From: a virus
Taxonomy: Duplodnaviria; Caudoviricetes
Virus record (IMG/VR): IMGVR_UViG_3300015606_001334
Coordinates: 160,001 to 224,000 of that record
Reading direction: 5' to 3' (one strand)
Length of the DNA: 64,000 nucleotides
Positions 1 through 64,000 of the stretch are shown here, piece by piece (within the stretch, counting starts at the first letter, position 1; every line of letters begins with the position of its first letter). The translations under genes were made by a program, and so were the position numbers. The notes below the pieces were generated by a model. The model searched no databases. It saw only the letters and a list, made by a program, of their open reading frames with translations, and was not told the origin of the DNA.

Positions 1-26
1 AATCAAAATTTGGTTTTGTAAACTGT

Positions 27-314
27 TTATCCACCCCAAGGGATATGTTTTACTTCAACTTGAACTTTTTGTTTTCGTTTGGATCTGCTCTCAGGCCAAG
101 GTTCAGCACCAGTCAAATATGCTTTGTACTTCTCTTTGTCAACAAACCAATAATCTTCTGGATTCTGACCACATTCGTTGATCATTTGAACTTCATAACC
201 GCCAAGTTCTAATGCAGCATGAACCAAAGCGGCAGGAAAATTGATACCACCACCCATCCCAGAAAGTAGTACATAGTCACCGTCCAATGGGGAAATTTTT
301 GCAGGTTTTGTCAT
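27..314 (-). CDS. hypothetical protein
   Basis: 95-aa ORF, start overlaps stop of upstream ORF 311..658. Confidence 0.6.
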   Translation of the reverse strand: MTKPAKISPLDGDYVLLSGMGGGINFPAALVHAALELGGYEVQMINECGQNPEDYWFVDKEKYKAYLTGAEPWPESRSKRKQKVQVEVKHIPWGG

Positions 315-658
315 TTCACGATTTCAAGTTTTGGTCGTTGCTTAGGAGGTTCCTCAGGAGGAGGCTCAATTGTACAAACTTGGGCTTCTCCGCTCGGATG
401 AGGAATCTCACCACATTTGTTTTCAGGAGCAGATGCGTTCTGCACAGTCTGAGCTTGTTGTTCCATTTGTTGAAGGAACATCAACACCGTTTTCGGGGTG
501 ACAGGCATCTCATTCTCGTTGAAATGTTGAATCACATTGAGGATGTCCATTACACCTTGAGAACGTCCTTGATTGAATGAATTCTGAATGTGAATATCGA
601 ATTTCTTACGATAATGCTGTTCAAAAATTGGGTCAACAACAATCATTTTTATCTCCAA
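311..658 (-). CDS. hypothetical protein
   Basis: 115-aa ORF co-oriented with neighbours. Confidence 0.6.
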   Translation of the reverse strand: MEIKMIVVDPIFEQHYRKKFDIHIQNSFNQGRSQGVMDILNVIQHFNENEMPVTPKTVLMFLQQMEQQAQTVQNASAPENKCGEIPHPSGEAQVCTIEPPPEEPPKQRPKLEIVK

Positions 659-660
659 AA

Positions 661-684
661 GAAAAGGGACCGAAGTCCCTTTTC
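661..684 (-). terminator. intrinsic terminator downstream of nadV
   Basis: GAAAAGGGAC-CGAA-GTCCCTTTTC inverted repeat (UUCG loop on minus strand) followed by U tract. Confidence 0.75.
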
Positions 685-699
685 AACACATTACGACAT

Positions 700-2190
700 T
701 TAGTCGTTGCGTTCACCATAAGCGCGAGCGCGAATGGTTTCAAGATCGGTGAATTCCTTGAACCAACCACAGTCGTAAATGACTTCCATGATGTCTTCCC
801 ATTCCGGATTGGTGGGTTCATCAGGGTTGGTCGGCAGGGTCATGATCTCGCCAGTCAGACGGCTACGGTAGGTGTTGAGGAAACCAGCCTTGGACTTCTT
901 ACCGGGATCGGTAATCGGGTCCTTGAAGATTTCTTGCCACTTACCATCGACCTTGATGGCGCAAACCTTCTGAGCGAACTTGTAGGTATCGCGGTTCAGC
1001 TTTTGCAGCAATGCACCACCAGAACCGAACACCAAGTTCTGCGCAGAGTAGCCAAGATCGGTCACCAGTTGCAGAATCTTGCGGATCATCTCGATGTCGA
1101 TGCCATCGCCTTGGATGACGCCAACAGTGTTGATGACCTTATAGCCCTTGCTGTTAACAGTGAAGCCGAAAGTTGCAGCTTGCATGTCAAGCAGACGAGG
1201 AATGACTTCCAGCGGATCACCACTGTCAGGACGGAAGACGATACGAGCGCCGGACTTTTCGATCTGTTCCTTGAATTCAGTGCAAAGCAGCATGGATTCG
1301 CGGTACACGTCGTAACCGTCGAGCACGATCGAAACAATCGCACCAGGTTTCGCGTAGGTATCGAGGATCTTCTTCAGATATTCGCGTTGACGTTTCGGAC
1401 CGAACGAACACTGGATGCTGTGCTCAGTTGCAGGAACCGAGAAAGCAGCCATCGTGCAGTTGTAGTAGAAATTCGCAGCACGGATACCAGAGATGGTGTC
1501 AGAGCCAGTGAAGTTGACCAAGTGGGCCATGCCGCCGATCTGGGCGGATTCTTCAGAACTTACCCCACGGCCGCCAAAGTCATGCAACATGAACGGCAGA
1601 CCAGGATACTTGCCACGAAGGGTCGTTGCACCAGGAACCGGATCAACAGAGAGTTCGAAGAACTGTTCGATCACCTTGCGGATTTCGTAGTCCATCGAAG
1701 CAATCGTGGTCGGATACCAAACGGCACGCTGCATGGAAGTTTCGAGGTAGGAGGCAATCCATGCGACTTTCTTGTCTTCGCAGGTCGCGACATACAAGGC
1801 GTTGGCAGAAGGAATGGGGATACCTTCCTTGACGGCCTTGATCTTGAGGGGAATGAAGCCGTTGTACTTTTCGACGATGTATTCCCAAGGTTCACGGTCA
1901 AACGGTTCACCGTGGGCCTTTGCGAAATCTTCAGCTTCGTCGATCATGTCGATCGTAATCGGAGTGGAGAGGCGTTTGCGAATCCACATTTGGAGACCGA
2001 TCGGAACGACGATCTTGCCCTTGATGCGCGGCTCACCGTACGAAACTTGACCTTCCATCTCGTCCGGATAGACGGGACCGTGGGACAGTTTGTAGGAATC
2101 GGCGTCGAGGATGAAGTTTACCCCAAGAACATTGGGATTTTCGCGTTGGATTTGGCGACGGATTGCACGAGGCAGATCATTAAAATTCAT
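700..2190 (-). CDS. nadV: nicotinamide phosphoribosyltransferase (NAMPT)
   Basis: DADSYKLSH, WYPTTIAS, LHDFGGRG, SVPATEHS, FRPDSGDP, IQGDG, FGSGGALLQ, KDPITDPGKKSK motifs of NAMPT. Confidence 0.96.
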   Translation of the reverse strand: MNFNDLPRAIRRQIQRENPNVLGVNFILDADSYKLSHGPVYPDEMEGQVSYGEPRIKGKIVVPIGLQMWIRKRLSTPITIDMIDEAEDFAKAHGEPFDREPWEYIVEKYNGFIPLKIKAVKEGIPIPSANALYVATCEDKKVAWIASYLETSMQRAVWYPTTIASMDYEIRKVIEQFFELSVDPVPGATTLRGKYPGLPFMLHDFGGRGVSSEESAQIGGMAHLVNFTGSDTISGIRAANFYYNCTMAAFSVPATEHSIQCSFGPKRQREYLKKILDTYAKPGAIVSIVLDGYDVYRESMLLCTEFKEQIEKSGARIVFRPDSGDPLEVIPRLLDMQAATFGFTVNSKGYKVINTVGVIQGDGIDIEMIRKILQLVTDLGYSAQNLVFGSGGALLQKLNRDTYKFAQKVCAIKVDGKWQEIFKDPITDPGKKSKAGFLNTYRSRLTGEIMTLPTNPDEPTNPEWEDIMEVIYDCGWFKEFTDLETIRARAYGERND

Positions 2191-2251
2191 TTGAAAGCTC
2201 CTTTCAAAGATTGAGAAATGTAACTGTCTATCAGCTACAGGAATATTTATT
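2191..2251 (-). promoter_or_regulatory. two-hairpin leader element, copy 1 (nadV)
   Basis: mRNA: AAUAAAUAUUCC-UGUAGCUG[AUAGA]CAGUUACA-linker-UUGAAAG[GAG]CUUUCAA-AUG; same architecture at 8036-8089 and 15386-15444. Confidence 0.8.
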
Positions 2252-2277
2252 CCATCACGAACTCAGAAAAAGTAAAC
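2249..2277 (-). promoter_or_regulatory. early-type promoter GTTTAC-N17-TGGAAT overlapping an ATAAATA late-type box
   Basis: Matches the recurrent GTTTAC...TAnAAT motif with one mismatch in -10. Confidence 0.55.
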
Positions 2278-2284
2278 TGATTTT

Positions 2285-2473
2285 TCAAATATCTTCTACT
2301 TGATGATCAGGAGGAAATTCGCACTGCATTGGTTGACCGTCACGATCGAGGTATTCATGGTCCTCATCGATGATGTAAACCCAAGCGGACTTTTCAGACT
2401 TCTTGATGTAGTACTCACCAGTCTCGCCTTCGAAGAAGACTTCACCGACAGAAATTTGATCAAACGTTGCCAT
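2285..2473 (-). CDS. hypothetical protein
   Basis: 62-aa ORF with GGAGG RBS. Confidence 0.6.
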   Translation of the reverse strand: MATFDQISVGEVFFEGETGEYYIKKSEKSAWVYIIDEDHEYLDRDGQPMQCEFPPDHQVEDI

Positions 2474-2474
2474 G

Positions 2475-2774
2475 TTAACCTCCGATGTTCAGTGAACCAA
2501 GATTATAGGACTTTTCTCCAGTGAAGAGGCTGTAGATCCCATAATTGAGGCTGTTGTAATGCTTCACTTCAGCTTCAGTCAATTCACGCGTTGTTTCTTT
2601 CGGGAAATGGACATCAACGAAGCCCAAGCCAGTAACCCAATTACCGATGTATTCAGTTTCGGTTTCTTTCGTGACTACACAAATATCGGGTTCTTCGCTG
2701 CTGATGTCACCAATCTTATGAAAAGCTTTGGTTGCCATCAGATATTTCGGTTGCTCAAGCTTAATAGGTTCCAT
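2475..2774 (-). CDS. hypothetical protein
   Basis: 99-aa ORF, coupled to neighbours. Confidence 0.6.
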   Translation of the reverse strand: MEPIKLEQPKYLMATKAFHKIGDISSEEPDICVVTKETETEYIGNWVTGLGFVDVHFPKETTRELTEAEVKHYNSLNYGIYSLFTGEKSYNLGSLNIGG

Positions 2775-2986
2775 TATCGTTCTCCGAGCGAGGCATTGTG
2801 GAGGTTCACAATATGCGAAGCCACCTCACGACCAAGATTGAAGGCGATGGCAATTTGCATGTTAACAAATTTGAACTCCAGCTTAACCTTGTACTCTTCT
2901 TCTGTAAAGATAGAGCTATCTTTTACGGTCCAGCGGACCTTACGAACATCAACACTCATCTTCTTCATCTCCATAGAATTCTTCAA
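2774..2986 (-). CDS. hypothetical protein
   Basis: 70-aa ORF overlapping purA-like 3' end; start uncertain. Confidence 0.5.
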   Translation of the reverse strand: MKNSMEMKKMSVDVRKVRWTVKDSSIFTEEEYKVKLEFKFVNMQIAIAFNLGREVASHIVNLHNASLGER

Positions 2987-4220
2987 TATGTTGCGGATTC
3001 ATCAACCTGCCTTCAGTGATGAGGTAGTCTTCTTCACCATGACACATAACCACATGAGAAGCATTGATGCGTGTACCAAATTCCGCAGCGAAAACCTTAG
3101 GTGAAAACATGTAAGGCCTACCATCAAGTACTGCGGGAAAACCATTTTCGCCAACAGCTTGATCTAGACAGGTAATAGCCAAAGAAATTCTACCAATCCT
3201 TTTTACAGGAACTTTGAACTGGTCCTTCAAGATCCGAGCGATCGCATCATCGATATCAAGAATGGCGAGTCGCAGAGAACCTTGGAATTCATGCGGCTTG
3301 TTGGTTTCATCGACCACATTGAATAGGCGACCAAAGCCATCCTCTCCGTCGGTGATTTCACGCTTCAACGGTCCTGCGCCATGGCGGGTGAGGTACGGTC
3401 GGGTCACATAAGCAAGGTTGATAGGATCATCAATCTTTGCGGTGTCAAGAACACGGAGGACATTGTCGATACCAGTGAAAGACCTCGTCACATGAGGAAA
3501 ATCCGCAGACTCCTGATCGAGTGCCAGTCCTTGAGCACCTTCAAAAACGAGGTTATCAAACTGATTCAATGCCTCAGCCTCATCCATGACGATTACCCGC
3601 TCAAGGAAAGCTCGACATTGTAGCTCATATTGATGGTAGACATGGCGCAGATTCCCCATCACGACGTTGTCGATGCCGAGTTCTGCCAATCTCATTGGTA
3701 TGTACTCACCAAGGATGGCATTGATCTTCATGCAAAGGGTAGGACGATGGATGATGTCCTCAACCGTCAGTTGAAAATCGCAATAGTCGTAACCATGGCG
3801 TTCGACAGTCTCACCGAAGCCAACACCAACTGAGCCATGTCGGCCATCGCCTCGTGCACGCTCAATCTCTTGATTGATAAACATATCCCATGGTGTAGTG
3901 ATGGGACATTTCGGATCCACGTAGATGTCAGGCCTGATGACTCCCTTTCGGATCAGCTCGTTGTTCTCCTTCATGAACAGGTACGGAGAGCAGACGAAAT
4001 CCTTCGTCAAGATGGTAGGGATGTAGTCAAAGCTTCCAGAGCCGAAGTGCGAGAACACATGGCGCTGACGACCACTGACGACCGTATGTCCTGCTTGGGC
4101 ACCACCATTAAATCGGACGACTGCGCACTTGTCGTAATTTTTAGCGGCGAAGTAGTTGGTCATACGACCTTTACCTTCGTCGCCGTAGTTGGCGCCAATG
4201 ACGACTTGAATATTTTTCAT
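2949..4220 (-). CDS. purA: adenylosuccinate synthetase-like protein (divergent PurA family)
   Basis: GANYGDEGKG P-loop with catalytic Asp, RFNGGAQAGHT, FEGAQG, FPHVTRS, LTRHGAGP. Confidence 0.85.
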   Translation of the reverse strand: MKNIQVVIGANYGDEGKGRMTNYFAAKNYDKCAVVRFNGGAQAGHTVVSGRQRHVFSHFGSGSFDYIPTILTKDFVCSPYLFMKENNELIRKGVIRPDIYVDPKCPITTPWDMFINQEIERARGDGRHGSVGVGFGETVERHGYDYCDFQLTVEDIIHRPTLCMKINAILGEYIPMRLAELGIDNVVMGNLRHVYHQYELQCRAFLERVIVMDEAEALNQFDNLVFEGAQGLALDQESADFPHVTRSFTGIDNVLRVLDTAKIDDPINLAYVTRPYLTRHGAGPLKREITDGEDGFGRLFNVVDETNKPHEFQGSLRLAILDIDDAIARILKDQFKVPVKRIGRISLAITCLDQAVGENGFPAVLDGRPYMFSPKVFAAEFGTRINASHVVMCHGEEDYLITEGRLMNPQHIEEFYGDEEDEC

Positions 4221-4222
4221 TA

Positions 4223-4426
4223 TTACGCCTTAAACGTCATGAGTTGAAGAAACACTTTATTTCTACGAACACCATCGTAATCCAGAGAAGTTGCGACCGC
4301 GCAAAGGGCAATTGGATCAACTTCTTCAGCATAATGCTTGCTGAAGTAGTCAATCGTTGTTAAAAAATCAGTACACCCATTTTCGCATTCTTCAGCGATA
4401 ATCTTTATGATCTTTTTGATGTCCAC
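4223..4426 (-). CDS. hypothetical protein
   Basis: 67-aa ORF with AAGGA RBS. Confidence 0.55.
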   Translation of the reverse strand: MDIKKIIKIIAEECENGCTDFLTTIDYFSKHYAEEVDPIALCAVATSLDYDGVRRNKVFLQLMTFKA

Positions 4427-4436
4427 GATTTATCCT

Positions 4437-4748
4437 TTAAAGGAAGAACCGAGTGTCATCAATCAGAACCATCGCCTCGTTCATGTCGAGGCTGATGTCG
4501 TGATCGTTCATTTCGTTGAAGTTGGCGGCAAACTTCCCATCGACGCCGATGATGGAATACGCATCATGCACCGGAGAAAGAATCAGATGGGGCTTGGAGT
4601 CAGACGTTCCAGAAGCAATGCCTCGAATGACGTAAATGCCGAGCTCGACGTTGAAGAACATGTCGCCGTGGAAGGTATCTTCACGGAGTTCGGGAACTTG
4701 GAACATCAGACCAGTTTTAACGCAACGCATGGATTTCTCCTTCATCAA
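4437..4748 (-). CDS. hypothetical protein
   Basis: 103-aa ORF in tightly packed array. Confidence 0.55.
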   Translation of the reverse strand: MMKEKSMRCVKTGLMFQVPELREDTFHGDMFFNVELGIYVIRGIASGTSDSKPHLILSPVHDAYSIIGVDGKFAANFNEMNDHDISLDMNEAMVLIDDTRFFL

Positions 4749-4763
4749 TATAGAGACATTATA

Positions 4764-5519
4764 TCATGTCGGGAAGAGTTTGGAAACGATTTTCTTCAAT
4801 GTCGACGGAGCATAGCACTCACGTTTGCCAGCAACAGTGACCATGATTGCTTTGTCAGGCTTTTCTGCAGCCTTCATAAGATCGATCGCTTCGTCTAGAG
4901 AGTCTTCATGATATTCTATCGAAGCATTGCGATCAGAAAAATTGACTCCTGAAATATTTCCAGTATGGGATCTAAAGTATTTCTCAAGATCTTCGCAAAG
5001 TTCCTCGGCGATTTTTTCAACGAGTTCAGGAGGAGAAATGAGGCTGAACTGGATTTCCATGACGCCTTCAGAGGTGTAGATGTCTCCATCCTTACTAGGA
5101 TTCAGCGTGACATCGTAGTAAAACTCGGTGAAGGTGAAACGGCGTGGGATCATCCGATTCTCAGAAAGATAGTACTTTCCAATAGGACAATATGAAAAGG
5201 CTTGGAGAGCTGTCAACGCATTGTCAAGACTACGTTGCACTGCCTGACGATCATCGTTATTACCGTAAGCTCGAAAATGGAAGGTGCAAGTGAGTGCACA
5301 AGACCAAGCCCGATTCGACGTGACACTGATTAGGTCTTGAAGAGACTCAAAATATTCCTTGTAGGTCTCACCATTTGACAGCGAGATAGTCACATTACTA
5401 TCGTCACCAGCCGCCATTTGACGAACCATCTGAACAGGATTCTTTGGGTCATTCGTTGCAAGAATGAACTTCTTGTTGATGAACTTGATTTCTGCCGGGT
5501 CTTCGTATTTCGGATTCAT
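4764..5519 (-). CDS. hypothetical protein
   Basis: 251-aa ORF; no motif recognised. Confidence 0.7.
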   Translation of the reverse strand: MNPKYEDPAEIKFINKKFILATNDPKNPVQMVRQMAAGDDSNVTISLSNGETYKEYFESLQDLISVTSNRAWSCALTCTFHFRAYGNNDDRQAVQRSLDNALTALQAFSYCPIGKYYLSENRMIPRRFTFTEFYYDVTLNPSKDGDIYTSEGVMEIQFSLISPPELVEKIAEELCEDLEKYFRSHTGNISGVNFSDRNASIEYHEDSLDEAIDLMKAAEKPDKAIMVTVAGKRECYAPSTLKKIVSKLFPT

Positions 5520-5554
5520 ATCACATCGTATTCAGAAAATTGCATTATAAACTA

Positions 5555-5580
5555 AAAAAGGGAACCTAGGTTCCCTTTTT
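5555..5580. terminator. intrinsic terminator (palindromic, potentially bidirectional)
   Basis: AAAAAGGGAACCTAGGTTCCCTTTTT perfect palindrome. Confidence 0.8.
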
Positions 5581-5596
5581 CTAACGAATGTTTTCG

Positions 5597-6520
5597 TTAC
5601 AGGCCGAGCGCGTGACGAACTACAGCTTGAGCCTTACTGTTTTCCCAGCTACCGATGACCTTTTCAGGATCAGCGCCTTCATTGACTTCCATGACGGAGA
5701 TGATGACTTCCGAAATGTAGTCGTAGTCGCTCAACAGAATTGCCTTCTTGCCGAGCAGGTTGCGCCATTTCGCAACAGTATCGTTGCGGCTTTGGCTGTA
5801 AGAACAGTGACTGCCTTGTTCACAGATGATGTGGAAGACGTTGTACTTTTCTTGGGCCAGTTCAAGCATTTCCTTGGAGGAATAGCTCTTTTCTTCGCCA
5901 CCGTTAAAGATGTTGTTGATCTGAGCAGAGGTGAGACCTTGAGGCGGTGGCGGCTCATCACCAATCGTGAACAGATAACCCTTTTGACCGCGCTTTTCGA
6001 AGCAGTCGATTGCGGTACGCTTACCAGCGAAGTACCACGGAATGTCGTACGACTCGAAAGCGTTACCACCACCGCCACCTTCCAGCCACAGTTCCTTCAG
6101 TTGTTCAGCGATACGAATATCGGCTTCGAACTGAGAAACTTGCAGAGGAGCACGATCGCAGAAGGCGTCGCCAATAGCCATGACCATCACGTGCGGATCA
6201 TCGACCGGCTTGCGGGTGAGGATACCATCAACCAGTTTGCCGAGACCTTCAGTTGCAATCTTTTCAGCAACGATGCCCATGGAACCAGTAACGTCCAGGC
6301 CGAGGATGATCGCGTTGGAATTCGGATTGGCTTCGGAATCGCGAGATTCGCGGAGCATCACGCCCTTCGGATCAAAGATCGACTTGATGGAAGTTTGCTT
6401 GAAAACTTGAGCACGAGCTGCGGTATCGGAAAAACCTTTTGCGCGAGCAGTACTCAAAGTTGCGGAAGTTGCGCTTGCATAAGCGCGATAATCATTGTTG
6501 TCCCAACGACTGTAACCCAT
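5597..6520 (-). CDS. von Willebrand factor A (vWA) domain protein
   Basis: IILGLDVTGSMG MIDAS motif, GGGGNAFESY, LFTIGDE; start set at MGYSRW behind AGGAG RBS. Confidence 0.85.
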   Translation of the reverse strand: MGYSRWDNNDYRAYASATSATLSTARAKGFSDTAARAQVFKQTSIKSIFDPKGVMLRESRDSEANPNSNAIILGLDVTGSMGIVAEKIATEGLGKLVDGILTRKPVDDPHVMVMAIGDAFCDRAPLQVSQFEADIRIAEQLKELWLEGGGGGNAFESYDIPWYFAGKRTAIDCFEKRGQKGYLFTIGDEPPPPQGLTSAQINNIFNGGEEKSYSSKEMLELAQEKYNVFHIICEQGSHCSYSQSRNDTVAKWRNLLGKKAILLSDYDYISEVIISVMEVNEGADPEKVIGSWENSKAQAVVRHALGL

Positions 6521-6531
6521 CTTGATTCTCC

Positions 6532-7179
6532 TTAAAAACAATCTGCTTCATCGATACCACCGAACATTTCTTGGTCAATGTCGTAATCAACATAACCATA
6601 TTGGTCTTTTACGTACTTCTTCGAAACCGTTTTAAATGTAAGTGGATCAACTACTTGCTTTTCGTAAACTTGCTGAACCGGCTTTTTCTTACCACCGAAA
6701 ATTCCAGTATCATTCTTGAGCTTTTCATCCCGAGCGATCAGAGATTTTGGGTCATAAATTGCACCGTTGATCTCGACCTCGTACATGTCAGGCTTTCCAG
6801 AAGCATTCTTCAATCTACCAATGACATAAATGTCTCTGTTGTTGTAGACTTCAGGATTACCAGGGCCTTGCATGACCGAAGCAATCTTTGCTGCTGAATG
6901 ACGTTGGACATATCCTACATGGTTGAACTTGTCGTACTTCCAAACAAGGACCTTGTAAGCATTTTTGTCGTATGCATTCGTCGGTTCGGCCTTCAAAAAG
7001 ATTCTAGCGCCAGGACCAACTTCTTCCAACATACGAGTTGCCCATGCGCCGCGATAATACTGACCGACGATAGGAACTACGAGTCCAGATAACGAAGGAA
7101 CCGGTTTGATTCCTTCATTAGCCGTCGCATTGGTGGAAGGAGAAACCTTCTCTCCTTCCTTACCTGAACCCGTTACTCG
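6532..7179 (-). CDS. HIRAN-domain region, probably expressed as the -1 frameshift extension of 7173..8036
   Basis: LKAEPTNAYDKNAYKV...HVGYV HIRAN motif; first HIRAN strand (VVPIVGQYYR) lies upstream of the first ATG (7032) in an open frame with no start codon. Confidence 0.7.
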   Translation of the reverse strand, partial: RVTGSGKEGEKVSPSTNATANEGIKPVPSLSGLVVPIVGQYYRGAWATRMLEEVGPGARIFLKAEPTNAYDKNAYKVLVWKYDKFNHVGYVQRHSAAKIASVMQGPGNPEVYNNRDIYVIGRLKNASGKPDMYEVEINGAIYDPKSLIARDEKLKNDTGIFGGKKKPVQQVYEKQVVDPLTFKTVSKKYVKDQYGYVDYDIDQEMFGGIDEADCF

Positions 7180-7185
7180 AAAAAA
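7080..7185 (-). promoter_or_regulatory. putative -1 programmed ribosomal frameshift signal
   Basis: U_UUU_UUC heptamer (7179-7185), 6-nt spacer, 13-bp stem (7160-7172 with 7080-7092) enclosing two further hairpins. Confidence 0.75.
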
Positions 7186-8036
7186 CTCTTGCCGCCCTTG
7201 TTACCACCCATGAGCTTCGACATGAGCATCATCTGCATCATGCCACCCATCGGGTTGGCAGCAGCCGGAGCTGCAGGAGCTGTAGCCTTTACGGTAGCCG
7301 CAGCTTCAACGATCTTGGCCCAAGCAGAAATTGCTTCCTGATAGGCAACCAATGCTTCGTTGTTGCGCTTGTTGATTTCGACGATTTCTGCCTTGGTAGC
7401 AGAAGCAGGAATGTCTTCCTGAACCAGCTTCGGTTGAGCAGGAATTTCGATGGCGACGCCACCAGCTGCTGCCGGAGCGGCCTGATCTTGACCCATCATG
7501 CTCATCATGAGCATCATTTGGACCATGTCACCAGCATCTTCATTGGTGGAGCCGGCCATCAGCATCGGCAGCATCATTTGGAAGTTTTGCTGGCCAGTAG
7601 CACCGGTCAGGGAGAAGAGGTTACGGAGAACCATGACGCCAGATTGATCCATGCCCATGGTAACGACCTTGTTGCGGCGCAGAGTGCCTTCGCTGGAGTC
7701 GGTGTTCAGAAGGATCAGAGAATTCGGGTTCTTTTCAACAACCCAGCCCGGACGACCACCAGGACGGAAGGCCAGATCACCGAGTTGGACGTCATCGAAC
7801 GGGACGCTTTGAGCGAAAGCCGGAACGGCCATGCCGAATTCAGAGAACATGTTTTCAACGACTTGGGCTGCTTCGCCTTCGCCGTTCAGAGAGAAGATGG
7901 AACCGTTCTTGCCGAGGATACCCATCTTACCGGTGGAAATATCCCAAACGACGTCCTTGACCGGCTGGAACATTCGAGCCAGCATCTTGTCGCCGATGGT
8001 TTGACCGAACTTGTTAAGTGCTTGATTTGCTTGCAT
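7173..8036 (-). CDS. hypothetical protein with Met/Ala-rich C-terminal half
   Basis: 287-aa ORF with repeated MMLPML/MMQMMLM segments; GGAG RBS inside hairpin. Confidence 0.85.
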   Translation of the reverse strand: MQANQALNKFGQTIGDKMLARMFQPVKDVVWDISTGKMGILGKNGSIFSLNGEGEAAQVVENMFSEFGMAVPAFAQSVPFDDVQLGDLAFRPGGRPGWVVEKNPNSLILLNTDSSEGTLRRNKVVTMGMDQSGVMVLRNLFSLTGATGQQNFQMMLPMLMAGSTNEDAGDMVQMMLMMSMMGQDQAAPAAAGGVAIEIPAQPKLVQEDIPASATKAEIVEINKRNNEALVAYQEAISAWAKIVEAAATVKATAPAAPAAANPMGGMMQMMLMSKLMGGNKGGKSFFE

Positions 8037-8089
8037 GTCTAAAACTCCTTTTTGACAGAAAAAACTACAGAAAGTCTATCTTCCTGTAG
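8036..8089 (-). promoter_or_regulatory. two-hairpin leader element, copy 2
   Basis: mRNA: CUACAGGAAG[AUAGA]CUUUCUGUAG-UUUUUUC-UGUCAAAAA[GGAG]UUUUAGACA-UG; an extra hairpin at 8091-8113. Confidence 0.75.
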
Positions 8090-8119
8090 GATCGATTGAG
8101 TTATTCAACCGATACATAA

Positions 8120-8148
8120 ATTATATACTAATTCCAGAAAGAGTAAAC
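8120..8148 (-). promoter_or_regulatory. early-type promoter GTTTAC-N17-TATAAT
   Basis: Recurrent motif; T4-early/sigma70-like. Confidence 0.8.
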
Positions 8149-8162
8149 TGATTTTGAAAAAT

Positions 8163-8347
8163 TTAATCTGATTTTTGATTCAAATAACTCAGATGTTCTT
8201 GAACCCTCTCGAACCATTCACGAACATAATGCTCGTACAATGATCCGAACTTTTTGACGGCTTCTTCAGCATCCCCGAACCAGGCTTCATTTACCCCTGT
8301 TCAAGAGGTTCAAACCATTCTTCAAAGCTTTTAAGCTGTTCAATCAT
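8163..8347 (-). pseudogene. small gene apparently broken by a 1-nt deletion in a G run
   Basis: MIEQLKSFEEWFEPLEQG* continues in the -1 frame as VNEAWFGDAEEAVKKFGSLYEHYVREWFERVQEHLSYLNQKSD*. Confidence 0.4.
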
Positions 8348-8970
8348 TTAGGTGCTACCTTTCGAAATTCGGTTGAGAGATTATTGTAGACAATTCGGAA
8401 CTTCTCGTCAATCTCTTCCCAAGTTTCACATGACATCACGTCGTAGTACTCTAGATTCTTTGACGTGATGTCATGGATTTTACCAGTCGTCGCTAGCTGA
8501 ATACCAAAATCGATAATACGAATTGCGTGCCAAGCAGACTTCTTACCAATAAGCGGCGCATAGTCTTCTGGAACTTTCAGCTTCTTCTTAGCTTTTACCC
8601 AGCTATTCGAAGCCTTACGAGAAATACTTTCGCGTAACATAGGCAGAGAAATCTTAGGCATCGCATGCATCTTGCCATATACCAAAGTGCCATTAATGCT
8701 ATAAGCGCGAACGTTGTTGACACATTCAAGGAATGAAATTTCCATTCCATCCAAGCCCCTGAGAAACTCTTCCTCAGTGTAGAGATTTACGTCAAACTTC
8801 GAGAATGAAAGCTGGAAGTATTCCCTTGCAATGGCAATAGCACGAGATTGAATGGTGACATCATCTTTACGATCAACAATAACGATTAAATCGAAATCTG
8901 ATCCAGGTTGAGCGGTCCCATAAACTGTTGAACCGTAAAGATAAATTGAAATGATATTAGCGGATGCCAT
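8344..8970 (-). CDS. DNA pol beta-superfamily nucleotidyltransferase
   Basis: IYLYGSTVYGT...SDFDLIVI (hG[GS]x9-13DhD) and downstream FDVNLY; start set at MASANI. Confidence 0.8.
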   Translation of the reverse strand: MASANIISIYLYGSTVYGTAQPGSDFDLIVIVDRKDDVTIQSRAIAIAREYFQLSFSKFDVNLYTEEEFLRGLDGMEISFLECVNNVRAYSINGTLVYGKMHAMPKISLPMLRESISRKASNSWVKAKKKLKVPEDYAPLIGKKSAWHAIRIIDFGIQLATTGKIHDITSKNLEYYDVMSCETWEEIDEKFRIVYNNLSTEFRKVAPK

Positions 8971-9529
8971 ACTTAAGTTTGAGTTCCTTGATCTTGTCAT
9001 CCCAATTATAATCTACTGCCATGGAAATTGACATAGGAACTTCATCTTTAGCTTCATCATGTGACCACAACAATTGATATTTACCATTTGGTGTTTCATA
9101 AACCTGATCGTGACAATGCAGCGAATTACCTACCGAAATCGGTTCGAGTTTGAGAGTGTTAATGTAGTTGAAAATTTCCCATCTTCCCCGCTCACTCTCA
9201 ACTTCTTCCCATCGAGTTTCGCCATTTAGACGTCTGAGGAAATTTAGATTCTTAAGTTCCTTTTCATATTCGATTTCTTCAGGAGTTGGTTCCTTAACCT
9301 CTTCCATAATCAAACGGAACTTGACAATCTCGCAATCTTCTACTTTGTAACGTCCCCAACGAGACTCATTCTCAAGGGACTTCGTCGCTACCTTAGGAGA
9401 GTTGTAGACTGAAGGGATATCGGTCTCGTAGAACGAATGACCAGGAGTTTTCTTCAGATACCTACCAGTTGGAATATAACGAATGGCGTACTGAAAAACT
9501 TCCTTATTTGGAACAATAGACTTAGTCAT
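8957..9529 (-). CDS. hypothetical protein
   Basis: ORF coupled to upstream stop (TAATG). Confidence 0.6.
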   Translation of the reverse strand: MTKSIVPNKEVFQYAIRYIPTGRYLKKTPGHSFYETDIPSVYNSPKVATKSLENESRWGRYKVEDCEIVKFRLIMEEVKEPTPEEIEYEKELKNLNFLRRLNGETRWEEVESERGRWEIFNYINTLKLEPISVGNSLHCHDQVYETPNGKYQLLWSHDEAKDEVPMSISMAVDYNWDDKIKELKLKYGIR

Positions 9530-9846
9530 TAGAACATCCGAATATTTGAAACCACGCCATCGTTTACATACAAGTTCCAACGGAACGGTAGATGACTGGC
9601 TGTAAGTTCATACCCTTTACCATCACGCTCAGCAACGCGGAACACACAACGATCTTTAATCGCTGACATAACTTCGTGTTCACTTTTCCCGATGAACGAC
9701 TGAGGATCTAGAATTTCGCTTTTCACGTTTGAGCCTTTCTCTATGTTGCTTTCGATTTTCTCCTGGTAAACGACCAATAGGAACCTATTGGTCTTGCCGA
9801 CGGAGATAGTATGCATTTTGTCCATATTTTGTAAATTCGTCCTCAA
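9529..9846 (-). CDS. hypothetical protein
   Basis: 105-aa ORF; start uncertain. Confidence 0.5.
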   Translation of the reverse strand: MRTNLQNMDKMHTISVGKTNRFLLVVYQEKIESNIEKGSNVKSEILDPQSFIGKSEHEVMSAIKDRCVFRVAERDGKGYELTASHLPFRWNLYVNDGVVSNIRMF

Positions 9847-9861
9847 AATCTAAAGCTGCCA

Positions 9862-10740
9862 TTACGTCCATAAACTCCTACGAATCTTGATGAGGCGAAT
9901 GAGCATCTCTTCATCTTCTTTTTCGTATGCTTCTTCGATTTCATTACAGGCGATACTACATTTGCGACCTTCTTCAGCGAGGTCTGGGGACTGGTCATTT
10001 AGTCCTGCCAGGAAATCTCCATCATGACGTTCTTCGAGCTTTTTGAAATATTCGGAATACCCAGAAGCGTCATGAGGATCAGGTCGCTGTGGACGAATAT
10101 GCTTCCACCAATGGTACAACTCAAACTGTTCTTTAGCCGCTTCGGCCTGCCCGGTCAACTTCCCATAATCTCCGGATTCTTTAGCTTGTTGGATTGATTC
10201 TTCATCATTACCATACCAGCTATCATCCTTAACGAGGGACATTTCCCATTCAAGGTACTCGATTCCTGCCAAGGGATGACGCTTCTCGCTTGCGAACCAA
10301 TTCAGCCAACCATTCATCTCGTACCATTTGTAGCCATACTTCTTACGATTTTCGTCCTGGCCCCAAATGACGTGCATCCATGCTTTTTCGATTTCGATAA
10401 AGTCTACCAATGTTTCAAACATCCCATGGAGAATACGAGTGTCGACTTCATGATACTGCCAAGGATTTAACTTTGTCGGAAGATAGTGGTATTTGTCGAA
10501 GTACTTGGCATTAATCGCACAACGAAGATCCCACAGCTTATCTTTCGGCCAACAAAAGAAATCTTGGATCTTGTTGAAAGCAGTGTCAGTCAACCAATGA
10601 ATAAAGGGCGCTTTGCCCTCACTCATTTCTCTCCAAAGCTTCCAATCTTCGCTAGTCAAAGCGTGTGGATTGGTTAAGCCAAATTTTACACGGAGCCAAT
10701 GAGCAAAGCTGCTATTGCTCCAATAATTGATACGACTCAA
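9862..10740 (-). CDS. hypothetical protein (Trp-rich)
   Basis: 292-aa ORF ending MLIRLIKIRRSLWT. Confidence 0.75.
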   Translation of the reverse strand: MSRINYWSNSSFAHWLRVKFGLTNPHALTSEDWKLWREMSEGKAPFIHWLTDTAFNKIQDFFCWPKDKLWDLRCAINAKYFDKYHYLPTKLNPWQYHEVDTRILHGMFETLVDFIEIEKAWMHVIWGQDENRKKYGYKWYEMNGWLNWFASEKRHPLAGIEYLEWEMSLVKDDSWYGNDEESIQQAKESGDYGKLTGQAEAAKEQFELYHWWKHIRPQRPDPHDASGYSEYFKKLEERHDGDFLAGLNDQSPDLAEEGRKCSIACNEIEEAYEKEDEEMLIRLIKIRRSLWT

Positions 10741-11051
10741 ATTACGATTTCCTTTAGAAATTCAGACCGTGGCAAATTCTGGAATGCCTTCGACTCGTCA
10801 AAGTACATGACGGTCCAGTCTGGTAGATTTTGTTTCAATTTGAACGCAAGAGCGTAGCCATTCTTGGCAAAGAGCTGAACATCAAACAGATCTTCTTCGA
10901 GCGAAACGCGATCGTATTCTGCTTGCCATTCAGTGATCATTGATTTCAGCCAATAATGAATTGGTAGGTCGTTGATGTCAATATTAGTCCCATTTTCGTC
11001 CCATACTCCAGACGAACAATAATCAGCCATTAGTCGGACATATTTTGCCAT
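10737..11051 (-). CDS. hypothetical protein
   Basis: 104-aa ORF directly downstream of coaD. Confidence 0.65.
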   Translation of the reverse strand: MAKYVRLMADYCSSGVWDENGTNIDINDLPIHYWLKSMITEWQAEYDRVSLEEDLFDVQLFAKNGYALAFKLKQNLPDWTVMYFDESKAFQNLPRSEFLKEIVI

Positions 11052-11052
11052 T

Positions 11053-11583
11053 TTAACTTTCCTTCTTTTCTAATTTCTTTTTAAACTCGTCAACGATAAT
11101 AGGATCAACGTACTGCTCGACGATTCGTTCCCAACCTTGGAAGCCAACAAGACCCTTCACTGTAGAAGAGCTGACTTCCGTCATAGCTGAAGGAGGGATG
11201 AAGAAAACGGTCTCAACATTCGGGTTGATCTTGCGATTGACTTGCTGAATCTGTGATTCGTAGTTGAAGTCTTCTGTGTTGCGAATACCGCGGAAGATAT
11301 ACGAAGCTCCAATCTTACGAGCGTGGTTGATTAGCAACTCATCGCTGATAGTTTCAATGACAATGTTCTCAAACAGCGAAACTGGAAGAGTATTGTGAAG
11401 GACTGATCGGATTTGTTGCTCACGCTCCTCAACAGAGAAGTAACCTTTCTTCGCTGAGTTCGTGCCAATTACGACATGGAGTTTTCCATCAGGAGCAATC
11501 ATGCCTCCAGCAGCTCGAATCAGCCACATGTGACCGAGAGTAATTGGGTCGAATGAGCCTGCAACAATTCCAATCTTAGCCAT
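11053..11583 (-). CDS. coaD: phosphopantetheine adenylyltransferase
   Basis: AGSFDPITLGH, FRGIRNTEDFNYE, ETVFF, VSSSTVK motifs. Confidence 0.93.
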   Translation of the reverse strand: MAKIGIVAGSFDPITLGHMWLIRAAGGMIAPDGKLHVVIGTNSAKKGYFSVEEREQQIRSVLHNTLPVSLFENIVIETISDELLINHARKIGASYIFRGIRNTEDFNYESQIQQVNRKINPNVETVFFIPPSAMTEVSSSTVKGLVGFQGWERIVEQYVDPIIVDEFKKKLEKKES

Positions 11584-11585
11584 TT

Positions 11586-12032
11586 TTATTTCCGAATTTC
11601 GATATCAGGGACGATTGCAGCCGGCTTAAACGTAACACGATAGTTGTACTGGCTGACGTTGGACGGTTCCATTTGTTCAGCGAAGTAGGTCACGTTTTCA
11701 GAAATGCCGAGGAAGCTCTTCTTAAAGCTGTTCGGACCAGTCTTGCAGGTAACAGCTACCGCCTTGGTTTCAGAAGCGCTGCCAATCGAGCAGAGACCTT
11801 CGATAACCAGCATATACTCGCCGTTCATGGTGTTGTAGAAAACAATTCGACGATTGATTTCGAAATTGTCGGCAGCCTTCTTCAAGTTGTCTGAAGCAAT
11901 TTGCGCATCACTACACCCAACTGCTAGTATACCAATCAGACATGCTGAAATAATGATAGTCAGAATATTCGTTATCTTCTTGTGAGTTTTCATTTCTTGG
12001 TTCATTTCAATCTTTCTTTTGTAGTTGCTCAA
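11586..12032 (-). CDS. putative lipoprotein
   Basis: Hydrophobic signal ending LAVGC lipobox; true start likely downstream of 12032. Confidence 0.7.
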   Translation of the reverse strand: MSNYKRKIEMNQEMKTHKKITNILTIIISACLIGILAVGCSDAQIASDNLKKAADNFEINRRIVFYNTMNGEYMLVIEGLCSIGSASETKAVAVTCKTGPNSFKKSFLGISENVTYFAEQMEPSNVSQYNYRVTFKPAAIVPDIEIRK

Positions 12033-12660
12033 TTAGTATCTTGACATTTTCACGTCCGATTTGTTCCCAACCTGCATCTTTGGCAAATTCAGAAAAGTAC
12101 AGCTTTGGTCGTCCCAAGAAGCTTTGAAGGACTTGGGTACGGCCATGAGAATAAATCTCGTCATTGTATTGAGAGAATTCTTTACGAATGTCCTTCTCAA
12201 ATTGTTGTAGACGTTTTTCAGTTTCAGAAAGAATTCGAAGATCTGCATCAAGGAACATTTTGATGTCTTCAATTTCGGCTTCGGAGAACTTTCCACGATT
12301 TCGAACTCGATCAAGAGTATGACCTTTAGTGCAGCCGATCATCGCCAAAGCTAGACGAACGGTCCGATATTCGGGATCATCAATGTCAAGATCCTTCAAA
12401 TGAGGATTGTCTTCTTCAATCTTTTCGAGAAACATTCGACACGAGTTGATTTCATTGTGCTCATAGGCTTCATCAACTTCGTAGACGATATCATGAAATT
12501 CTGCAGCAAGTTCAGCAGCTCTAAAGTTACTGAACTTGTGCTTCATTAGATACAGAGTATCAAGCACATGACAAACATGTGCGTAGTTATGGTAGTGTCG
12601 ATGCTTCCTGCTAAGCTCTTTAAGCAGAAACTTTCGAGTCTTGTCGCTGATCTGCAACAT
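12007..12660 (-). CDS. HD-superfamily metal-dependent phosphohydrolase (COG4339-like)
   Basis: RHYHNYAH, FHDIVY, TKGH, FLDADLRIL, IRKEF. Confidence 0.85.
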   Translation of the reverse strand: MLQISDKTRKFLLKELSRKHRHYHNYAHVCHVLDTLYLMKHKFSNFRAAELAAEFHDIVYEVDEAYEHNEINSCRMFLEKIEEDNPHLKDLDIDDPEYRTVRLALAMIGCTKGHTLDRVRNRGKFSEAEIEDIKMFLDADLRILSETEKRLQQFEKDIRKEFSQYNDEIYSHGRTQVLQSFLGRPKLYFSEFAKDAGWEQIGRENVKILIEQLQKKD

Positions 12661-13288
12661 GGAAGAAAACCTTTCTGAACTTGTGCTTCATTAGGTCGGT
12701 TACATGAACATCACAATGACCATGAGTATTGTCGATGACGTAATCGGCGTTTTCAATCTTGTACTGTTGAGGTACTTGAGTTGACATTATATCACGAACT
12801 TTTTCTTCTGTAAACCCGTCGCGATTTTTGACGCGTTGTACACGAACTTCGTCGTCAGCTGCAACCACGATAACCTTGACCTTGGTTCGAACCAATTGCA
12901 TTTTGGTAGAGAGCTTCTTCATCTCGAAGAACATTGGCATCTCGATCACCATGGTATTCACAGGCTTACGATTTACCAGTTCGATGAATTTGTCTTCAAC
13001 CAGCTTAAAGAAGAATTGGTTGAGCTCATCCAGGAGAATTTTGGTTGTTTCGGTTTTACCAAGCTGTCGACTCTGATTGAACACGATGTCGCTGATTTCC
13101 TTTTTATCGGAGGTGCCAAACATCGTTTTCAGGAACTGCTTGACATCCTCTCGTTCGTACAACTCTCGAGTGTAGTCATCAAAATTGAAGAAGCCAACTT
13201 TGACTTCAGAACTCCGCTTAATGGACTCGATCACGCTCGACTTGCCGGAACCGATCCCGCCAGTAATTACAATGGTTTCAATTTTCAT
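12620..13288 (-). CDS. coaE: dephospho-CoA kinase
   Basis: ITGGIGSGKSSV P-loop, IEMPMFFE, RVKNRDG, IMSTQ, ADYVIDN. Confidence 0.9.
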   Translation of the reverse strand: MKIETIVITGGIGSGKSSVIESIKRSSEVKVGFFNFDDYTRELYEREDVKQFLKTMFGTSDKKEISDIVFNQSRQLGKTETTKILLDELNQFFFKLVEDKFIELVNRKPVNTMVIEMPMFFEMKKLSTKMQLVRTKVKVIVVAADDEVRVQRVKNRDGFTEEKVRDIMSTQVPQQYKIENADYVIDNTHGHCDVHVTDLMKHKFRKVFFHVADQRQDSKVSA

Positions 13289-13289
13289 T

Positions 13290-13556
13290 TTAGAGTTTCT
13301 TCAGTTTTTCAGATAGATGATAAGCAAGACGTTTGCGAACTTTCTCGCCAACTTCCTCGCGCCATTTTTGAGTTCGCTCGTTAAAGGCGAAAATGGATTC
13401 TTCTTCAGGATTTCTGATAGGCTTTGGAAATTGCTTCCACTCCTCTTCGCGAATCATCGAACCCGCAAATTGGAAAGGGTGGTTAATTCCCATCATCACA
13501 TAAACAGCAGCTTCCGTTTTATTGAATACCGGAATCTGTTTCAATTCATCGCTCAT
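13290..13556 (-). CDS. hypothetical protein
   Basis: 88-aa ORF with RBS. Confidence 0.6.
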   Translation of the reverse strand: MSDELKQIPVFNKTEAAVYVMMGINHPFQFAGSMIREEEWKQFPKPIRNPEEESIFAFNERTQKWREEVGEKVRKRLAYHLSEKLKKL

Positions 13557-13564
13557 TGCTTTCC

Positions 13565-14227
13565 TTATTTTGGAAACTTCAAACCTGTCTTGATGTTGAT
13601 CTTGTCGATAGTTGTGGAATGGACGCCAGAGGTTTCGTTGTTGTCTGCGTAGAAAGCTTTCGAACTTCCATCCGATAGATAGATAATTTTATAATATCCC
13701 GCCGGAATTGGAACAAGATTTACAATTTTTTCATCACCTTCATAAACTGCACCAGTGACTACATTGATCGGCTTTTTGCCAGCGATAGCCATCTTACGAG
13801 TCAAATGCTCAAGCTTCTTCCATTGGCCGCGATTTAGCTTTGGATCTTGTGGAGTCATGTTCGTCATGAGGTAAGTATCGAACATTTCTTCTGGTGAAGT
13901 TGAATCGTCAGAAGGGACCAAATGACCCTTATCTTTCTGGGTTCCTGCATAAACAGCAGGCTTTACAGGATCTTTTAGTCGCTTATCTGCGTGGAACGAA
14001 TTCTTGCGGGACAAATCATGTCCGCTTGGTTGAAGCAGCTCAGAAGAGAATAGAGCACGTTTGTTATCGTCGTCGTATTGGGTAACGAAGAATGAATTGC
14101 AAAGCTCAACTGCGCCCTTTGGTTGGATGGTTTTACCATTTGGGTAAAATTGCGGACATGAAGCAAAAGCCACTCCACTAATTAGTAGCAGAATGTCCAG
14201 AATGAGAAATTTTTTCAAAATGTTCAT
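13565..14227 (-). CDS. secreted DNA/RNA non-specific endonuclease (NucA/EndA, beta-beta-alpha-Me)
   Basis: DKGHLVP, TYLMTNMTPQDPKLNRGQWKKLE, IPAGYYK; N-terminal signal peptide ending AFA. Confidence 0.88.
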   Translation of the reverse strand: MNILKKFLILDILLLISGVAFASCPQFYPNGKTIQPKGAVELCNSFFVTQYDDDNKRALFSSELLQPSGHDLSRKNSFHADKRLKDPVKPAVYAGTQKDKGHLVPSDDSTSPEEMFDTYLMTNMTPQDPKLNRGQWKKLEHLTRKMAIAGKKPINVVTGAVYEGDEKIVNLVPIPAGYYKIIYLSDGSSKAFYADNNETSGVHSTTIDKINIKTGLKFPK

Positions 14228-14289
14228 AAGTAATCCTAAACAAGAAAAGGAGAGAAACACTCTCTCCTTCTCTTATTTACTTCAGTCGG

Positions 14290-15384
14290 TTAGAGATTAC
14301 CAACCAACTTTTGCACGATGAATGAGTGATCTTCGAACATCATGTTTTCCATTTGCTTGAACTCAGCAAGAGGGACCCATTTGACTCGAGTTACATCACA
14401 TTCAGGATCGGTGTTACCTTGCTGTGAACCCTTGACTTTCGGCAGACCTTCTGGAACGGCATCCAAAGCGAAGTAGAAACCGAAGGTAACGGTACGACCG
14501 CGAAGAGAACGCTCAGGATCGTCGAAGTAATCGCGATTCTTGACTGAACCACGAAGTTTGGCTTCAGGAACCTTGATCTTCGTTTCTTCTTGCAGCTCAC
14601 GGATGACGGCATCGAAGATACGTTCTTTCGGATTCACGAAGCCGCCAGGCAGAGCCCAAAGACCTTCACCAGGCATAGCACCACGACGGACAAGAAGAAT
14701 GTGACCGGCTTGGATTACCACTGCATCAACAGTGATAAAAGTCGGTTCATAAGGAGCGGCTTCCCAAGCGCCCTTATACTTCTTGACATGTTGGTATTCT
14801 GATCGGAAACGGTCAGCTTGATCGCGCTCAGTCGAGAAGAATTCTTCGATCCAGTGCATTGCTGCACGAGGGATGTCATTGCGAATCGATTCAGGAAGAG
14901 CGTGAACGTTCAGGTAACCAGTGGATTCAAACAGGAAGTTGCGAATTTCAGTTGCGTTGATCTTGCCGAATTCTTCGATTTCGACACGTTCCCACTGAGG
15001 GAAAAGGTCAAGGTAGAAGGAGGTGTGATCACGCTTGAAACCGATGATGCCGATCTTTGCATCATCTTTGTCGGTCTTGACGTTGACGACAGCTTGAACT
15101 TCAGACAGCCAAAGTTCATCGTTGTACGGATAGTCGTGGATCGGTACGACCTTGACGCGCTTTTGTGAAATGCCTTCATCCTTGAGAACGGCACGAATCA
15201 TGTTTTCACGTTGTTGTGCAGTCCACGGGTTACGGATGTTATTTGCGCGATTGCTACTGCCAAGAAGAATGAGAACTTCATCAGCTTGGTCGAGAGCGGC
15301 CTTCAGAGTTTGAAGGTGACCGTTGTGAAATGGTTGAAAACGGCCGATGTAGACGATGCTGTCGAACTTGCGAGTCTTAGACAT
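14290..15384 (-). CDS. nadM: bifunctional NMN adenylyltransferase / Nudix ADP-ribose pyrophosphatase (NadM-Nudix, NatV-like)
   Basis: YIGRFQPFHNGH, RNPW, INATEIR; Nudix box GGFVNPKERIFDAVIRELQEET; RSLRGRTVT, FEDH. Confidence 0.95.
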   Translation of the reverse strand: MSKTRKFDSIVYIGRFQPFHNGHLQTLKAALDQADEVLILLGSSNRANNIRNPWTAQQRENMIRAVLKDEGISQKRVKVVPIHDYPYNDELWLSEVQAVVNVKTDKDDAKIGIIGFKRDHTSFYLDLFPQWERVEIEEFGKINATEIRNFLFESTGYLNVHALPESIRNDIPRAAMHWIEEFFSTERDQADRFRSEYQHVKKYKGAWEAAPYEPTFITVDAVVIQAGHILLVRRGAMPGEGLWALPGGFVNPKERIFDAVIRELQEETKIKVPEAKLRGSVKNRDYFDDPERSLRGRTVTFGFYFALDAVPEGLPKVKGSQQGNTDPECDVTRVKWVPLAEFKQMENMMFEDHSFIVQKLVGNL

Positions 15385-15385
15385 A

Positions 15386-15444
15386 TATAGAGCTCCTCTA
15401 TAAATATTGATAAATTGTTGGTCTTTCCAACAGGAATATTTATT
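15386..15444 (-). promoter_or_regulatory. two-hairpin leader element, copy 3 (nadM-Nudix)
   Basis: mRNA: AAUAAAUAUUCC-UGUUGG[AAAGA]CCAACA-linker-UAUAGAG[GAG]CUCUAUA-U-AUG. Confidence 0.8.
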
Positions 15445-15471
15445 GTATCAAGACTTCAAGAGATTGTAAAC
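15442..15471 (-). promoter_or_regulatory. early-type promoter GTTTAC-N18-TACAAT
   Basis: Recurrent motif directly upstream of the leader element. Confidence 0.65.
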
Positions 15472-15864
15472 ATGAAAATCACAGAAATTCACCAAGCAGA
15501 TCTTGCCGAACCAACACATGAGGTTCCACTGTCAAAAGCTGAGCAGCTTGACGAGATCCTTTTGTTCTTCAGAGAGAACCCTTCCGCTGGCCGCAAAGAT
15601 CTTCTAGCTCTAAACAAAGCTCTTGGTGTTTCAGAGGAAGAAGTTGAGAACCTTGAGTTTGAACTTTGCAAAGCCCTATGCTCACGGATTGGCAAGAACG
15701 TCAACCATGGCGATGAAAAGGTAGACGAAGCTGAGCTAGAAAAGGGAGTTCAACACGAGATGGAACATACCAACGATCAGTATATCGCAAGATTGATCGC
15801 TCTTGACCATCTTTACGAAATTCCAGATTACTACACCCAACTAGCTAAGTTTGACAAAGATTAA
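15472..15864 (+). CDS. hypothetical protein (DUF5661-like C-terminus)
   Basis: ELEKGVQHEMEHT...IALDHLYEIPDYYTQL; TATAAATA at 15399-15406 on + strand; start set at MKITEI. Confidence 0.65.
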   Translation: MKITEIHQADLAEPTHEVPLSKAEQLDEILLFFRENPSAGRKDLLALNKALGVSEEEVENLEFELCKALCSRIGKNVNHGDEKVDEAELEKGVQHEMEHTNDQYIARLIALDHLYEIPDYYTQLAKFDKD

Positions 15865-16634
15865 AACTTCGCTTGACGCTCAAGGTTAGCATCCACCAAA
15901 GCATCTTGGGCGTCAAAAATATCCCCACCAGATTTTTCAATTTGATCAAGAATATCGCCAGCCCGAGCAAGCGATGAATCTTCATTGCCGGTTCTGTAGG
16001 TGAGTGACTTAATTTTGAAGGTTGGGATCTTCATTAGACTTAGAAGACCCTCTTCAACTGGACTAGCGTTGATCTGAAGGTGCTCAAGTTTTGGTGCTTT
16101 CTTTTGGATGCCAGCTAAGGTCTTAATCCCAGTTGCGCAAGCGGTAATTCTAAGAATCGTTGATGGTAGATAATCCATCTCTTGAAGATTTCTGCAGAAG
16201 CCAATGTTTAGATACTCAGCGTTCTCTGCAATACCTTTTAGCGAAACCAGATTCTTACACTGATCCGCATAATACGTGTTGGTGTATTCCTTATTTGAAG
16301 TGCCAACAAGTTTTGGTCCGCCTTCAAGACTGGTGATATGAGTGTAGCTGCAATTGAACCCTTCACCAACCTCGTCTGGACATCCTTCAAGAGTAGTCAA
16401 AGGAGTATTCTGAATGTGGAATCTTCCAGTCACCTTCTTGAACTTTACAGGCAACTTAGTGAATGACATTTTGGTTAAGTCAACAGATCCTTCTACAGTA
16501 ACTTGAAGGTTGTCGTCGACAGTAAACTCACCATCAATTCTTCGACCCCTTTTCTTTACCCACTCTTGTACCTTTTCTTTAGTGTCAAGGTCAGGAGTTT
16601 TTCTCTCTTCAGAAATTAGATCGGCAATTCTCAT
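15861..16634 (-). CDS. LRR-like protein, paralogue family member 1
   Basis: LTTLEGCP/ITSLEGGP/LVSLKGIA repeats; C-terminal DIFDAQDALVDANLERQAKF. Confidence 0.8.
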   Translation of the reverse strand: MRIADLISEERKTPDLDTKEKVQEWVKKRGRRIDGEFTVDDNLQVTVEGSVDLTKMSFTKLPVKFKKVTGRFHIQNTPLTTLEGCPDEVGEGFNCSYTHITSLEGGPKLVGTSNKEYTNTYYADQCKNLVSLKGIAENAEYLNIGFCRNLQEMDYLPSTILRITACATGIKTLAGIQKKAPKLEHLQINASPVEEGLLSLMKIPTFKIKSLTYRTGNEDSSLARAGDILDQIEKSGGDIFDAQDALVDANLERQAKF

Positions 16635-17686
16635 TGCTTTGCTGCCTTTTCGTACCCAAGATCTAACAATTCATCTTGTACATCTAGAAGGTCAGCTTGG
16701 TTCTTTATGACCTTATTTAGCAAATCGAAAACGTTCTTTATTTCTTTGTCTTTCAAAAGACGAGTATCTCCATTCTTATCAATTGAGACAGCTTCGTGGC
16801 AAATTTTTGGCAATGACAACAATGGCATTTGAAGAGGATTCACCTTAAAGTAGACGAATCTAATATTGTTACCGCTCATAGTCTTAGCTATCTCTTTAAA
16901 GTTTGGATTCGGAGATTCGATCACAATCGAGAGCAATCCTGACGAGAAGAATTTTTCCAAACCTTTGTACGACTTAATATTCTCTCCGCGAATGATGAGC
17001 TTCCAAATACCTTCAACCCGACCAATATCAACGTTTGGTCCAAGCTCTGGGTTATTTCCAAAATCTAGAACGGTCAAACCAATTTTACCACCAGCCTTGG
17101 CGTTAATCAATACTTGACCTTCATCCATAGAGATATATTTGTCATCTTTTTCTGCGCCTTCCTGATAAATTCTGAATCCTTCAGGGAAGCCAAACTTCTT
17201 CATTCTTTCGTCTACAGCCGCTAGACCACCTGCCTTTTTATCATTCTTACGATCGTATGAATTGATGACAGACTGTAAAGATTTCTTCAAGTTGTCAAAT
17301 AAAACTTCAACGGCCTTTGATGGATCATCAAGTTGAGTTGGCTGAAGAGTCGGAATAGGTGATGCGATAAACATTTTGTTATTGTATCCGCCACGGTTAG
17401 CTCTTCTTGCTTGTCCTGTAGCATAACAAGTTATTTGTGTATTTCCGTCTTCAGATTCAAAATACATGGTAGCTCTCTTTTCTTGTAGAGCTGAAGACTT
17501 ATACACGAACCCAAGACCGACAACCTTCTGATACTCACTTGACTTTTTAGCCTTATTCATCGCAGCAGTAATGTCTGCTAGTTGAATGTCGTTGAGTTTG
17601 ATGAAATCAATAATTGATGACTTGTTCTTTTTCTTGGTCAAGTCATAGTCAATTTTATAGGCTTCTAGTAGATTTTGCAGTTTCAT
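16631..17686 (-). CDS. paralogue family member 2 (shared C-terminal module, unrelated N-terminus)
   Basis: N-term MKLQNLLE; C-term DLLDVQDELLDLGYEKAAKQ; TAAATA box upstream. Confidence 0.75.
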   Translation of the reverse strand: MKLQNLLEAYKIDYDLTKKKNKSSIIDFIKLNDIQLADITAAMNKAKKSSEYQKVVGLGFVYKSSALQEKRATMYFESEDGNTQITCYATGQARRANRGGYNNKMFIASPIPTLQPTQLDDPSKAVEVLFDNLKKSLQSVINSYDRKNDKKAGGLAAVDERMKKFGFPEGFRIYQEGAEKDDKYISMDEGQVLINAKAGGKIGLTVLDFGNNPELGPNVDIGRVEGIWKLIIRGENIKSYKGLEKFFSSGLLSIVIESPNPNFKEIAKTMSGNNIRFVYFKVNPLQMPLLSLPKICHEAVSIDKNGDTRLLKDKEIKNVFDLLNKVIKNQADLLDVQDELLDLGYEKAAKQ

Positions 17687-17721
17687 GGTGGTTAACCTGT
17701 AGGTATTCTTGTCTTATTTAC

Positions 17722-18489
17722 TTAAAGCTTAGCAAACTCTTTAAAACCGTCAGCATAAAGCTCTTCTTGACAGTCGTACATCGCATCTTCATTTGGATTA
17801 GAATTCATCAAATGATTATTGATGATAGTCCATGGACCATATTGAGCATACGATTTAGAAATGTTTCCTATGCCAGCCTTAACTTGGCTAATCCCTGGAA
17901 TAAGGAAAATCCCAAGAACTGCCTCTTCTAGGAAGCATTCACCTTCAGGGCCAATCATAATCGTTCCGCCTAAAACGTCTTTATTGACGATATTTGCGGT
18001 GTAGTTAAACTTCTTGATGTACTTGTGGATGTTATGGAGAGACTTTAGACCTCTACATCTTCGAATGTTTAGAGCACCAAGTTCTTCAGAGATTCCTTCA
18101 AGAGAAGTAAGCCTATCACAAGCGCCTATGAATAGTGATCCGCCAACAATTTTCGGACAGCCTTTCAAGGAAGTAATGTCATTCCCCTTTAGGTTCAAGT
18201 TACCTTCAACCTCGTCAGGGAAATTTTCAAGTGTCTTAAGCTTTGAGTCGTTCACAATGAAATTATTGGTGACCTTCCCAAATTTGAATGGTAGTTTATC
18301 CATCTTTAATCCATGGAAATCTACCATTGCGTCGATATCGACAGCACCGTCATTTCTGAAAGTCACATAATTTCTGCTAATGTCAAGCTTCTTCTCAATG
18401 AAGTCGATAATCTCTTCTTCAGTCTTGAGTTCTTTATTGAAGACTGGAGCCGAAGCCCCAGTCTCATTTATTAGTCCACTTAGTTTCAT
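17722..18489 (-). CDS. LRR-like protein, paralogue family member 3
   Basis: LKTLENFP/ITSLKGCP/LTSLEGIS/LKSLHNIH; C-term DAMYDCQEELYADGFKEFAKL. Confidence 0.8.
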   Translation of the reverse strand: MKLSGLINETGASAPVFNKELKTEEEIIDFIEKKLDISRNYVTFRNDGAVDIDAMVDFHGLKMDKLPFKFGKVTNNFIVNDSKLKTLENFPDEVEGNLNLKGNDITSLKGCPKIVGGSLFIGACDRLTSLEGISEELGALNIRRCRGLKSLHNIHKYIKKFNYTANIVNKDVLGGTIMIGPEGECFLEEAVLGIFLIPGISQVKAGIGNISKSYAQYGPWTIINNHLMNSNPNEDAMYDCQEELYADGFKEFAKL

Positions 18490-18490
18490 A

Positions 18491-20350
18491 TCATTCGAAG
18501 TATGTGACGTTCTTTGCTACTTGTTTCAATTGCTTACACATCGCTTCAAATGTGCGACGGGAATCAAGGATGACGAAGATGTTACGATTTTCAGTAATAA
18601 GCTTCTTGATGTTTTCAAAGTTTTCACCATAAAGAATATCCGAGTCGGACATGATCAATAGGTTAAACTTCTTATGCGCAAGTTGTTCAGCTTCATGAGT
18701 AAGCTGATCGCTGAAATTCGTTGACGATCCAATGTGCTTAGAGAACAGTTCCTTCACACTTCCAGTCTTTTCTTCCTTGGACTTGTCAAATACTGAGCTT
18801 AGCTCCTTGTATTTGTTTTGAACAAAGTTACACTTGTAAATGTGGTGATTAGAGGAGAACTTAATTAGGAAGAACTCGCTCTTGCGGACGTTCGCTTTGC
18901 TCTTCATTAGGTTATGAAGGTTAGCGTAAACCTGATCGATCACGGAGGTCATAGAGCCAGATGAGTCGACGATGAATCCCATCTTAATGTCGCTATCAAG
19001 TGTGATCTCACCTGGCTTCATAGCAGCAGCGCCGGTCTGTCGAGCCAAGTCGACACCAGTGATGTTACGTCTATGCGGCTTCTGGAATGTCTCATCAACG
19101 TTATTGCTGGCGTCAGTGATCATCTTAGACAAGAGCTTTTTCCAAGTAAAGGTTGGCTTGATCTTGGAATAGTCGAAGGTTGTTCCTTCACCGTCTCTGC
19201 CACCGCTTCGGCCGCCACGACCACTACCTTGGCCTGCTGAAGAGGACTTCTTGTCATCCTTTGGTGCGTCTTCTTCCTTATCGATTTCCTTACCGCCAGA
19301 AATCTTCTTCTCGATGTCTTTGTTGTTCTTATCTAGTTCGTCAAAGACGTCATCGCCGTCACCCTCAGACGATTTATTTTTGTCGTCATTTTGGTCTCCA
19401 TCACCCTTCTGAGGTTTTCCGCCGCCTTCACCTGGTTCACCAGGCTCGCCTTGATCGTGATTGTCACCAAGGCCGTCCATCATGTTCTCGACCTTTTCTT
19501 GTTGGTCTTTGTTTAGCTTTTCGAACTCTGCCTTGACGATGTCGTACATTTCTTTGTAGGACTTCTGTCTGTCATAGTTGACGTGATCGCTGAAAAGACC
19601 GATAGGAAGCTGTTCAAAGCCACTCTTAACAAGAAGATAATTCGTTCTGAAGTCGCCAACCCAATTGATAATCTTTGGGTTTGCCTTAAGCTTTTTCTGG
19701 TAATGGAAGTCAGCATAAGTATAATGCATGAACTCGTGAATGATCAAGAATTCAATGTAAGCATACTCATCTGGAATTTCACCGCCATTGCTGGCATACT
19801 TCTTGCCCTTCGGAGTTATTCCTTTGAGGTGAGCGTAGTCAATTAGCTTCTGCATGAATGGTTTGCAGAAGATAAATTCGCCAGTCGGTGTAGCCGCAGC
19901 AGTGTCCACATCATTGAACTTCTGATGTTCAGGCTTAGTAGACGGAACTAAGATGATGACTGGATTGTAGAGATACTTGTGATCAATGAAGTTGCGAAGC
20001 GGGAAGAACTGATCATGCTCGATCTTAATGAAGCGGAGAAGCTTTGAGAAGATCTTCACGTCAAAGCGTGGTGCCTTATCAGCAATCTTATGCTTCTCGA
20101 TCAGGTTAAAGATTTCCTGCTCGACGATATTCTTCTTAATGGTATCGTAAAGGATCGGAGACTTCTTAGCGATGTCATCAAATTCTTTGATTCGATCTTC
20201 GACCGCCTTAATGAGTTCTTCCTTCTTTACGCCATACTTGTTGACTATTTCGTCGATGATCTTTTTGACGTGAGGATCATCGAGGGAGGTCGCTGAGAAC
20301 TTGACCTCCCCGAATTCTCTACGTTTGTTGTCAAACGCTTCGTTAATCAT
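18491..20350 (-). CDS. putative metallopeptidase (HEXXH) plus vWA domain protein (DUF2201-like)
   Basis: VDTAAAT, LIIHEFMHY, acidic/Gly linker, FIVDSSGSM MIDAS, IMSDSD. Confidence 0.85.
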   Translation of the reverse strand: MINEAFDNKRREFGEVKFSATSLDDPHVKKIIDEIVNKYGVKKEELIKAVEDRIKEFDDIAKKSPILYDTIKKNIVEQEIFNLIEKHKIADKAPRFDVKIFSKLLRFIKIEHDQFFPLRNFIDHKYLYNPVIILVPSTKPEHQKFNDVDTAAATPTGEFIFCKPFMQKLIDYAHLKGITPKGKKYASNGGEIPDEYAYIEFLIIHEFMHYTYADFHYQKKLKANPKIINWVGDFRTNYLLVKSGFEQLPIGLFSDHVNYDRQKSYKEMYDIVKAEFEKLNKDQQEKVENMMDGLGDNHDQGEPGEPGEGGGKPQKGDGDQNDDKNKSSEGDGDDVFDELDKNNKDIEKKISGGKEIDKEEDAPKDDKKSSSAGQGSGRGGRSGGRDGEGTTFDYSKIKPTFTWKKLLSKMITDASNNVDETFQKPHRRNITGVDLARQTGAAAMKPGEITLDSDIKMGFIVDSSGSMTSVIDQVYANLHNLMKSKANVRKSEFFLIKFSSNHHIYKCNFVQNKYKELSSVFDKSKEEKTGSVKELFSKHIGSSTNFSDQLTHEAEQLAHKKFNLLIMSDSDILYGENFENIKKLITENRNIFVILDSRRTFEAMCKQLKQVAKNVTYFE

Positions 20351-22926
20351 TACTTGATGCCCTTAATAAATTGAGCAATGCTGATGTTGAACTCTAGTAG
20401 CTCATCCATGTAGTCAGCGCCATGCTTGTCCTTGATGTGACGTAGCGCTTCACGGACAGCGAGGCGGATAATTTCACGGTGATCGTTAGATAGCTTATGG
20501 ATTTCGATAGCGTTGACCATTTCGCGGATCAAGTGTTCGAACTTAGACACTTCTTGATTTTCGAATTCGATCTGATCGTTCTTGACAACCTTACCCTTAT
20601 GCTTCTTCTCAATTAGCTTGTCCTTGACATCTTCGTCCTTTTCAAACTGAGCTAGCAAGAAGCCAGCTAGTTCTTCCTTGAACTTCTGAGGATCATGGTT
20701 TTCAATGAAGCTTACGAAGTCCATATCATCTGCTAGGTGTGCATCATCGCTTGGGTTCTGGAAGAACGAGCCAAGGATGGAGCCGACGTCGACAGTCTTA
20801 GCCTTCTTGTAGTACAAACCTTCACCGAAATCAATCTCACTAGAATGTAGGAACCAGTCCTTCAAGTCATGCAAGAACTCAGGAGATTGAACCTGTTGCT
20901 TGGTGAAGATGTTGGATAGCTTATGCTTGAACGAGTCGTACAGGCCGGTGCGTAGCTTAGATTCGGTCTCAGCGATCTCGTCGTTGGTCATGTCAGCGAC
21001 GTTCTTGCGCTTCAATAGACGATTGAACTTTTGATCGAAGTCGATGACTGCGTTGCCATAAAGGTCAGAGTACTCACGAGGAGAAATGTAGACTGGTTGA
21101 GCGCCGATATCTAGGTAGAACGGCTTCTGAGCATTCTTGATCTGGCTAGAAGAGGTCTTCACACGGAACTTGTCAGAGAACTTCATCAACACGTCGTACA
21201 CAACTTCCTTAGACTTCTCGTTCTTTAGAGAAGTGAATGGCATGTTCTGTAGGTACTTCTTGGTCTTTTCGAAGTCTGCTTTAGAGTCGATAACATCAAC
21301 AACGTCACGCATGTGGTGGGTCAAAGGTTCAGCACCGTGGTCAGAAGGGTTAATTGCTGAGATGATGACAGAGCCCTTTGGTAGATCATAGCCGCCACCG
21401 AAAGACTTTTCTAGTAGAACACGACGAATACCGTTGAAGACCTTTGCGGAGTTACGGTTCAATTCGTCGAAGAAGATTAGGTACTTCCACTCTTTGTCTT
21501 GATATTCCTTGATTGCCTTCTTAGCTTCATCACCCTTTAGGGAGTGCTTCAAGAATTCAATATGGTCAGCATCTGCTTGCTTCGCATCATTAAGGATCTG
21601 GTGGTAAAGAGTTGGTTCAGAGAACTGAGTTTCGATATTCTTCTTCTGTTTACCATTGCCCTTTGGAAGTGGTAGACCGACGACGTCTTCTGGATTCAAG
21701 TTAGAACAGTCGACGTAGATATAGCGTAGGTCTAGATCCTTAGCGATCTCGACAGCGTGAGTGGTCTTACCGATACCTGGAGCGCCAGATACGATTGGGA
21801 TGTACTTACGATGTTCACCAAGCTTCATCTTCTGCTTGATCTGATGCTCAAGGGTATCTTGCCATTCTTCTTCGGAGTTTTCCTCAGTTGAAGAGATATC
21901 GATATCAGAAGTTTCTTTGATTAGTTGAGAGACTGCGTCTAGCACTTTAGCTGCTAGGACAGACTTTTCACCGGTCAAATAGTTCTTGAAGTTCGCTTTG
22001 ATGTTGGTGAGAAGGCTCTTTGCTTCTTTTTCGTTCTCTACAGGTAGCGAGCTGTTGATGTAAAGAAGGATTTGTTCCCAACGACGTGGAGAGGTACGAA
22101 CCTCATGATTGACGTCGTCATGGTTAAGCTCTTCCTCTTCTAGGAGGTCATAGAACTTCTGAATGATCTTTGGATTTAGCTTGACCTTCTCATCTTTTTC
22201 GAACTTAGCTAGTAACCAAGAGAACCATTCGTCCTTGTTTGGTGCTTCAAAGTCGATTTGCTGGAAGTCATTGTTTGCTGGGATTTCGCCTACGCCCTCG
22301 TCATTCATGTTAGATGCGTAGATAACGAAAGCACCTGGAGGAATGTCGTGAGAACCGATCTTTCCGTTTAGGATGCCACGTAGCATGTTGCGGATCTTAG
22401 TAGAGGTCTGACGATAGTATTCGTCAAGGAACAAGATCACATTGCGGTGGTCACGGGCTTCACTGATAACTTCTGGGATTGTATCCTTATCGCCACCTAG
22501 TTCTTCAAACACCTTGATCACGTCAGCACTTGAACGATAGATGTTCTGAAGGTACTGCTTGTCAGTAATCTTTTTGGTCGCCTTTAGGCTACTGAACAAA
22601 TGGGAGTCTGATAGAACAACCTTGAAATCGCTAACTTCGAATTCAGTTTCACCTGGCTTTTCAGACTTGGTGACTGGGTCGTAAACGATAAATGGGATAT
22701 TGATGATGTGTTCTTCAGTGATGTGTGGAGCTTCAATGGTGATAAGCTCTAGACCGACCAAAGTGGAGAAGAATCTGATGAAGGAGGTTTTACCTACACC
22801 AGGATCGCCTGCCAAAAGGATGCCGGATTTGCTCACTGATTGTTGTTGGCCCTTCATGTTGGCCAAAATTCGTTCAGATATGTCAATACGCTGATCGAAT
22901 GAGCTTGAGGATGCGTTGATGTCCAT
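20350..22926 (-). CDS. tandem (double) MoxR/dynein-related AAA+ ATPase
   Basis: Two modules: GDPGVGKT/LFLDE/YASN/TSPRRW and GAPGIGKT/IFFDELNR/SAIN/ISPREY. Confidence 0.88.
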   Translation of the reverse strand: MDINASSSSFDQRIDISERILANMKGQQQSVSKSGILLAGDPGVGKTSFIRFFSTLVGLELITIEAPHITEEHIINIPFIVYDPVTKSEKPGETEFEVSDFKVVLSDSHLFSSLKATKKITDKQYLQNIYRSSADVIKVFEELGGDKDTIPEVISEARDHRNVILFLDEYYRQTSTKIRNMLRGILNGKIGSHDIPPGAFVIYASNMNDEGVGEIPANNDFQQIDFEAPNKDEWFSWLLAKFEKDEKVKLNPKIIQKFYDLLEEEELNHDDVNHEVRTSPRRWEQILLYINSSLPVENEKEAKSLLTNIKANFKNYLTGEKSVLAAKVLDAVSQLIKETSDIDISSTEENSEEEWQDTLEHQIKQKMKLGEHRKYIPIVSGAPGIGKTTHAVEIAKDLDLRYIYVDCSNLNPEDVVGLPLPKGNGKQKKNIETQFSEPTLYHQILNDAKQADADHIEFLKHSLKGDEAKKAIKEYQDKEWKYLIFFDELNRNSAKVFNGIRRVLLEKSFGGGYDLPKGSVIISAINPSDHGAEPLTHHMRDVVDVIDSKADFEKTKKYLQNMPFTSLKNEKSKEVVYDVLMKFSDKFRVKTSSSQIKNAQKPFYLDIGAQPVYISPREYSDLYGNAVIDFDQKFNRLLKRKNVADMTNDEIAETESKLRTGLYDSFKHKLSNIFTKQQVQSPEFLHDLKDWFLHSSEIDFGEGLYYKKAKTVDVGSILGSFFQNPSDDAHLADDMDFVSFIENHDPQKFKEELAGFLLAQFEKDEDVKDKLIEKKHKGKVVKNDQIEFENQEVSKFEHLIREMVNAIEIHKLSNDHREIIRLAVREALRHIKDKHGADYMDELLEFNISIAQFIKGIK

Positions 22927-22935
22927 TATTCTACC

Positions 22936-23169
22936 TTAGTCGAAATTTACGATTTTCTTGAAAGCCTTTGGGTTACGCTTCTTTAGCTGCTTAAGGATAA
23001 AGCGATAGTCAGCATGCTCGCTGTCATTAGCCCCAAACATAGGTAGAATCATTTCGATTTCAGGATCGTTGTCTAGCTCGACTACAGCCCCTTTTGATTC
23101 TAATACAACGTCGTCAGATTGTAAACGTTCTTGTTCTTTGATTTTTTGATCTAGTATCTGCTTAAGCAT
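22936..23169 (-). CDS. hypothetical late protein
   Basis: Start set at MLKQIL; ATAAATA boxes at about 23195-23216. Confidence 0.6.
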   Translation of the reverse strand: MLKQILDQKIKEQERLQSDDVVLESKGAVVELDNDPEIEMILPMFGANDSEHADYRFILKQLKKRNPKAFKKIVNFD

Positions 23170-23240
23170 GTGGGTCCCCAAATGGTTGATCATGTATTTA
23201 TGAATGAAGTATTTATTCGAATCAAAGGGACCACGCAATA

Positions 23241-23265
23241 AAAAAGAGGCCCGAAGGCCTCTTTT
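23241..23265 (-). terminator. intrinsic terminator
   Basis: AAAAGAGGCC-CGAA-GGCCTCTTTT (UUCG loop on minus strand, U tract). Confidence 0.8.
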
Positions 23266-23284
23266 CAACATCAGGGAATTGATG

Positions 23285-23866
23285 TTAGCGGAGTTTCATC
23301 GGACCGCTTTCCTTACCGTTCTTGTAGATGTCTTGAACGGCATCGGTAACGATCGGCTTGAACTTGTTCATGTCGACCTTCGGGAAGCCAGCGATACGCA
23401 ACCACATACCGCGCCAGAAGAGACCTTGCTCGGCTTCGTATTGACGCTTGACGTCGATCATCTTGGTCTGGGAGTTCTTGAACTCATCACGATAGGATTC
23501 GATCAGTTGCTGAATCTTGCGATAGAGTTCCTTGTCGATCTGAACATTGTGTTCCTTCAGCCATTGGAAGGTAGCCTTGGAACCATCCTTGCCATAGCGA
23601 CCTTGAACATCAGCAGTGATGATTTCCTTGAAGTCGTCCTTGTACATCGTAGGGACTTGAGCGGCTTCCATCACCTTTTGCTGGCCTTGAGCCAGGATGT
23701 TCTGGTTGTTTTCATATTCAGCATTCAGCTGAGCTTCGATGCGGGCGCCGTAGTTGTTGGCACTGATGTAGGAAGTTGCGGCAACGATCAGAATCGCGAG
23801 GATGAAACCGGCGAAACCGAGACCGATTACGGCACCAGTAGAAATTGCACCTTTTTGCTTATTCAT
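23285..23866 (-). CDS. membrane-anchored coiled-coil protein
   Basis: N-term KQKGA followed by TM helix, then helical soluble domain. Confidence 0.75.
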   Translation of the reverse strand: MNKQKGAISTGAVIGLGFAGFILAILIVAATSYISANNYGARIEAQLNAEYENNQNILAQGQQKVMEAAQVPTMYKDDFKEIITADVQGRYGKDGSKATFQWLKEHNVQIDKELYRKIQQLIESYRDEFKNSQTKMIDVKRQYEAEQGLFWRGMWLRIAGFPKVDMNKFKPIVTDAVQDIYKNGKESGPMKLR

Positions 23867-23888
23867 TTGTGTAAAGCTCCTTGAGAAA

Positions 23889-24002
23889 TTAGAGGGAATT
23901 GAAGATCAGTTGCTTCAGAACCGGCCAGGCAACCGAAGCCAGAATGGCGATGATTGCAACGACAATCATCAATTCAATCAGCGTAAAACCTTTTTGCATC
24001 AT
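23889..24002 (-). CDS. type IV prepilin-like mini-protein (37 aa; not in ORF track)
   Basis: MMQKGFTLIELMIVVAIIAILASVAWPVLKQLIFNSL*; GAGGA RBS and early promoter upstream. Confidence 0.88.
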   Translation of the reverse strand: MMQKGFTLIELMIVVAIIAILASVAWPVLKQLIFNSL

Positions 24003-24032
24003 TTATTCCTCTTTAAGAAAGTTGGTATGGTG

Positions 24033-24061
24033 ATTATATCAACTTTCCAAATTTTGTAAAC
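24033..24061 (-). promoter_or_regulatory. early-type promoter GTTTAC-N17-TATAAT
   Basis: Recurrent motif upstream of mini-pilin. Confidence 0.8.
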
Positions 24062-24065
24062 TGAT

Positions 24066-24185
24066 TTAGTGAAAAATACCCTTGATTGCTTCAACTAAAA
24101 TAACCAAAGCTCCAGTTGACACTAAAACGGCGAAACTTACTACGATCACTGCGCCTGACCACTCGATTATTTTACCTGGGCTCAT
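24066..24185 (-). CDS. small membrane peptide (39 aa; not in ORF track)
   Basis: MSPGKIIEWSGAVIVVSFAVLVSTGALVILVEAIKGIFH; GGAG upstream. Confidence 0.55.
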   Translation of the reverse strand: MSPGKIIEWSGAVIVVSFAVLVSTGALVILVEAIKGIFH

Positions 24186-24393
24186 ATGCTTCTCCGAAAT
24201 TTAAACCTACTGGAACAACTTCCCAATGTCCATCATCTGGATGGTGTGGATGTTTGTTAAACTTCTTGCACCACGCTTCTGCTTGACCTTTAGAGTAAAG
24301 CTTAGGAGTCGCACCACTTGTTCCGCTGGCACCCTTGTACCAATGAGACTTTGAGGTGCGAATCATGTAAAGAGGTTTGTCAATGTAGCACAT
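24172..24393 (-). CDS. hypothetical protein
   Basis: Start set at MCYIDK just after upstream stop. Confidence 0.55.
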   Translation of the reverse strand: MCYIDKPLYMIRTSKSHWYKGASGTSGATPKLYSKGQAEAWCKKFNKHPHHPDDGHWEVVPVGLNFGEAYEPR

Positions 24394-24395
24394 AG

Positions 24396-24971
24396 TTAGA
24401 ACGTGAAGATCGCGATCAGACCAGCAATTAGAACAAGACCATAAGCAATCAACCAACCTGCGGCATTGTCATCGCTCATAGCGATTGGCTCAACGCTTTC
24501 AATTGCATAGTTGCCAAAAATGTTCTTGACTTCTTTGCTGTAAGTGATCTTGCTTGGGTAAGCTCGACGGATGGTGTGACGAATGATTGAGATACCAACG
24601 ATCCAAATTAGGATGCCACCGAACACATGAATAAGCTGAGCACCAATCATGTGCCAAACGATCAGCAGCATGGTGAGTTGACCGACAGGAGTCGTTGCGA
24701 AATCATTCACTGCAACGCCGACTTCTTTTGCTGCCCCAGCCAGACCTTGACCGATGTTCGAACCGATCTTGACCCACTTTTCGACCTTGTCTTCGGTCAT
24801 GGTAGGCATGACGTCCTTTTGGCTTGCTTTATCGGCCACCATCTTGATGATTTCAGCCTTTTCGGTTTCCGACAGCTTGTTAAAACCGGCAGAATGTACA
24901 GCATCAGTCGTGTTCCCCGCCCAGGCAGAAATAGAAACCATCATCAGAATTACTGCAAAAAACTTCTTCAT
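24396..24971 (-). CDS. membrane protein with signal peptide
   Basis: MKKFFAVILMMVSISAWA signal; 2-3 TM segments. Confidence 0.7.
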   Translation of the reverse strand: MKKFFAVILMMVSISAWAGNTTDAVHSAGFNKLSETEKAEIIKMVADKASQKDVMPTMTEDKVEKWVKIGSNIGQGLAGAAKEVGVAVNDFATTPVGQLTMLLIVWHMIGAQLIHVFGGILIWIVGISIIRHTIRRAYPSKITYSKEVKNIFGNYAIESVEPIAMSDDNAAGWLIAYGLVLIAGLIAIFTF

Positions 24972-25270
24972 TGTATTTTTCTCCAAGGACCAATGTGATC
25001 ATAACGGTGTACTGGAATGTGTCCTTGCCATTCATCAGTATCCCAAACTTCTTGACGATCTTTCGCGCCTGAGTAAGTAATTCCTACATCAGGTCCCCAA
25101 AGGCAGAGGATTCCACCTACAGGGTCAAGAGGGTAAATGTCTATTTCTTCATTAGAGGGAATATGAAGCCATACTCCCTCCGAATCTGGAATGTTAACGG
25201 AATCGATATCGGCGTCCATAAACCCTAGCAGTCTTGTTGAAGTAGATAACGGTGCCGATATTACCTGCAA
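24968..25270 (-). CDS. hypothetical protein
   Basis: ORF between neighbours; true start probably MDADID. Confidence 0.45.
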   Translation of the reverse strand: MQVISAPLSTSTRLLGFMDADIDSVNIPDSEGVWLHIPSNEEIDIYPLDPVGGILCLWGPDVGITYSGAKDRQEVWDTDEWQGHIPVHRYDHIGPWRKIQ

Positions 25271-26306
25271 GAAGAATCACGATAGCCAGAACGATAACCC
25301 AAGTAGGAGGTTCAATTTCGTTGTCGAGGTATTCGAAGTCCTTCATGCTCTTACGCTTGAACTCAGCCAAGGTGGTTGCTCGAATCGTCTCAATAATTTT
25401 CGGACGATCGATGTTTTCCATATCTTGGAGAGAGTCACGAAGCTTAACTTTGAAGAGTTCCTTATCAGTCCAGCTCATCACTCGAACAAAATCGATCTTC
25501 GGATACGAAGTAGTTCCAATGATGACTACGATATCGTTCTTCTTACCACCAAGCCAGGCCGAACGCAAAGCATATTCGTAATTTGGGTCGCTAGTGTTGA
25601 CAAACAGAACGATGACGTTTGCTTGCTTTTGAGGACCGAGCTGCTTGAGCATGTTCGAAATATCGTTCGACCAATCTTGAAGATCGGGAACAGGAACCCC
25701 GACGGTCAAAGCACGATTCAGGCGATAGTAATCATAAACTGCATGTGGATATGCGGGAATCATGTTCGCAAACTTAGCAGCAGTCATGTTTTGAGCGGTG
25801 TTTAGAACGCTTTCAGGAACACCTTTGATGTAGTTCGTATGAAGATGCTCTTTCGAGAACGGCTCGCCCTTTTGAACTGCGGCCCAACGAGGAGGAGTGT
25901 GAACGCCTTGACGGTCGACGCGATCAATATCAACATCGCCAATATTCGAATGAACTACCCAGTCGTAATCATGATTATGCTCATAACAAGTATCACATGA
26001 AGTAGACGTTGAGCATGAACGATTTGATCCAGAACCTGAGCAAGACGTGGTAGTCTTACAGTTGCAGGAATAAGAATGAGAGCACGAAACTTGCTGTTGT
26101 TCTTTTCCGGTTACTTCACCATTCCAAACTTCAACATCGAGAGTTTTGCCAGCTTTTCCAGCATAGAAAGCTCCACATGAAACCAGGAGTCCAACAGCCA
26201 CCAATACGCCTACTGCACGAATGTCCAAATCCTTGGCGATAAATGCTTTCACACTTATCGGAAGGATGATCGCTGCTAAAATCAAAAGTACAAGAGTGAT
26301 GTTCAT
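25194..26306 (-). CDS. membrane protein with Cys/Ser-rich extracytoplasmic segment
   Basis: Two N-terminal TMs, CSHSYSCNC...CDTCYEH motif, C-terminal TM. Confidence 0.75.
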   Translation of the reverse strand: MNITLVLLILAAIILPISVKAFIAKDLDIRAVGVLVAVGLLVSCGAFYAGKAGKTLDVEVWNGEVTGKEQQQVSCSHSYSCNCKTTTSCSGSGSNRSCSTSTSCDTCYEHNHDYDWVVHSNIGDVDIDRVDRQGVHTPPRWAAVQKGEPFSKEHLHTNYIKGVPESVLNTAQNMTAAKFANMIPAYPHAVYDYYRLNRALTVGVPVPDLQDWSNDISNMLKQLGPQKQANVIVLFVNTSDPNYEYALRSAWLGGKKNDIVVIIGTTSYPKIDFVRVMSWTDKELFKVKLRDSLQDMENIDRPKIIETIRATTLAEFKRKSMKDFEYLDNEIEPPTWVIVLAIVILLAGNIGTVIYFNKTARVYGRRYRFR

Positions 26307-26348
26307 CAAAAGCTCCTTAATCAACTAAGTGGTATTATATCACATTTC

Positions 26349-26957
26349 TCAGAATTTGATACCGCTAAGTTCAATTAATTCACCTCTTGATCCTATTCGA
26401 GCGGACACTGCAAAAATTTCTTTTACCGTCCGTTCAAGTTTTTGCAGCTCAGAGACGATAGACTCAACTGCTGAAGGATCATTAATGAGCGTATCAATTG
26501 AGTTCTTGTAGTTTTGCGACTCGAATTGGATAATGGACTTGTTCTTTTGCTTACCTTCAATATCGATCAAATGCGCGATGATACTGATTTTTGGAGGAAG
26601 AAATCCAGGACCATAAGGCTTGTCCGCTTTTTCTTTAGGTGGGGTAACTTGAAGATTTTTCGCTTCAGTTAGTTGTTGTTCACTGATTGATTTGACGAGG
26701 TTTGCGTAGAAGTTAATCGGAAGAACCGTGATTAGAGTTCCGAACACCACATCGCGAATGACAACGAAATGTTCCTTTTTATCGATATCGTAAAATAGGC
26801 AATGCTCTCGATTTAGAGCCGATTCTTTACCAACTACTACGTATCGCTTCTTTTCAAGGATCTTAGAAAGAGCGGCTGTGCTTAGCAATGTCCTCTCTTT
26901 AAGGCGTTGCTTTGCGTGATCTGAGAAATATTCGAAACTTTGGAAGCTCATGATCAA
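26349..26957 (-). CDS. hypothetical protein
   Basis: 202-aa ORF; FSDHAKQRLKER motif reminiscent of RelE/BECR-like folds (weak). Confidence 0.6.
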   Translation of the reverse strand: MIMSFQSFEYFSDHAKQRLKERTLLSTAALSKILEKKRYVVVGKESALNREHCLFYDIDKKEHFVVIRDVVFGTLITVLPINFYANLVKSISEQQLTEAKNLQVTPPKEKADKPYGPGFLPPKISIIAHLIDIEGKQKNKSIIQFESQNYKNSIDTLINDPSAVESIVSELQKLERTVKEIFAVSARIGSRGELIELSGIKF

Positions 26958-27496
26958 TAGGAAATATTTACGAAGCTTTCGTCAGCCCAGTTGAGAATGA
27001 ATTGCTCAATGAAGTTTTCCACACATTCAGGGCCATCGCACATTTGGGTCATTGACTTTACCGTCGCTTTATCCCACACCATTTGATTTTCGTCAAATGT
27101 TTGGAAGAAGATAGGCTTCATGCAATTGCGCTGGTAACCTTCACACTTTGCGTTTATGTGAGGATCATTTTGAACCATGGTTTCGCACTGATCTACATGG
27201 ATCGCAAACTTATTGGGATCATCCCAAGGATTCTCATGACCACTTGAACAAAAGTGGAAGACCCCTTCGGATGTTTCCATGAATTGGTCATACTTTTCAT
27301 GAAACTCGTCAAATGACATCTGCATTAGCTTCTGAAAGGTTGCTGGCCAATCGATGTACTCGACCTCTCGATAGAAGATAAAGTCCTTGAATTTCTCTTT
27401 GAACTCTTCAGGAGCATCAACGAGATTAAATTCATGGATACTGGGACCAGTCTTGCCTTCCCGTATTACCTTGAAATGAGAAAGATCGAGTCCCAT
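26954..27496 (-). CDS. hypothetical protein
   Basis: 180-aa ORF starting MGLD. Confidence 0.65.
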   Translation of the reverse strand: MGLDLSHFKVIREGKTGPSIHEFNLVDAPEEFKEKFKDFIFYREVEYIDWPATFQKLMQMSFDEFHEKYDQFMETSEGVFHFCSSGHENPWDDPNKFAIHVDQCETMVQNDPHINAKCEGYQRNCMKPIFFQTFDENQMVWDKATVKSMTQMCDGPECVENFIEQFILNWADESFVNISY

Positions 27497-27497
27497 T

Positions 27498-27905
27498 TTA
27501 AGTCTCCAGTTTGCCGCCTACAGCTTCAAGGAACTTAGGCAGCTCCTTAATGAAATTGCTGAAAGCCTCATCTCCATCTGCGTATGTCGGCCAATCAGGG
27601 CAACCGATTTTGCGAAGAAGCTGCAAGACCAGGATTTCGCGTTGGCACGTATCGCTGATACCATTGGTCGCATTTTCGGCGGCCAGGTCCAAATCGTTCT
27701 GGAAAAGCTCGATCAGCAATTGATCCGGTACGGTGATGCTGTAGTAGTCAGACAAAACGTCCTTTGCCGGCTTGAGGTCCTCACTAGTCCAGCAAGAAAC
27801 CAAAGTTTTGAGAACCAGTTGCTCAGCCATTGAAAGGTTGTTGGCAGTCAATTCCCATCCAGAGGCCTTTTGGGCCGCAAAGTATTCTTCGAAATTCGTG
27901 ATCAT
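27498..27905 (-). CDS. hypothetical protein
   Basis: 135-aa ORF, coupled. Confidence 0.6.
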   Translation of the reverse strand: MITNFEEYFAAQKASGWELTANNLSMAEQLVLKTLVSCWTSEDLKPAKDVLSDYYSITVPDQLLIELFQNDLDLAAENATNGISDTCQREILVLQLLRKIGCPDWPTYADGDEAFSNFIKELPKFLEAVGGKLET

Positions 27906-28171
27906 CGTTGCACCGTAAACCGACGAACCGTTATGACCAAGAGGTCGAGCAGTTCCATGTCGGAGAATTTTTGTTCGTTGAAGAGAATGGCGTGAGGAAG
28001 GCTCAATTCTTGAATGGCCTTCTTGCCAGCCTTGGTCTTTGGGTCAGGTCCGATTTTGTTCAAGACAAATTCATACACCGGCATCCAACGACCTTTGTCA
28101 TTTCCGGGATCGCCATAAGTCGTGAGGACTTCGCGAATTTTCTCGACGGTTTGAGCTCGCATGTTCATCAA
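27902..28171 (-). CDS. hypothetical protein
   Basis: 89-aa ORF behind AAGGAG RBS and early promoter. Confidence 0.6.
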   Translation of the reverse strand: MMNMRAQTVEKIREVLTTYGDPGNDKGRWMPVYEFVLNKIGPDPKTKAGKKAIQELSLPHAILFNEQKFSDMELLDLLVITVRRFTVQR

Positions 28172-28196
28172 TTACTCCTTGGCATCATATGAGTCT

Positions 28197-28226
28197 ATTC
28201 TAAACCAAAATTTGGCTAAAGTAAAC
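28197..28226 (-). promoter_or_regulatory. early-type promoter GTTTAC-N18-TAGAAT
   Basis: Recurrent motif. Confidence 0.7.
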
Positions 28227-28228
28227 GT

Positions 28229-28543
28229 TTAAATCGTGATTGAATCTTTCCATGAGATGGTAAAGTACCAACCATCAGAAAGTTGTTGGAATCGGCAATC
28301 ATATCGCAGCCGCAGCATGTCATTGCGGAATACTCTGAACGCCATTGGATGATTGCCGATCAGGTTGATGTCTTCTGCCCTGAAAGGACCGAACATCTCC
28401 GAAAGCTGAGACATGCTGAGATTAATCTCAGTTTTTCGATTATCGGCCGCTTGAGCAATCATGTCGGTGATATCGATTTTCTTTACTTGCTCACGAATTG
28501 CATTCAACGTACGTTGACCGGCATCAGCTGCTGACATCATCAT
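28229..28543 (-). CDS. hypothetical protein
   Basis: Start set at MMMSAA, overlapping upstream stop. Confidence 0.55.
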   Translation of the reverse strand: MMMSAADAGQRTLNAIREQVKKIDITDMIAQAADNRKTEINLSMSQLSEMFGPFRAEDINLIGNHPMAFRVFRNDMLRLRYDCRFQQLSDGWYFTISWKDSITI

Positions 28544-29574
28544 TGTTCCTTCTGAAAAGCTTCGAAAAGAGGAGTAACGAACTTCTTCATTCCTTCTTGG
28601 CCTGCGGCCAGCACCATGGAATCCCATGCTTCCTTACCCATGACCAGCATTTGGGTTTCACGAAGATGCTTCATGAAGTTTCCAAGCTCTTGGTTTTCAA
28701 GGCCAGTCCATTCACGAACCAGATTTCCGTTAAAGGTAGCCTTCACTTGCTTCCAAGTCTCAAAGTCTGCCATTGTCTTGTCATAGACCGGACCAAATTC
28801 AGCAAAGAATTCGCGAGCTCGTTTGACAAACTCTTCCTTGTACTTAGGACCGCCTTGTTCCTTCATGCTCGCCCACGGGTAGGCAGGAAGTCCTTCAGCA
28901 GTCTCTATCCATTGAAGGAAAGAGTTGTAGGACTTGCGCTTACGATCGCGAGTACGAGAGGTGTGGTTGCGATTCTCCAAGGAGTAGATTTCTTTGTTGA
29001 AGAACGGAGTCGACGCGGCAAACTCAAACATCTCTTGAAGGGTATCGAACCCCTTGAGCAGACGTTCGTAGTCGTAACCAAGGAACTTGGTCATTTGCTT
29101 GACGTCACGAGTTACCACAACTTCGGCAAACTGATAGTCACCATCACGGAAAACCATCTTGAGTCCGTCATGACCGTACTTGAAGCCCATTTTGTGAGCA
29201 ACTCGGCCCATGAGGTTACCAAGGTCGTTCCATGCAAAGTAGTTCACTGAAGTTTCGTACTCTTCGGTTGGAGTGAAGATCAAATCCACTTGGAAACCTT
29301 CGCATTCGAATGACGTAACATCGCCATTCTTGAAGACTTGTTTGGAGTCAAAGACGTTCTTCACGTACTCAGCCATATTCTGCTTAAGGCCAGTCGATTC
29401 AAACAGGACATCCATGTCACCGAAAGAATCCTTCTCGCGATAAGCACGAACTGCTTCAACACGATGACCAGGGAAATCCTTGCGGAGCTGCCCAACAACC
29501 TTTGCTTCCAAAGCAAAGTACTCGTCTTTCATCAGTCGGCGAGTTTCGACTTCTTTAAGAGCATTACCGCCCAT
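28540..29574 (-). CDS. pol beta-superfamily nucleotidyltransferase-like protein
   Basis: MGGNAL start with GGAG RBS, KDSFGDMDVL, FQVDLIF, NDLGNLMGR. Confidence 0.7.
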   Translation of the reverse strand: MGGNALKEVETRRLMKDEYFALEAKVVGQLRKDFPGHRVEAVRAYREKDSFGDMDVLFESTGLKQNMAEYVKNVFDSKQVFKNGDVTSFECEGFQVDLIFTPTEEYETSVNYFAWNDLGNLMGRVAHKMGFKYGHDGLKMVFRDGDYQFAEVVVTRDVKQMTKFLGYDYERLLKGFDTLQEMFEFAASTPFFNKEIYSLENRNHTSRTRDRKRKSYNSFLQWIETAEGLPAYPWASMKEQGGPKYKEEFVKRAREFFAEFGPVYDKTMADFETWKQVKATFNGNLVREWTGLENQELGNFMKHLRETQMLVMGKEAWDSMVLAAGQEGMKKFVTPLFEAFQKEQ

Positions 29575-29575
29575 G

Positions 29576-29761
29576 TTAATCTCCCATCTCGCAGAGGTCT
29601 GCGTAATTGGTGTAACCATCGATCACGATACCCGAAAGAGTTTGAAGCATGTCACATGCATGATAGACAGACCATGCTTCAAATTCAAACACTCGGGAAA
29701 TTTGCTTTTTGGTATGCTTTTCAGCAACACATCCAAGAAACTTAATCATCATGATCTCCAA
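29576..29761 (-). CDS. hypothetical protein
   Basis: Short ORF behind early promoter. Confidence 0.5.
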   Translation of the reverse strand: MEIMMIKFLGCVAEKHTKKQISRVFEFEAWSVYHACDMLQTLSGIVIDGYTNYADLCEMGD

Positions 29762-29772
29762 AATTTAGAGAT

Positions 29773-29802
29773 ATTCTAAACCAAAATTTTCAGTTTGTAA
29801 AC
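29773..29802 (-). promoter_or_regulatory. early-type promoter GTTTAC-N18-TAGAAT
   Basis: Recurrent motif. Confidence 0.7.
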
Positions 29803-30389
29803 TACTTTAGTGCGCTTACTGCGGAACTGAGGATTGAAAGCGTTTTCTGCAGGAGTTCCTTCTGCTCAGCGGTACAGTAAGCGTTGTCAGAACGAACCAG
29901 CTTCGGAAGATCTGCGATCAGTTCAGCGTATTCTTCTTTCGATAGTTTTCCATCAGCTATCGACTTGTTGTAGACATCGAAACGCTGAAGAGCATCAGAT
30001 TCACAGAGCTCGATGTGCATTGAGCTTAGTGTTTTAGCTAGAGCACGAGACGTTGACTGAACTTCAGAGAGCTTATGGATGCAGTACGTTTCAGAGTACT
30101 TGCTTTCATTCTTCATGAAGTCCATAACTAATTGGCGAAGATTGGTGACGCCAACCAAAACTTGTTCGTTTTCAGCATGATGCTTCTCATACTCAAACAA
30201 GTACATCGTTTGAGTGTTCAGCTCTTTGATGTACTCTTGGTACGTTGGAGTTTTGTTTCCACATTGGTGGATTGCCCTTGTTGCCAACACTGAAGAGCTG
30301 ATGGCAAAATTGTATTCGACTGGGTCAAATGGCCGAGTGGCGCAGGCGCTAAGCAGTAGGACTGCGACAATAGCAAATAGCTTTTTCAT
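29802..30389 (-). CDS. putative lipoprotein
   Basis: MKKLFAIVAVLLLSAC lipobox. Confidence 0.75.
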   Translation of the reverse strand: MKKLFAIVAVLLLSACATRPFDPVEYNFAISSSVLATRAIHQCGNKTPTYQEYIKELNTQTMYLFEYEKHHAENEQVLVGVTNLRQLVMDFMKNESKYSETYCIHKLSEVQSTSRALAKTLSSMHIELCESDALQRFDVYNKSIADGKLSKEEYAELIADLPKLVRSDNAYCTAEQKELLQKTLSILSSAVSALK

Positions 30390-30784
30390 TTCTTTATCCT
30401 GTAAAAAATCACGGCATTGTAGCTTCCATTACCAGTCGGTGCAATGCCAATGTACTCAACAATCCCTTTACCAAATTCATTGTCAAGGTATTCTTGTGCA
30501 GTAACAGACTTGACAATTTGTGAGAATTTGTAATGACCGTCCCATGCTGATCCTTTTCCGTAAGGACCACAACCATATCCTTTTGGACCGTCATCAATCT
30601 CGTTGACATGATAACCTTCAGGGCAGAACTTAAAGACGGGTCCCTTGTTAGATTTGTCAATGTTTGCGTAAACAAAGCCATCATTGCCAGTTGAAGGGTA
30701 AATCGCAGGAACTGGAGGTGCAGGAGCTGCGAAAGCTCCGACCGCCCAAAGAGCCATCATTGTTGAGGACATAATGCGTGTCAT
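30386..30784 (-). CDS. putative secreted protein
   Basis: Signal peptide ending AFA. Confidence 0.6.
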   Translation of the reverse strand: MTRIMSSTMMALWAVGAFAAPAPPVPAIYPSTGNDGFVYANIDKSNKGPVFKFCPEGYHVNEIDDGPKGYGCGPYGKGSAWDGHYKFSQIVKSVTAQEYLDNEFGKGIVEYIGIAPTGNGSYNAVIFYRIKK

Positions 30785-31005
30785 TTCTTGTCCAATTCAT
30801 AGGCCAAAGCAGAAAGACGACGGAGTTCATCAACGAATTCCGGTTCACGCTTGCCAATTTGCATCTTGAAACCTGGTGAATGTTCTTTGATGAAGGCAAT
30901 GAAATCTTCATACGGAGCGATGTCAAATTCGAAGGCACCGTTATCGGCTGCTTCTTCAAAAAGTTGACCAATCTCGTCGAAGGTTGCCTTGTACTTGTGA
31001 GCCAT
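30781..31005 (-). CDS. hypothetical protein
   Basis: Start set at MAHKYK behind AAGGAG. Confidence 0.6.
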   Translation of the reverse strand: MAHKYKATFDEIGQLFEEAADNGAFEFDIAPYEDFIAFIKEHSPGFKMQIGKREPEFVDELRRLSALAYELDKK

Positions 31006-31061
31006 TGTTTTCTCCTTGGTTGATACTAAAATTATATCATGAACTTCAGAAAAAGAAAACA

Positions 31062-31089
31062 AAAAAGGGAAGAAAATTCTTCCCTTTTT
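31062..31089 (-). terminator. intrinsic terminator-like hairpin
   Basis: AAAAAGGGAAGAAAATTCTTCCCTTTTT inverted repeat. Confidence 0.65.
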
Positions 31090-31143
31090 AGATTCCCACT
31101 CTTTTTATTATTGTTATCGTGGCTTGGGCGCCATGGGCAACGC

Positions 31144-31425
31144 TTATTTTGCTACGGTTTTTGCAGCGCGCTTACGAGGACGGAACGGCTCGGAAATAGA
31201 AACCACACCAGCTTTCGGATCGACCTTGAGCTCGACCAGAGTTTCAGCAGGGCGGAGAGGAATTTCAAAGCGGTTGCTAAACCACTTGGCCAGGAGCGGA
31301 TCAGATACATGAGACGGCTTGTTTTCAGCAGCATTAAAGCCAGCAAAAAATTGACCATCAGCCCCGCGGACAGCGTATAGCGAATGCGTGAACTTCTCTT
31401 CTTTGGTTTGGATTTCTTGGTTCAT
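31144..31425 (-). CDS. hypothetical protein
   Basis: 93-aa ORF. Confidence 0.6.
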   Translation of the reverse strand: MNQEIQTKEEKFTHSLYAVRGADGQFFAGFNAAENKPSHVSDPLLAKWFSNRFEIPLRPAETLVELKVDPKAGVVSISEPFRPRKRAAKTVAK

Positions 31426-31457
31426 CTTTGGTTTCCCTATTAGTAAGTTACATCAAA

Positions 31458-31910
31458 TCAAGCAAATGTCATTTCCCTCAATTTGAGGAATAAAAGAATG
31501 GCAAATGCCCGTGCTTTAGCTTCTGATTCCATCTCTGGAGACGAAAACATACAGCTAGTTTCATTGAACCCAGAAATCCATCCTGACAAATTTGCATCCG
31601 TGCAGGTCGGGGAAAAGATAACTGGATTCACATTCAACATCCTCTCAATTTTCGAAAGAATGTTTAAATCTTCTAAAGCGTTATCAAGTGAGACTTCTCT
31701 ACGATTAAAATCGTGAACTACTTCGTCTGGAAGAGCATTCTTGAAGTATTTGAGGAAATCTCGATCGGTCTTCCCAATAACTTCCTTGATAACCGCTTGG
31801 GCTACATTGACAAATCGGAGCTTCGAGTTGATGTTACTACCATCAACTGTGGAATCGTTTTCTCTAAGCGCTTTCATCAATGTTATGTCTATAATTTTTC
31901 GATCTGGCAT
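31458..31910 (-). CDS. hypothetical protein
   Basis: 150-aa ORF; ATAAATA box at 31941-31947. Confidence 0.6.
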   Translation of the reverse strand: MPDRKIIDITLMKALRENDSTVDGSNINSKLRFVNVAQAVIKEVIGKTDRDFLKYFKNALPDEVVHDFNRREVSLDNALEDLNILSKIERMLNVNPVIFSPTCTDANLSGWISGFNETSCMFSSPEMESEAKARAFAILLFLKLREMTFA

Positions 31911-31991
31911 ATTCTTTAAAGTGTGAATGTCTAAAAAGAATATTTATTTTGCGTTTGCTATAAATGAATTATATCACAGTTTGTTAATTTG

Positions 31992-32222
31992 TTAACATTC
32001 TTGTAACTGTTTTTTCATTTGTAACCTATTGAACGCACGGCGCAGAGCATAAGTTCTAACAATTGAAACAATTGTAAAAAACACGGAAGCTTTCAGATTT
32101 GCCTCAAGGGGAAGGTCGACTCCCAATAATGGGAAAATAAACGCTGACGAGGCTACTGAAACAACCCACCCAATAAAGATGTTAGACGCAGATTCAAGTA
32201 TGCTGTGCTTCTTCGACTGCAT
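31992..32222 (-). CDS. small two-TM membrane protein
   Basis: MQSKKHSILES...FTIVSIVRTYALRRAFN. Confidence 0.7.
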   Translation of the reverse strand: MQSKKHSILESASNIFIGWVVSVASSAFIFPLLGVDLPLEANLKASVFFTIVSIVRTYALRRAFNRLQMKKQLQEC

Positions 32223-32448
32223 CTTCTTCTTTTTCTTCTTCTGTTACGATTTCGACGTATTGTCCATTGAGCTGGAGAACACGGTTGGTCGCCTGTTGTT
32301 GGAGCTTATTGGTCAAGTAGTGGTAGAAAATGGCGACCTCCTGGTCATTCTTGCACCTCTCAAGGGCATTATACATGACCATTTGGATTTTTGCTACATC
32401 AGCGCGGTGATTGACACCAAGTTGTTCTTGAAGTTTTTGACTATCCAT
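32194..32448 (-). CDS. hypothetical protein
   Basis: 84-aa ORF. Confidence 0.55.
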   Translation of the reverse strand: MDSQKLQEQLGVNHRADVAKIQMVMYNALERCKNDQEVAIFYHYLTNKLQQQATNRVLQLNGQYVEIVTEEEKEEDAVEEAQHT

Positions 32449-32449
32449 C

Positions 32450-32794
32450 TCAATCTTCCTTTTGATTTTCTACGGCTCGAGCATATTGTTCAGCAAGTTC
32501 GGCCAACCGACGATATTGAGCAGTTGGCAGGCATTGAGGTGATGAAGAATGACGACGACCTTTGATCACATCTTGAAGGAACTTAATAGCTTCTTCGGCG
32601 ATTTCAGCAGGTGGCGGAGTAAGTCGATCAATAGTATCAACAGTGCCAACAACATAGTTGACGCACCCAACACCAGACTTTGCTAGCTCTTCAGCCTTTT
32701 CGAGGTCAGGACCAACTACTATCGTTTCTACCGCGTTCGTATTTTTGTCTACCCGTATTACAAAATACGGAGGAATATTGATCATGTTTTTCAT
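32450..32794 (-). CDS. hypothetical protein
   Basis: 114-aa ORF coupled to ligA stop. Confidence 0.55.
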   Translation of the reverse strand: MKNMINIPPYFVIRVDKNTNAVETIVVGPDLEKAEELAKSGVGCVNYVVGTVDTIDRLTPPPAEIAEEAIKFLQDVIKGRRHSSSPQCLPTAQYRRLAELAEQYARAVENQKED

Positions 32795-34839
32795 TTGATG
32801 AGTTCTTTCAATTCGTCTGCAGTGATAACCTTGGTACCTTGCTTCTTTGCCTTTTCGAGCTTGTTGGAACCTTCAGCGATCGAATCGGGACCGGCAACCA
32901 AGTACGTAAGACCCTTGCCCATTGAAGCGATCGTGCCACCAGCATCCACAATCATTTTTTCGACTATCGCCTTCTTGACCTTTTGACCATCCAACTCAGG
33001 AGAGCCAGTCAAGCAGAACGACATTCCAGTCAGAGGACCTTGAATTTGGACAGGCTTGACATCAACCGTCATGCCAATGCCTTCAGCGATCAGAGATTCG
33101 ACGATGTTTCGCATTTCATCGCGATTGAAACCTGCGATAATGTTGGTAGCAACTACATCACCAACCTTATCCAGTTCACAGAGCTGATCGTAATTGATGT
33201 GGGTGAACACTTCGAATAGAGTCGACCATTTCGAGGCGACTTGCTTGGAGGTCGTGTTGCCAAGGCCGCGAATCATGAGACCTGCTAGAACTCGCCATAG
33301 CGGTTGGTTACGAGATCCTTGGATGTTCTTGACAATCTTGGTTGCTGAGCTTTCACCAAGCCGTTCCAAGTTCATGAGTTGATCAACAGTCAGCTTGTAG
33401 AGGTCTTGAGGACCTTTCACCAAACCATCTTCAACGATTTTGAGAAGGGTGGTCTCGCCGATGTCATCGATTTCCATGGAACCGATGAAGCGAAGAATCC
33501 GATTGAACGATTTACCATCGCAATCATCGTTGAGACATTGGAAGATTTCACCCTTGAAACCGGTTTCGCCACCACAGCAAGGACATTTTGCAGGAGGTTG
33601 CGGGAATTCTTCAGTTTGGGAATCACAAGGCGGAACTTCAACGACCTTGGGAATCACTAGGCCAGCACGTTTGACGATTGCCAGCTTGGAACCCTTCTTC
33701 CAACCAATTCGCTTCAGCTCAGCGATGTTGTGAAGGGTAGAATGTCGGATGGAGACTCCGAGGATTTCCATCGAACGAGGATTTTCGTAGAAGTGTGCAC
33801 GAGGAGTGATAACGCCCGTCGAACCGAAGCACCATTCGATACCGTCTTCGTAGACAGAATCGTCAATCTTGAATTCGATTTCGACATCCTTGAACTTGAA
33901 TGCGAAGGCGTATTCAGGAGTGTTGGACTTGATGCCAAGCTTTTCGCGAACATCATACTCATTGACCATTGCGACGAGGCCGTCGACTTCGTAGCCGAGT
34001 TGGAATCGTTCACCATCACGAGCATTAAAATATGCGGTTAGATGTTCGACGGTAATGTCAGTCGGAAGTTTCGAATAACCGACAACATCGAAACCTTGTT
34101 CTTTCAGCCACAAAAGCTTTTGTTCATGAGTTTCGAACTCATGATCTTGACTGAGAACGTCGTAAGCGATCATGCTCAAATGTAAGTCGCGAATCTTTTC
34201 AGCGTCCTTGGTTTGAGAAACCCCTGCTGCGGCATTACGAGCATTTTGGTAGGGTTCGAGACCCTTGGCTTCACGTTCTTGGTTGATGCGATTGAAGTCT
34301 GCTTCACGAATGACCATCTCACCACGAACTTCATAACGATGATCGGTAATCGCAGGCTGGTAGATTCCTTTACGATGAAGAGTCTTTGGCAGATTTTCGA
34401 TTTGGTAGCCAGTAACGGTCAAATCCTTGCCATATTCGCCGGTGTGACGAGTCAGAACTTGAGAAAGAACGCCATCACGATAACGGTAAGCAGAAGAACT
34501 ACCATCAATCTTCCACATGAGGATGAAGTGCTTTGCACCAGCAGCCTTCCACTTTTGAACTTCCTTGAAGAACAGATTGATGTCGTTCGACTTCGCGAGG
34601 GACATCATGGGGAAATCATGCTTGATGTCACCAAAGGTATTTTCCAAACGGGAGAAGCTGGTTGCAGTAAACTCCGCCCAAAACTCCTTCTTCAGGGATT
34701 CATTGGCTTCAAGAGCTTCGCGAATCTCGTCCTTCAGCGAATCGTAGGTCGCATCAGAAATCAGACGACGGCCTGCGTAGTAGGCATCATCCCAAATGCG
34801 CTTCAAATCAAGTTTTTGGCGAATCGTATTTGCATCCAT
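32791..34839 (-). CDS. ligA: NAD-dependent DNA ligase
   Basis: ISDATYD, PMMSL, KIDG adenylation motif, EVRGE, NARNAAAG, VDGLV, Zn finger CPCC...C...C, HhH repeats, BRCT. Confidence 0.95.
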   Translation of the reverse strand: MDANTIRQKLDLKRIWDDAYYAGRRLISDATYDSLKDEIREALEANESLKKEFWAEFTATSFSRLENTFGDIKHDFPMMSLAKSNDINLFFKEVQKWKAAGAKHFILMWKIDGSSSAYRYRDGVLSQVLTRHTGEYGKDLTVTGYQIENLPKTLHRKGIYQPAITDHRYEVRGEMVIREADFNRINQEREAKGLEPYQNARNAAAGVSQTKDAEKIRDLHLSMIAYDVLSQDHEFETHEQKLLWLKEQGFDVVGYSKLPTDITVEHLTAYFNARDGERFQLGYEVDGLVAMVNEYDVREKLGIKSNTPEYAFAFKFKDVEIEFKIDDSVYEDGIEWCFGSTGVITPRAHFYENPRSMEILGVSIRHSTLHNIAELKRIGWKKGSKLAIVKRAGLVIPKVVEVPPCDSQTEEFPQPPAKCPCCGGETGFKGEIFQCLNDDCDGKSFNRILRFIGSMEIDDIGETTLLKIVEDGLVKGPQDLYKLTVDQLMNLERLGESSATKIVKNIQGSRNQPLWRVLAGLMIRGLGNTTSKQVASKWSTLFEVFTHINYDQLCELDKVGDVVATNIIAGFNRDEMRNIVESLIAEGIGMTVDVKPVQIQGPLTGMSFCLTGSPELDGQKVKKAIVEKMIVDAGGTIASMGKGLTYLVAGPDSIAEGSNKLEKAKKQGTKVITADELKELIK

Positions 34840-34876
34840 GTTTAATCTCCGTCAATAAGAGAATTATATCTCAATC

Positions 34877-35284
34877 TTACCTAATTGTAAACTTTTTCAT
34901 TGCTTCTTCAAATTCGCGTTTTTTGACACCAAACATCCAGTCTTGATGTCCTTCAAAATCGTACTTACCATCTTTGATGAACTTCGTAGCAGTTTCGTCA
35001 CCAACTGGCGGATGGTTGTGAACCCATTCAAGCCATTCTTCTTTGGTGAATCGTCCGCCTAAACGCCCAGAGCAATTTGCAGCTCCCATACAGGCGCAAC
35101 CAAATCCTTGTGGTTCGCACCAGCGATATTGCCATTCTGAAGGAATACGCGCCATTGCTTCATCGATCGTTTCCTTTTCAGGAAGAACTGCAGACGAAAG
35201 TGCCATCTGCTTGTAGTAATCTTCGCGATAGTTACGATAATCGCGATACGAGTCTAATTGGTCTGTCATAGTTCGATAATCCAT
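34877..35284 (-). CDS. hypothetical protein (Cys cluster WC...CACMGAANC)
   Basis: 135-aa ORF. Confidence 0.6.
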   Translation of the reverse strand: MDYRTMTDQLDSYRDYRNYREDYYKQMALSSAVLPEKETIDEAMARIPSEWQYRWCEPQGFGCACMGAANCSGRLGGRFTKEEWLEWVHNHPPVGDETATKFIKDGKYDFEGHQDWMFGVKKREFEEAMKKFTIR

Positions 35285-36075
35285 TTGTCGTTAAATTTTT
35301 CGTTCATTTTGTCACCAAAGTATCCACGTGGATTGCAAATGATACGAGTGTTGTAGATCGGATAGTCGTGAGTCGTGTGAATGTGTCCATGCTGCCAAAG
35401 CAGGAAGTTGGAATAAGCGATCTCATTTCCAAATTCTGTTGCATACAGATAGTTGATTGGCCCTTGGCCATACCGAGAAAAGTCGATCGACTTCCAGCAT
35501 GGCGCATGATGCGAAAGGACAACCATCTTCTCGTCATTTTGTGCAAAGCTGAAGATGAAATCGCGATGTCTGATGTGCTCAGCAAGCAGATCACGAGGCT
35601 TTACTCGACGTTCGTAGTTGTTCTTCCGCATGAAGAAGTAATCATTCATCTCGCGTTCGGCCATGTTCAAGACGAGTGAGTCACCTTTGTTGAAGTCTGT
35701 CCAAAGGGTCGCACCAATGAAGCGAACGTCATCGATTACGACAGAATTGCAATCAAGCAAATGAACGTTCGTGACGCCAGCCATAGCCAACGTCTTCTTG
35801 ATCTGCTCTGGGTGGGACTGAAGGTCCCGCTTCCAATAGTCATGGTTACCAAGGACACAGACAACTGCCTTAAACCTCTTTGACATTTCAATGAGGAACT
35901 TGGCCGTATACTTCTGAGTGTCCATATCCCCCGCAATCCCGAGAACCGTGTCCTTATCGGTATCGAGATGAGAAGGCGTGTAAATGTCCCAAAGCTCTGG
36001 TTTCTTCTTCATCCATCTTTGGAAGTACCACCGGTCAAATTCCCGGTGAATGTCGCTAATTGGTCTGTAAAGCAT
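35266..36075 (-). CDS. calcineurin-like metallophosphoesterase
   Basis: SDIH, AGD, GNHD, GATLWTD, HHAP, HGHIH, NPRGY. Confidence 0.9.
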   Translation of the reverse strand: MLYRPISDIHREFDRWYFQRWMKKKPELWDIYTPSHLDTDKDTVLGIAGDMDTQKYTAKFLIEMSKRFKAVVCVLGNHDYWKRDLQSHPEQIKKTLAMAGVTNVHLLDCNSVVIDDVRFIGATLWTDFNKGDSLVLNMAEREMNDYFFMRKNNYERRVKPRDLLAEHIRHRDFIFSFAQNDEKMVVLSHHAPCWKSIDFSRYGQGPINYLYATEFGNEIAYSNFLLWQHGHIHTTHDYPIYNTRIICNPRGYFGDKMNEKFNDKWIIEL

Positions 36076-36623
36076 TAAGCAGCTTTCTTCATAACGTTGG
36101 CGCCCTTACCGATGAAGCGAAGGTCGACGTTGCAGTGGATGCAGTGATATTGAGCTTTACCGCGCAGCATCTTATTGTGCTTCACTGTGGAAACCTTGTG
36201 CTCACGGCAGTCGCATACGTAAACCCAGTCACGTTCGATGACACGAGACTTTTTAACACCTTCTTTGTAGCTATGACAGCGGCTCGGTTCAAGACCAAAA
36301 ACCTTGATCATGATGTTCTGCCAATACTTACCGTGGCCATGACCATCGCGACCGTAAAGGGCATAAGACACCAGGTGAGCAACTTCATGCGGGACAGTCC
36401 GTGCCAAATAGACGTCTTTGTTCGGCGTGTAGATGCTAACATTCCAGCGGAGGATACCAATGTACTTCGCCTGGGCAGAGGTAGTTCCACGAAGATCGTA
36501 TTGATGAACAGGACGATCAAACTTACGGCCAAAGAAAGCTTCAGCCTTCTTGTAAGCCTTTTCAGTTGCTTCTTCAATTTCTTGGATGTAGCTGATTTGC
36601 GGTTTCATCTTTAAGTCCTCCAT
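36075..36623 (-). CDS. SprT-like zinc metalloprotease
   Basis: HEVAH, HGKYWQ, C-terminal CDC...CIHC Zn ribbon. Confidence 0.88.
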   Translation of the reverse strand: MEDLKMKPQISYIQEIEEATEKAYKKAEAFFGRKFDRPVHQYDLRGTTSAQAKYIGILRWNVSIYTPNKDVYLARTVPHEVAHLVSYALYGRDGHGHGKYWQNIMIKVFGLEPSRCHSYKEGVKKSRVIERDWVYVCDCREHKVSTVKHNKMLRGKAQYHCIHCNVDLRFIGKGANVMKKAA

Positions 36624-36634
36624 CGATTAAGTGC

Positions 36635-36664
36635 ATTATAACAAATTTCGGTTTCGGTGTAAAC
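36635..36664 (-). promoter_or_regulatory. early-type promoter GTTTAC-N18-TATAAT
   Basis: Recurrent motif. Confidence 0.75.
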
Positions 36665-36717
36665 GTCTAAATTTCAATGGATAAATAGATCGATCAACCA
36701 TTTCCTGTTGGAGTAAC

Positions 36718-37167
36718 ATGACTAAAAAGAAAATACCACCGCTCATTATCGAGCACTTCGCGGACACTACGAATCTTTGCTTTGTGTCGCTTATTGAGTA
36801 CAAACGAGAACAATATCTCGGGATCATCGACAACATTACCGATACCGAACTGAATGCATTCATTCTAAGCCACGCGAAACCAGAAGTAATCTCAGCAAAC
36901 GATTTTGTACGTTTTGCTATTCGTTGGTTCTACAAGAGCTCTGGAAAATATCCGCTATCTTTCGAATTTGCTAGACTTGGCCTATCAAACAAGATTCAAC
37001 CTTTGTACAAAACCTTCGATTTAGGCTATGTTTCAAGAGTGGTTGGTAGACCATTCATCTTTGAAGACCTAAATGCTGGCACTAAGATCAAACGTCGTAG
37101 AGTAGTTCAAGTTCCTGAGTACGTAGAAATCAAATTCAAAAAACCAGCTTTGCAGCAAACCGCTTAA
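36718..37167 (+). CDS. hypothetical late protein
   Basis: 149-aa + strand ORF, GGAG RBS, ATAAATA at 36681. Confidence 0.75.
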   Translation: MTKKKIPPLIIEHFADTTNLCFVSLIEYKREQYLGIIDNITDTELNAFILSHAKPEVISANDFVRFAIRWFYKSSGKYPLSFEFARLGLSNKIQPLYKTFDLGYVSRVVGRPFIFEDLNAGTKIKRRRVVQVPEYVEIKFKKPALQQTA

Positions 37168-37354
37168 ACTGACTTTTTATAATTTGGTAAGCACCGTAGC
37201 AAATTACTCCAACGAAACCAACAGCAATACCTCCTACAGTCACAGTACAAGCAAAAGATACTAGGAGAACGAAGATGCCGCAGAATAATGGGGTTGCGAT
37301 AACAAGATAAGCGATCGCAAGAAAGAGTCTAAAAACGAATTGAAAGAAGTTCAT
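37136..37354 (-). CDS. small membrane protein
   Basis: 72-aa hydrophobic ORF. Confidence 0.55.
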   Translation of the reverse strand: MNFFQFVFRLFLAIAYLVIATPLFCGIFVLLVSFACTVTVGGIAVGFVGVICYGAYQIIKSQFKRFAAKLVF

Positions 37355-37947
37355 TAGAATTCGAATCCCAAGCTAATTAGATGAAGTTGTAATTGAACCA
37401 CAAGCGCATAAGATATTGCGTGGGCCTTTTTGAATGAGTACTCGTCATTCTCACCCTTTGCGTAAAGGAGTCTTCTACAAGACTCCTTTTCTTTTTGGTA
37501 GAGTCCAATCAGTGACTTCTTACCTGGGCGAATAAGAGCCAATACATCAGCTAGCTCTTCAGTAGAACGAGGACGGATCTTTGACACAGTCTCAAAATGA
37601 TTCGCCAGTTGGAATAGCTTTGACACGATCCCTGGGGACAGGAGAAGATTCCAATCCGGGTCAGTGTCTAACAACTCCTTTATCTCTTCACGACTTGAGA
37701 AATGATCATAAATTGTCAAGTGAAGAAAGTCAAGCTTCACATAGCCAAGTTCTTCAGCAATGTTGTACGGAATTGCACAAAGTCCTGAAATCGGATCCCT
37801 TGCGATTTTCTGCGGATAGACTCCGCAAGGATGAGGCTTTACTGTTTGGTCATCACCATCATAGATGCATGCCTTAGGCCAATTAGGAAAACACGACTCA
37901 GGCTTGAATGACGTCGGTAAGTCGATGTCGATATCGGCCTGATTCAC
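37354..37947 (-). CDS. DNA polymerase III alpha (DnaE/family C)-like catalytic fragment
   Basis: DIDID, HPCGVY, GYVKLDFL, LALIRPG, YSFKKAHAISYA. Confidence 0.85.
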   Translation of the reverse strand: MNQADIDIDLPTSFKPESCFPNWPKACIYDGDDQTVKPHPCGVYPQKIARDPISGLCAIPYNIAEELGYVKLDFLHLTIYDHFSSREEIKELLDTDPDWNLLLSPGIVSKLFQLANHFETVSKIRPRSTEELADVLALIRPGKKSLIGLYQKEKESCRRLLYAKGENDEYSFKKAHAISYALVVQLQLHLISLGFEF

Positions 37948-38723
37948 AGATTCATTTCCTTGTTGATTGCCATAATCTCTTTGACGAGTTCTTTATTGTC
38001 TTGTAGCTTCGTAGTCCAGTATGCTGGGTTGATAATTGCCGACAACTCCATCGACTCTTCTTTGGATACTGCCTTCAGATATTCGCTGAAACGTCTAGAG
38101 CAGAATAGGAACCAAGGAGAAAGCTTACGAAGACGGATCAGTTCAGCAATTCGTCGAACTCCAAGATGAATGAAAATGTCACCTATGTTTGCAACTTCGT
38201 CGGCTTCGGTGATGTCAAGCAGAGTTTCAATACTCAATTTGACCTGCTCAAGAGGATCAAGTTTCTTGTCCATCCACTCGAGATACATGGTGTAACATTG
38301 GTCTCGACGCCACAGAGCCGGAGAAATGTCCTTGTTGCACATGATCTCGACAAACTTTGCGGGATCGGCAATGTTCAATTTCTTAACGTGACGAGCAAAC
38401 TCAATAAATGAAGTATAGTATCGAGAAGTGGCAAAAGTATCGGCAGAAGGAGCTTTACGCTTGTATGCCTTCATCCAATCGCAATAGAACATGTACGCAC
38501 CTTGACCGATCGGTGTTGCCAGTTCTTCAGTACGCTCTTTCTCTCGACAGCTGTGCTTCATGTAGTAAGTTTCATTCGCGAGAACCTTACCACAATATTG
38601 ACATTTCCACTCAGGATTGTAGCTATCTTCTGTCGAAACCTTTCGACGACGATGCGAGGCTGAGCTGACTAAGTCATCAGCATCCATCATCACTACCGGA
38701 TTTTCTTTTGCTTTTCTAGCCAT
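37944..38723 (-). CDS. C2H2-type zinc-finger protein
   Basis: WKCQYCGK...YMKHSC. Confidence 0.65.
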   Translation of the reverse strand: MARKAKENPVVMMDADDLVSSASHRRRKVSTEDSYNPEWKCQYCGKVLANETYYMKHSCREKERTEELATPIGQGAYMFYCDWMKAYKRKAPSADTFATSRYYTSFIEFARHVKKLNIADPAKFVEIMCNKDISPALWRRDQCYTMYLEWMDKKLDPLEQVKLSIETLLDITEADEVANIGDIFIHLGVRRIAELIRLRKLSPWFLFCSRRFSEYLKAVSKEESMELSAIINPAYWTTKLQDNKELVKEIMAINKEMNL

Positions 38724-38744
38724 ATTTCACCATATGATATTATA

Positions 38745-39227
38745 TCATTTTCCCTGAGCTTTTTCAAATTCTTTTTTGAGCTTCTTGACTTCGTCATCCT
38801 GCATGCCGACTTCATGACATATTTTGACGAACTCTTCTGGGGTCAATCGTTCAAGATAATATCCAATATTTCGTTCAGATTCTTCGAAGTATTCCTTGAG
38901 AATAGCCTTGACCGCATCGGCTTTAGCACCTTTCTCTTTGTTTGAAGGTCGTTTTACCCATGAATACCGATTTTGTCTACCTCTAGAGGACAATGCCAAC
39001 ATAATGAAGGCGACATCTTCTTTACCCTTTAAGGTGGTAAACAGGTGTGGGTTAACAAACTCATTGAGATAAAGAACTTGACCGTCATTATCAGAGTTTT
39101 GCATCCACATAGTGAAGACATATGGAGATGCTTGCTTCTTTTCTTCGTCAGTTAGCTTATCCCAAAAATCAAAGTCAAGGGAGTTAAGCCTACGAAAGGC
39201 ACCAAATATGTCAAGTTTTTCGGCCAT
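38745..39227 (-). CDS. clamp loader small subunit (T4 gp62-like), putative
   Basis: SPYVFTMW...LNEFVN...RYSWVK pattern; position next to clamp loader ATPase. Confidence 0.6.
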   Translation of the reverse strand: MAEKLDIFGAFRRLNSLDFDFWDKLTDEEKKQASPYVFTMWMQNSDNDGQVLYLNEFVNPHLFTTLKGKEDVAFIMLALSSRGRQNRYSWVKRPSNKEKGAKADAVKAILKEYFEESERNIGYYLERLTPEEFVKICHEVGMQDDEVKKLKKEFEKAQGK

Positions 39228-39511
39228 TACGCGTCTTCCAAACCTACTGATAGTGACTCTTTGAATGAGAACATTTGACGCTCAAGAAGAGCACCATGAT
39301 TCGGCTTCAACAAAGCTGGTACTTGAGGATTACTGTCGATAGCTTTCAGCATTACGATAGCTTGGACATACTCATGTTGAAGTTTCTCGATTGCTGCATC
39401 CATCGACCCATTCTGTTTTCCAGATTGACGTGCATCAATAATTCCTTTAGATGCGCTCATCAAATTGAGAAGTTGGGTCTTGATCTTTTCGACATCTTCA
39501 GGCTTACTCAT
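39227..39511 (-). CDS. hypothetical protein
   Basis: 94-aa ORF. Confidence 0.55.
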   Translation of the reverse strand: MSKPEDVEKIKTQLLNLMSASKGIIDARQSGKQNGSMDAAIEKLQHEYVQAIVMLKAIDSNPQVPALLKPNHGALLERQMFSFKESLSVGLEDA

Positions 39512-39513
39512 TT

Positions 39514-40443
39514 TTACACTCTCCCTAGGCTGATCAGCAAAGCTTCCATGTTTAGTTCAGGCAAAGCAACGATGCTATGCTTGTACACATAATCGTTCAA
39601 AGTGATGATGGACTCTTCCAACTTTGCTGCGTCAGTCTTATACGCTAGCTTGAGACCATCATAGATGAGACGGAACAATTCTTCGTAATCTTCCTTGGCG
39701 ACAGAGGTTCTGACTAGCTTGCGAAGATCGCCGAACTTCTGTGCCTTCAACAGGTCAAGAACTGCGAACTTGTAGTCAGAAGAATCACCAGTGTTTGAGC
39801 TTGCTACGACTAGCTTACCAGTCGAGCTAAAATCTTCGAGATACTTGATGATGCTACGAATGTCTGGATAGTTTGCGTTGACGACCTTTTCTAGATCATC
39901 AGCATCAAAGTCGACATTTTCAGTGAATAGGATTTCGCCCATTCGCATGAGAACTTCATCGAGAGCTGGTGTCGCGAAACGGAAAGATACCGAACGGGAC
40001 TTAATCGCTGGCATGATCTTGTTGTCATAGTTACAAGTCAAGATAAAACGAGCGGTGTCAGAGAAGTTTTCCATGAGAACGCGGAGAGCTGCTTGAGCGT
40101 TCAAAGAAAGGTAATCAGCTTCTTCAAGGCGAACAACCTTGAAGTTACCAACGGGCATGGTGGAGACGAAATTCTTGATCTTGTCTCGCATGGCATCGAT
40201 ACCGGTTTCTTCAGAGGCATTGATAGTTAGGACGTCGATACGATCGATCTTCAAGTCCTTGATCAATGCTCGAGAAATTGTCGTTTTGCCGCTACCTTGA
40301 ACCCCTGATAGTAGAAGGTTTGGGAATTCCTTGCTCTTTCGATATCCCAAGAACTTTTCCTTCTGAGAATCGTTCTGGAAGATTACTTCGTCAAGACTAT
40401 TCGGGCGATATTTTTCAACCCACAAACGACTAATTGATGCCAT
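39514..40443 (-). CDS. clamp loader ATPase subunit (T4 gp44/RFC-like)
   Basis: LWVEKYRP, GVQGSGKTT, INAS, LEEAD, FILTCN, IKSR. Confidence 0.93.
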   Translation of the reverse strand: MASISRLWVEKYRPNSLDEVIFQNDSQKEKFLGYRKSKEFPNLLLSGVQGSGKTTISRALIKDLKIDRIDVLTINASEETGIDAMRDKIKNFVSTMPVGNFKVVRLEEADYLSLNAQAALRVLMENFSDTARFILTCNYDNKIMPAIKSRSVSFRFATPALDEVLMRMGEILFTENVDFDADDLEKVVNANYPDIRSIIKYLEDFSSTGKLVVASSNTGDSSDYKFAVLDLLKAQKFGDLRKLVRTSVAKEDYEELFRLIYDGLKLAYKTDAAKLEESIITLNDYVYKHSIVALPELNMEALLISLGRV

Positions 40444-40470
40444 GCTTAGACCCTTTTAAGGTAAATAAGA

Positions 40471-40500
40471 ATTATAAACTAAATTGTGAAGCTTGTAAAC
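40471..40500 (-). promoter_or_regulatory. early-type promoter GTTTAC-N18-TATAAT
   Basis: Recurrent motif. Confidence 0.75.
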
Positions 40501-40504
40501 TGTC

Positions 40505-41767
40505 TTACTCAGCGGCCGAGTAAATGTTCAAGACTTTTTTTGATGGTTTCCATGCACCCTCGCTTTCTTGATCATTGAAGGTCACATCAGCTTCGTGATG
40601 ACTTACCTTTCCAAGATCAGAAGGTTGGACTTCTGGAACTTCTTCTTGAACTTCCTCAACTATTTCATTTTCAAGAATTTCTGCTAGCTGTTCGTCAGTA
40701 GTGACGGTTGGCTTTGGCTCTGATTCTTCTTTACGCTTTCTGCCTCGCTTCTTCTTACCTGATTCAGTTTGAACTGGAACGTCGCTTTCAACGACCAACT
40801 CAACTAGACCAGTTGGAGGAACAAATTCTTTCGCAGCTTCTTCTACGGCCTCAGCAGATTGCTCGAATGCTTGGTCTTCTTCTAAAGGCTGAATTCCGGT
40901 CAAATCTGGAATTAGCACTGGAAAATCAGCAGGAGTTTCAATCTTGCTTTCTACAGCTTCTGCCTTTGGTTCTTCACCTAAGATCTTCTCGATTTCTTCG
41001 TAATCTAGCGATTCTTCAGGAACGAATTCGTCTTCTTCCTCAAGCTCTTCAAGCTCTTCTTCGAAAGAAGGTTCGACAGGCTTTGGTTGATTTCTCAACT
41101 GATCGAGCAAGAAATTGCCAGCAATAATCAAAGCGACAGCTAGCGGGTCAAATACGAAAATGATGAGTAGAATGACATACTTAACTGCGGATTCAACAGT
41201 TGTATCGAATGCCTGAGCGATGTACAAGATTGGACCAGCGTGAGCATTGACGTCAACTTGTTCCAATTGTAGCTTTGGTAGCTCTTGATCAATCTCTACG
41301 ATACGAGAGTTGATATGCTCAAGTTCGCCTGCGAACTGCTTTTGAAGCTTTTGACGGCCACGAACGTTTTCTGGCGGCAACTGAGAAATCTGCTTATCGA
41401 TTTCCACTTTACGAGATTCCAAGCGAGTCTTCTCTTCAGTCATGGACTTAACCACGATTTCAGAACCCTTAGTAGGGATGATCGCTTTTTGGAATTCTGC
41501 AGACAAATAACCTGCTGCCCCAGAAGAGGTAATCACCATGAGAATAGCAGCTGCTACCGTCATGTAGTACTTCATGGACTTAGGGATGTTATTCCACTGC
41601 TTGTAGAGGAATGAAACGGTGATCACCTTAGCTATGTCCAGCGACAAAGCAAGGGCAATAATGACAGGGTTTGTAGAGAAAAGTGCGGACAGGCCCACAA
41701 TCGAAATGTATGAGCCTATCGATTCAATCAAAAAAGCAGATATAAAAACTAAAGATGCGAATAACAT
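40505..41767 (-). CDS. multi-pass membrane protein with coiled coil and long acidic tail
   Basis: TM helices, IIFVFDPLAVAL, Glu-rich C-terminus; TATAAATA upstream. Confidence 0.75.
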   Translation of the reverse strand: MLFASLVFISAFLIESIGSYISIVGLSALFSTNPVIIALALSLDIAKVITVSFLYKQWNNIPKSMKYYMTVAAAILMVITSSGAAGYLSAEFQKAIIPTKGSEIVVKSMTEEKTRLESRKVEIDKQISQLPPENVRGRQKLQKQFAGELEHINSRIVEIDQELPKLQLEQVDVNAHAGPILYIAQAFDTTVESAVKYVILLIIFVFDPLAVALIIAGNFLLDQLRNQPKPVEPSFEEELEELEEEDEFVPEESLDYEEIEKILGEEPKAEAVESKIETPADFPVLIPDLTGIQPLEEDQAFEQSAEAVEEAAKEFVPPTGLVELVVESDVPVQTESGKKKRGRKRKEESEPKPTVTTDEQLAEILENEIVEEVQEEVPEVQPSDLGKVSHHEADVTFNDQESEGAWKPSKKVLNIYSAAE

Positions 41768-41824
41768 TGTTATTGGCCTATGCGGTGATAATTAGTTATT
41801 TATATCCAACTGACACGGATGGTG

Positions 41825-42139
41825 TCAGTATGATCGTACTTGAGTGTCGGAGATCGCCGAAACGTGAGGATAATTGGTTTTCCATAGCTTGGTTTTATCT
41901 TCAAGCGTGACACCCGGTGTCCATTTAAGACCATCAACCAAAACGAACTTGCCTGGTTGAATCTCCTCGCCAACTTCTGGGCCAACAGCTACGACAACTC
42001 CCCAACGAGCGTCGTCTTGCTTATCGATAGTTGCTACGTTAGCTTGGATGATGTCACTCAACTTCGGAGTAAACATACCACCTTTAAAATCGTCAACAAA
42101 CGTGAAAAGGATTGAATCGCCTAGAGCTTTCAATTTCAT
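41825..42139 (-). CDS. GroES-like co-chaperonin
   Basis: LKALGDSIL...GVVVAVGP...IQPGKFVL. Confidence 0.75.
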   Translation of the reverse strand: MKLKALGDSILFTFVDDFKGGMFTPKLSDIIQANVATIDKQDDARWGVVVAVGPEVGEEIQPGKFVLVDGLKWTPGVTLEDKTKLWKTNYPHVSAISDTQVRSY

Positions 42140-42306
42140 TTTATTATCCTTATTTTGGAAATTGTGTCAATATGAGGGTCGGTCACCTGCCAACCAAATC
42201 CGAAAATTGCCGCGAAAAAGATCGCACACAGAATGAGAGGGAAACCTATCATTGCTAATGGGAAAGTAAACAAAAATGCGGGACACCCGCAAAAGAATAC
42301 CCTCAT
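42136..42306 (-). CDS. small hydrophobic protein (56 aa; not in ORF track)
   Basis: MRVFFCGCPAFLFTFPLAMIGFPLILCAIFFAAIFGFGWQVTDPHIDTISKIRIIK; TAATG and ATGA overlaps with both neighbours. Confidence 0.6.
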   Translation of the reverse strand: MRVFFCGCPAFLFTFPLAMIGFPLILCAIFFAAIFGFGWQVTDPHIDTISKIRIIK

Positions 42307-42563
42307 TATTCTGCTGAGGTGTCTTCGTCAGTTTCTTCGACTATGGACTCTTGGACAGCTTGGACCGCCAATGCCATTGCGGATGAAGCAGTCTCGCCGC
42401 TTATTTGAGCAGCCTTCTTTGCAGAAATGCCATCTTTATCATTGATGAATTGACGACGTTGGTCGACTGAAACGGGAGGTGGAACACTCTTAAGCGCTTG
42501 TTTGATTTCTAGTTCATCGAAATTAACTACTGCGCCACGTGCGCTACGTGCAAATTTTCCCAT
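42306..42563 (-). CDS. hypothetical late protein
   Basis: RSARGAVVNFDEL; TATAAATA at about 42600. Confidence 0.7.
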   Translation of the reverse strand: MGKFARSARGAVVNFDELEIKQALKSVPPPVSVDQRRQFINDKDGISAKKAAQISGETASSAMALAVQAVQESIVEETDEDTSAE

Positions 42564-42614
42564 ATTTGTTATCCTTATTGGTTTGTTGAAAAACTTAACT
42601 ATTTATATGTCGAA

Positions 42615-43172
42615 TCAGTGGAAAAATTCTTCAACGGGAATATTGTATTTGAGAGGGTTGACTAAGTTCAAGCCCAAAAGAAAGAGAATGTAGCATGCGC
42701 ATGAAGATCCACGGCCAACACCGAACACTACAGAATTTTTGTTAAAGGTATCAACCACATAGATGATAGTCTTAAACAGTAGTTCAATGTTCCGTTTACC
42801 GATTTCTTCAAGCTCACGATCAACTCGCTTCTGAGCTTCATATTTCTGAGATGCCGTCATAGGAATCTCATCAAGCTTTTTCTGAACGAACTCTTTTAAG
42901 TCCAATGTCAAATACTCAATAGGAATATTGTAGACAAGCGGAGAAATCGCGGTTAAGATTTCCTCGTTCTGCTTAGACAATCGAATTTTATCGGTGTCTT
43001 CGTCAACCAATTGATTATGCTGCTTAATGTCCTCTGTTATTGAGAGGGTAGAAATCTGACTCGGTTTCAGCCCCTTCAATAACAGATCGCATGTCTTTTC
43101 TGGATCATGAGCTTCAACCGTACCGTCAAAGTACAGTCGATACTTCTGAAGCTCAATAAACAGCTCTTCCAT
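42615..43172 (-). CDS. DNA polymerase III alpha (DnaE)-like N-terminal palm fragment
   Basis: RVDRELEEI, FGVGRGSSCACYILFLLGLNLVNPLKYNIPVEEFF (cf. [34 protein letters not shown]). Confidence 0.85.
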   Translation of the reverse strand: MEELFIELQKYRLYFDGTVEAHDPEKTCDLLLKGLKPSQISTLSITEDIKQHNQLVDEDTDKIRLSKQNEEILTAISPLVYNIPIEYLTLDLKEFVQKKLDEIPMTASQKYEAQKRVDRELEEIGKRNIELLFKTIIYVVDTFNKNSVVFGVGRGSSCACYILFLLGLNLVNPLKYNIPVEEFFH

Positions 43173-43531
43173 TAGATTTTTGAGATACCCTTACCAATGA
43201 AGCCCATCACGCTGTCGCTGATCTTTTCGACTTTCTTTTCGTGAGGGCGATGGGTGTGCATGTTGAAGGTGTCGAAGGCTTCGTACTTGACGCCGTCCAC
43301 AGCACAAACTTCCTTCATTTCCTTTTGGCAGGCATATTCAGCCAGCTTGAGGAGAATGGTCTGCGGCACAGTGGTGCAAGGCCATTCAGCATTGAACTTC
43401 AGATCCCAAGTACCTTCACGGAAGAACTTGATCGCGGCTTTTCGATGCTCTGCGTTTTTAGGATCAAAATCGATGCGGTCCTTAAGGAACTGAACACGGC
43501 TCGGATAACGTTCAACAAAAGTTTCAACCAT
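43172..43531 (-). CDS. hypothetical protein
   Basis: 119-aa ORF. Confidence 0.6.
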   Translation of the reverse strand: MVETFVERYPSRVQFLKDRIDFDPKNAEHRKAAIKFFREGTWDLKFNAEWPCTTVPQTILLKLAEYACQKEMKEVCAVDGVKYEAFDTFNMHTHRPHEKKVEKISDSVMGFIGKGISKI

Positions 43532-43532
43532 C

Positions 43533-44159
43533 TTAGTTACTCTCCAGAATGTGATTTAGTCGGCCAAGGTATGCTTGGAGTAAATTATCGTCCATCAATT
43601 TTTCAATTATAACACCTTTCTTGAAAAGATGTAACCGCTGATCTTCATAACTATCGACACGATCATACAAATCCTTGAACACGATTCGCTTGATGCCGAC
43701 AGCAGGAAGATTCTTTGAACATTGAAGACATGGTTGGAGGGTACAATACAAAGTAGAGCCATCCAACGAGATGCCATGCTTTGCGGCCCAATTGATCGCA
43801 TTCAATTCAGCATGGGCCTCATTGACATCAGACCATGCACGATGCGCCTTTGCATCAAAGCCTTCCAATGGGAAAAGCTCATCGCAATTCTCGTCTCCGC
43901 TCGATGTTCCATTGATACCTGTAGAGAGTGTTCTACCATCTTTCTCGATTACGCAGCCAACTTGCCGTGACACACAATGCGAGAGATATGATAGATTAAT
44001 TGCGTTGCCAATGAAGACACGATCCAGAAGGTGCTGCTTCAAAAACACTTCAGCTTGTTCTAATATGACTCGCTGATCGGCAAAACGAGGAGCCTTCTTA
44101 ACTCGACTCCTCATTTGCTTGATTTGTTGGGTAAAATCTCTGAGACTTGTGTTATGCAT
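43533..44159 (-). CDS. dCMP deaminase
   Basis: SHCVSRQVGCVI, HAELNAI, PCLQC. Confidence 0.92.
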   Translation of the reverse strand: MHNTSLRDFTQQIKQMRSRVKKAPRFADQRVILEQAEVFLKQHLLDRVFIGNAINLSYLSHCVSRQVGCVIEKDGRTLSTGINGTSSGDENCDELFPLEGFDAKAHRAWSDVNEAHAELNAINWAAKHGISLDGSTLYCTLQPCLQCSKNLPAVGIKRIVFKDLYDRVDSYEDQRLHLFKKGVIIEKLMDDNLLQAYLGRLNHILESN

Positions 44160-44793
44160 TGTTGATTTCTGCTTTCATACCACGGGAGGAGAGGATAACG
44201 GTGTCACTATCTTCAAAGTGCCACTTCACCTTAGCATTGAGGTTGACCGTCAAACCCTTTTCAAGGGCTTCGGTAAAGAGGTCGATGAACTTTGCTGCGT
44301 TCGTCTTAACAGTGAAGAAGATACCAGCCTTGTTCTTCATGGAAATCTTAGTGGTTACGCCAGCGAAGTAACCTTCACCGACTACAACTTCTTCGACCTT
44401 GCGAACTTCCAGCTTTCGGATTTCAGACTTTTCACCAACGACATACCATTCGTCGATGACTTCAGCAACGGCGGCCTTACGCATATCGCGTTCAGTACCA
44501 TTGATGAGAACTTCCATTTGCTTCTGCGACAGGTTACCAAAGCGTTGCCACTTGTTGGCGATGTCCAGGAAGAAATCGTTCTTGGAGTTAACTGCGAAAG
44601 CCAAAGCCTTTTCAAACTTGGCCTTGAACTCCGGTTCCAGCGTTGCAAGGATCTTTTCCCGAGATTCAGCAGCTTGCTGTGCCCAAACCGCTTGACGAGC
44701 CTTCCATTCGGCTTCACGTTGAGCTTGCTTTTCGGCCTTCTTAGCCAGCTTACGTTCCATCTTTTGTTCTTCGGTCATCTTCGGGCGGGCCAT
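44152..44793 (-). CDS. hypothetical early protein
   Basis: Start set at MARPKM behind GGAG and early promoter. Confidence 0.7.
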   Translation of the reverse strand: MARPKMTEEQKMERKLAKKAEKQAQREAEWKARQAVWAQQAAESREKILATLEPEFKAKFEKALAFAVNSKNDFFLDIANKWQRFGNLSQKQMEVLINGTERDMRKAAVAEVIDEWYVVGEKSEIRKLEVRKVEEVVVGEGYFAGVTTKISMKNKAGIFFTVKTNAAKFIDLFTEALEKGLTVNLNAKVKWHFEDSDTVILSSRGMKAEINNA

Positions 44794-44824
44794 GATAATC
44801 TCCAAGTTTGCTGATGTTAGGTGA

Positions 44825-44854
44825 ATTATATCAAACAAACTTGGAAATGTAAAC
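44825..44854 (-). promoter_or_regulatory. early-type promoter GTTTAC-N18-TATAAT
   Basis: Recurrent motif. Confidence 0.75.
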
Positions 44855-44861
44855 CAAAATT

Positions 44862-45122
44862 TTATGGAAGCGTTGTTGCCATGATTCGGTTGTCTCTTGC
44901 GTCTCTGATGTTGTCTGCTTTGTATCTGTCTAGATACCACTCTAGACCTTTAGGAGTTGCTGCGTAAAACCAGTAATCCTTGTCGATTACTACTTCAGCT
45001 GCAAAACCTAACGCGAGCAAACCATTTCTACCGACCTTTGAAGGTAAACCTCCATCTCGTAGAGGTCCTCTTTCAACTAAGGCGACGAGAGTATCGATTT
45101 CTGCGCCAGTTAGAGCTTGCAT
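44862..45122 (-). CDS. hypothetical protein
   Basis: 86-aa ORF coupled to dut stop. Confidence 0.6.
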   Translation of the reverse strand: MQALTGAEIDTLVALVERGPLRDGGLPSKVGRNGLLALGFAAEVVIDKDYWFYAATPKGLEWYLDRYKADNIRDARDNRIMATTLP

Positions 45123-45577
45123 TACTTGGTACCAGTAGATCCAAACCCATCTGCACCACGAGCACCAGCGACGTGGATGTCGCGATATAGCTCGTCTTCA
45201 GGAACAGCAATGGTTTCAAAGGTGATGACTGGAATCAAGATGCCTTGAACGATCTTCTCACCTGGAACAATAGTTTGATCCTGCTCGCCAGCATTGATCA
45301 TGTTGATGTGAACTTCACCAGAGTAACCGTGGTCGATTACACAAGCACCAACAATCAAAGAGCGCTTTGCCGCAACACCAGACTTGTTGAAGAAAACTAG
45401 AGCGTAACCTGCTGGAACTTCGACCTTGATACCAGCTGGGATCTTAACACTTTGACCTGGCTTTAGAACAGTTTCGGGGAAATCGTTTGGTACAAAGAAA
45501 TCGATACCCGCATCGGCGCCAGAGTTAGCACGTTGAGGAATTTTGACGTCGCGGGTTTGTGCCATTTTAAGGTACAT
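45122..45577 (-). CDS. dut: trimeric dUTPase
   Basis: DAGIDF, NKSG, VIDHGYSGE, EKIVQ, RGADGFGSTG; start set at MYLKM. Confidence 0.93.
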   Translation of the reverse strand: MYLKMAQTRDVKIPQRANSGADAGIDFFVPNDFPETVLKPGQSVKIPAGIKVEVPAGYALVFFNKSGVAAKRSLIVGACVIDHGYSGEVHINMINAGEQDQTIVPGEKIVQGILIPVITFETIAVPEDELYRDIHVAGARGADGFGSTGTK

Positions 45578-45645
45578 GTTATTGTTCTCCGTTTTTATTA
45601 TGATTATGAGAGGTAGTTGGCATTGCACCAACTACCAAGTTGAAA

Positions 45646-45675
45646 ATTATAAACTAACTTGTTGATTTTGTAAAC
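45646..45675 (-). promoter_or_regulatory. early-type promoter GTTTAC-N18-TATAAT
   Basis: Recurrent motif. Confidence 0.75.
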
Positions 45676-45681
45676 GTTTGC

Positions 45682-46050
45682 TTAAGCAGCAGGGTCGTCT
45701 TTTCTTTTACCGCCTGGTATTCCATACTTAGCGGAAACGAACTTGCTGTAGCCTTCAACAGAACCAACATAAGCAAGATAAATTGCTAGAAGATCCCAAG
45801 TCATTTTATCGTTCATAGCCAATTTGACCATGATCCAAGTCGCAATCATTGCGCCAACCAACTGGATTAGTTTGGTTAGAGAAATTTCATGAGCGCCTGG
45901 TTTTCTAATAAGGTCAATCCAATTCAACTTGCTCTGAGCCTGAGCGGTCCAGAACATGATGACAAATGAACCAAACATTAGAATGATAACGAAAGACATT
46001 AGATCCATTCCGTTGAAGAATGCTTCTTGAAGACTGTGTAAAAATTCCAT
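45682..46050 (-). CDS. putative holin-like three-TM membrane protein
   Basis: Three hydrophobic helices, basic C-tail, late promoter and RBS-sequestering hairpin like the endolysin's. Confidence 0.55.
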   Translation of the reverse strand: MEFLHSLQEAFFNGMDLMSFVIILMFGSFVIMFWTAQAQSKLNWIDLIRKPGAHEISLTKLIQLVGAMIATWIMVKLAMNDKMTWDLLAIYLAYVGSVEGYSKFVSAKYGIPGGKRKDDPAA

Positions 46051-46051
46051 T

Positions 46052-46099
46052 TTAGGTTACCTTTCATAAACCGGTAAAGTATTTATGAAGGTAACCTAA
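46052..46099 (-). promoter_or_regulatory. RBS-occluding hairpin containing a late promoter
   Basis: UUAGGUUACCUUCAUAAA...UUUAUGAAAGGUAACCUAA-A-AUG; ATAAATA at end of 5' arm. Confidence 0.75.
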
Positions 46100-46111
46100 T
46101 TTTAGTTCATT

Positions 46112-48709
46112 TTAGCTGCACTTGCTGGAACCGCAGTTGACACACTTCTTACAACCTTCTTCGTAAATCACGTTGGAAGAACCACAGTCTTGACAGGTTT
46201 CGCCTGCGACCTTCTCACCGTCCTTGATAAAGGAAGATAGGTACTTCTTGATTTGGAAGAGGAAGGAACCTGCGTAAACGTCTTCCATTGAATCGATGAC
46301 GTTTACGATGTTCTTAATGAGAACGCCATGACGTAGGTTCAAGGAGATAACGCGAGCAATCTTGGAAGCGTTGTCGTTAGAACTGATCTTAGACATTACT
46401 TCGTCAATATGATCGGCAGGAATACCCTTGCGTTTTGCTAGGTCGACTAGCTTTTCTACCGCATCAGAAGTTGTGACATTCTTTTCGTGATGGTTAGTAT
46501 GAACAAACAACGCGAATGGACGGGTTTGGGTTTCATTCCAAATAACGGAGAGATACCACTTGCGACCTTCTGCCTTTAGGGTCTTCATAGAAGCTGGAGC
46601 AGAATCAGGTAGCTTGACGTTTTCAAGGATGATTTCTTCGTCTTCTGGCTCAGCAGTCTTTTCATCCTTTGCGGATAGAACTGCGGTCATGGTACCAGAA
46701 CGGTAAGTAGTAAAGCCCTTGATGAAACCAGTGTTGTAGACCTTGAGGTAGAGGTCCTTGAAGTTTTCGTATGGGTAGTCGAATGGAATATTGCAGGTCT
46801 TTGAACATGCAGAGTCAGTCCAACGAGCGAAACCTTCTAGGTCAGAAACGTGATCATCAACTGTTAGGTTGGTGGTAGTCACTGCCCAATCAGCAGATGG
46901 ATCCCATTCACCGATAGACTTGAGGAAGCGGACGCCGTAGTCTTCGCACAGAACTTCTTTGGTGAGGCCGCGATTCTTGTCGATCTTGTAGGTAGTACCG
47001 TTGAATACGCCCTTAAGGATTTCTTCGTCACCTTCCTTAGCAAACTTGAAGAGGCTGGTTTCAAACCATTCGCCTTCATACCATTTTGGAGTTACTGCGG
47101 CGATTTCGTCTGGGGCACGAGACTGGATAACAGTGCGAACATACTCAGGCATGAAGATTGGTTCAATACCACCAGAAACCACGTTTGCAACGATTGAAGT
47201 GTTGCCGTTTGGTTGTTGGCTGAGTAGGGAAGCATTACGGATACCAGTGGTACGTAGCTTGGTCATGTATTCGTTAGACAGCTTTAGCTGTTGGACGAAT
47301 GGGGTTTCAGCATGCTTGATTGGGTCACAGAATTCAAACTTACCCTTTTCGACGGCTAGATCGATAGAGGTTTCGTAAGCAGTGCGAGCGATAACTTGCA
47401 TTAGCTCTTCACGGATGGACGAAGCCTTTTCAGAAGCAAAGCGAGTCTTCATCATGAATAGGGCAGAACCCCAACCCATGACACCAAGACCGATACGACG
47501 CTTCTTCTCCATGGACTCACGATACTCAGGTAGCGGAGCAGAAGAGTAGGAGTTGACGTTGTCTAGGAAGCGAACCAAGTAGCCAACGAAACGCTTGACT
47601 TCAGCTAGGTTAAACCCAGTGCGGTCAGAATTTACGAATTGAGTTAGGTTGATGGTACCCAAACAGCAAATGTTACCAGGAGAAAGAGTCTGTTCACCGC
47701 AAGGATTGGTTGCGAAGATGGTTTCGCCGTAGCCTAGTGGGTTGAAGTAGTTGGCGCGATCAAGGAAGAGAACGCCTGGTTCAGCGCGGTTGTAAGTGGA
47801 CTCCATGATGAGGTTCCACAAGTACTTAACCGACACAGTGTTGTGAACCTTGAGTGGCAGACCCTTAGATTTCCATAGCTTGATGTCGCCATTCCAAACT
47901 GCTTTGTAGTCGGCAGAAGTAGTGTCTGGGAAAATTAGATCCCACTTGTCTGCATCTTCTAGCTCTTTTTCGAGTACTGCTAGCTTTTCACCAGAGACTC
48001 CGTGATTCTTTAGTTCAGCGATGCTCTTTTCAAGTAGAGCTACGTCGTTGACGCGCTGCATGAAATCGTCGGTACAGTTCACAGAAATGTTGAACTTAGA
48101 TAGACGACCAGCTTGTTGTTTTGCAGTGATGAACTCGACAACGTCTGGATGCCAAACGTCGAGAACGCCCATCATTGCGCCCTTACGAATCTTGCCCTTA
48201 GCTTTCTTATTGGAAGACTTCTTACCAGAACCAGAGGTGATGATTTCAGATGCCTTGTCGAATAGCTCCATGTACTTAACAGCACCAGGAGTTTCAACAC
48301 CGATACCGTGGATGAAAGATCCACGTGGACGAATATAGGAGAAGTTTTCACCCCAACCACCTTCAGACTTTAGGGTCTGGGATTGGCTGAGTAGGTGGTT
48401 GTAGATACCTTCGAGAGAGTCGATATCGAACTTACCGCGAGGACCAACGAAGCAGTTCATCAGAGTGGTACCAGACCATTCAGTGCCTGCATTAGATAGG
48501 GTACGGCCACCAGGCACGCCCTTGAAATTGGTTAGCAGATCGTAAAAGCGCTCTTCCCAAAGAGTACGTAGTTCTTCAGTCGCTTCCACTGAAGCAATCG
48601 CCTTAGCAACTCTTCGCAAATTTGAGTTGATGTCTACGTCCTGATGGTCCTTGTACGTAGTTTCCCAAATTTCTTGTGAAAACGAATCTTGGAAGACGGT
48701 TCCTGTCAT
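46112..48709 (-). CDS. nrdJ: ribonucleotide reductase, class II (adenosylcobalamin-dependent) type
   Basis: PGGRTLSNAG, MNCFV, RKGAMM, TNPCGEQ, CCLG, QPNGNTS, GIEP, TTYR, C-terminal CQDC...CVNCGSSKC; no beta subunit in window. Confidence 0.85.
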   Translation of the reverse strand: MTGTVFQDSFSQEIWETTYKDHQDVDINSNLRRVAKAIASVEATEELRTLWEERFYDLLTNFKGVPGGRTLSNAGTEWSGTTLMNCFVGPRGKFDIDSLEGIYNHLLSQSQTLKSEGGWGENFSYIRPRGSFIHGIGVETPGAVKYMELFDKASEIITSGSGKKSSNKKAKGKIRKGAMMGVLDVWHPDVVEFITAKQQAGRLSKFNISVNCTDDFMQRVNDVALLEKSIAELKNHGVSGEKLAVLEKELEDADKWDLIFPDTTSADYKAVWNGDIKLWKSKGLPLKVHNTVSVKYLWNLIMESTYNRAEPGVLFLDRANYFNPLGYGETIFATNPCGEQTLSPGNICCLGTINLTQFVNSDRTGFNLAEVKRFVGYLVRFLDNVNSYSSAPLPEYRESMEKKRRIGLGVMGWGSALFMMKTRFASEKASSIREELMQVIARTAYETSIDLAVEKGKFEFCDPIKHAETPFVQQLKLSNEYMTKLRTTGIRNASLLSQQPNGNTSIVANVVSGGIEPIFMPEYVRTVIQSRAPDEIAAVTPKWYEGEWFETSLFKFAKEGDEEILKGVFNGTTYKIDKNRGLTKEVLCEDYGVRFLKSIGEWDPSADWAVTTTNLTVDDHVSDLEGFARWTDSACSKTCNIPFDYPYENFKDLYLKVYNTGFIKGFTTYRSGTMTAVLSAKDEKTAEPEDEEIILENVKLPDSAPASMKTLKAEGRKWYLSVIWNETQTRPFALFVHTNHHEKNVTTSDAVEKLVDLAKRKGIPADHIDEVMSKISSNDNASKIARVISLNLRHGVLIKNIVNVIDSMEDVYAGSFLFQIKKYLSSFIKDGEKVAGETCQDCGSSNVIYEEGCKKCVNCGSSKCS

Positions 48710-48747
48710 ATTTTAACCTCTATTTTTGTTTTGTTAGAATTAGAATT

Positions 48748-49326
48748 TTATTTTTGGGAAGCAATATATGCTTTGATGCTAGCAATGCGGTTTAGCCATC
48801 CTTTTAGGAATTTGACTTGCTCTGGCTTTCTGCTAACAATCGATCTGAATAAGTCTTCTCTCGATTTGAGTATTTTATCACAAATCTCAAGGGAATTAAA
48901 CGTTTTTGTTGCACTTATTGTTTGATTTCCAATTTGACCGTCTGGTGTAGCGCCAACTGCTCGTTGAAGCATTTTTGCTGCGGCTCCAATGCCGTGATTA
49001 ACTGCAGCGTCAAATAGGTTTATTGCCAATGGGGCATCAAAGCTTTCGCAGCTTAGCGGCTTCCAATAGCGGTTGTAATACACTTCCATCGCCTGTCGAA
49101 GAGTAAGCGATTTGATGTCTAGGTCGGGGTTGGCGTTTTTGGCAATACCAAACTTGGTCTCGCCGCCAGCATCTTCAGCTATACATGAATAGCCGGTTTT
49201 CCCTTGTTCGATTTTTGTGGTGCATTTTCCAGCGACAGTATCGGGATCTTCGAAGTTAAACTTTGGACCAACTTCATAAATCATCGAGAACTTGAATGCA
49301 CTCACAAATGCAGGTGAAAATTCCAT
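48748..49326 (-). CDS. endolysin, glycoside hydrolase family 108 with peptidoglycan-binding domain
   Basis: DAGGETKFGI, YYNRYW, FDAAVNHG, LQRAVGATPDGQIG, FLKGWLNR. Confidence 0.9.
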   Translation of the reverse strand: MEFSPAFVSAFKFSMIYEVGPKFNFEDPDTVAGKCTTKIEQGKTGYSCIAEDAGGETKFGIAKNANPDLDIKSLTLRQAMEVYYNRYWKPLSCESFDAPLAINLFDAAVNHGIGAAAKMLQRAVGATPDGQIGNQTISATKTFNSLEICDKILKSREDLFRSIVSRKPEQVKFLKGWLNRIASIKAYIASQK

Positions 49327-49327
49327 T

Positions 49328-49380
49328 TGTGGTCTCCTTTACTTTTAGATGATTTATTTATCTCGTAAAGGAGTACCACA
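49328..49380 (-). promoter_or_regulatory. RBS-occluding hairpin with late promoter in loop (endolysin)
   Basis: UGUGGU-A-CUCCUUUAC...AUAAAUA...GUAAAGGAG-ACCACA-A-AUG. Confidence 0.8.
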
Positions 49381-49415
49381 GTCCGGATGTGCACTATCTA
49401 GTTGATTTTAAATGA

Positions 49416-49922
49416 TTACAAGATGTCGCCGATGGTCTTATTATTTAGCCACTTGTGGAGGTCGAAAGGACCTACGATCACACACACGTCAGATTCTTGT
49501 TGACGGTCGACCACTGTTCCTATTGGGTGACAGAGAGCTGTGGCACGCTGAATCATCGGGTGAACCAGAGACATCTTCGGTTCAAAGTCGTCAATAGTCA
49601 CTTCGAACATTCGCATTTTCGAGTCAGTCGGCGACATCGCAAATGCATGGCACTTAGAGTTCGAACACGACGTGACTGGAATCGTATCGATCTGATAGGT
49701 ATCGTCGTCAACAATCAGGATATTCCAGGTAGCAGGAACGAAGAAGGCGAAGTCATTGATTTTCAGTTTGACTGCAGGTCCAGAGCTTTCTTCAAGATAG
49801 GAGATTTGAGCAATCTTGAAATCTAGCATATGTGCTGAGAAAATCCAATGATGTTTGATGACCATTGGTTGATTCAAAGAATCGACGATATACGGCTTGT
49901 TTAGATCGGATAGAAATAGCAT
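49416..49922 (-). CDS. hypothetical protein
   Basis: 168-aa ORF. Confidence 0.7.
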   Translation of the reverse strand: MLFLSDLNKPYIVDSLNQPMVIKHHWIFSAHMLDFKIAQISYLEESSGPAVKLKINDFAFFVPATWNILIVDDDTYQIDTIPVTSCSNSKCHAFAMSPTDSKMRMFEVTIDDFEPKMSLVHPMIQRATALCHPIGTVVDRQQESDVCVIVGPFDLHKWLNNKTIGDIL

Positions 49923-50626
49923 TATTCGATTCCTAGTTTCATGCGCTGAACATAAAGAGCATATTCTTCTTTTTTGATTTTCGCTACTTCCTCGTCTAGA
50001 TTTAGACCGTGCATTGCTTCAAAATCCTTTTTTGCATTGGGGTCTAAATCTCTTTTATAAAACTCGGCTTCCCATTCTTCAAACGGGAGAATCTTTGCTT
50101 CACTTTCCTTTTCAAGTTCTTCGAAATGGTCTTTATACCGAAGGTAGAATTCTTTTGCCTTTTCGAAATCTGCCCTTAATAGTTGTTTAGCAATATCTTC
50201 AGCGTTTTTCTTTTTAATCGCGATGGAATCTGCTAGGTTAGTTTCATAACCACGGAAGAATTCTTCAAACACCGCAGGATCATGAATTTCGGTTAGAAGC
50301 TGTCTCTTGATATTGAGAACATCATTTGGACGCTTTTCGCCAGTGATAACTTCACGATCATCCATCAGATGAACTCGGATGTTATCTCCTAGGTTATCGA
50401 TCGAGGTTACTCGGTAAGTGGTGTTAGCCCAAGGGCGTTTGAATTCGAGACGAGAATGAATCTCGTTCTGCTTTCGAATAATCTTGTTTGCTACACGCTC
50501 GACATATTGCGTTAGAAAGTCATAATGCTTTTTAACCGCATCCCAAGATTCGAGCATATTTTTAACAAGAGATGATGAACCATCATCGTAAATGTCTGGA
50601 TGTAGGATTGAATCAGTGTCTATCAT
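49922..50626 (-). CDS. hypothetical protein
   Basis: 234-aa ORF. Confidence 0.65.
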   Translation of the reverse strand: MIDTDSILHPDIYDDGSSSLVKNMLESWDAVKKHYDFLTQYVERVANKIIRKQNEIHSRLEFKRPWANTTYRVTSIDNLGDNIRVHLMDDREVITGEKRPNDVLNIKRQLLTEIHDPAVFEEFFRGYETNLADSIAIKKKNAEDIAKQLLRADFEKAKEFYLRYKDHFEELEKESEAKILPFEEWEAEFYKRDLDPNAKKDFEAMHGLNLDEEVAKIKKEEYALYVQRMKLGIE

Positions 50627-50633
50627 GAGTTCC

Positions 50634-52040
50634 TCACTTAATTTTGATTTTTACAGTAGCAGTCACTGGATAACCTGCTTCGTCGTAATACTTCTTACGT
50701 TCCTTGAAGTGCTTCTTAGACCATTTCAAGTTAGCATAAACGTCTACTACGTGAACGCTGTTTTTGTCAGCTGCGAGTCGAGTTCCTCGGCCTACGGATT
50801 GGATCGCTCGGACAAAGCTCTTACCAGAATCAAGGAGCATCAAGCAGAAGATTCGATCGATAGAAATACCGGTTGACGCGATACCAAATGTAGCAATCGT
50901 GATAACGTCATTACGATCCTTGTACATGTCGTACTGAGCTTTACGTTCCTTCTTATCATTTTCTCCATATAGGAATACAGAGTCTTTGATCATGGCTTGA
51001 AGCTTTTCGCCCATTTCAACTGAGTTGACGAGGACCAAAGTGTTGCCGTACTTCTCGCACTTGCTGATGATTAGGTCGGCGATGACGTCGAGACGCTTGA
51101 TATTCTTCGCAATGTAAGATCTTTCAGACGCGTAATCTGGGAAATCGTCTTCAGCAGCCTTAGATTCGATAACGACTGGTTCGATTTCGACCTTTGCGAG
51201 GTAACCATTCTCGATTAGCCACTTTGCTGGAATTTCCTTGTGAATCTGACCGATAGTCGACTTCAAGGTCATTTGATCAGCAGCAGGTTTTGGGAACGTA
51301 CCAGTCACACCAAATCGGAATGGGATGTTCTTGCCGTGCTCAGTGATTAGATCGTAGATGACCTGACCCTTAACACCGTGAGCTTCGTCGATAATGAACA
51401 TATCGAAGAATCCCATGAGCTTTGGATTATTCTGAAGGGATTGCCAAGTAGCAACAACGTGCTGACAATCGATTTCCTTCTTTGCACCAGAATATTCGCC
51501 GGCATCCATGCCACAAACTTTGTACCAATCAGCGGTTTGGGAAACCAAATCGGAAGATGGAACAACTGTGATCGTCTTGTAACCTGATTGCCCGTAAATG
51601 TCAGCCAATGAAGCGCAAATTAGAGATTTACCAGCTCCAGTACCAGCAATAATGAAACCAGAACCTTCATCCAAAAGGATGTTGACTGCACCAGTTTGGT
51701 AAGGACGCAGCTCAACTCCAAATTCCTTGAACTGATCCTTATGAGAACGACCAGTCGGATTTTGGAATGCCTTACGTTGATCGATTAGTTCGACGTCGTA
51801 ATTTTCCTCGATCAGGATTTCGAGAATTTCTGGTAGGAAACGAATGTAGGTCTTACCAGTCTTTTCGAAGAACTTCTTCTTTCCATCCCAACGACCTAGC
51901 TTGTATGCAGGCATGAAGAAATAGCCATCAACATAGACGGCAAATTTCTTTTCAAGGGCTTCTAGTGTAGTTGGGCGAAGATTCGAAATGAAGCAGAAAA
52001 CTTCATCTTTGACGGTGATGATGCACTTTTGTTGTTTCAT
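50634..52040 (-). CDS. uvsW: SF2 DNA helicase, UvsW-like
   Basis: WDGK, LRPYQ, GTGAGKS, DEAH, TGT, STGISI, QSVGRGTR. Confidence 0.9.
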   Translation of the reverse strand: MKQQKCIITVKDEVFCFISNLRPTTLEALEKKFAVYVDGYFFMPAYKLGRWDGKKKFFEKTGKTYIRFLPEILEILIEENYDVELIDQRKAFQNPTGRSHKDQFKEFGVELRPYQTGAVNILLDEGSGFIIAGTGAGKSLICASLADIYGQSGYKTITVVPSSDLVSQTADWYKVCGMDAGEYSGAKKEIDCQHVVATWQSLQNNPKLMGFFDMFIIDEAHGVKGQVIYDLITEHGKNIPFRFGVTGTFPKPAADQMTLKSTIGQIHKEIPAKWLIENGYLAKVEIEPVVIESKAAEDDFPDYASERSYIAKNIKRLDVIADLIISKCEKYGNTLVLVNSVEMGEKLQAMIKDSVFLYGENDKKERKAQYDMYKDRNDVITIATFGIASTGISIDRIFCLMLLDSGKSFVRAIQSVGRGTRLAADKNSVHVVDVYANLKWSKKHFKERKKYYDEAGYPVTATVKIKIK

Positions 52041-52351
52041 TTTTCTGTGAAGTGTCTTTCAATCCCGTTTTCCTTTAGAAAAGTTTGGACATCAACATTG
52101 GCCCAGCCTGAAGCATAAGCCCAGAGCCGAAATACATGGCTCATCTCAAATGCGGTAATGTCTTCTTGAGGAGTGAAACGGAAATCTTTTTTGTTCTTAT
52201 TATCGTGAAAAGAGATTTCACATGCGGTCTGATAGGCTGGAGCTATAGTGAAGGATTTGAGAACCTCAGAACCTACGAATAGCTTTGAGCTATCTAAAGA
52301 ACTGACATTATAATTCGGTTCTTCAGATTTGTAAACGTTTTCTTCACTCAT
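52037..52351 (-). CDS. hypothetical protein
   Basis: 104-aa ORF; EDITAFE...GIERH shared with 52360..52689. Confidence 0.6.
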   Translation of the reverse strand: MSEENVYKSEEPNYNVSSLDSSKLFVGSEVLKSFTIAPAYQTACEISFHDNKNKKDFRFTPQEDITAFEMSHVFRLWAYASGWANVDVQTFLKENGIERHFTEK

Positions 52352-52359
52352 TTTAAAAA

Positions 52360-52689
52360 TTAAAGATTTTCTTCGAAAAGGACCTTGATTACAGGAAGGT
52401 GTCGTTCCAACCCAAAAATTTTGATAAATTTTTGAATATCAAAATTAGCTTTGCCTAAGACCAAAGTCTTTAACTCGCCAAGATAATAAAGTTCTTGTGT
52501 TGTTATATCAGATTCAGCGTCAATCGAATAGAATATATTTCTATTTAGCTCGTCTTTCAAATTGGTACCAATGATAGCTTTAGGACCTGCAGTTCTTGAA
52601 AAACTTTGAACTTCGTCAGTGACGAACATTTGAACAGTTAGCTCACTTAGAAGTTCTTTAGTTAAATCGGAGTATTTTAGAATGCTCAT
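52360..52689 (-). CDS. hypothetical protein
   Basis: 109-aa ORF; SDITTQE...GLERH, likely paralogue of 52037..52351. Confidence 0.6.
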   Translation of the reverse strand: MSILKYSDLTKELLSELTVQMFVTDEVQSFSRTAGPKAIIGTNLKDELNRNIFYSIDAESDITTQELYYLGELKTLVLGKANFDIQKFIKIFGLERHLPVIKVLFEENL

Positions 52690-52728
52690 TTTTACCTTTC
52701 AAATAAATAATTCGTACAATTTAGGAGG

Positions 52729-53466
52729 ATGGTTATGTTCTATGTTTATGTGTATTGTGATCCGAGAAAACCCTCAGACTTCTCATCTGGATTCGAACCT
52801 TTCTACATAGGCAAGGGGACGAAGGATAGAGCCTATCATCACCTTCAACCAAACAGAAAGAACTCAAATGCAATCTTCACCAATAAGATTTCCAAGATAA
52901 GATCATTAGGTCTTGAGCCAATTGTCTCGATTGTAGCGGACAATCTCTCAGAAGATCAAGCGTTTCAGCTTGAGGTTGAACTCATCTCTAAATTCGGAAT
53001 GTATCCTAATGGTTGCTTATGTAACTTAACTGAAGGTGGGGTTGGCGGTAGATTATCGGAAGAATCTATTTCCAAAATCTCCGCAACCCTAACTGGCAGC
53101 AAACTTACAGAAGAAACCAAGAAGAAAATCTCTCATTCTCTACAAGGTAAACATCGAGATGCTGAAACTAAATTGAAGATCGCATCAACCCTTAAGGGAA
53201 CAAAACATTCAGAAGAACGACGCTCAAATTTAGTTAAAGCAATCAACGAAAAATTCTCCAACCTTCAAAATCTACAGAGATACACGATCTTCAATAATGA
53301 TGGGCCATTTGCTACTGTTTTTGGTAATGACTCTATCACCGATCTTGGATTCTCAGAGATTTACAACTCACTGAGAACCGGTAAACCGCTATCTCGCGGT
53401 AAATTCAAAGGTTGGAAAATCATCAAAGGACAGTATCCTGAAGTTCAGCAATGCGAAGTCTCGTGA
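52729..53466 (+). mobile_element. free-standing GIY-YIG homing endonuclease with NUMOD3-like repeats
   Basis: YVYVY...FYIGKG...R, NLTEGG, repeated xSEETKKKISxxLxG; opposite strand to neighbours. Confidence 0.85.
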
Positions 53467-53896
53467 TGTGACCCACCATCCACGAAAGGCTTTCAAACGC
53501 CTTCACGATTGATTGAAGTTTTGCCTTAATGTTTGCCACTTCAAGAATAATTTCAGTGAACTCGACATATTCAGGATCACCTTGGATATACATCTGGATG
53601 TCCTTTGAAGCGAGAGCACGCGGATAACCTTCAAGAAACTTCTTCCAAAGCTTTGACTGAATCTTTTCCCGTTTGACGACCATCCATTCCTCAAGAGTTT
53701 TCATCTCTTGGTAATAGCGATCATAGACCGATAAGTTCTTTGGGAGAGTACGACAAACCTCTTCAAGTTTCACACCATCAATCTTGAAGAACTTCTCAGA
53801 ATCATCCACGTATCCTTCGTATCTTGTGATTATCCCCAATAGTTGAGGGAACAGCTGAACATCGTCGGCTGTATCAAGCGTCATTACAATTGACAT
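53423..53896 (-). CDS. uvsY: recombination mediator UvsY-like
   Basis: Helical 157-aa protein with YPRALASKDIQMYIQGD; located between uvsX and uvsW. Confidence 0.7.
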   Translation of the reverse strand: MSIVMTLDTADDVQLFPQLLGIITRYEGYVDDSEKFFKIDGVKLEEVCRTLPKNLSVYDRYYQEMKTLEEWMVVKREKIQSKLWKKFLEGYPRALASKDIQMYIQGDPEYVEFTEIILEVANIKAKLQSIVKAFESLSWMVGHITRLRIAELQDTVL

Positions 53897-53907
53897 ACGG
53901 AGAATCC

Positions 53908-54168
53908 TTAAAATCGGAGAGTAAGCTCGTTGGCTTGTTCGTTGAAATCTAAAATAGAATTAGCAAATTTAATGTAGATGATTGGTTTGATGAGAACTGT
54001 AGGAGTTTGTGTTATTGTTATGAACTCCATTGGATAGTCATTCTCAAATGTTATTATTGTTTGAAAACCATCAACGTCATTACCGGCTAATGAAATATTT
54101 AAGAAATTAGCTTTGTTCTTTTCTAGTAGTTCTTGTATTTTTGTTTTAGCTAATTCTGTGATAACCAT
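53908..54168 (-). CDS. degenerate HesB/IscA-like protein
   Basis: MVITELAKTKIQELL...LNISLAGNDVDGFQ...ILDF resembles A-type carrier N-terminus but lacks all Cys. Confidence 0.45.
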   Translation of the reverse strand: MVITELAKTKIQELLEKNKANFLNISLAGNDVDGFQTIITFENDYPMEFITITQTPTVLIKPIIYIKFANSILDFNEQANELTLRF

Positions 54169-54185
54169 TTTATTCTTATTATTGG

Positions 54186-54208
54186 AAGGGAGGGAATTTC
54201 CCTCCCTT
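54186..54208 (-). terminator. terminator-like hairpin after uvsX
   Basis: AAGGGAGGGAATTTCCCTCCCTT. Confidence 0.6.
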
Positions 54209-54212
54209 ATGG

Positions 54213-55268
54213 TTATGCTTCTTCGAGAGCTGCCGCTTCCGGCATGAGATTGTCTTTAGTGACTAGCTCATCTGCTTCGCGAATGGTCGAAAGACCGAGG
54301 ACCTTGTCGAAGATTTCCTTACCAAAGTTCTTACGTTGGAACTTGATAGGTTCTTCGCCTTCGATCTTCAAGGTGTACCATGCGCCGCCTTGCTCAACGA
54401 GACCTTCTGCTACGAGATCTTCGAGAACGCCGTCGTATGGGTCCATACCCTTGGTATATGGGACTTCAATTTCGACTCGAGTTCCAAGCTTCGCAAAGCG
54501 AGACTTGTAGGTGTCAACTCTCATTCGGATACCCAGAATTTCAGTACCTTCTTTGAGGTTCAACTTGCTGATTAGAGCAATTTGAGATGCAGAGTAACGA
54601 ACTGCGTTGTTGACGATCCACTTACCTTGACCGTTGGTAATGTCTTGGTTGACATACACTTGGTGGGTAGCGACGAATGCGACATTGAGACGAGAAATAC
54701 GGGAAACGATAGTACGTAGCAAGTGCTTGACTAGCTTAGTACGCTGACCCATATCACCAGTTTGTTCGCCCTTTTGGAACTTTTCGCTTTCCGAATCAGT
54801 CAACAACATGTCGATAGAGTCGAGAACGATCATAACCTTTGGAGCGTCTGGATTGTCCTTGCCGTATTCTTTTTCGTAGCCAGTGATGAACTCCGAAACA
54901 ACTGCAGTAACGTCTTGAATGGTGACAACCCCGACGTACATGAGCTTGTCTGGGGAAATATCAACACCTAGGGCTTGCAAGAAGCCTTGGTCCATAGCGT
55001 TTTCAGAGTCAAGGACTAGGATGAATGCACCTTCTTGTTGAGCTTCACGGATAGTGTTGCCGCAAAGGAAGGATTTACCAGCACCTGATTCGCCTGCAAA
55101 AACGGTTACGCGACCAATAGGAATACCACGAAGATAGGAACCACTCAAGCTCTTGTTGAGCGCGTAATTTCCGGTGCTAAACCAATAAGTTGGCGGTGAA
55201 AAGTTGGTAGTCACCGTAGTCATCTTATCCATAGTCTTACGGAAATCTTTCAAAAAGCCTAAAGCCAT
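54213..55268 (-). CDS. uvsX: RecA/UvsX-like recombinase
   Basis: STGNYALN, AGESGAGKS, LDSENA, IVLDS, KSRF, QGGAWY; start set at MALGF. Confidence 0.92.
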   Translation of the reverse strand: MALGFLKDFRKTMDKMTTVTTNFSPPTYWFSTGNYALNKSLSGSYLRGIPIGRVTVFAGESGAGKSFLCGNTIREAQQEGAFILVLDSENAMDQGFLQALGVDISPDKLMYVGVVTIQDVTAVVSEFITGYEKEYGKDNPDAPKVMIVLDSIDMLLTDSESEKFQKGEQTGDMGQRTKLVKHLLRTIVSRISRLNVAFVATHQVYVNQDITNGQGKWIVNNAVRYSASQIALISKLNLKEGTEILGIRMRVDTYKSRFAKLGTRVEIEVPYTKGMDPYDGVLEDLVAEGLVEQGGAWYTLKIEGEEPIKFQRKNFGKEIFDKVLGLSTIREADELVTKDNLMPEAAALEEA

Positions 55269-55301
55269 TTGATTCTCCTTGTTGTAATAATTATTGGGAG
55301 A

Positions 55302-55327
55302 AAATGGGGTCCCGAAGAACCCCATTT
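55302..55327 (-). terminator. intrinsic terminator after SSB gene
   Basis: AAATGGGG-TCCCGAAGAA-CCCCATTT with UUCG on minus strand. Confidence 0.65.
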
Positions 55328-55332
55328 GCTAC

Positions 55333-56253
55333 TTACTCGGCGTCAGCCTTCTTTGCAGCAGCGCGGGCACGAAGCTGTTCAAGAACAGACTTGGCCTTGT
55401 TGGAAGCGCCAGAATCTTCCTGAGGAGCGGAAGAATCGCCAGAATCCGAATCGGTAGACTCAGACTTAGCTGGTGCGCTTTCCTTTGCAGGAGCTGGGGT
55501 GGAATCACCAGAATCGTTGGAATCCTGGAGTGCCTGACCGGTTTGATCAGCTAGAAGGTAAGCTTCTAGGGAAGCACGAGAAACGTACTTTTCACGGAAC
55601 TCAGATAGAGAGTGAAGTTCTGCCTTGATGGCATCGATAACTTCGTCTTCCAAATCGGTTTGCTTTGGAGAGAAGCTGGAGGTACCGTAATCGGACCATT
55701 GACCTGCCTTGGTCTTCTTGATACGGAAGTTGTAACCACCCTTGTACTCGTATGGAGCTTCTTCGAGGTCACCAGACTGGAATGCAGTCTGGATGCACTT
55801 GAAGACCTTTGGACCGAAGTCGATTAGCTTGACGATGCCAGGATTTTCGTCCTTCTCGTCGATGTATTCGAATGGGGATTCGACAACCAAAACTTGGCCA
55901 AGGTAAGAACGCTTCTTGTAGTACTTCTTACCCATGTCTTCGTTGCCTTCGGCGTACAACTTCTGAGAGTGTTCGCAGATTGGGCAAGCTTCGCCGTACA
56001 TGGACAAGCAAGGAACTTTCTTCTTCTGTCCGTTAACGACTAGTTCGTGGGTGAGGTTTTCGACCAAGAACTTTAGTGGATTGGAATCCTCGTCGCGGTC
56101 TGGTAGGAAACGTACTTGTGCGGTGGTGTTGTCTGGCATTTTCCAGAATTGGTAGAACTTCTTCCAGACTGGAGTCTGGTTTCCACCTGCGGAATTATTC
56201 TTGCCAGCGAATGCTGAGGTTAGAGCCTGTAGGCGATCTTTTGCGGATGACAT
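55333..56253 (-). CDS. single-stranded DNA-binding protein (T4 gp32-like)
   Basis: VRFLP, H...CLSMYGEACPIC Zn site, GYNFRIKK, WSDYGTSSF, acidic tail. Confidence 0.9.
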   Translation of the reverse strand: MSSAKDRLQALTSAFAGKNNSAGGNQTPVWKKFYQFWKMPDNTTAQVRFLPDRDEDSNPLKFLVENLTHELVVNGQKKKVPCLSMYGEACPICEHSQKLYAEGNEDMGKKYYKKRSYLGQVLVVESPFEYIDEKDENPGIVKLIDFGPKVFKCIQTAFQSGDLEEAPYEYKGGYNFRIKKTKAGQWSDYGTSSFSPKQTDLEDEVIDAIKAELHSLSEFREKYVSRASLEAYLLADQTGQALQDSNDSGDSTPAPAKESAPAKSESTDSDSGDSSAPQEDSGASNKAKSVLEQLRARAAAKKADAE

Positions 56254-56457
56254 GATAAACTTCTCCTAAACGAAATAAACAAAATAAACTGTCGAAACAC
56301 ACGATTGTGTAGGGACACCGCTTCAATACAAGCAGCTTAAGGAGAATCAATCAAAGGAATTGCTGAAACTCAAACATCTAATGACGCATCAACTTTCTTT
56401 TATTCTCTTCGAACATGGCGTCCGAATCTTTTAAGTTGTTGCGATTGAAGAAATTAA

Positions 56458-56487
56458 ATTATACAACAAAAATCCAGCGGTGTAAAC
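56458..56487 (-). promoter_or_regulatory. early-type promoter GTTTAC-N18-TATAAT for SSB/uvsX
   Basis: Recurrent motif; ATAAATA at 56503-56509; 13-bp inverted repeat 56468-56480/56516-56528. Confidence 0.75.
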
Positions 56488-56535
56488 AACTTTCTTCATT
56501 TTTATTTATTGTTTCCCGCTGGATTTTTCAAAAAT

Positions 56536-58053
56536 TTAGACGATCGCGAAAGGCATTGGCTCGTCTTCTGCTTCTTCTGCATGCTCGTAGTCGAAGACCT
56601 TCTGGTGAGCTTGCTCGTTGAACTTTGCCATGTAGTCCAAAATTCTGATTGTGATCAAGGTTGCAGCTACAGCATCGTCGTTTGCGCCCGGCTTAGCTTC
56701 ATAGCCCTTGCCCTTCGAAGCATAGTTCTTCAGTTCGAAGATCAGATGGTCGGACATGATCTGAATGCCAGTGACCTTCTCAACCATGGTCTTCAACTTC
56801 AAAGCTGCCTGAATTTTGGTCTTACCAGAAGTGTACATTCCAAGCTTTCCTGGCTCGTCACAGACAAGTTCAGCGTGTTCATTCTGATTTTCATCATTGA
56901 AGTACAATGCTGAGATTGCCTCACCAATCGCATTTCGCTCAAAAGACCAGTAAACTTCAGGGCGAAGGTTGTTCTTATGCTTCAAGCTGGTCAAGCGCTC
57001 AAGGATCCAGGTGATCTTCTTGTAGAGGAATGGGATGATTAGTTTGTTGCTTCGGAACTCAGCGACCTGCTTCAGATCAGGGAACGAGAAGACTTGGATG
57101 ACTGAGTAGTCACTGTTTGAACCTGTCGCAGGGTCGACGCCAACCAAGAAGATCGGCACTCTGAGAAGTTCTTCTTCGCTCATGAAGAACTTGAAGTCTT
57201 CCTGTTCAAAGATCGGCTTTGATCCTCTGATCTGGTTGAGCTTGATTGGGTCAATCAGCAAGGAGTCAGAAGATAGGAATTCGCAGTCCAATTCTTGACG
57301 TGTCTTCACAGGACCCAACTTACCCTTCATCTCTTCGTAGTACTCTGGACCACGGTCTGGGTGCTGGTGCCAAAGAACCTTGACAGGGAAGAAGGAGTTC
57401 TGACCTGACATCGCTCCTCGCCAAAGTGTAGCATACAACTCGTCATCACCGTTCGGTGTAGAAGTCAGAACAAATTTACCACCTGTAGAAAGTGCAGGAG
57501 CTAGAGAAGCCCAAAGCTCGTCTTGAATACGTTTTGAGATGAACGCAATTTCGTCTAGGAAGATGATGGTTGGGGAATCACCTCGACCAGTCTTTTCAGA
57601 AGTTGCTTCACACTTGATCTTGGAGCCGTTATCGAATTCGATAGAGGTTCTGTTGTAGAACTTACAACCCGCTTTGATCCAGTCTGGTAATTCTTCGTAG
57701 GCGTACTTGATACGCGACATGATTTCTGTTGCGTGGTTCATCGCCTTGGATGCGATAATCGCCTTGATGTCTTCGTGGAATGTTGTCCACCAAAGGATGT
57801 ACATCGAAACGACAGTGGTTTTACCCAGCTGACGTGAGCAGAGTAGGATCGTGTCCTTGTTGTTGTGGACAGCATCGATCATTTCGAGCTGGTAATCGTA
57901 AAGTTCGAATGGAACGCAACCCTTCGTTGGGTGCTGAATCTTCACGTACTTTTTGATGAAATACACCGGATCGTTTTGACATTTTGCCAATTCCATTAAC
58001 TGGTCCGGTGTATACTCCGATTCTCGATTTGCTCTTTTAATTCCAACAGCCAT
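56536..58053 (-). CDS. terL: terminase large subunit (T4 gp17-like)
   Basis: LYDYQ, SRQLGKTT, IFLDEIAF, TSTPNG, QELDCEF, VGVDPATG, DYS, NDDAV. Confidence 0.95.
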   Translation of the reverse strand: MAVGIKRANRESEYTPDQLMELAKCQNDPVYFIKKYVKIQHPTKGCVPFELYDYQLEMIDAVHNNKDTILLCSRQLGKTTVVSMYILWWTTFHEDIKAIIASKAMNHATEIMSRIKYAYEELPDWIKAGCKFYNRTSIEFDNGSKIKCEATSEKTGRGDSPTIIFLDEIAFISKRIQDELWASLAPALSTGGKFVLTSTPNGDDELYATLWRGAMSGQNSFFPVKVLWHQHPDRGPEYYEEMKGKLGPVKTRQELDCEFLSSDSLLIDPIKLNQIRGSKPIFEQEDFKFFMSEEELLRVPIFLVGVDPATGSNSDYSVIQVFSFPDLKQVAEFRSNKLIIPFLYKKITWILERLTSLKHKNNLRPEVYWSFERNAIGEAISALYFNDENQNEHAELVCDEPGKLGMYTSGKTKIQAALKLKTMVEKVTGIQIMSDHLIFELKNYASKGKGYEAKPGANDDAVAATLITIRILDYMAKFNEQAHQKVFDYEHAEEAEDEPMPFAIV

Positions 58054-58086
58054 AAATCTCTTTCATAGTATGAAAGATGTATTTAT
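58052..58086 (-). promoter_or_regulatory. late promoter with hairpin over terL RBS/start
   Basis: AUAAAU-ACA-UCUUUCAU-ACU-AUGAAAGA-G-AUUUAU-G. Confidence 0.55.
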
Positions 58087-59453
58087 TGCACCATCCAGGC
58101 AATTTCGGGGAACACCCGCTCAAAGTCTAGCTCGCGTCTTTGGTCATACTCATTGTAGAAGAGCTTGAAATCCTGGAGCATTTCTGTGTGATTCGGTAAA
58201 TCCTGGTCCATATACTTCATGAGGCGCTCGAGCTGGTCGATTTCCTCAAGATAGAATAGAGCTTCACCAAATCCTGGCACCTTGTTTCTATGTGCTTCCA
58301 TTACTTCGGTGATATTCTTTTTAGCCTTCTCTTTGACGTCCTTTGGAAGGATTCGAATGTCCTGAAACATCGGCCAACGGAGGTAATTTACGCTCAGACC
58401 GAGAGTACTATGTGCTGCATCCTTAACGTGCTTTGCTCTAAGGATGATAATGTCCTCAAGGAATTCATGGAAGTTGAAGGCGCTAAGTGCATTCACTGTA
58501 GTCATGAAGACAATCTGAACTTCAGGCAAAGCAGTCATGATCTTATCGAGATTGTCGATAAACTTGTCGTAATCCATTCCATAACGAATATAGTTTGCCT
58601 GTTCGCCTGCTGCCTCTGCAGAGGTAAAGATCTTGATGTCTTTGACATTCCCCTGAATAGACTTCAGTTCTTCAATCAAGCGATCGATCAGCTTGTCTGG
58701 AACTCCGAGGTTGGTGTTGATCGCAAACTGTAGATTATGGTTTGGATTCTCTTTGATGTGGTCAATGACTTTCCATGTATGTTTAGAAAGAAGCGGCTCA
58801 CCACCAGTGATTCTGAAAACCTTCAATGTGGAGTAAAGTTCAGGCCACCATTTCCAAAACGCCTCGATGTACGGGTTGTATTCATCGCGATGGATAGGAT
58901 ACTTTCCAGACTGCTTTAACCAGTTGGAATCATGCATCGTAATGGTATGAAGTTTGTAAGGACCATGCTTCTCAACTTCAGCCATCCATTGCGTTGAAAC
59001 ATCTGGAGTGCAGTACATGCAGGCAAAATTGCAGGTGCTTTCAAAGGCAACTTCGAGGTAGGTTGGATTGAAGTTTGGACCTTCACCAGAGTCTAGGACG
59101 TCCTGAAGAAATGGACGAGACCATTGAGACCCAGATTTGTAGATTCGATCTGACACATTCTCATTGTTTGAGTTCTCGATTCTCCAGCAATAATCGCACT
59201 CTTTGGTTTGAATACCTTCAAGCAACTCTTTACGGGCGAACATCTTGATTGGAGTATTGTGGATTGCCTTATGATTGGTCTTCAAAAGCTCAGCATCAAT
59301 CTTATGTCTTGATGGGTGGTGACACGAATGAGTCTCGCCATTGTAAAGGAGAATGGTAGACTGAAGCCACTTTGCTAGGCAAAAGCTCGGGGAAATTTTG
59401 TCGAGCTCTTCTCTAACTGAGACGACTCGGTTAAAATATTCTAGGTTTGACAT
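58083..59453 (-). CDS. radical SAM protein with N-terminal twitch/SPASM-like Cys cluster
   Basis: CNFACMYC, TGGEPLL, INTNL; N-terminal FC...SCHH...ECDYCW; ATAAATA upstream. Confidence 0.9.
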   Translation of the reverse strand: MSNLEYFNRVVSVREELDKISPSFCLAKWLQSTILLYNGETHSCHHPSRHKIDAELLKTNHKAIHNTPIKMFARKELLEGIQTKECDYCWRIENSNNENVSDRIYKSGSQWSRPFLQDVLDSGEGPNFNPTYLEVAFESTCNFACMYCTPDVSTQWMAEVEKHGPYKLHTITMHDSNWLKQSGKYPIHRDEYNPYIEAFWKWWPELYSTLKVFRITGGEPLLSKHTWKVIDHIKENPNHNLQFAINTNLGVPDKLIDRLIEELKSIQGNVKDIKIFTSAEAAGEQANYIRYGMDYDKFIDNLDKIMTALPEVQIVFMTTVNALSAFNFHEFLEDIIILRAKHVKDAAHSTLGLSVNYLRWPMFQDIRILPKDVKEKAKKNITEVMEAHRNKVPGFGEALFYLEEIDQLERLMKYMDQDLPNHTEMLQDFKLFYNEYDQRRELDFERVFPEIAWMVQ

Positions 59454-59493
59454 TGTGATTTGCTTGGTTGGAAACGATGGAGATATTTATCGT

Positions 59494-60228
59494 TTACTTT
59501 CTTACCCAATCGGTCATATCAGCGTCAATGAAATCACTTTGCATATCAAGTACATCACGATCACCCTGCAAATGGTCATTGATTATTTGTTGGGCTTTAT
59601 TGATTTCTGTTGCAGCTGAAGTTCCACCATAGTTATGGACGAATTTTACCTGCTCTAAACCTTCAACTTGTAGGAGCTCTAAAACTCCTCTTTCGATTGG
59701 ATCGCATTGTAGGACCGAACCCATTATCCAATTCTTCGAAATCCCAGTGAAGGTTGTAATCTTATTTCCGTGGATGATTAATTCACCGCACTGAGATGGG
59801 ATACCGTCCCAATCTTTAAGTTGGTTGTCCGAGACATCACATCTATCTTGAACCGAGCCGGCCATACCTTCAAGAGATTCAATGCCGAGCCCTGGTACGC
59901 TGTAACGGCCATAGACGGTTATTGGGCCATTCTTCAATGAGCGAAGCTTTTCTCTACCATTAGTGATAATAATGAAGTTGCCATTTACTTCTCCAAATTG
60001 GTAAGGTAAGTAGCACATGTTGTCATCATCCAGTGGAAGATCATTGGCACGGATTCGAACGCTCTCTTGACAATTGATTACGAAATTCTTACCTTCTTTT
60101 TCAACTCGAATATTCCGTACTTTGACACTTGCACACCAATCTTCGATTTCCTGTTTGGTTAAACGATCATGCTCATCGCCCCAATCAGATTCGTTTAGGG
60201 TTTGTTTGAAAATTGCGGATAGTTTCAT
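59494..60228 (-). CDS. LRR-like protein, paralogue family member 4
   Basis: LRSLKNGP/IESLEGMA; C-term DVLDMQSDFIDADMTDWVRK. Confidence 0.8.
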   Translation of the reverse strand: MKLSAIFKQTLNESDWGDEHDRLTKQEIEDWCASVKVRNIRVEKEGKNFVINCQESVRIRANDLPLDDDNMCYLPYQFGEVNGNFIIITNGREKLRSLKNGPITVYGRYSVPGLGIESLEGMAGSVQDRCDVSDNQLKDWDGIPSQCGELIIHGNKITTFTGISKNWIMGSVLQCDPIERGVLELLQVEGLEQVKFVHNYGGTSAATEINKAQQIINDHLQGDRDVLDMQSDFIDADMTDWVRK

Positions 60229-61151
60229 ATTTTTGCCAATTCTGTAAATCCTGCGTCTACGAGTTCTTCTTGGAACTCAAAAACGTCGTGTGAGCCAATA
60301 TACTTTTCGACGATTGGAATGATTCCATCAGTCGGCCAAGACTTGTCTTCATTGTTTACGTCATAGAATGATTCTTCAACTTCATTTAATCCGTTGATCA
60401 TTGCCAGACCTAAAATTGAAGAAAAGATTTTGGTCTGATAAAGAGTAATTCGTTTTGCCGATTTGACGTATTTATGAATGTTATGGAGTGATGTTAATTT
60501 AGGTAGTTGATCTAGCGACAGCGTGTCTACTTCCTTCGGTAGATCTTTCAAATTGTCGTTAGTGAAATGCTCAGTTGAAGAAAGATTGAAGTTACCTAGC
60601 TTTTCTGGAATGCCAGAAAAGTCTTTAAAGTTTTTGCAGAATCTAATTGACAGATTCATGTCATTGCCGATTTTAGTTGGGAACCCTCTAATAGATTCTA
60701 TTCCATCACAAGCGAAAACTGAAAAAGATGAGTTAACCTCTTCTGGGCCACCAACAAGGTCTTTAACGGTACTATCTAAACCTTGTTCTTCAATAGTGAA
60801 CACTTCACACGAGCGAGGAACTCCAGCAAGAGATTTAAGCTTACAGCCTTGAGAAATAACAAATGCTGTTTTTACATCCTTAAACGGAAACGGCATTTGA
60901 CCATCAACCAGCATCCAATCTTGAATTTGGATTCTATCAACTCTATGGTGCCAATCGATACTAACAGTAACGTCATCATTAAACTTTACTGAAGCGTCCT
61001 CAAATAGGTCGCTAAACATGGGCATCATGACCTCTCCAGAATCTGGATCAACACATATCTTTGCGTAGATCTTTTTCAATTCCTCGACTGTCTTTGGCCA
61101 ATGAGGAAGTTTCTGGGATTCAATAAGGAAATGTTTAAATGTCTTTTTCAT
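60225..61151 (-). CDS. LRR-like protein, paralogue family member 5
   Basis: LKSLAGVP/IESIRGFP/LTSLHNIHKY; C-term DVFEFQEELVDAGFTELAKI. Confidence 0.8.
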   Translation of the reverse strand: MKKTFKHFLIESQKLPHWPKTVEELKKIYAKICVDPDSGEVMMPMFSDLFEDASVKFNDDVTVSIDWHHRVDRIQIQDWMLVDGQMPFPFKDVKTAFVISQGCKLKSLAGVPRSCEVFTIEEQGLDSTVKDLVGGPEEVNSSFSVFACDGIESIRGFPTKIGNDMNLSIRFCKNFKDFSGIPEKLGNFNLSSTEHFTNDNLKDLPKEVDTLSLDQLPKLTSLHNIHKYVKSAKRITLYQTKIFSSILGLAMINGLNEVEESFYDVNNEDKSWPTDGIIPIVEKYIGSHDVFEFQEELVDAGFTELAKI

Positions 61152-61777
61152 AGTCTTGCGTACTCTTCAAAACCTAATTCTAATAGTGCGTCTTGGCAAT
61201 CGAAAATATCTCCGCCTTCATAGTCTGGACTAGCAGGCAAGTACTTAGCAATAAGCTCTTCAAAGTCAAATCCACGTTGACCATTTGCGCCTCCGGCAGC
61301 TTTTCTCCAATCTGCTCCCATAGACAGTGCAGTTACACCTTTAATCTTTAGGATACCAAGAATGTGAGATTTGATCTTATTTCCATCACAGTAAATTTTA
61401 CCATTGATTTCTGTGAAGTGTTTATCTATACCTTTGAATGAATTGAAATGACAGTTTTCACCGAACATTATTGTCGATCTAATAATCTTTGGGAACTTAC
61501 TGAAGTCATTAACAATTTCATCGCCTGTTACGAAAAACAACCCGGACCCAATGTTGAGATTGAAATTCTTTGAGTCATAAAATTTGATAAACTTAGTTAA
61601 CTCATCAAAGTCTGAAGAACGTAAACGTAACTCTTTATCTAAAGAAACACTTTGGAAATCTTCTTGGTGCTGGTCAAGAAATTTTTTAACTTTATCAGAT
61701 ACAGTATTACCAACAGGGAAAGTCTCGTAATAACCAACTTGATTAGTCTGGTTTTCGAACAAGTTAAATAATTTCAT
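61148..61777 (-). CDS. paralogue family member 6
   Basis: FNSFKGIDKH...ILGILKIKGV; C-term DIFDCQDALLELGFEEYARL. Confidence 0.8.
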   Translation of the reverse strand: MKLFNLFENQTNQVGYYETFPVGNTVSDKVKKFLDQHQEDFQSVSLDKELRLRSSDFDELTKFIKFYDSKNFNLNIGSGLFFVTGDEIVNDFSKFPKIIRSTIMFGENCHFNSFKGIDKHFTEINGKIYCDGNKIKSHILGILKIKGVTALSMGADWRKAAGGANGQRGFDFEELIAKYLPASPDYEGGDIFDCQDALLELGFEEYARL

Positions 61778-62574
61778 AGTCTTGCCTGCTTTTCAAAACC
61801 CGCGTCGATGAGCTTGTCTTGAACTTCAAATACGTCGTCTTCGCCTTGGATACTCGCCTCGATGATCTCGCACCATCCCATACTTCTGTCTGCCAAATCC
61901 CATATGATAGTCTTTAGGTTTTTGACAAGCATAAGATTCAATCCACATTCCTCAATCACTTGGCGTTTTCTACCATTGAAGAGAATCAATTCAGCTTTAG
62001 ACTTTTCTCCAAATTTGACATATTTGTGGAAGTCATGGAATGACTTAATAGCGGTATCTGTGATGTTTAGATTACCAAAAATAGTTCCCAATCCTTTTAC
62101 TGACTCTAGCTTTGGGCAATCTGATAGAATAACCGTTCCAGTGTAGAGCATTTGCCCTTGTTCAGAAACTCTTTCAAGTTCTTTACATTGTGCAAATGAA
62201 ACAGGCCCTTCACACTGAAAACCAATAAGCCCAAGGTAATCAAGGTTCTTTAGTGACCAACAATGTTCAAAATTAGCAGTACCTTTTACCCATTTAGGAG
62301 CCCCTTCGACAGACTTCAGCTCCTTATTCATTGAGCAATGGAAATGCCCGGTAACGATGTTGAATCTGAAAGGAAGATATTCAAGAGATAATGCTTTGAG
62401 ATTCACGTTTCCTTTTACGTTTACCGCAGGCCCAAAAGCGGTATCAACAATTTGACAATTGGCAATGCCGCCTTCAATACATTCTTCGAAATCCCAAAGG
62501 GCTTTCTCAGTATCTTCTTTAGTCTTAGGAAGAGGAGCTTTCTCTTCCTTTAGGAAACGTTTAAATGAAATCAT
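61774..62574 (-). CDS. LRR-like protein, paralogue family member 7
   Basis: LKSVEGAP/LESVKGLG/IKSFHDFHKY; C-term DVFEVQDKLIDAGFEKQARL. Confidence 0.8.
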   Translation of the reverse strand: MISFKRFLKEEKAPLPKTKEDTEKALWDFEECIEGGIANCQIVDTAFGPAVNVKGNVNLKALSLEYLPFRFNIVTGHFHCSMNKELKSVEGAPKWVKGTANFEHCWSLKNLDYLGLIGFQCEGPVSFAQCKELERVSEQGQMLYTGTVILSDCPKLESVKGLGTIFGNLNITDTAIKSFHDFHKYVKFGEKSKAELILFNGRKRQVIEECGLNLMLVKNLKTIIWDLADRSMGWCEIIEASIQGEDDVFEVQDKLIDAGFEKQARL

Positions 62575-62575
62575 T

Positions 62576-63043
62576 TTACTGGTTCACGATTGGGCCATTA
62601 CCTTCGGCCATCATTTTCAAAAGTTGATTACGATCTGCCACTACAACGTTGTTAGTGGTTTGGTTTGCATAAGGAACGAAACCACCTGCAGATTTCTTAC
62701 GCTCATTCTTCACTTTAGCACGTAGAGCCACTGCATTTAGAGCAGTGTTCAAGTATCCCGCAGCAACTTCTGCGTTTCTTGCGGCATAACGTGGTTCAAG
62801 AATTTCAACAAATGCAGTTTGATTCTGATAAGCAGACATTGCTTCGCCGTAAATGGTGTCGATCTTCTTGTTGATTTCTTTATCTTCTTCGTCGGGTTCT
62901 GCAACAGGAGCCGGAAGATTAGCTTCAGTGGTTGCTAAATATTGATCGTCATCGATTGTGGTTAGATCAGTTCCTTCAAGAGGATCTGAATTGTAAGTAT
63001 CATCTAGACCGAATGTGTCTTCTAGGGGGTGTTTCATTTTCAT
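62576..63043 (-). CDS. terminase small subunit (T4 gp16-like), putative
   Basis: PRYAARNAEVAAGYL...TNNVVVADRNQLLKMM resembles gp16 central helix and C-terminus; upstream of terL. Confidence 0.6.
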   Translation of the reverse strand: MKMKHPLEDTFGLDDTYNSDPLEGTDLTTIDDDQYLATTEANLPAPVAEPDEEDKEINKKIDTIYGEAMSAYQNQTAFVEILEPRYAARNAEVAAGYLNTALNAVALRAKVKNERKKSAGGFVPYANQTTNNVVVADRNQLLKMMAEGNGPIVNQ

Positions 63044-63052
63044 GTTTTCTCC

Positions 63053-63550
63053 TTATGCAATATGAACAGCTTGTCTATATTTCTGAATATAGCCCATGGT
63101 GAAATCAATTGCATCATGAACAATCTTAAGATCTTCTTTGTTTTTACCAAAGAACCACTTCTTGAAATCGTCAAATCTACGCTCAACAATAGTCTTAAAG
63201 CTCATGAAGTGGTTATCATTGTAAGTGTTGAGAATCTTTTCAATTCCCTTTTCGACTTCACCCTCATTTGCGTGATCCATATCATTGTTATCGACTAATC
63301 GCTTGAAACCGATTAGGTCAGTAGGATCAATCTTCTTAGCTTGAACGAAACGGAAAAACTGTTCAAAAATAGCAACGATCTTAAGATAGTGATCAACTTT
63401 ATGGTTGTCGAGCTGCTCATCTTCTTTTAAAAGCTCAACAAGCTTTTTCTTTAAAACAGACAAAATATCTAGAATGTTTTCTTCCTGAATCTGCTCAATG
63501 AAACCTTCAAAAAGATCATTTGCGAGATATTGTTTTAATGTGAATTTCAT
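63053..63550 (-). CDS. hypothetical late protein, possibly virion-internal
   Basis: MKFTLKQYLANDLFE N-terminus; ATAAATA at about 63577. Confidence 0.65.
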   Translation of the reverse strand: MKFTLKQYLANDLFEGFIEQIQEENILDILSVLKKKLVELLKEDEQLDNHKVDHYLKIVAIFEQFFRFVQAKKIDPTDLIGFKRLVDNNDMDHANEGEVEKGIEKILNTYNDNHFMSFKTIVERRFDDFKKWFFGKNKEDLKIVHDAIDFTMGYIQKYRQAVHIA

Positions 63551-63579
63551 TTTGATTCCAATTCAATAACTTAGGCTAT

Positions 63580-64000
63580 TTATGCTAACAGAAGATCAAG
63601 CACTTTATGAAGTGCTTCTTTTCTTATAGCTAAATACTCATCACATTTAATCATTACTTCATGTTGTTTAAAATCTCTAAATTTGACAAGATCTGTTCTT
63701 AGTGAGTCATCATCGCAATGATAGTCAAGTGAATCCATAAATTCTTGGAATTCTTTGAATTCAGTGTTTGACACTGGAACTTTATCTAAATCTTCGTCGT
63801 CTCTATGACGATTGTTAAACTCTTGAGCAGAATAAGTAAAGTCTTCAACCTTAGGAGACCAACAAAATGTCACTCGGTCTAAAGGAAACACTGCGTAAAC
63901 ATCACCATATGATTCAGCTAGACTAGTCGAACGAGAAACGAAAATAGATTCTGATCTAAATTTTGTTCCAAATTTGTGTTTAAAATAGTCATCAGCAAGC
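63580..64000 (-). CDS. hypothetical protein, probably truncated by window edge
   Basis: ORF track 63580..63891; frame appears to extend upstream. Confidence 0.5.
   Translation of the reverse strand, partial: LADDYFKHKFGTKFRSESIFVSRSTSLAESYGDVYAVFPLDRVTFCWSPKVEDFTYSAQEFNNRHRDDEDLDKVPVSNTEFKEFQEFMDSLDYHCDDDSLRTDLVKFRDFKQHEVMIKCDEYLAIRKEALHKVLDLLLA

What the first reader, a model, noticed from the sequence alone, without database searches (positions are those of the whole stretch)
59494..62574. Seven-member diversified family (mostly LRR-like) with a conserved C-terminal module, in two late arrays
Seen: four genes here and three at 15861-18489 differ strongly in their N-terminal and repeat regions but end in the same roughly 80-aa module. 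The module reads (S/T)hxxhxK...hhxLhxhxxh...DhhDxQxxLhDxGhxxxA(K/R)h-stop, e.g. DVFEVQDKLIDAGFEKQARL, DIFDCQDALLELGFEEYARL, DLLDVQDELLDLGYEKAAKQ. Most carry LxSLxGxP repeats. Both arrays lie downstream of ATAAATA/TAAATA late boxes, one between terS and terL. Inference: a variable-recognition, constant-adaptor repertoire, such as anti-defence binders whose common tail is either an LRR cap or a docking site for one partner.
Basis: partly seen in the sequence, partly recalled or inferred. Interest (0 to 1): 0.78.

Follow-up and report, generated by a model that had tools for sequence, protein, structure and literature searches.

The report
Phage head-cargo LRR protein family
An uncultivated 360-kb jumbo phage encodes 16 diverged leucine-rich-repeat proteins that all begin with a phage-T4-style "load into the capsid, then clip" tag and end in the same ~85-residue module. 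They are therefore probably a varied protein cargo packed into the virion, not ordinary cytoplasmic proteins.

Summary
The seven ORFs belong to a 16-member family in this 359,550-bp IMG/VR phage.

Each member has four parts:
- a ~8-12-residue leader (MKLxxLhE|) that closely resembles the T4 IPII/IPIII capsid targeting sequence;
- a variable N-domain;
- 0-6 LRR turns (AlphaFold pLDDT 91.8);
- a constant, self-folding C-terminal module that always ends the protein.

The module was found only on phage contigs. In a second phage, eight tandem paralogs keep near-identical leaders and tails despite synonymous changes, so both ends are under selection.

Supporting context:
- The genome has a gp21-type prohead protease.
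- Its major capsid protein N-terminus carries five (L/I)xE sites.
- The family genes lie in units headed by ATAAATA late-promoter-like boxes.
- In the nearest isolate, Ralstonia phage RsoM2USA, a full-length member (ORF89) and the ortholog of the neighbouring AAA+ ATPase (ORF86) are among ten published virion protein bands.
- An HExxH-vWA gene is flanked by family genes in most lineages examined.

Best reading: late, capsid-packaged and probably ejected LRR binders. The partner of the tail is unknown.

This scan has flagged T4-like leaders before on other DNA, and other readers flagged this family and leader in this genome. I found no paper describing the family.

The parts
59494..60228 (-). 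Family member, 244 aa. Leader MKLSAIFKQTLNE, LRR body, divergent tail ending ...QSDFIDADMTDWVRK.
60225..61151 (-). Family member, 308 aa. Leader MKKTFKHFLIE|S, the longest LRR body in this array, tail ...FQEELVDAGFTELAKI.
61148..61777 (-). Family member, 209 aa, with few LRR turns. Leader MKLFNLFE|N, tail ...DCQDALLELGFEEYARL.
61774..62574 (-). Family member, 266 aa. Leader MISFKRFLKE|E, tail ...VQDKLIDAGFEKQARL.
62576..63550 (-). Two upstream genes of the same late unit. The 165-aa gene (63053-63550) has a leader-like N-terminus, MKFTLKQYLANDLFE.
63577..63583 (-). ATAAATA late-promoter-like box, 33 nt before the start of the 165-aa gene that heads the unit with the four-gene array.
15861..16634 (-). 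Family member, 257 aa, and the protein that was modelled. Leader MRIADLISE, N cap, about 5-6 LRR turns, C module at residues ~169-257.
16631..17686 (-). Family member, 351 aa, with a long divergent N-terminal part and basic charge (pI 9.0). Leader MKLQNLLE|A.
17722..18489 (-). Family member, 255 aa. Its start codon abuts the stop of the HExxH-vWA gene. Leader MKLSGLINE|T.
18491..20350 (-). Neighbour: 619-aa protein with a putative metallopeptidase domain (DUF2201_N, HEFMH) and a vWA domain with an intact MIDAS motif (DxSxS, T, D). Its N-terminus MINE|AF has an invariant E-x-F in all six homologs aligned (A4); the alanine is invariant only among the three closest (A3).
20350..22926 (-). Neighbour: 858-aa tandem AAA+ ATPase. 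It is 54% identical to RsoM2USA ORF86, which is reported in virions.
23195..23216 (-). Two ATAAATA boxes about 270-290 nt upstream of the AAA+ start. They probably head the AAA+/vWA/three-LRR unit.

Best explanation
These genes encode a family of capsid-packaged cargo proteins.

Proposed steps:
1. They are transcribed late, from T4-type ATAAATA promoters.
2. The ~8-12-residue N-terminal leader works like the T4 capsid targeting sequence and takes the protein into the scaffolding core of the prohead.
3. The gp21-type prohead protease removes the leader after the (L/I)-x-Glu motif.
4. The mature, mostly acidic 20-38-kDa protein stays in the head with the DNA.
5. It is probably ejected into the next host cell, as T4 IPI-III and Alt are.
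6. There the variable LRR surface binds a target, each paralog a different one.

The constant ~85-residue C module consists of two alpha/beta LRR-like turns and a helical hairpin, with a strictly positioned tail D-h-h-D-C-Q-x-E-L-I-D/E-A-G-h-E-E-Y/F-A-K/Q-L-stop. It caps and probably nucleates the solenoid. Because its polar positions are conserved too, it probably also serves as a common handle for one phage partner. The best candidate partner is the neighbouring, virion-associated AAA+/HExxH-vWA pair.

Shown here: the family, its four-part architecture, the predicted fold, restriction to phage contigs, selection on both ends, the presence of the protease, and the promoter motif. Taken from the literature: virion presence of one homolog. 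Inferred: targeting, cleavage, ejection, target binding and the partner of the tail.
For: Leader:
- T4 IPII and IPIII start MKTYQEFIAE|A, and IPI starts MKTFKEF... (read from NC_000866).
- Family members start MKKTFKHFLIE|S, MISFKRFLKE|E, MRFKEYLLE|A and MKLQNLLE|A. Non-family neighbours start MKLTFKEFLAE|A and MKLTFKDFLKE|S.
- 46 of 487 genes match the leader pattern, against 9.8 +/- 3.0 (maximum 22) in shuffled N-termini. One of them is a Zeta-toxin/CPT-like kinase, so the leader is portable.

Protease:
- A Peptidase_S77 (gp21) homolog is present at E 1.5e-27. Its own N-terminus is MNSQLLIE|Q.
- The gp23-like capsid protein has five [LI]xE motifs in its first 39 residues.

Late timing:
- 84 of 133 ATAAATA copies lie within 80 nt upstream of genes in sense orientation, with a peak at -40 to -31.
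- These include the boxes before TerL and the protease, and before the units that carry family genes.

Virion:
- RsoM2USA ORF89 (28.56 kDa) is a full-length member (hhalign probability 99.6%, E 9.6e-24).
- ORF89, together with ORF86, is one of ten virion bands identified by LC-MS/MS (PMC8504454 section 25).

Constant ends under selection:
- In a 244-kb wastewater phage contig, eight paralogs follow the capsid gene directly.
- Their last 20 residues are 97% identical and the first 20 alignment columns, which hold the leader, are 70% identical, while the middle is 12-57% identical.
- In the last 75 nt, third codon positions are only 64% identical against 89-93% at positions 1 and 2.

C module:
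- It is always C-terminal (107 of 107).
- The conserved Gln lies 15 residues from the end in 76 of 101 proteins.
- Polar and hydrophobic positions are both conserved.

Leader in relatives: 119 of 139 family genes in IMG/VR loci carry it.

T4 precedent: diverse internal proteins that share only a capsid targeting sequence, with IPI* injected as an anti-restriction factor (PMC3012670, PMC9958956).
Against: - No protein of this phage has been observed.
- The RsoM2USA assignment comes from excised gel bands that the authors say 'most likely correspond' to those ORFs. It does not show where in the virion the protein sits, or whether it is processed.
- By the regex, four of the 16 members lack a clean (L/I)xE. 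One of these is an artefact of the long 241452 ORF start, because the 241542 start gives MKLSSLLE|A. The three real exceptions start at genome 1406, 228368 and 290491.
- Folded LRR solenoids of 20-38 kDa are much larger than T4 IPI* and would probably have to unfold to pass through a tail tube.
- Most members are acidic (pI 4.7-6), unlike the DNA-associated T4 internal proteins.
- Targets are wholly unknown.
- The leader pattern is short and loose. About 10 of the 46 matches are expected by chance.
Confidence: 0.55

Rival explanations
1. Clients or adaptors of the AAA+/HExxH-vWA machine. In this reading the constant acidic tail is the docking handle, for example on the vWA MIDAS site, as in other MoxR-vWA systems. 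The ATPase-peptidase pair would load, unfold, process or refold the LRR proteins. This is compatible with capsid packaging and may be the role of the tail within the best explanation.
For: - The order AAA+, vWA, three LRR genes is kept in a relative whose vWA protein is 68% identical (the gene itself was fetched through a 52%-identical LRR ortholog).
- RsoM2USA has three LRR genes, a small ORF, then AAA+ and vWA. Its trio is not orthologous to the window's trio.
- Among IMG/VR loci found with the vWA protein (41-52% identity), family genes lie within 10 kb in 5 of 6 distinct lineages that have enough flank. In several they are the next genes downstream, and one locus has 14 paralogs.
- Two further loci found through the family show the same arrangement.
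- XacN1, PA5oct and RAS14 lack both the family and the vWA protein.
- HExxH and the MIDAS residues are invariant.
- The AAA+ ortholog is a virion band in RsoM2USA.
Against: - Most family arrays (13 of the 16 genes here) are not next to the pair.
- The lineages compared share ancestry, so neighbourhood counts are not independent.
- With about five family loci per ~350-kb genome, roughly 0.3 of loci would lie within 10 kb of any given gene by chance.
- No physical evidence of contact exists.
Confidence: 0.3
2. Purely structural cap. In this reading the C module is only the C-terminal cap and folding nucleus that lets a fast-evolving solenoid stay stable. The proteins would be late cytoplasmic binders that are not packaged, and the N-terminal similarity to the T4 tag would be coincidental or serve translation.
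For: - Residues 1-70 of the module superpose weakly on terminal alpha/beta LRR turns of F-box/LRR proteins, SDS22 and LANP (Z 2.7-4.8).
- In the full model the module continues the solenoid.
- LRR proteins generally need caps. C-terminal caps can be folding nuclei, as for PP32 (my own knowledge, not checked here).
Against: - The tail is far more conserved than the LRR core positions of the same proteins, including acidic and Gln positions.
- It sits at a fixed distance from the C-terminus.
- It was not found in cellular LRR proteins.
- It occurs on members whose N-terminal parts do not match the LRR profile.
- A member is reported in virions.
- The leader is shared with unrelated proteins.
Confidence: 0.1
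3. External virion parts. In this reading the constant module anchors alternative LRR host-recognition heads onto fibres or the baseplate, giving a multi-receptor-binding repertoire.
For: - One member (genome 290491-291045) lies between 1,201-aa and 2,609-aa proteins.
- The eight-gene array in the wastewater phage is followed by a 3,113-aa protein.
- A constant anchor with a variable binding domain is the usual design of branched receptor-binding systems (my own knowledge).
- LRR domains are proposed host-recognition parts in phage Goslar (bioRxiv 10.64898/2026.04.21.720040).
- Virion presence in RsoM2USA fits this reading too.
Against: - A cleavable T4-type capsid-targeting leader makes sense only inside the prohead.
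- The same leader is on a kinase-like protein and on the vWA protein.
- A 28-kDa protein visible among the ten strongest Coomassie bands suggests hundreds of copies, as for internal proteins, rather than a few fibre tips (inference).
- No fibre-like or trimerisation features are predicted.
Confidence: 0.08

Closest known systems
Phage T4 internal proteins IPI, IPII, IPIII and Alt, carrying the capsid targeting sequence (CTS) and processed by gp21
   Same: - A ~10-residue N-terminal leader of very similar sequence: T4 MKTYQEFIAE|A against MKLTFKEFLAE|A and MKKTFKHFLIE|S here.
- A Glu-terminated (L/I)xE site.
- A gp21-family protease in the genome.
- Late promoter boxes.
- Otherwise diverse proteins that share the tag.
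- One homolog reported in virions.
   Different: - T4 has three internal proteins plus Alt, none of them an LRR protein. Here about 16 LRR paralogs plus roughly 20 other tagged genes are found.
- These proteins are larger and mostly acidic.
- They carry a second constant element at the C-terminus that T4 cargo lacks.
- Packaging, cleavage and ejection are untested here.
Bacterial type III secreted LRR effectors (YopM, IpaH, SspH1, SlrP)
   Same: - Short (20-22 residue) bacterial-type LRR solenoids, which are the best structural matches (Z 13.5-14.4).
- The concept of a translocated repeat protein whose concave face binds a host protein.
- Multi-copy paralog sets in one genome.
   Different: - No NEL ubiquitin-ligase domain and no type III secretion signal.
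- Sequence identity is only 13-17%.
- The caps differ.
- The carrier is a phage, and delivery, if any, would be through the phage tail.
LRR multigene families of giant eukaryotic viruses and entomopoxviruses
   Same: Large, fast-diverging paralog arrays of small LRR proteins in a big viral genome. These appear as weak fold matches in BFVD.
   Different: - No shared sequence signature.
- Those families lack the leader and the C module.
- The hosts are eukaryotes.
MoxR AAA+ / vWA chaperone pairs (RavA-ViaA, CbbQ-CbbO, NorQ-NorD)
   Same: An adjacent AAA+ ATPase and a vWA protein with an intact MIDAS motif, next to candidate client genes. In known systems the vWA MIDAS engages an acidic residue of the client (my own knowledge).
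   Different: - The ATPase here is a tandem two-module protein.
- The vWA protein carries an HExxH peptidase-like domain and a CTS-like N-terminus.
- The ATPase ortholog is virion-associated.
- No client relationship has been shown.

Membership tests
Leucine-rich repeat (LRR) superfamily | Tandem 20-29-residue repeats with an LxxLxLxxN-type hydrophobic pattern | tested here: met
   A repeat of 20-21 residues with consensus L-x-S/T-L-x-G-x-P-x-x-V-x-G-x-F-x-C-x-x-N-x is visible in alignments A1 and A2.
Leucine-rich repeat (LRR) superfamily | Curved solenoid fold with a parallel beta-sheet on the concave face | tested here: met
   AlphaFold model with pLDDT 91.8 and pTM 0.86. VIA-align Z 14.6 to internalin C2 (193 residues aligned, rmsd 3.6), 14.4 to YopM and 14.0 to the IpaH1.4 LRR.
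Leucine-rich repeat (LRR) superfamily | Match to a curated LRR profile (Pfam) | tested here: inconclusive
   No window protein reaches a Pfam cut-off; the best is LRR_EndoS at E 0.057. Some metagenomic relatives carry PF12799 LRR_4.
T4-type capsid-targeted internal (cargo) proteins | N-terminal ~10-residue capsid targeting sequence resembling MKTYQEFIAE | tested here: met
   T4 IPII, IPIII and IPI N-termini were read from NC_000866. Family leaders are listed. 14 of 16 members match the pattern, which is enriched genome-wide (46 genes against 9.8 +/- 3 expected).
T4-type capsid-targeted internal (cargo) proteins | A gp21-family prohead protease and (L/I)xE cleavage sites in head proteins | tested here: met
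   PF03420 hit at E 1.5e-27. The capsid protein has five [LI]xE motifs in its first 39 residues. Actual cleavage was not observed.
T4-type capsid-targeted internal (cargo) proteins | Late expression together with head genes | tested here: inconclusive
   ATAAATA boxes head the units that carry family genes, and also precede TerL and the protease. No transcript data are available.
T4-type capsid-targeted internal (cargo) proteins | Physical presence inside the mature head, with the leader removed | not testable with these tools
   The only evidence is indirect. The RsoM2USA homolog ORF89 is among the virion bands identified by LC-MS/MS (PMC8504454). Its location and N-terminus were not determined.
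T4-type capsid-targeted internal (cargo) proteins | Ejection into the host with the DNA | not testable with these tools
   No data.
IpaH/SspH-type NEL effectors | C-terminal novel E3 ligase (NEL) domain after the LRR | tested here: not met
   The proteins end about 85 residues after the LRR, in a module with no Pfam hit and no structural match above Z 4.8. There is no room for the large (~300-residue) NEL domain.
MoxR-vWA client | Conserved genomic linkage to an AAA+/vWA pair | tested here: met
   Linkage is seen in the window, in L012, in RsoM2USA, in 5 of 6 IMG/VR lineages found with the vWA protein and in two more loci.
MoxR-vWA client | Physical binding of the client to the vWA or AAA+ partner | not tested
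   No binding experiment or informative model is available.

The most novel reading that the evidence does not exclude
Jumbo phages of this group may carry a dedicated protein-delivery system. It would combine a repertoire of a dozen to several dozen interchangeable LRR 'warheads', each addressed to the capsid by a T4-type leader. Each would also be recognised, through a universal C-terminal handle, by a co-packaged AAA+ unfoldase and peptidase-vWA adaptor. That machine would thread or refold the warheads during loading or ejection. This would be a phage counterpart of secretion-system effectors with a chaperone or ATPase.
Probability: 0.15. Interest if true: 0.9.

Novelty: new variant of a known kind. 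Interest (0 to 1): 0.72.

Why it matters
T4's capsid targeting sequence and its few internal proteins are a textbook curiosity. Here the same tag appears on a large, fast-diversifying family of protein-binding LRR scaffolds. The family is widespread in uncultivated large phages, with 107 module-bearing proteins among the 264 best database hits and arrays of up to 23 genes in 20 kb.

If these proteins are packaged and injected, large phages deliver a varied set of target binders at the first moment of infection, before any phage gene is expressed. That would be an unexplored layer of host takeover or counter-defence.

The fixed leader and tail also give a simple sequence signature for finding such cargo in metagenomes. 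The cultivable phage RsoM2USA offers a direct experimental system. The conserved link to a virion-associated AAA+/vWA-peptidase pair points to a packaging or delivery machine with no described equivalent in phages.

Tried and rejected
- Pfam and PHROGs on the seven proteins gave nothing significant.
- blastn of the array against 50,697 phage records found no match.
- tblastn with single members found only a 634-kb uncultured phage and RsoM2USA, both weakly.
- Foldseek against PDB with the full model gave only weak LRR hits at E >= 3e-3. VIA-align was needed to get clear matches.
- For the C module alone, Foldseek PDB gave nothing below E 1.5 and VIA-align gave a best Z of 4.8. No known domain could be assigned. 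This does not show that the fold is new.
- Complex prediction with the HExxH-vWA protein (alignment A4), an LRR member (A2) and Mg returned 'no answer' with a score of 0.00. It is not used as evidence either way.
- The search for related loci with the single vWA protein found no relatives. Smaller alignments worked.
- Literature searches found no description of the family. The searches covered LRR with jumbo phage, LRR with ejection proteins, CTS with huge phages, and the genome length. The MoxR/vWA/virion search gave nothing relevant.
- The careful maximum-likelihood tree did not finish. Only the quick tree was used, and its long branches make deep nodes unreliable.
- The idea that identical ends reflect only recent gene conversion was rejected for the L014 array, because synonymous sites differ. 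It was not examined for the 30-bp repeat noted by another reader in this genome.
- The idea that the ELIE/ELID in the tail is a second protease site was set aside, because Asp is as common as Glu at that position.


Full report
**What is there**

The window is positions 160,001-224,000 of a single 359,550-bp contig. The contig is an IMG/VR virus record rated 100% complete, with 42.9% GC. It is a jumbo phage. Near the arrays it encodes TerL, a gp32-like SSB, UvsX, a radical SAM enzyme and an NMNAT-Nudix protein. Its TerL is closest to that of Ralstonia phage RsoM2USA (44%), followed by XacN1 and PA5oct-like phages.

The seven ORFs named in the finding exist as described and align over their full length. 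A profile of their last ~95 residues recovers them at E 2e-35 to 2e-28 and finds nine more genes at E 2e-21 to 7e-9, with a clean gap to noise at E 0.4. Iteration and a six-frame search give the same 16 genes. In genome coordinates they are:
- 1406-2293;
- 175861-178489 (three genes);
- 219494-222574 (four genes);
- 227116-229530 (four genes);
- 241542-242342;
- 245059-246698 (two genes);
- 290491-291045.

No Pfam or PHROG family covers them.

**Architecture**

Alignment A2 and the regional identities show four parts:
- a leader of 8-13 residues (32% mean pairwise identity);
- a variable N-domain (15%);
- 20-21-residue LRRs with consensus L-x-S-L-x-G-x-P-x-x-V-x-G-x-F-x-C-x-x-N (22%), ranging from almost none in the 184-200-aa members to about six;
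- a C-terminal module whose last 22 residues are the best conserved part (40%).

AlphaFold2 models window:15861-16634 with pLDDT 91.8 and pTM 0.86. The model has an alpha/beta N cap, a solenoid, then two beta-alpha turns and a helical hairpin. Residues 1-10 have low confidence (pLDDT 53). VIA-align gives Z 14.6 to internalin C2, 14.4 to YopM, 14.0 to IpaH1.4 and 13.6 to SspH1 and SDS22. This is a generic bacterial-type LRR fold with 7-17% identity. BFVD and ESM Atlas neighbours are unnamed phage proteins, in clusters that are 94-100% viral.

**The C module**

Folded alone from 44 diverse sequences, the last 89 residues give pLDDT 93.2, so the module is a self-contained unit. Its first ~70 residues resemble terminal alpha/beta LRR turns only weakly (best Z 4.8). 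The final helix and tail match nothing.

Among 264 database relatives, 107 carry the module, and in all 107 it ends the protein. The conserved Gln lies 15 residues from the C-terminus in 76 of 101 proteins. Almost every position from -5 to +14 around it carries 1.6-3.5 bits, polar ones included.

A pattern scan of one genome for each of 185,579 prokaryotic species found a single relative. It lies on a 330-kb contig of a Pseudobdellovibrionaceae MAG that also holds five family genes. A gp21-type protease lies on contig 2 of the same assembly, which by its accession should be this contig. The contig is therefore probably a mis-binned jumbo phage. So the module is not a generic cap of cellular LRR proteins.

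In RsoM2USA and in IMG/VR relatives, some members match only the module part of the profile. By eye, their N-terminal parts do not look like LRRs. I did not fold these.

**The leader**

I took the lead from other first-stage notes on this genome and tested it.

T4 IPII and IPIII begin MKTYQEFIAE followed by Ala, and IPI begins MKTFKEF. The first ten residues of IPIII are the capsid targeting sequence. gp21 removes such N-terminal peptides, cutting after Glu (PMC9026906, PMC9958956).

Family members begin MKKTFKHFLIE|S, MISFKRFLKE|E, MKTTFKKLLINE|S, MRFKEYLLE|A, MKLQNLLE|A and similar. Neighbouring non-family genes begin MKLTFKEFLAE|A and MKLTFKDFLKE|S.

A loose pattern for this leader matches 46 of 487 genes, against 9.8 +/- 3.0 in shuffled N-termini (maximum 22). 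Of the 46, 14 are family members and about 20 are clear look-alikes on other proteins. One of those is a Zeta-toxin/CPT-like P-loop kinase.

The genome encodes a Peptidase_S77 (gp21) homolog (E 1.5e-27) whose own N-terminus is MNSQLLIE|Q. T4 gp21 activates by removing nine N-terminal residues. The gp23-like capsid protein has five [LI]xE motifs in its first 39 residues. Among IMG/VR relatives, 119 of 139 family genes carry such a leader.

**Timing**

ATAAATA occurs 133 times, and 84 copies lie within 80 nt upstream of a gene in sense orientation. The peak is at -40 to -31, and TATAAATA is a subset. In the window, 17 copies are found against 7.7 +/- 2.7 expected.

The boxes precede TerL, the prohead protease and the radical SAM gene. 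Three family genes have one directly upstream (1406, 241542, 245059). The rest lie downstream in tightly packed units headed by a box. In the window these are at 63577-63583 for the four-gene array and at 23195-23216 for the AAA+/vWA/three-LRR unit. This matches the T4 late promoter consensus (my own knowledge). I have no transcript data.

**Evidence from relatives**

A profile search of RsoM2USA finds about ten members. XacN1, PA5oct and RAS14 have none.

RsoM2USA_89 is a full-length member (hhalign probability 99.6%, E 9.6e-24). It starts MKTFKQFLSE|S. Its computed mass of 28.56 kDa matches 'ORF89, 28.57 kDa'. The RsoM2USA paper lists that ORF among ten bands of purified virions identified by LC-MS/MS. 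The same list includes ORF86 (96.44 kDa; computed 96.43) (PMC8504454 section 25). ORF86 is 54% identical to the window's 858-aa tandem AAA+ protein, and ORF85 is 45% identical to the HExxH-vWA protein. The paper says the bands 'most likely correspond' to these ORFs. It gives neither location nor termini, so this is supportive rather than conclusive.

In a 244-kb wastewater phage contig, eight paralogs follow the gp23 gene directly. Their first eight residues (MKIRELFE) and last 20 residues (...IIDCQNELIEAGFEEYAEL) are almost identical, while the middle is 12-57% identical. In the tail codons, third positions are 64% identical against 89-93% at positions 1 and 2. The ends are therefore held by purifying selection on the protein, not only by recent gene conversion.

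A quick tree shows mostly lineage-specific expansions. The wastewater array and the RsoM2USA trio each form their own clade, while the window's trio is 1:1 with that of a closer relative (quick method, long branches).

One 360-kb IMG/VR contig has 23 family genes in 20 kb.

A full-profile search of 1.84 billion cluster representatives gives 16,287 hits at E <= 1e-3. Many of these are generic LRR matches in long proteins, so that number does not measure the family.

**The AAA+/vWA neighbours**

The vWA protein has a DUF2201_N putative metallopeptidase domain. HExxH and the MIDAS residues (DxSxS, T, D) are invariant across six homologs. The N-terminus MINE|AF is conserved as (L/I)xE|(A/G)F, so this protein may itself be a processed head protein.

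Starting from vWA homologs at 41-52% identity, family genes lie within 10 kb in 5 of 6 distinct lineages with usable flank, often as the next genes downstream. The same holds in the window, in L012 and in RsoM2USA, and in two loci found through the family. The three isolates that lack the family also lack the vWA protein.

This linkage is better than the roughly 0.3 chance expected for a multi-locus family. The lineages are related, however, and most family arrays are elsewhere. I treat a functional link as plausible (about 0.3) and unproven.

**Interpretation**

The most economical reading is that these are T4-style head cargo proteins built on an LRR scaffold. They would be made late, addressed to the prohead core by the leader, trimmed by the gp21-type protease and kept in the virion. 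This is consistent with the RsoM2USA band. By analogy with IPI* and Alt (PMC3012670), they would be delivered into the next cell, where the variable concave faces bind different targets.

The constant module is at least a cap. Four features argue for an added shared interaction:
- conservation of its exposed-type residues;
- its fixed position at the C-terminus;
- its restriction to phages;
- its occasional attachment to non-LRR N-terminal parts.

The AAA+/vWA pair is the leading candidate partner.

Points against this reading:
- Nothing is measured for this phage.
- Three members lack a clean cleavage motif.
- The proteins are acidic and large for passage through a tail tube, so unfolding would be needed. 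T3SS LRR effectors do unfold for transport (my own knowledge).
- 'Anti-defence' is a guess.

**Novelty**

The LRR fold, the CTS/gp21 mechanism and MoxR-vWA pairs are all known. I found no description of the following:
- a large, phage-restricted LRR family carrying the T4 tag;
- its universal C-terminal module;
- its linkage to a virion-associated AAA+/peptidase-vWA pair.

This scan has already reported CTS-like leaders in several other huge phages. Other first-stage readers noted this family and the leader in this genome. The leader phenomenon as such is therefore not new to the scan.

Noticed in passing
window 18491-22926 (-): A tandem two-module AAA+ ATPase (858 aa) is translationally coupled to a 619-aa HExxH (DUF2201_N) plus vWA (intact MIDAS) protein. 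The ATPase ortholog is a virion band in RsoM2USA. The vWA protein has a conserved CTS-like N-terminus, (L/I)xE|(A/G)F. A virion-packaged MoxR-like machine would be unusual in its own right.
   Followed up: partly
whole genome; window copies listed: ATAAATA behaves as a T4-type late promoter box. 84 of 133 copies lie within 80 nt upstream of genes in sense orientation, with a sharp peak 31-40 nt before the start codon.
   Followed up: partly
genome 219494-229530 (window 59494 onward, and L002): A ~10-kb 'cargo island': two four-gene LRR arrays flank six or seven other small genes. Six of these carry the same T4-like leader; the 155-aa gene at 222576-223043 does not. One (L002:1954-2727, 257 aa) is a Zeta-toxin/CPT-like P-loop kinase.
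   Followed up: partly
genome 262926-264131 (-) and 265584-266204 (-): The gp23-like major capsid protein has five [LI]xE motifs in its first 39 residues. The gp21-like prohead protease starts MNSQLLIE|Q. Both are preceded by (T)ATAAATA boxes.
   Followed up: partly
   Followed up: partly
L030 (CAZFPB010000002.1, 330,120 bp): This contig is binned as an uncultured Pseudobdellovibrionaceae MAG. It carries five family genes, and the same assembly has a Peptidase_S77 prohead protease on contig 2, which by its accession should be this contig. It is probably a jumbo phage genome mis-binned into a bacterial MAG.
   Followed up: partly
L054, L059, L062 (IMGVR_UViG_3300009709_000002, 360,227 bp): A different ~360-kb phage contig has at least 23 family genes within 20 kb, the largest array seen.
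   Followed up: no
L026, L021 and proteins P0052, P0064, P0080, P0100: A sub-family ends in ...AG(Y/F)xxNA(R/K/S)W instead of ...EEYAKL and starts with a different N-terminus (for example MVDT...). It is also found next to the vWA gene.
   Followed up: no
window 14290-15864: An NMN adenylyltransferase-Nudix fusion (364 aa) and a DUF5661 protein lie just downstream of the three-gene array. The same order is kept in the relative L012.
   Followed up: no
genome 241452-242342 (+), L003:3452-4342: The longest ORF starts 30 codons too early. The ATG at 241542 gives the family leader MKLSSLLE|A and has an ATAAATA box at -32.
   Followed up: yes
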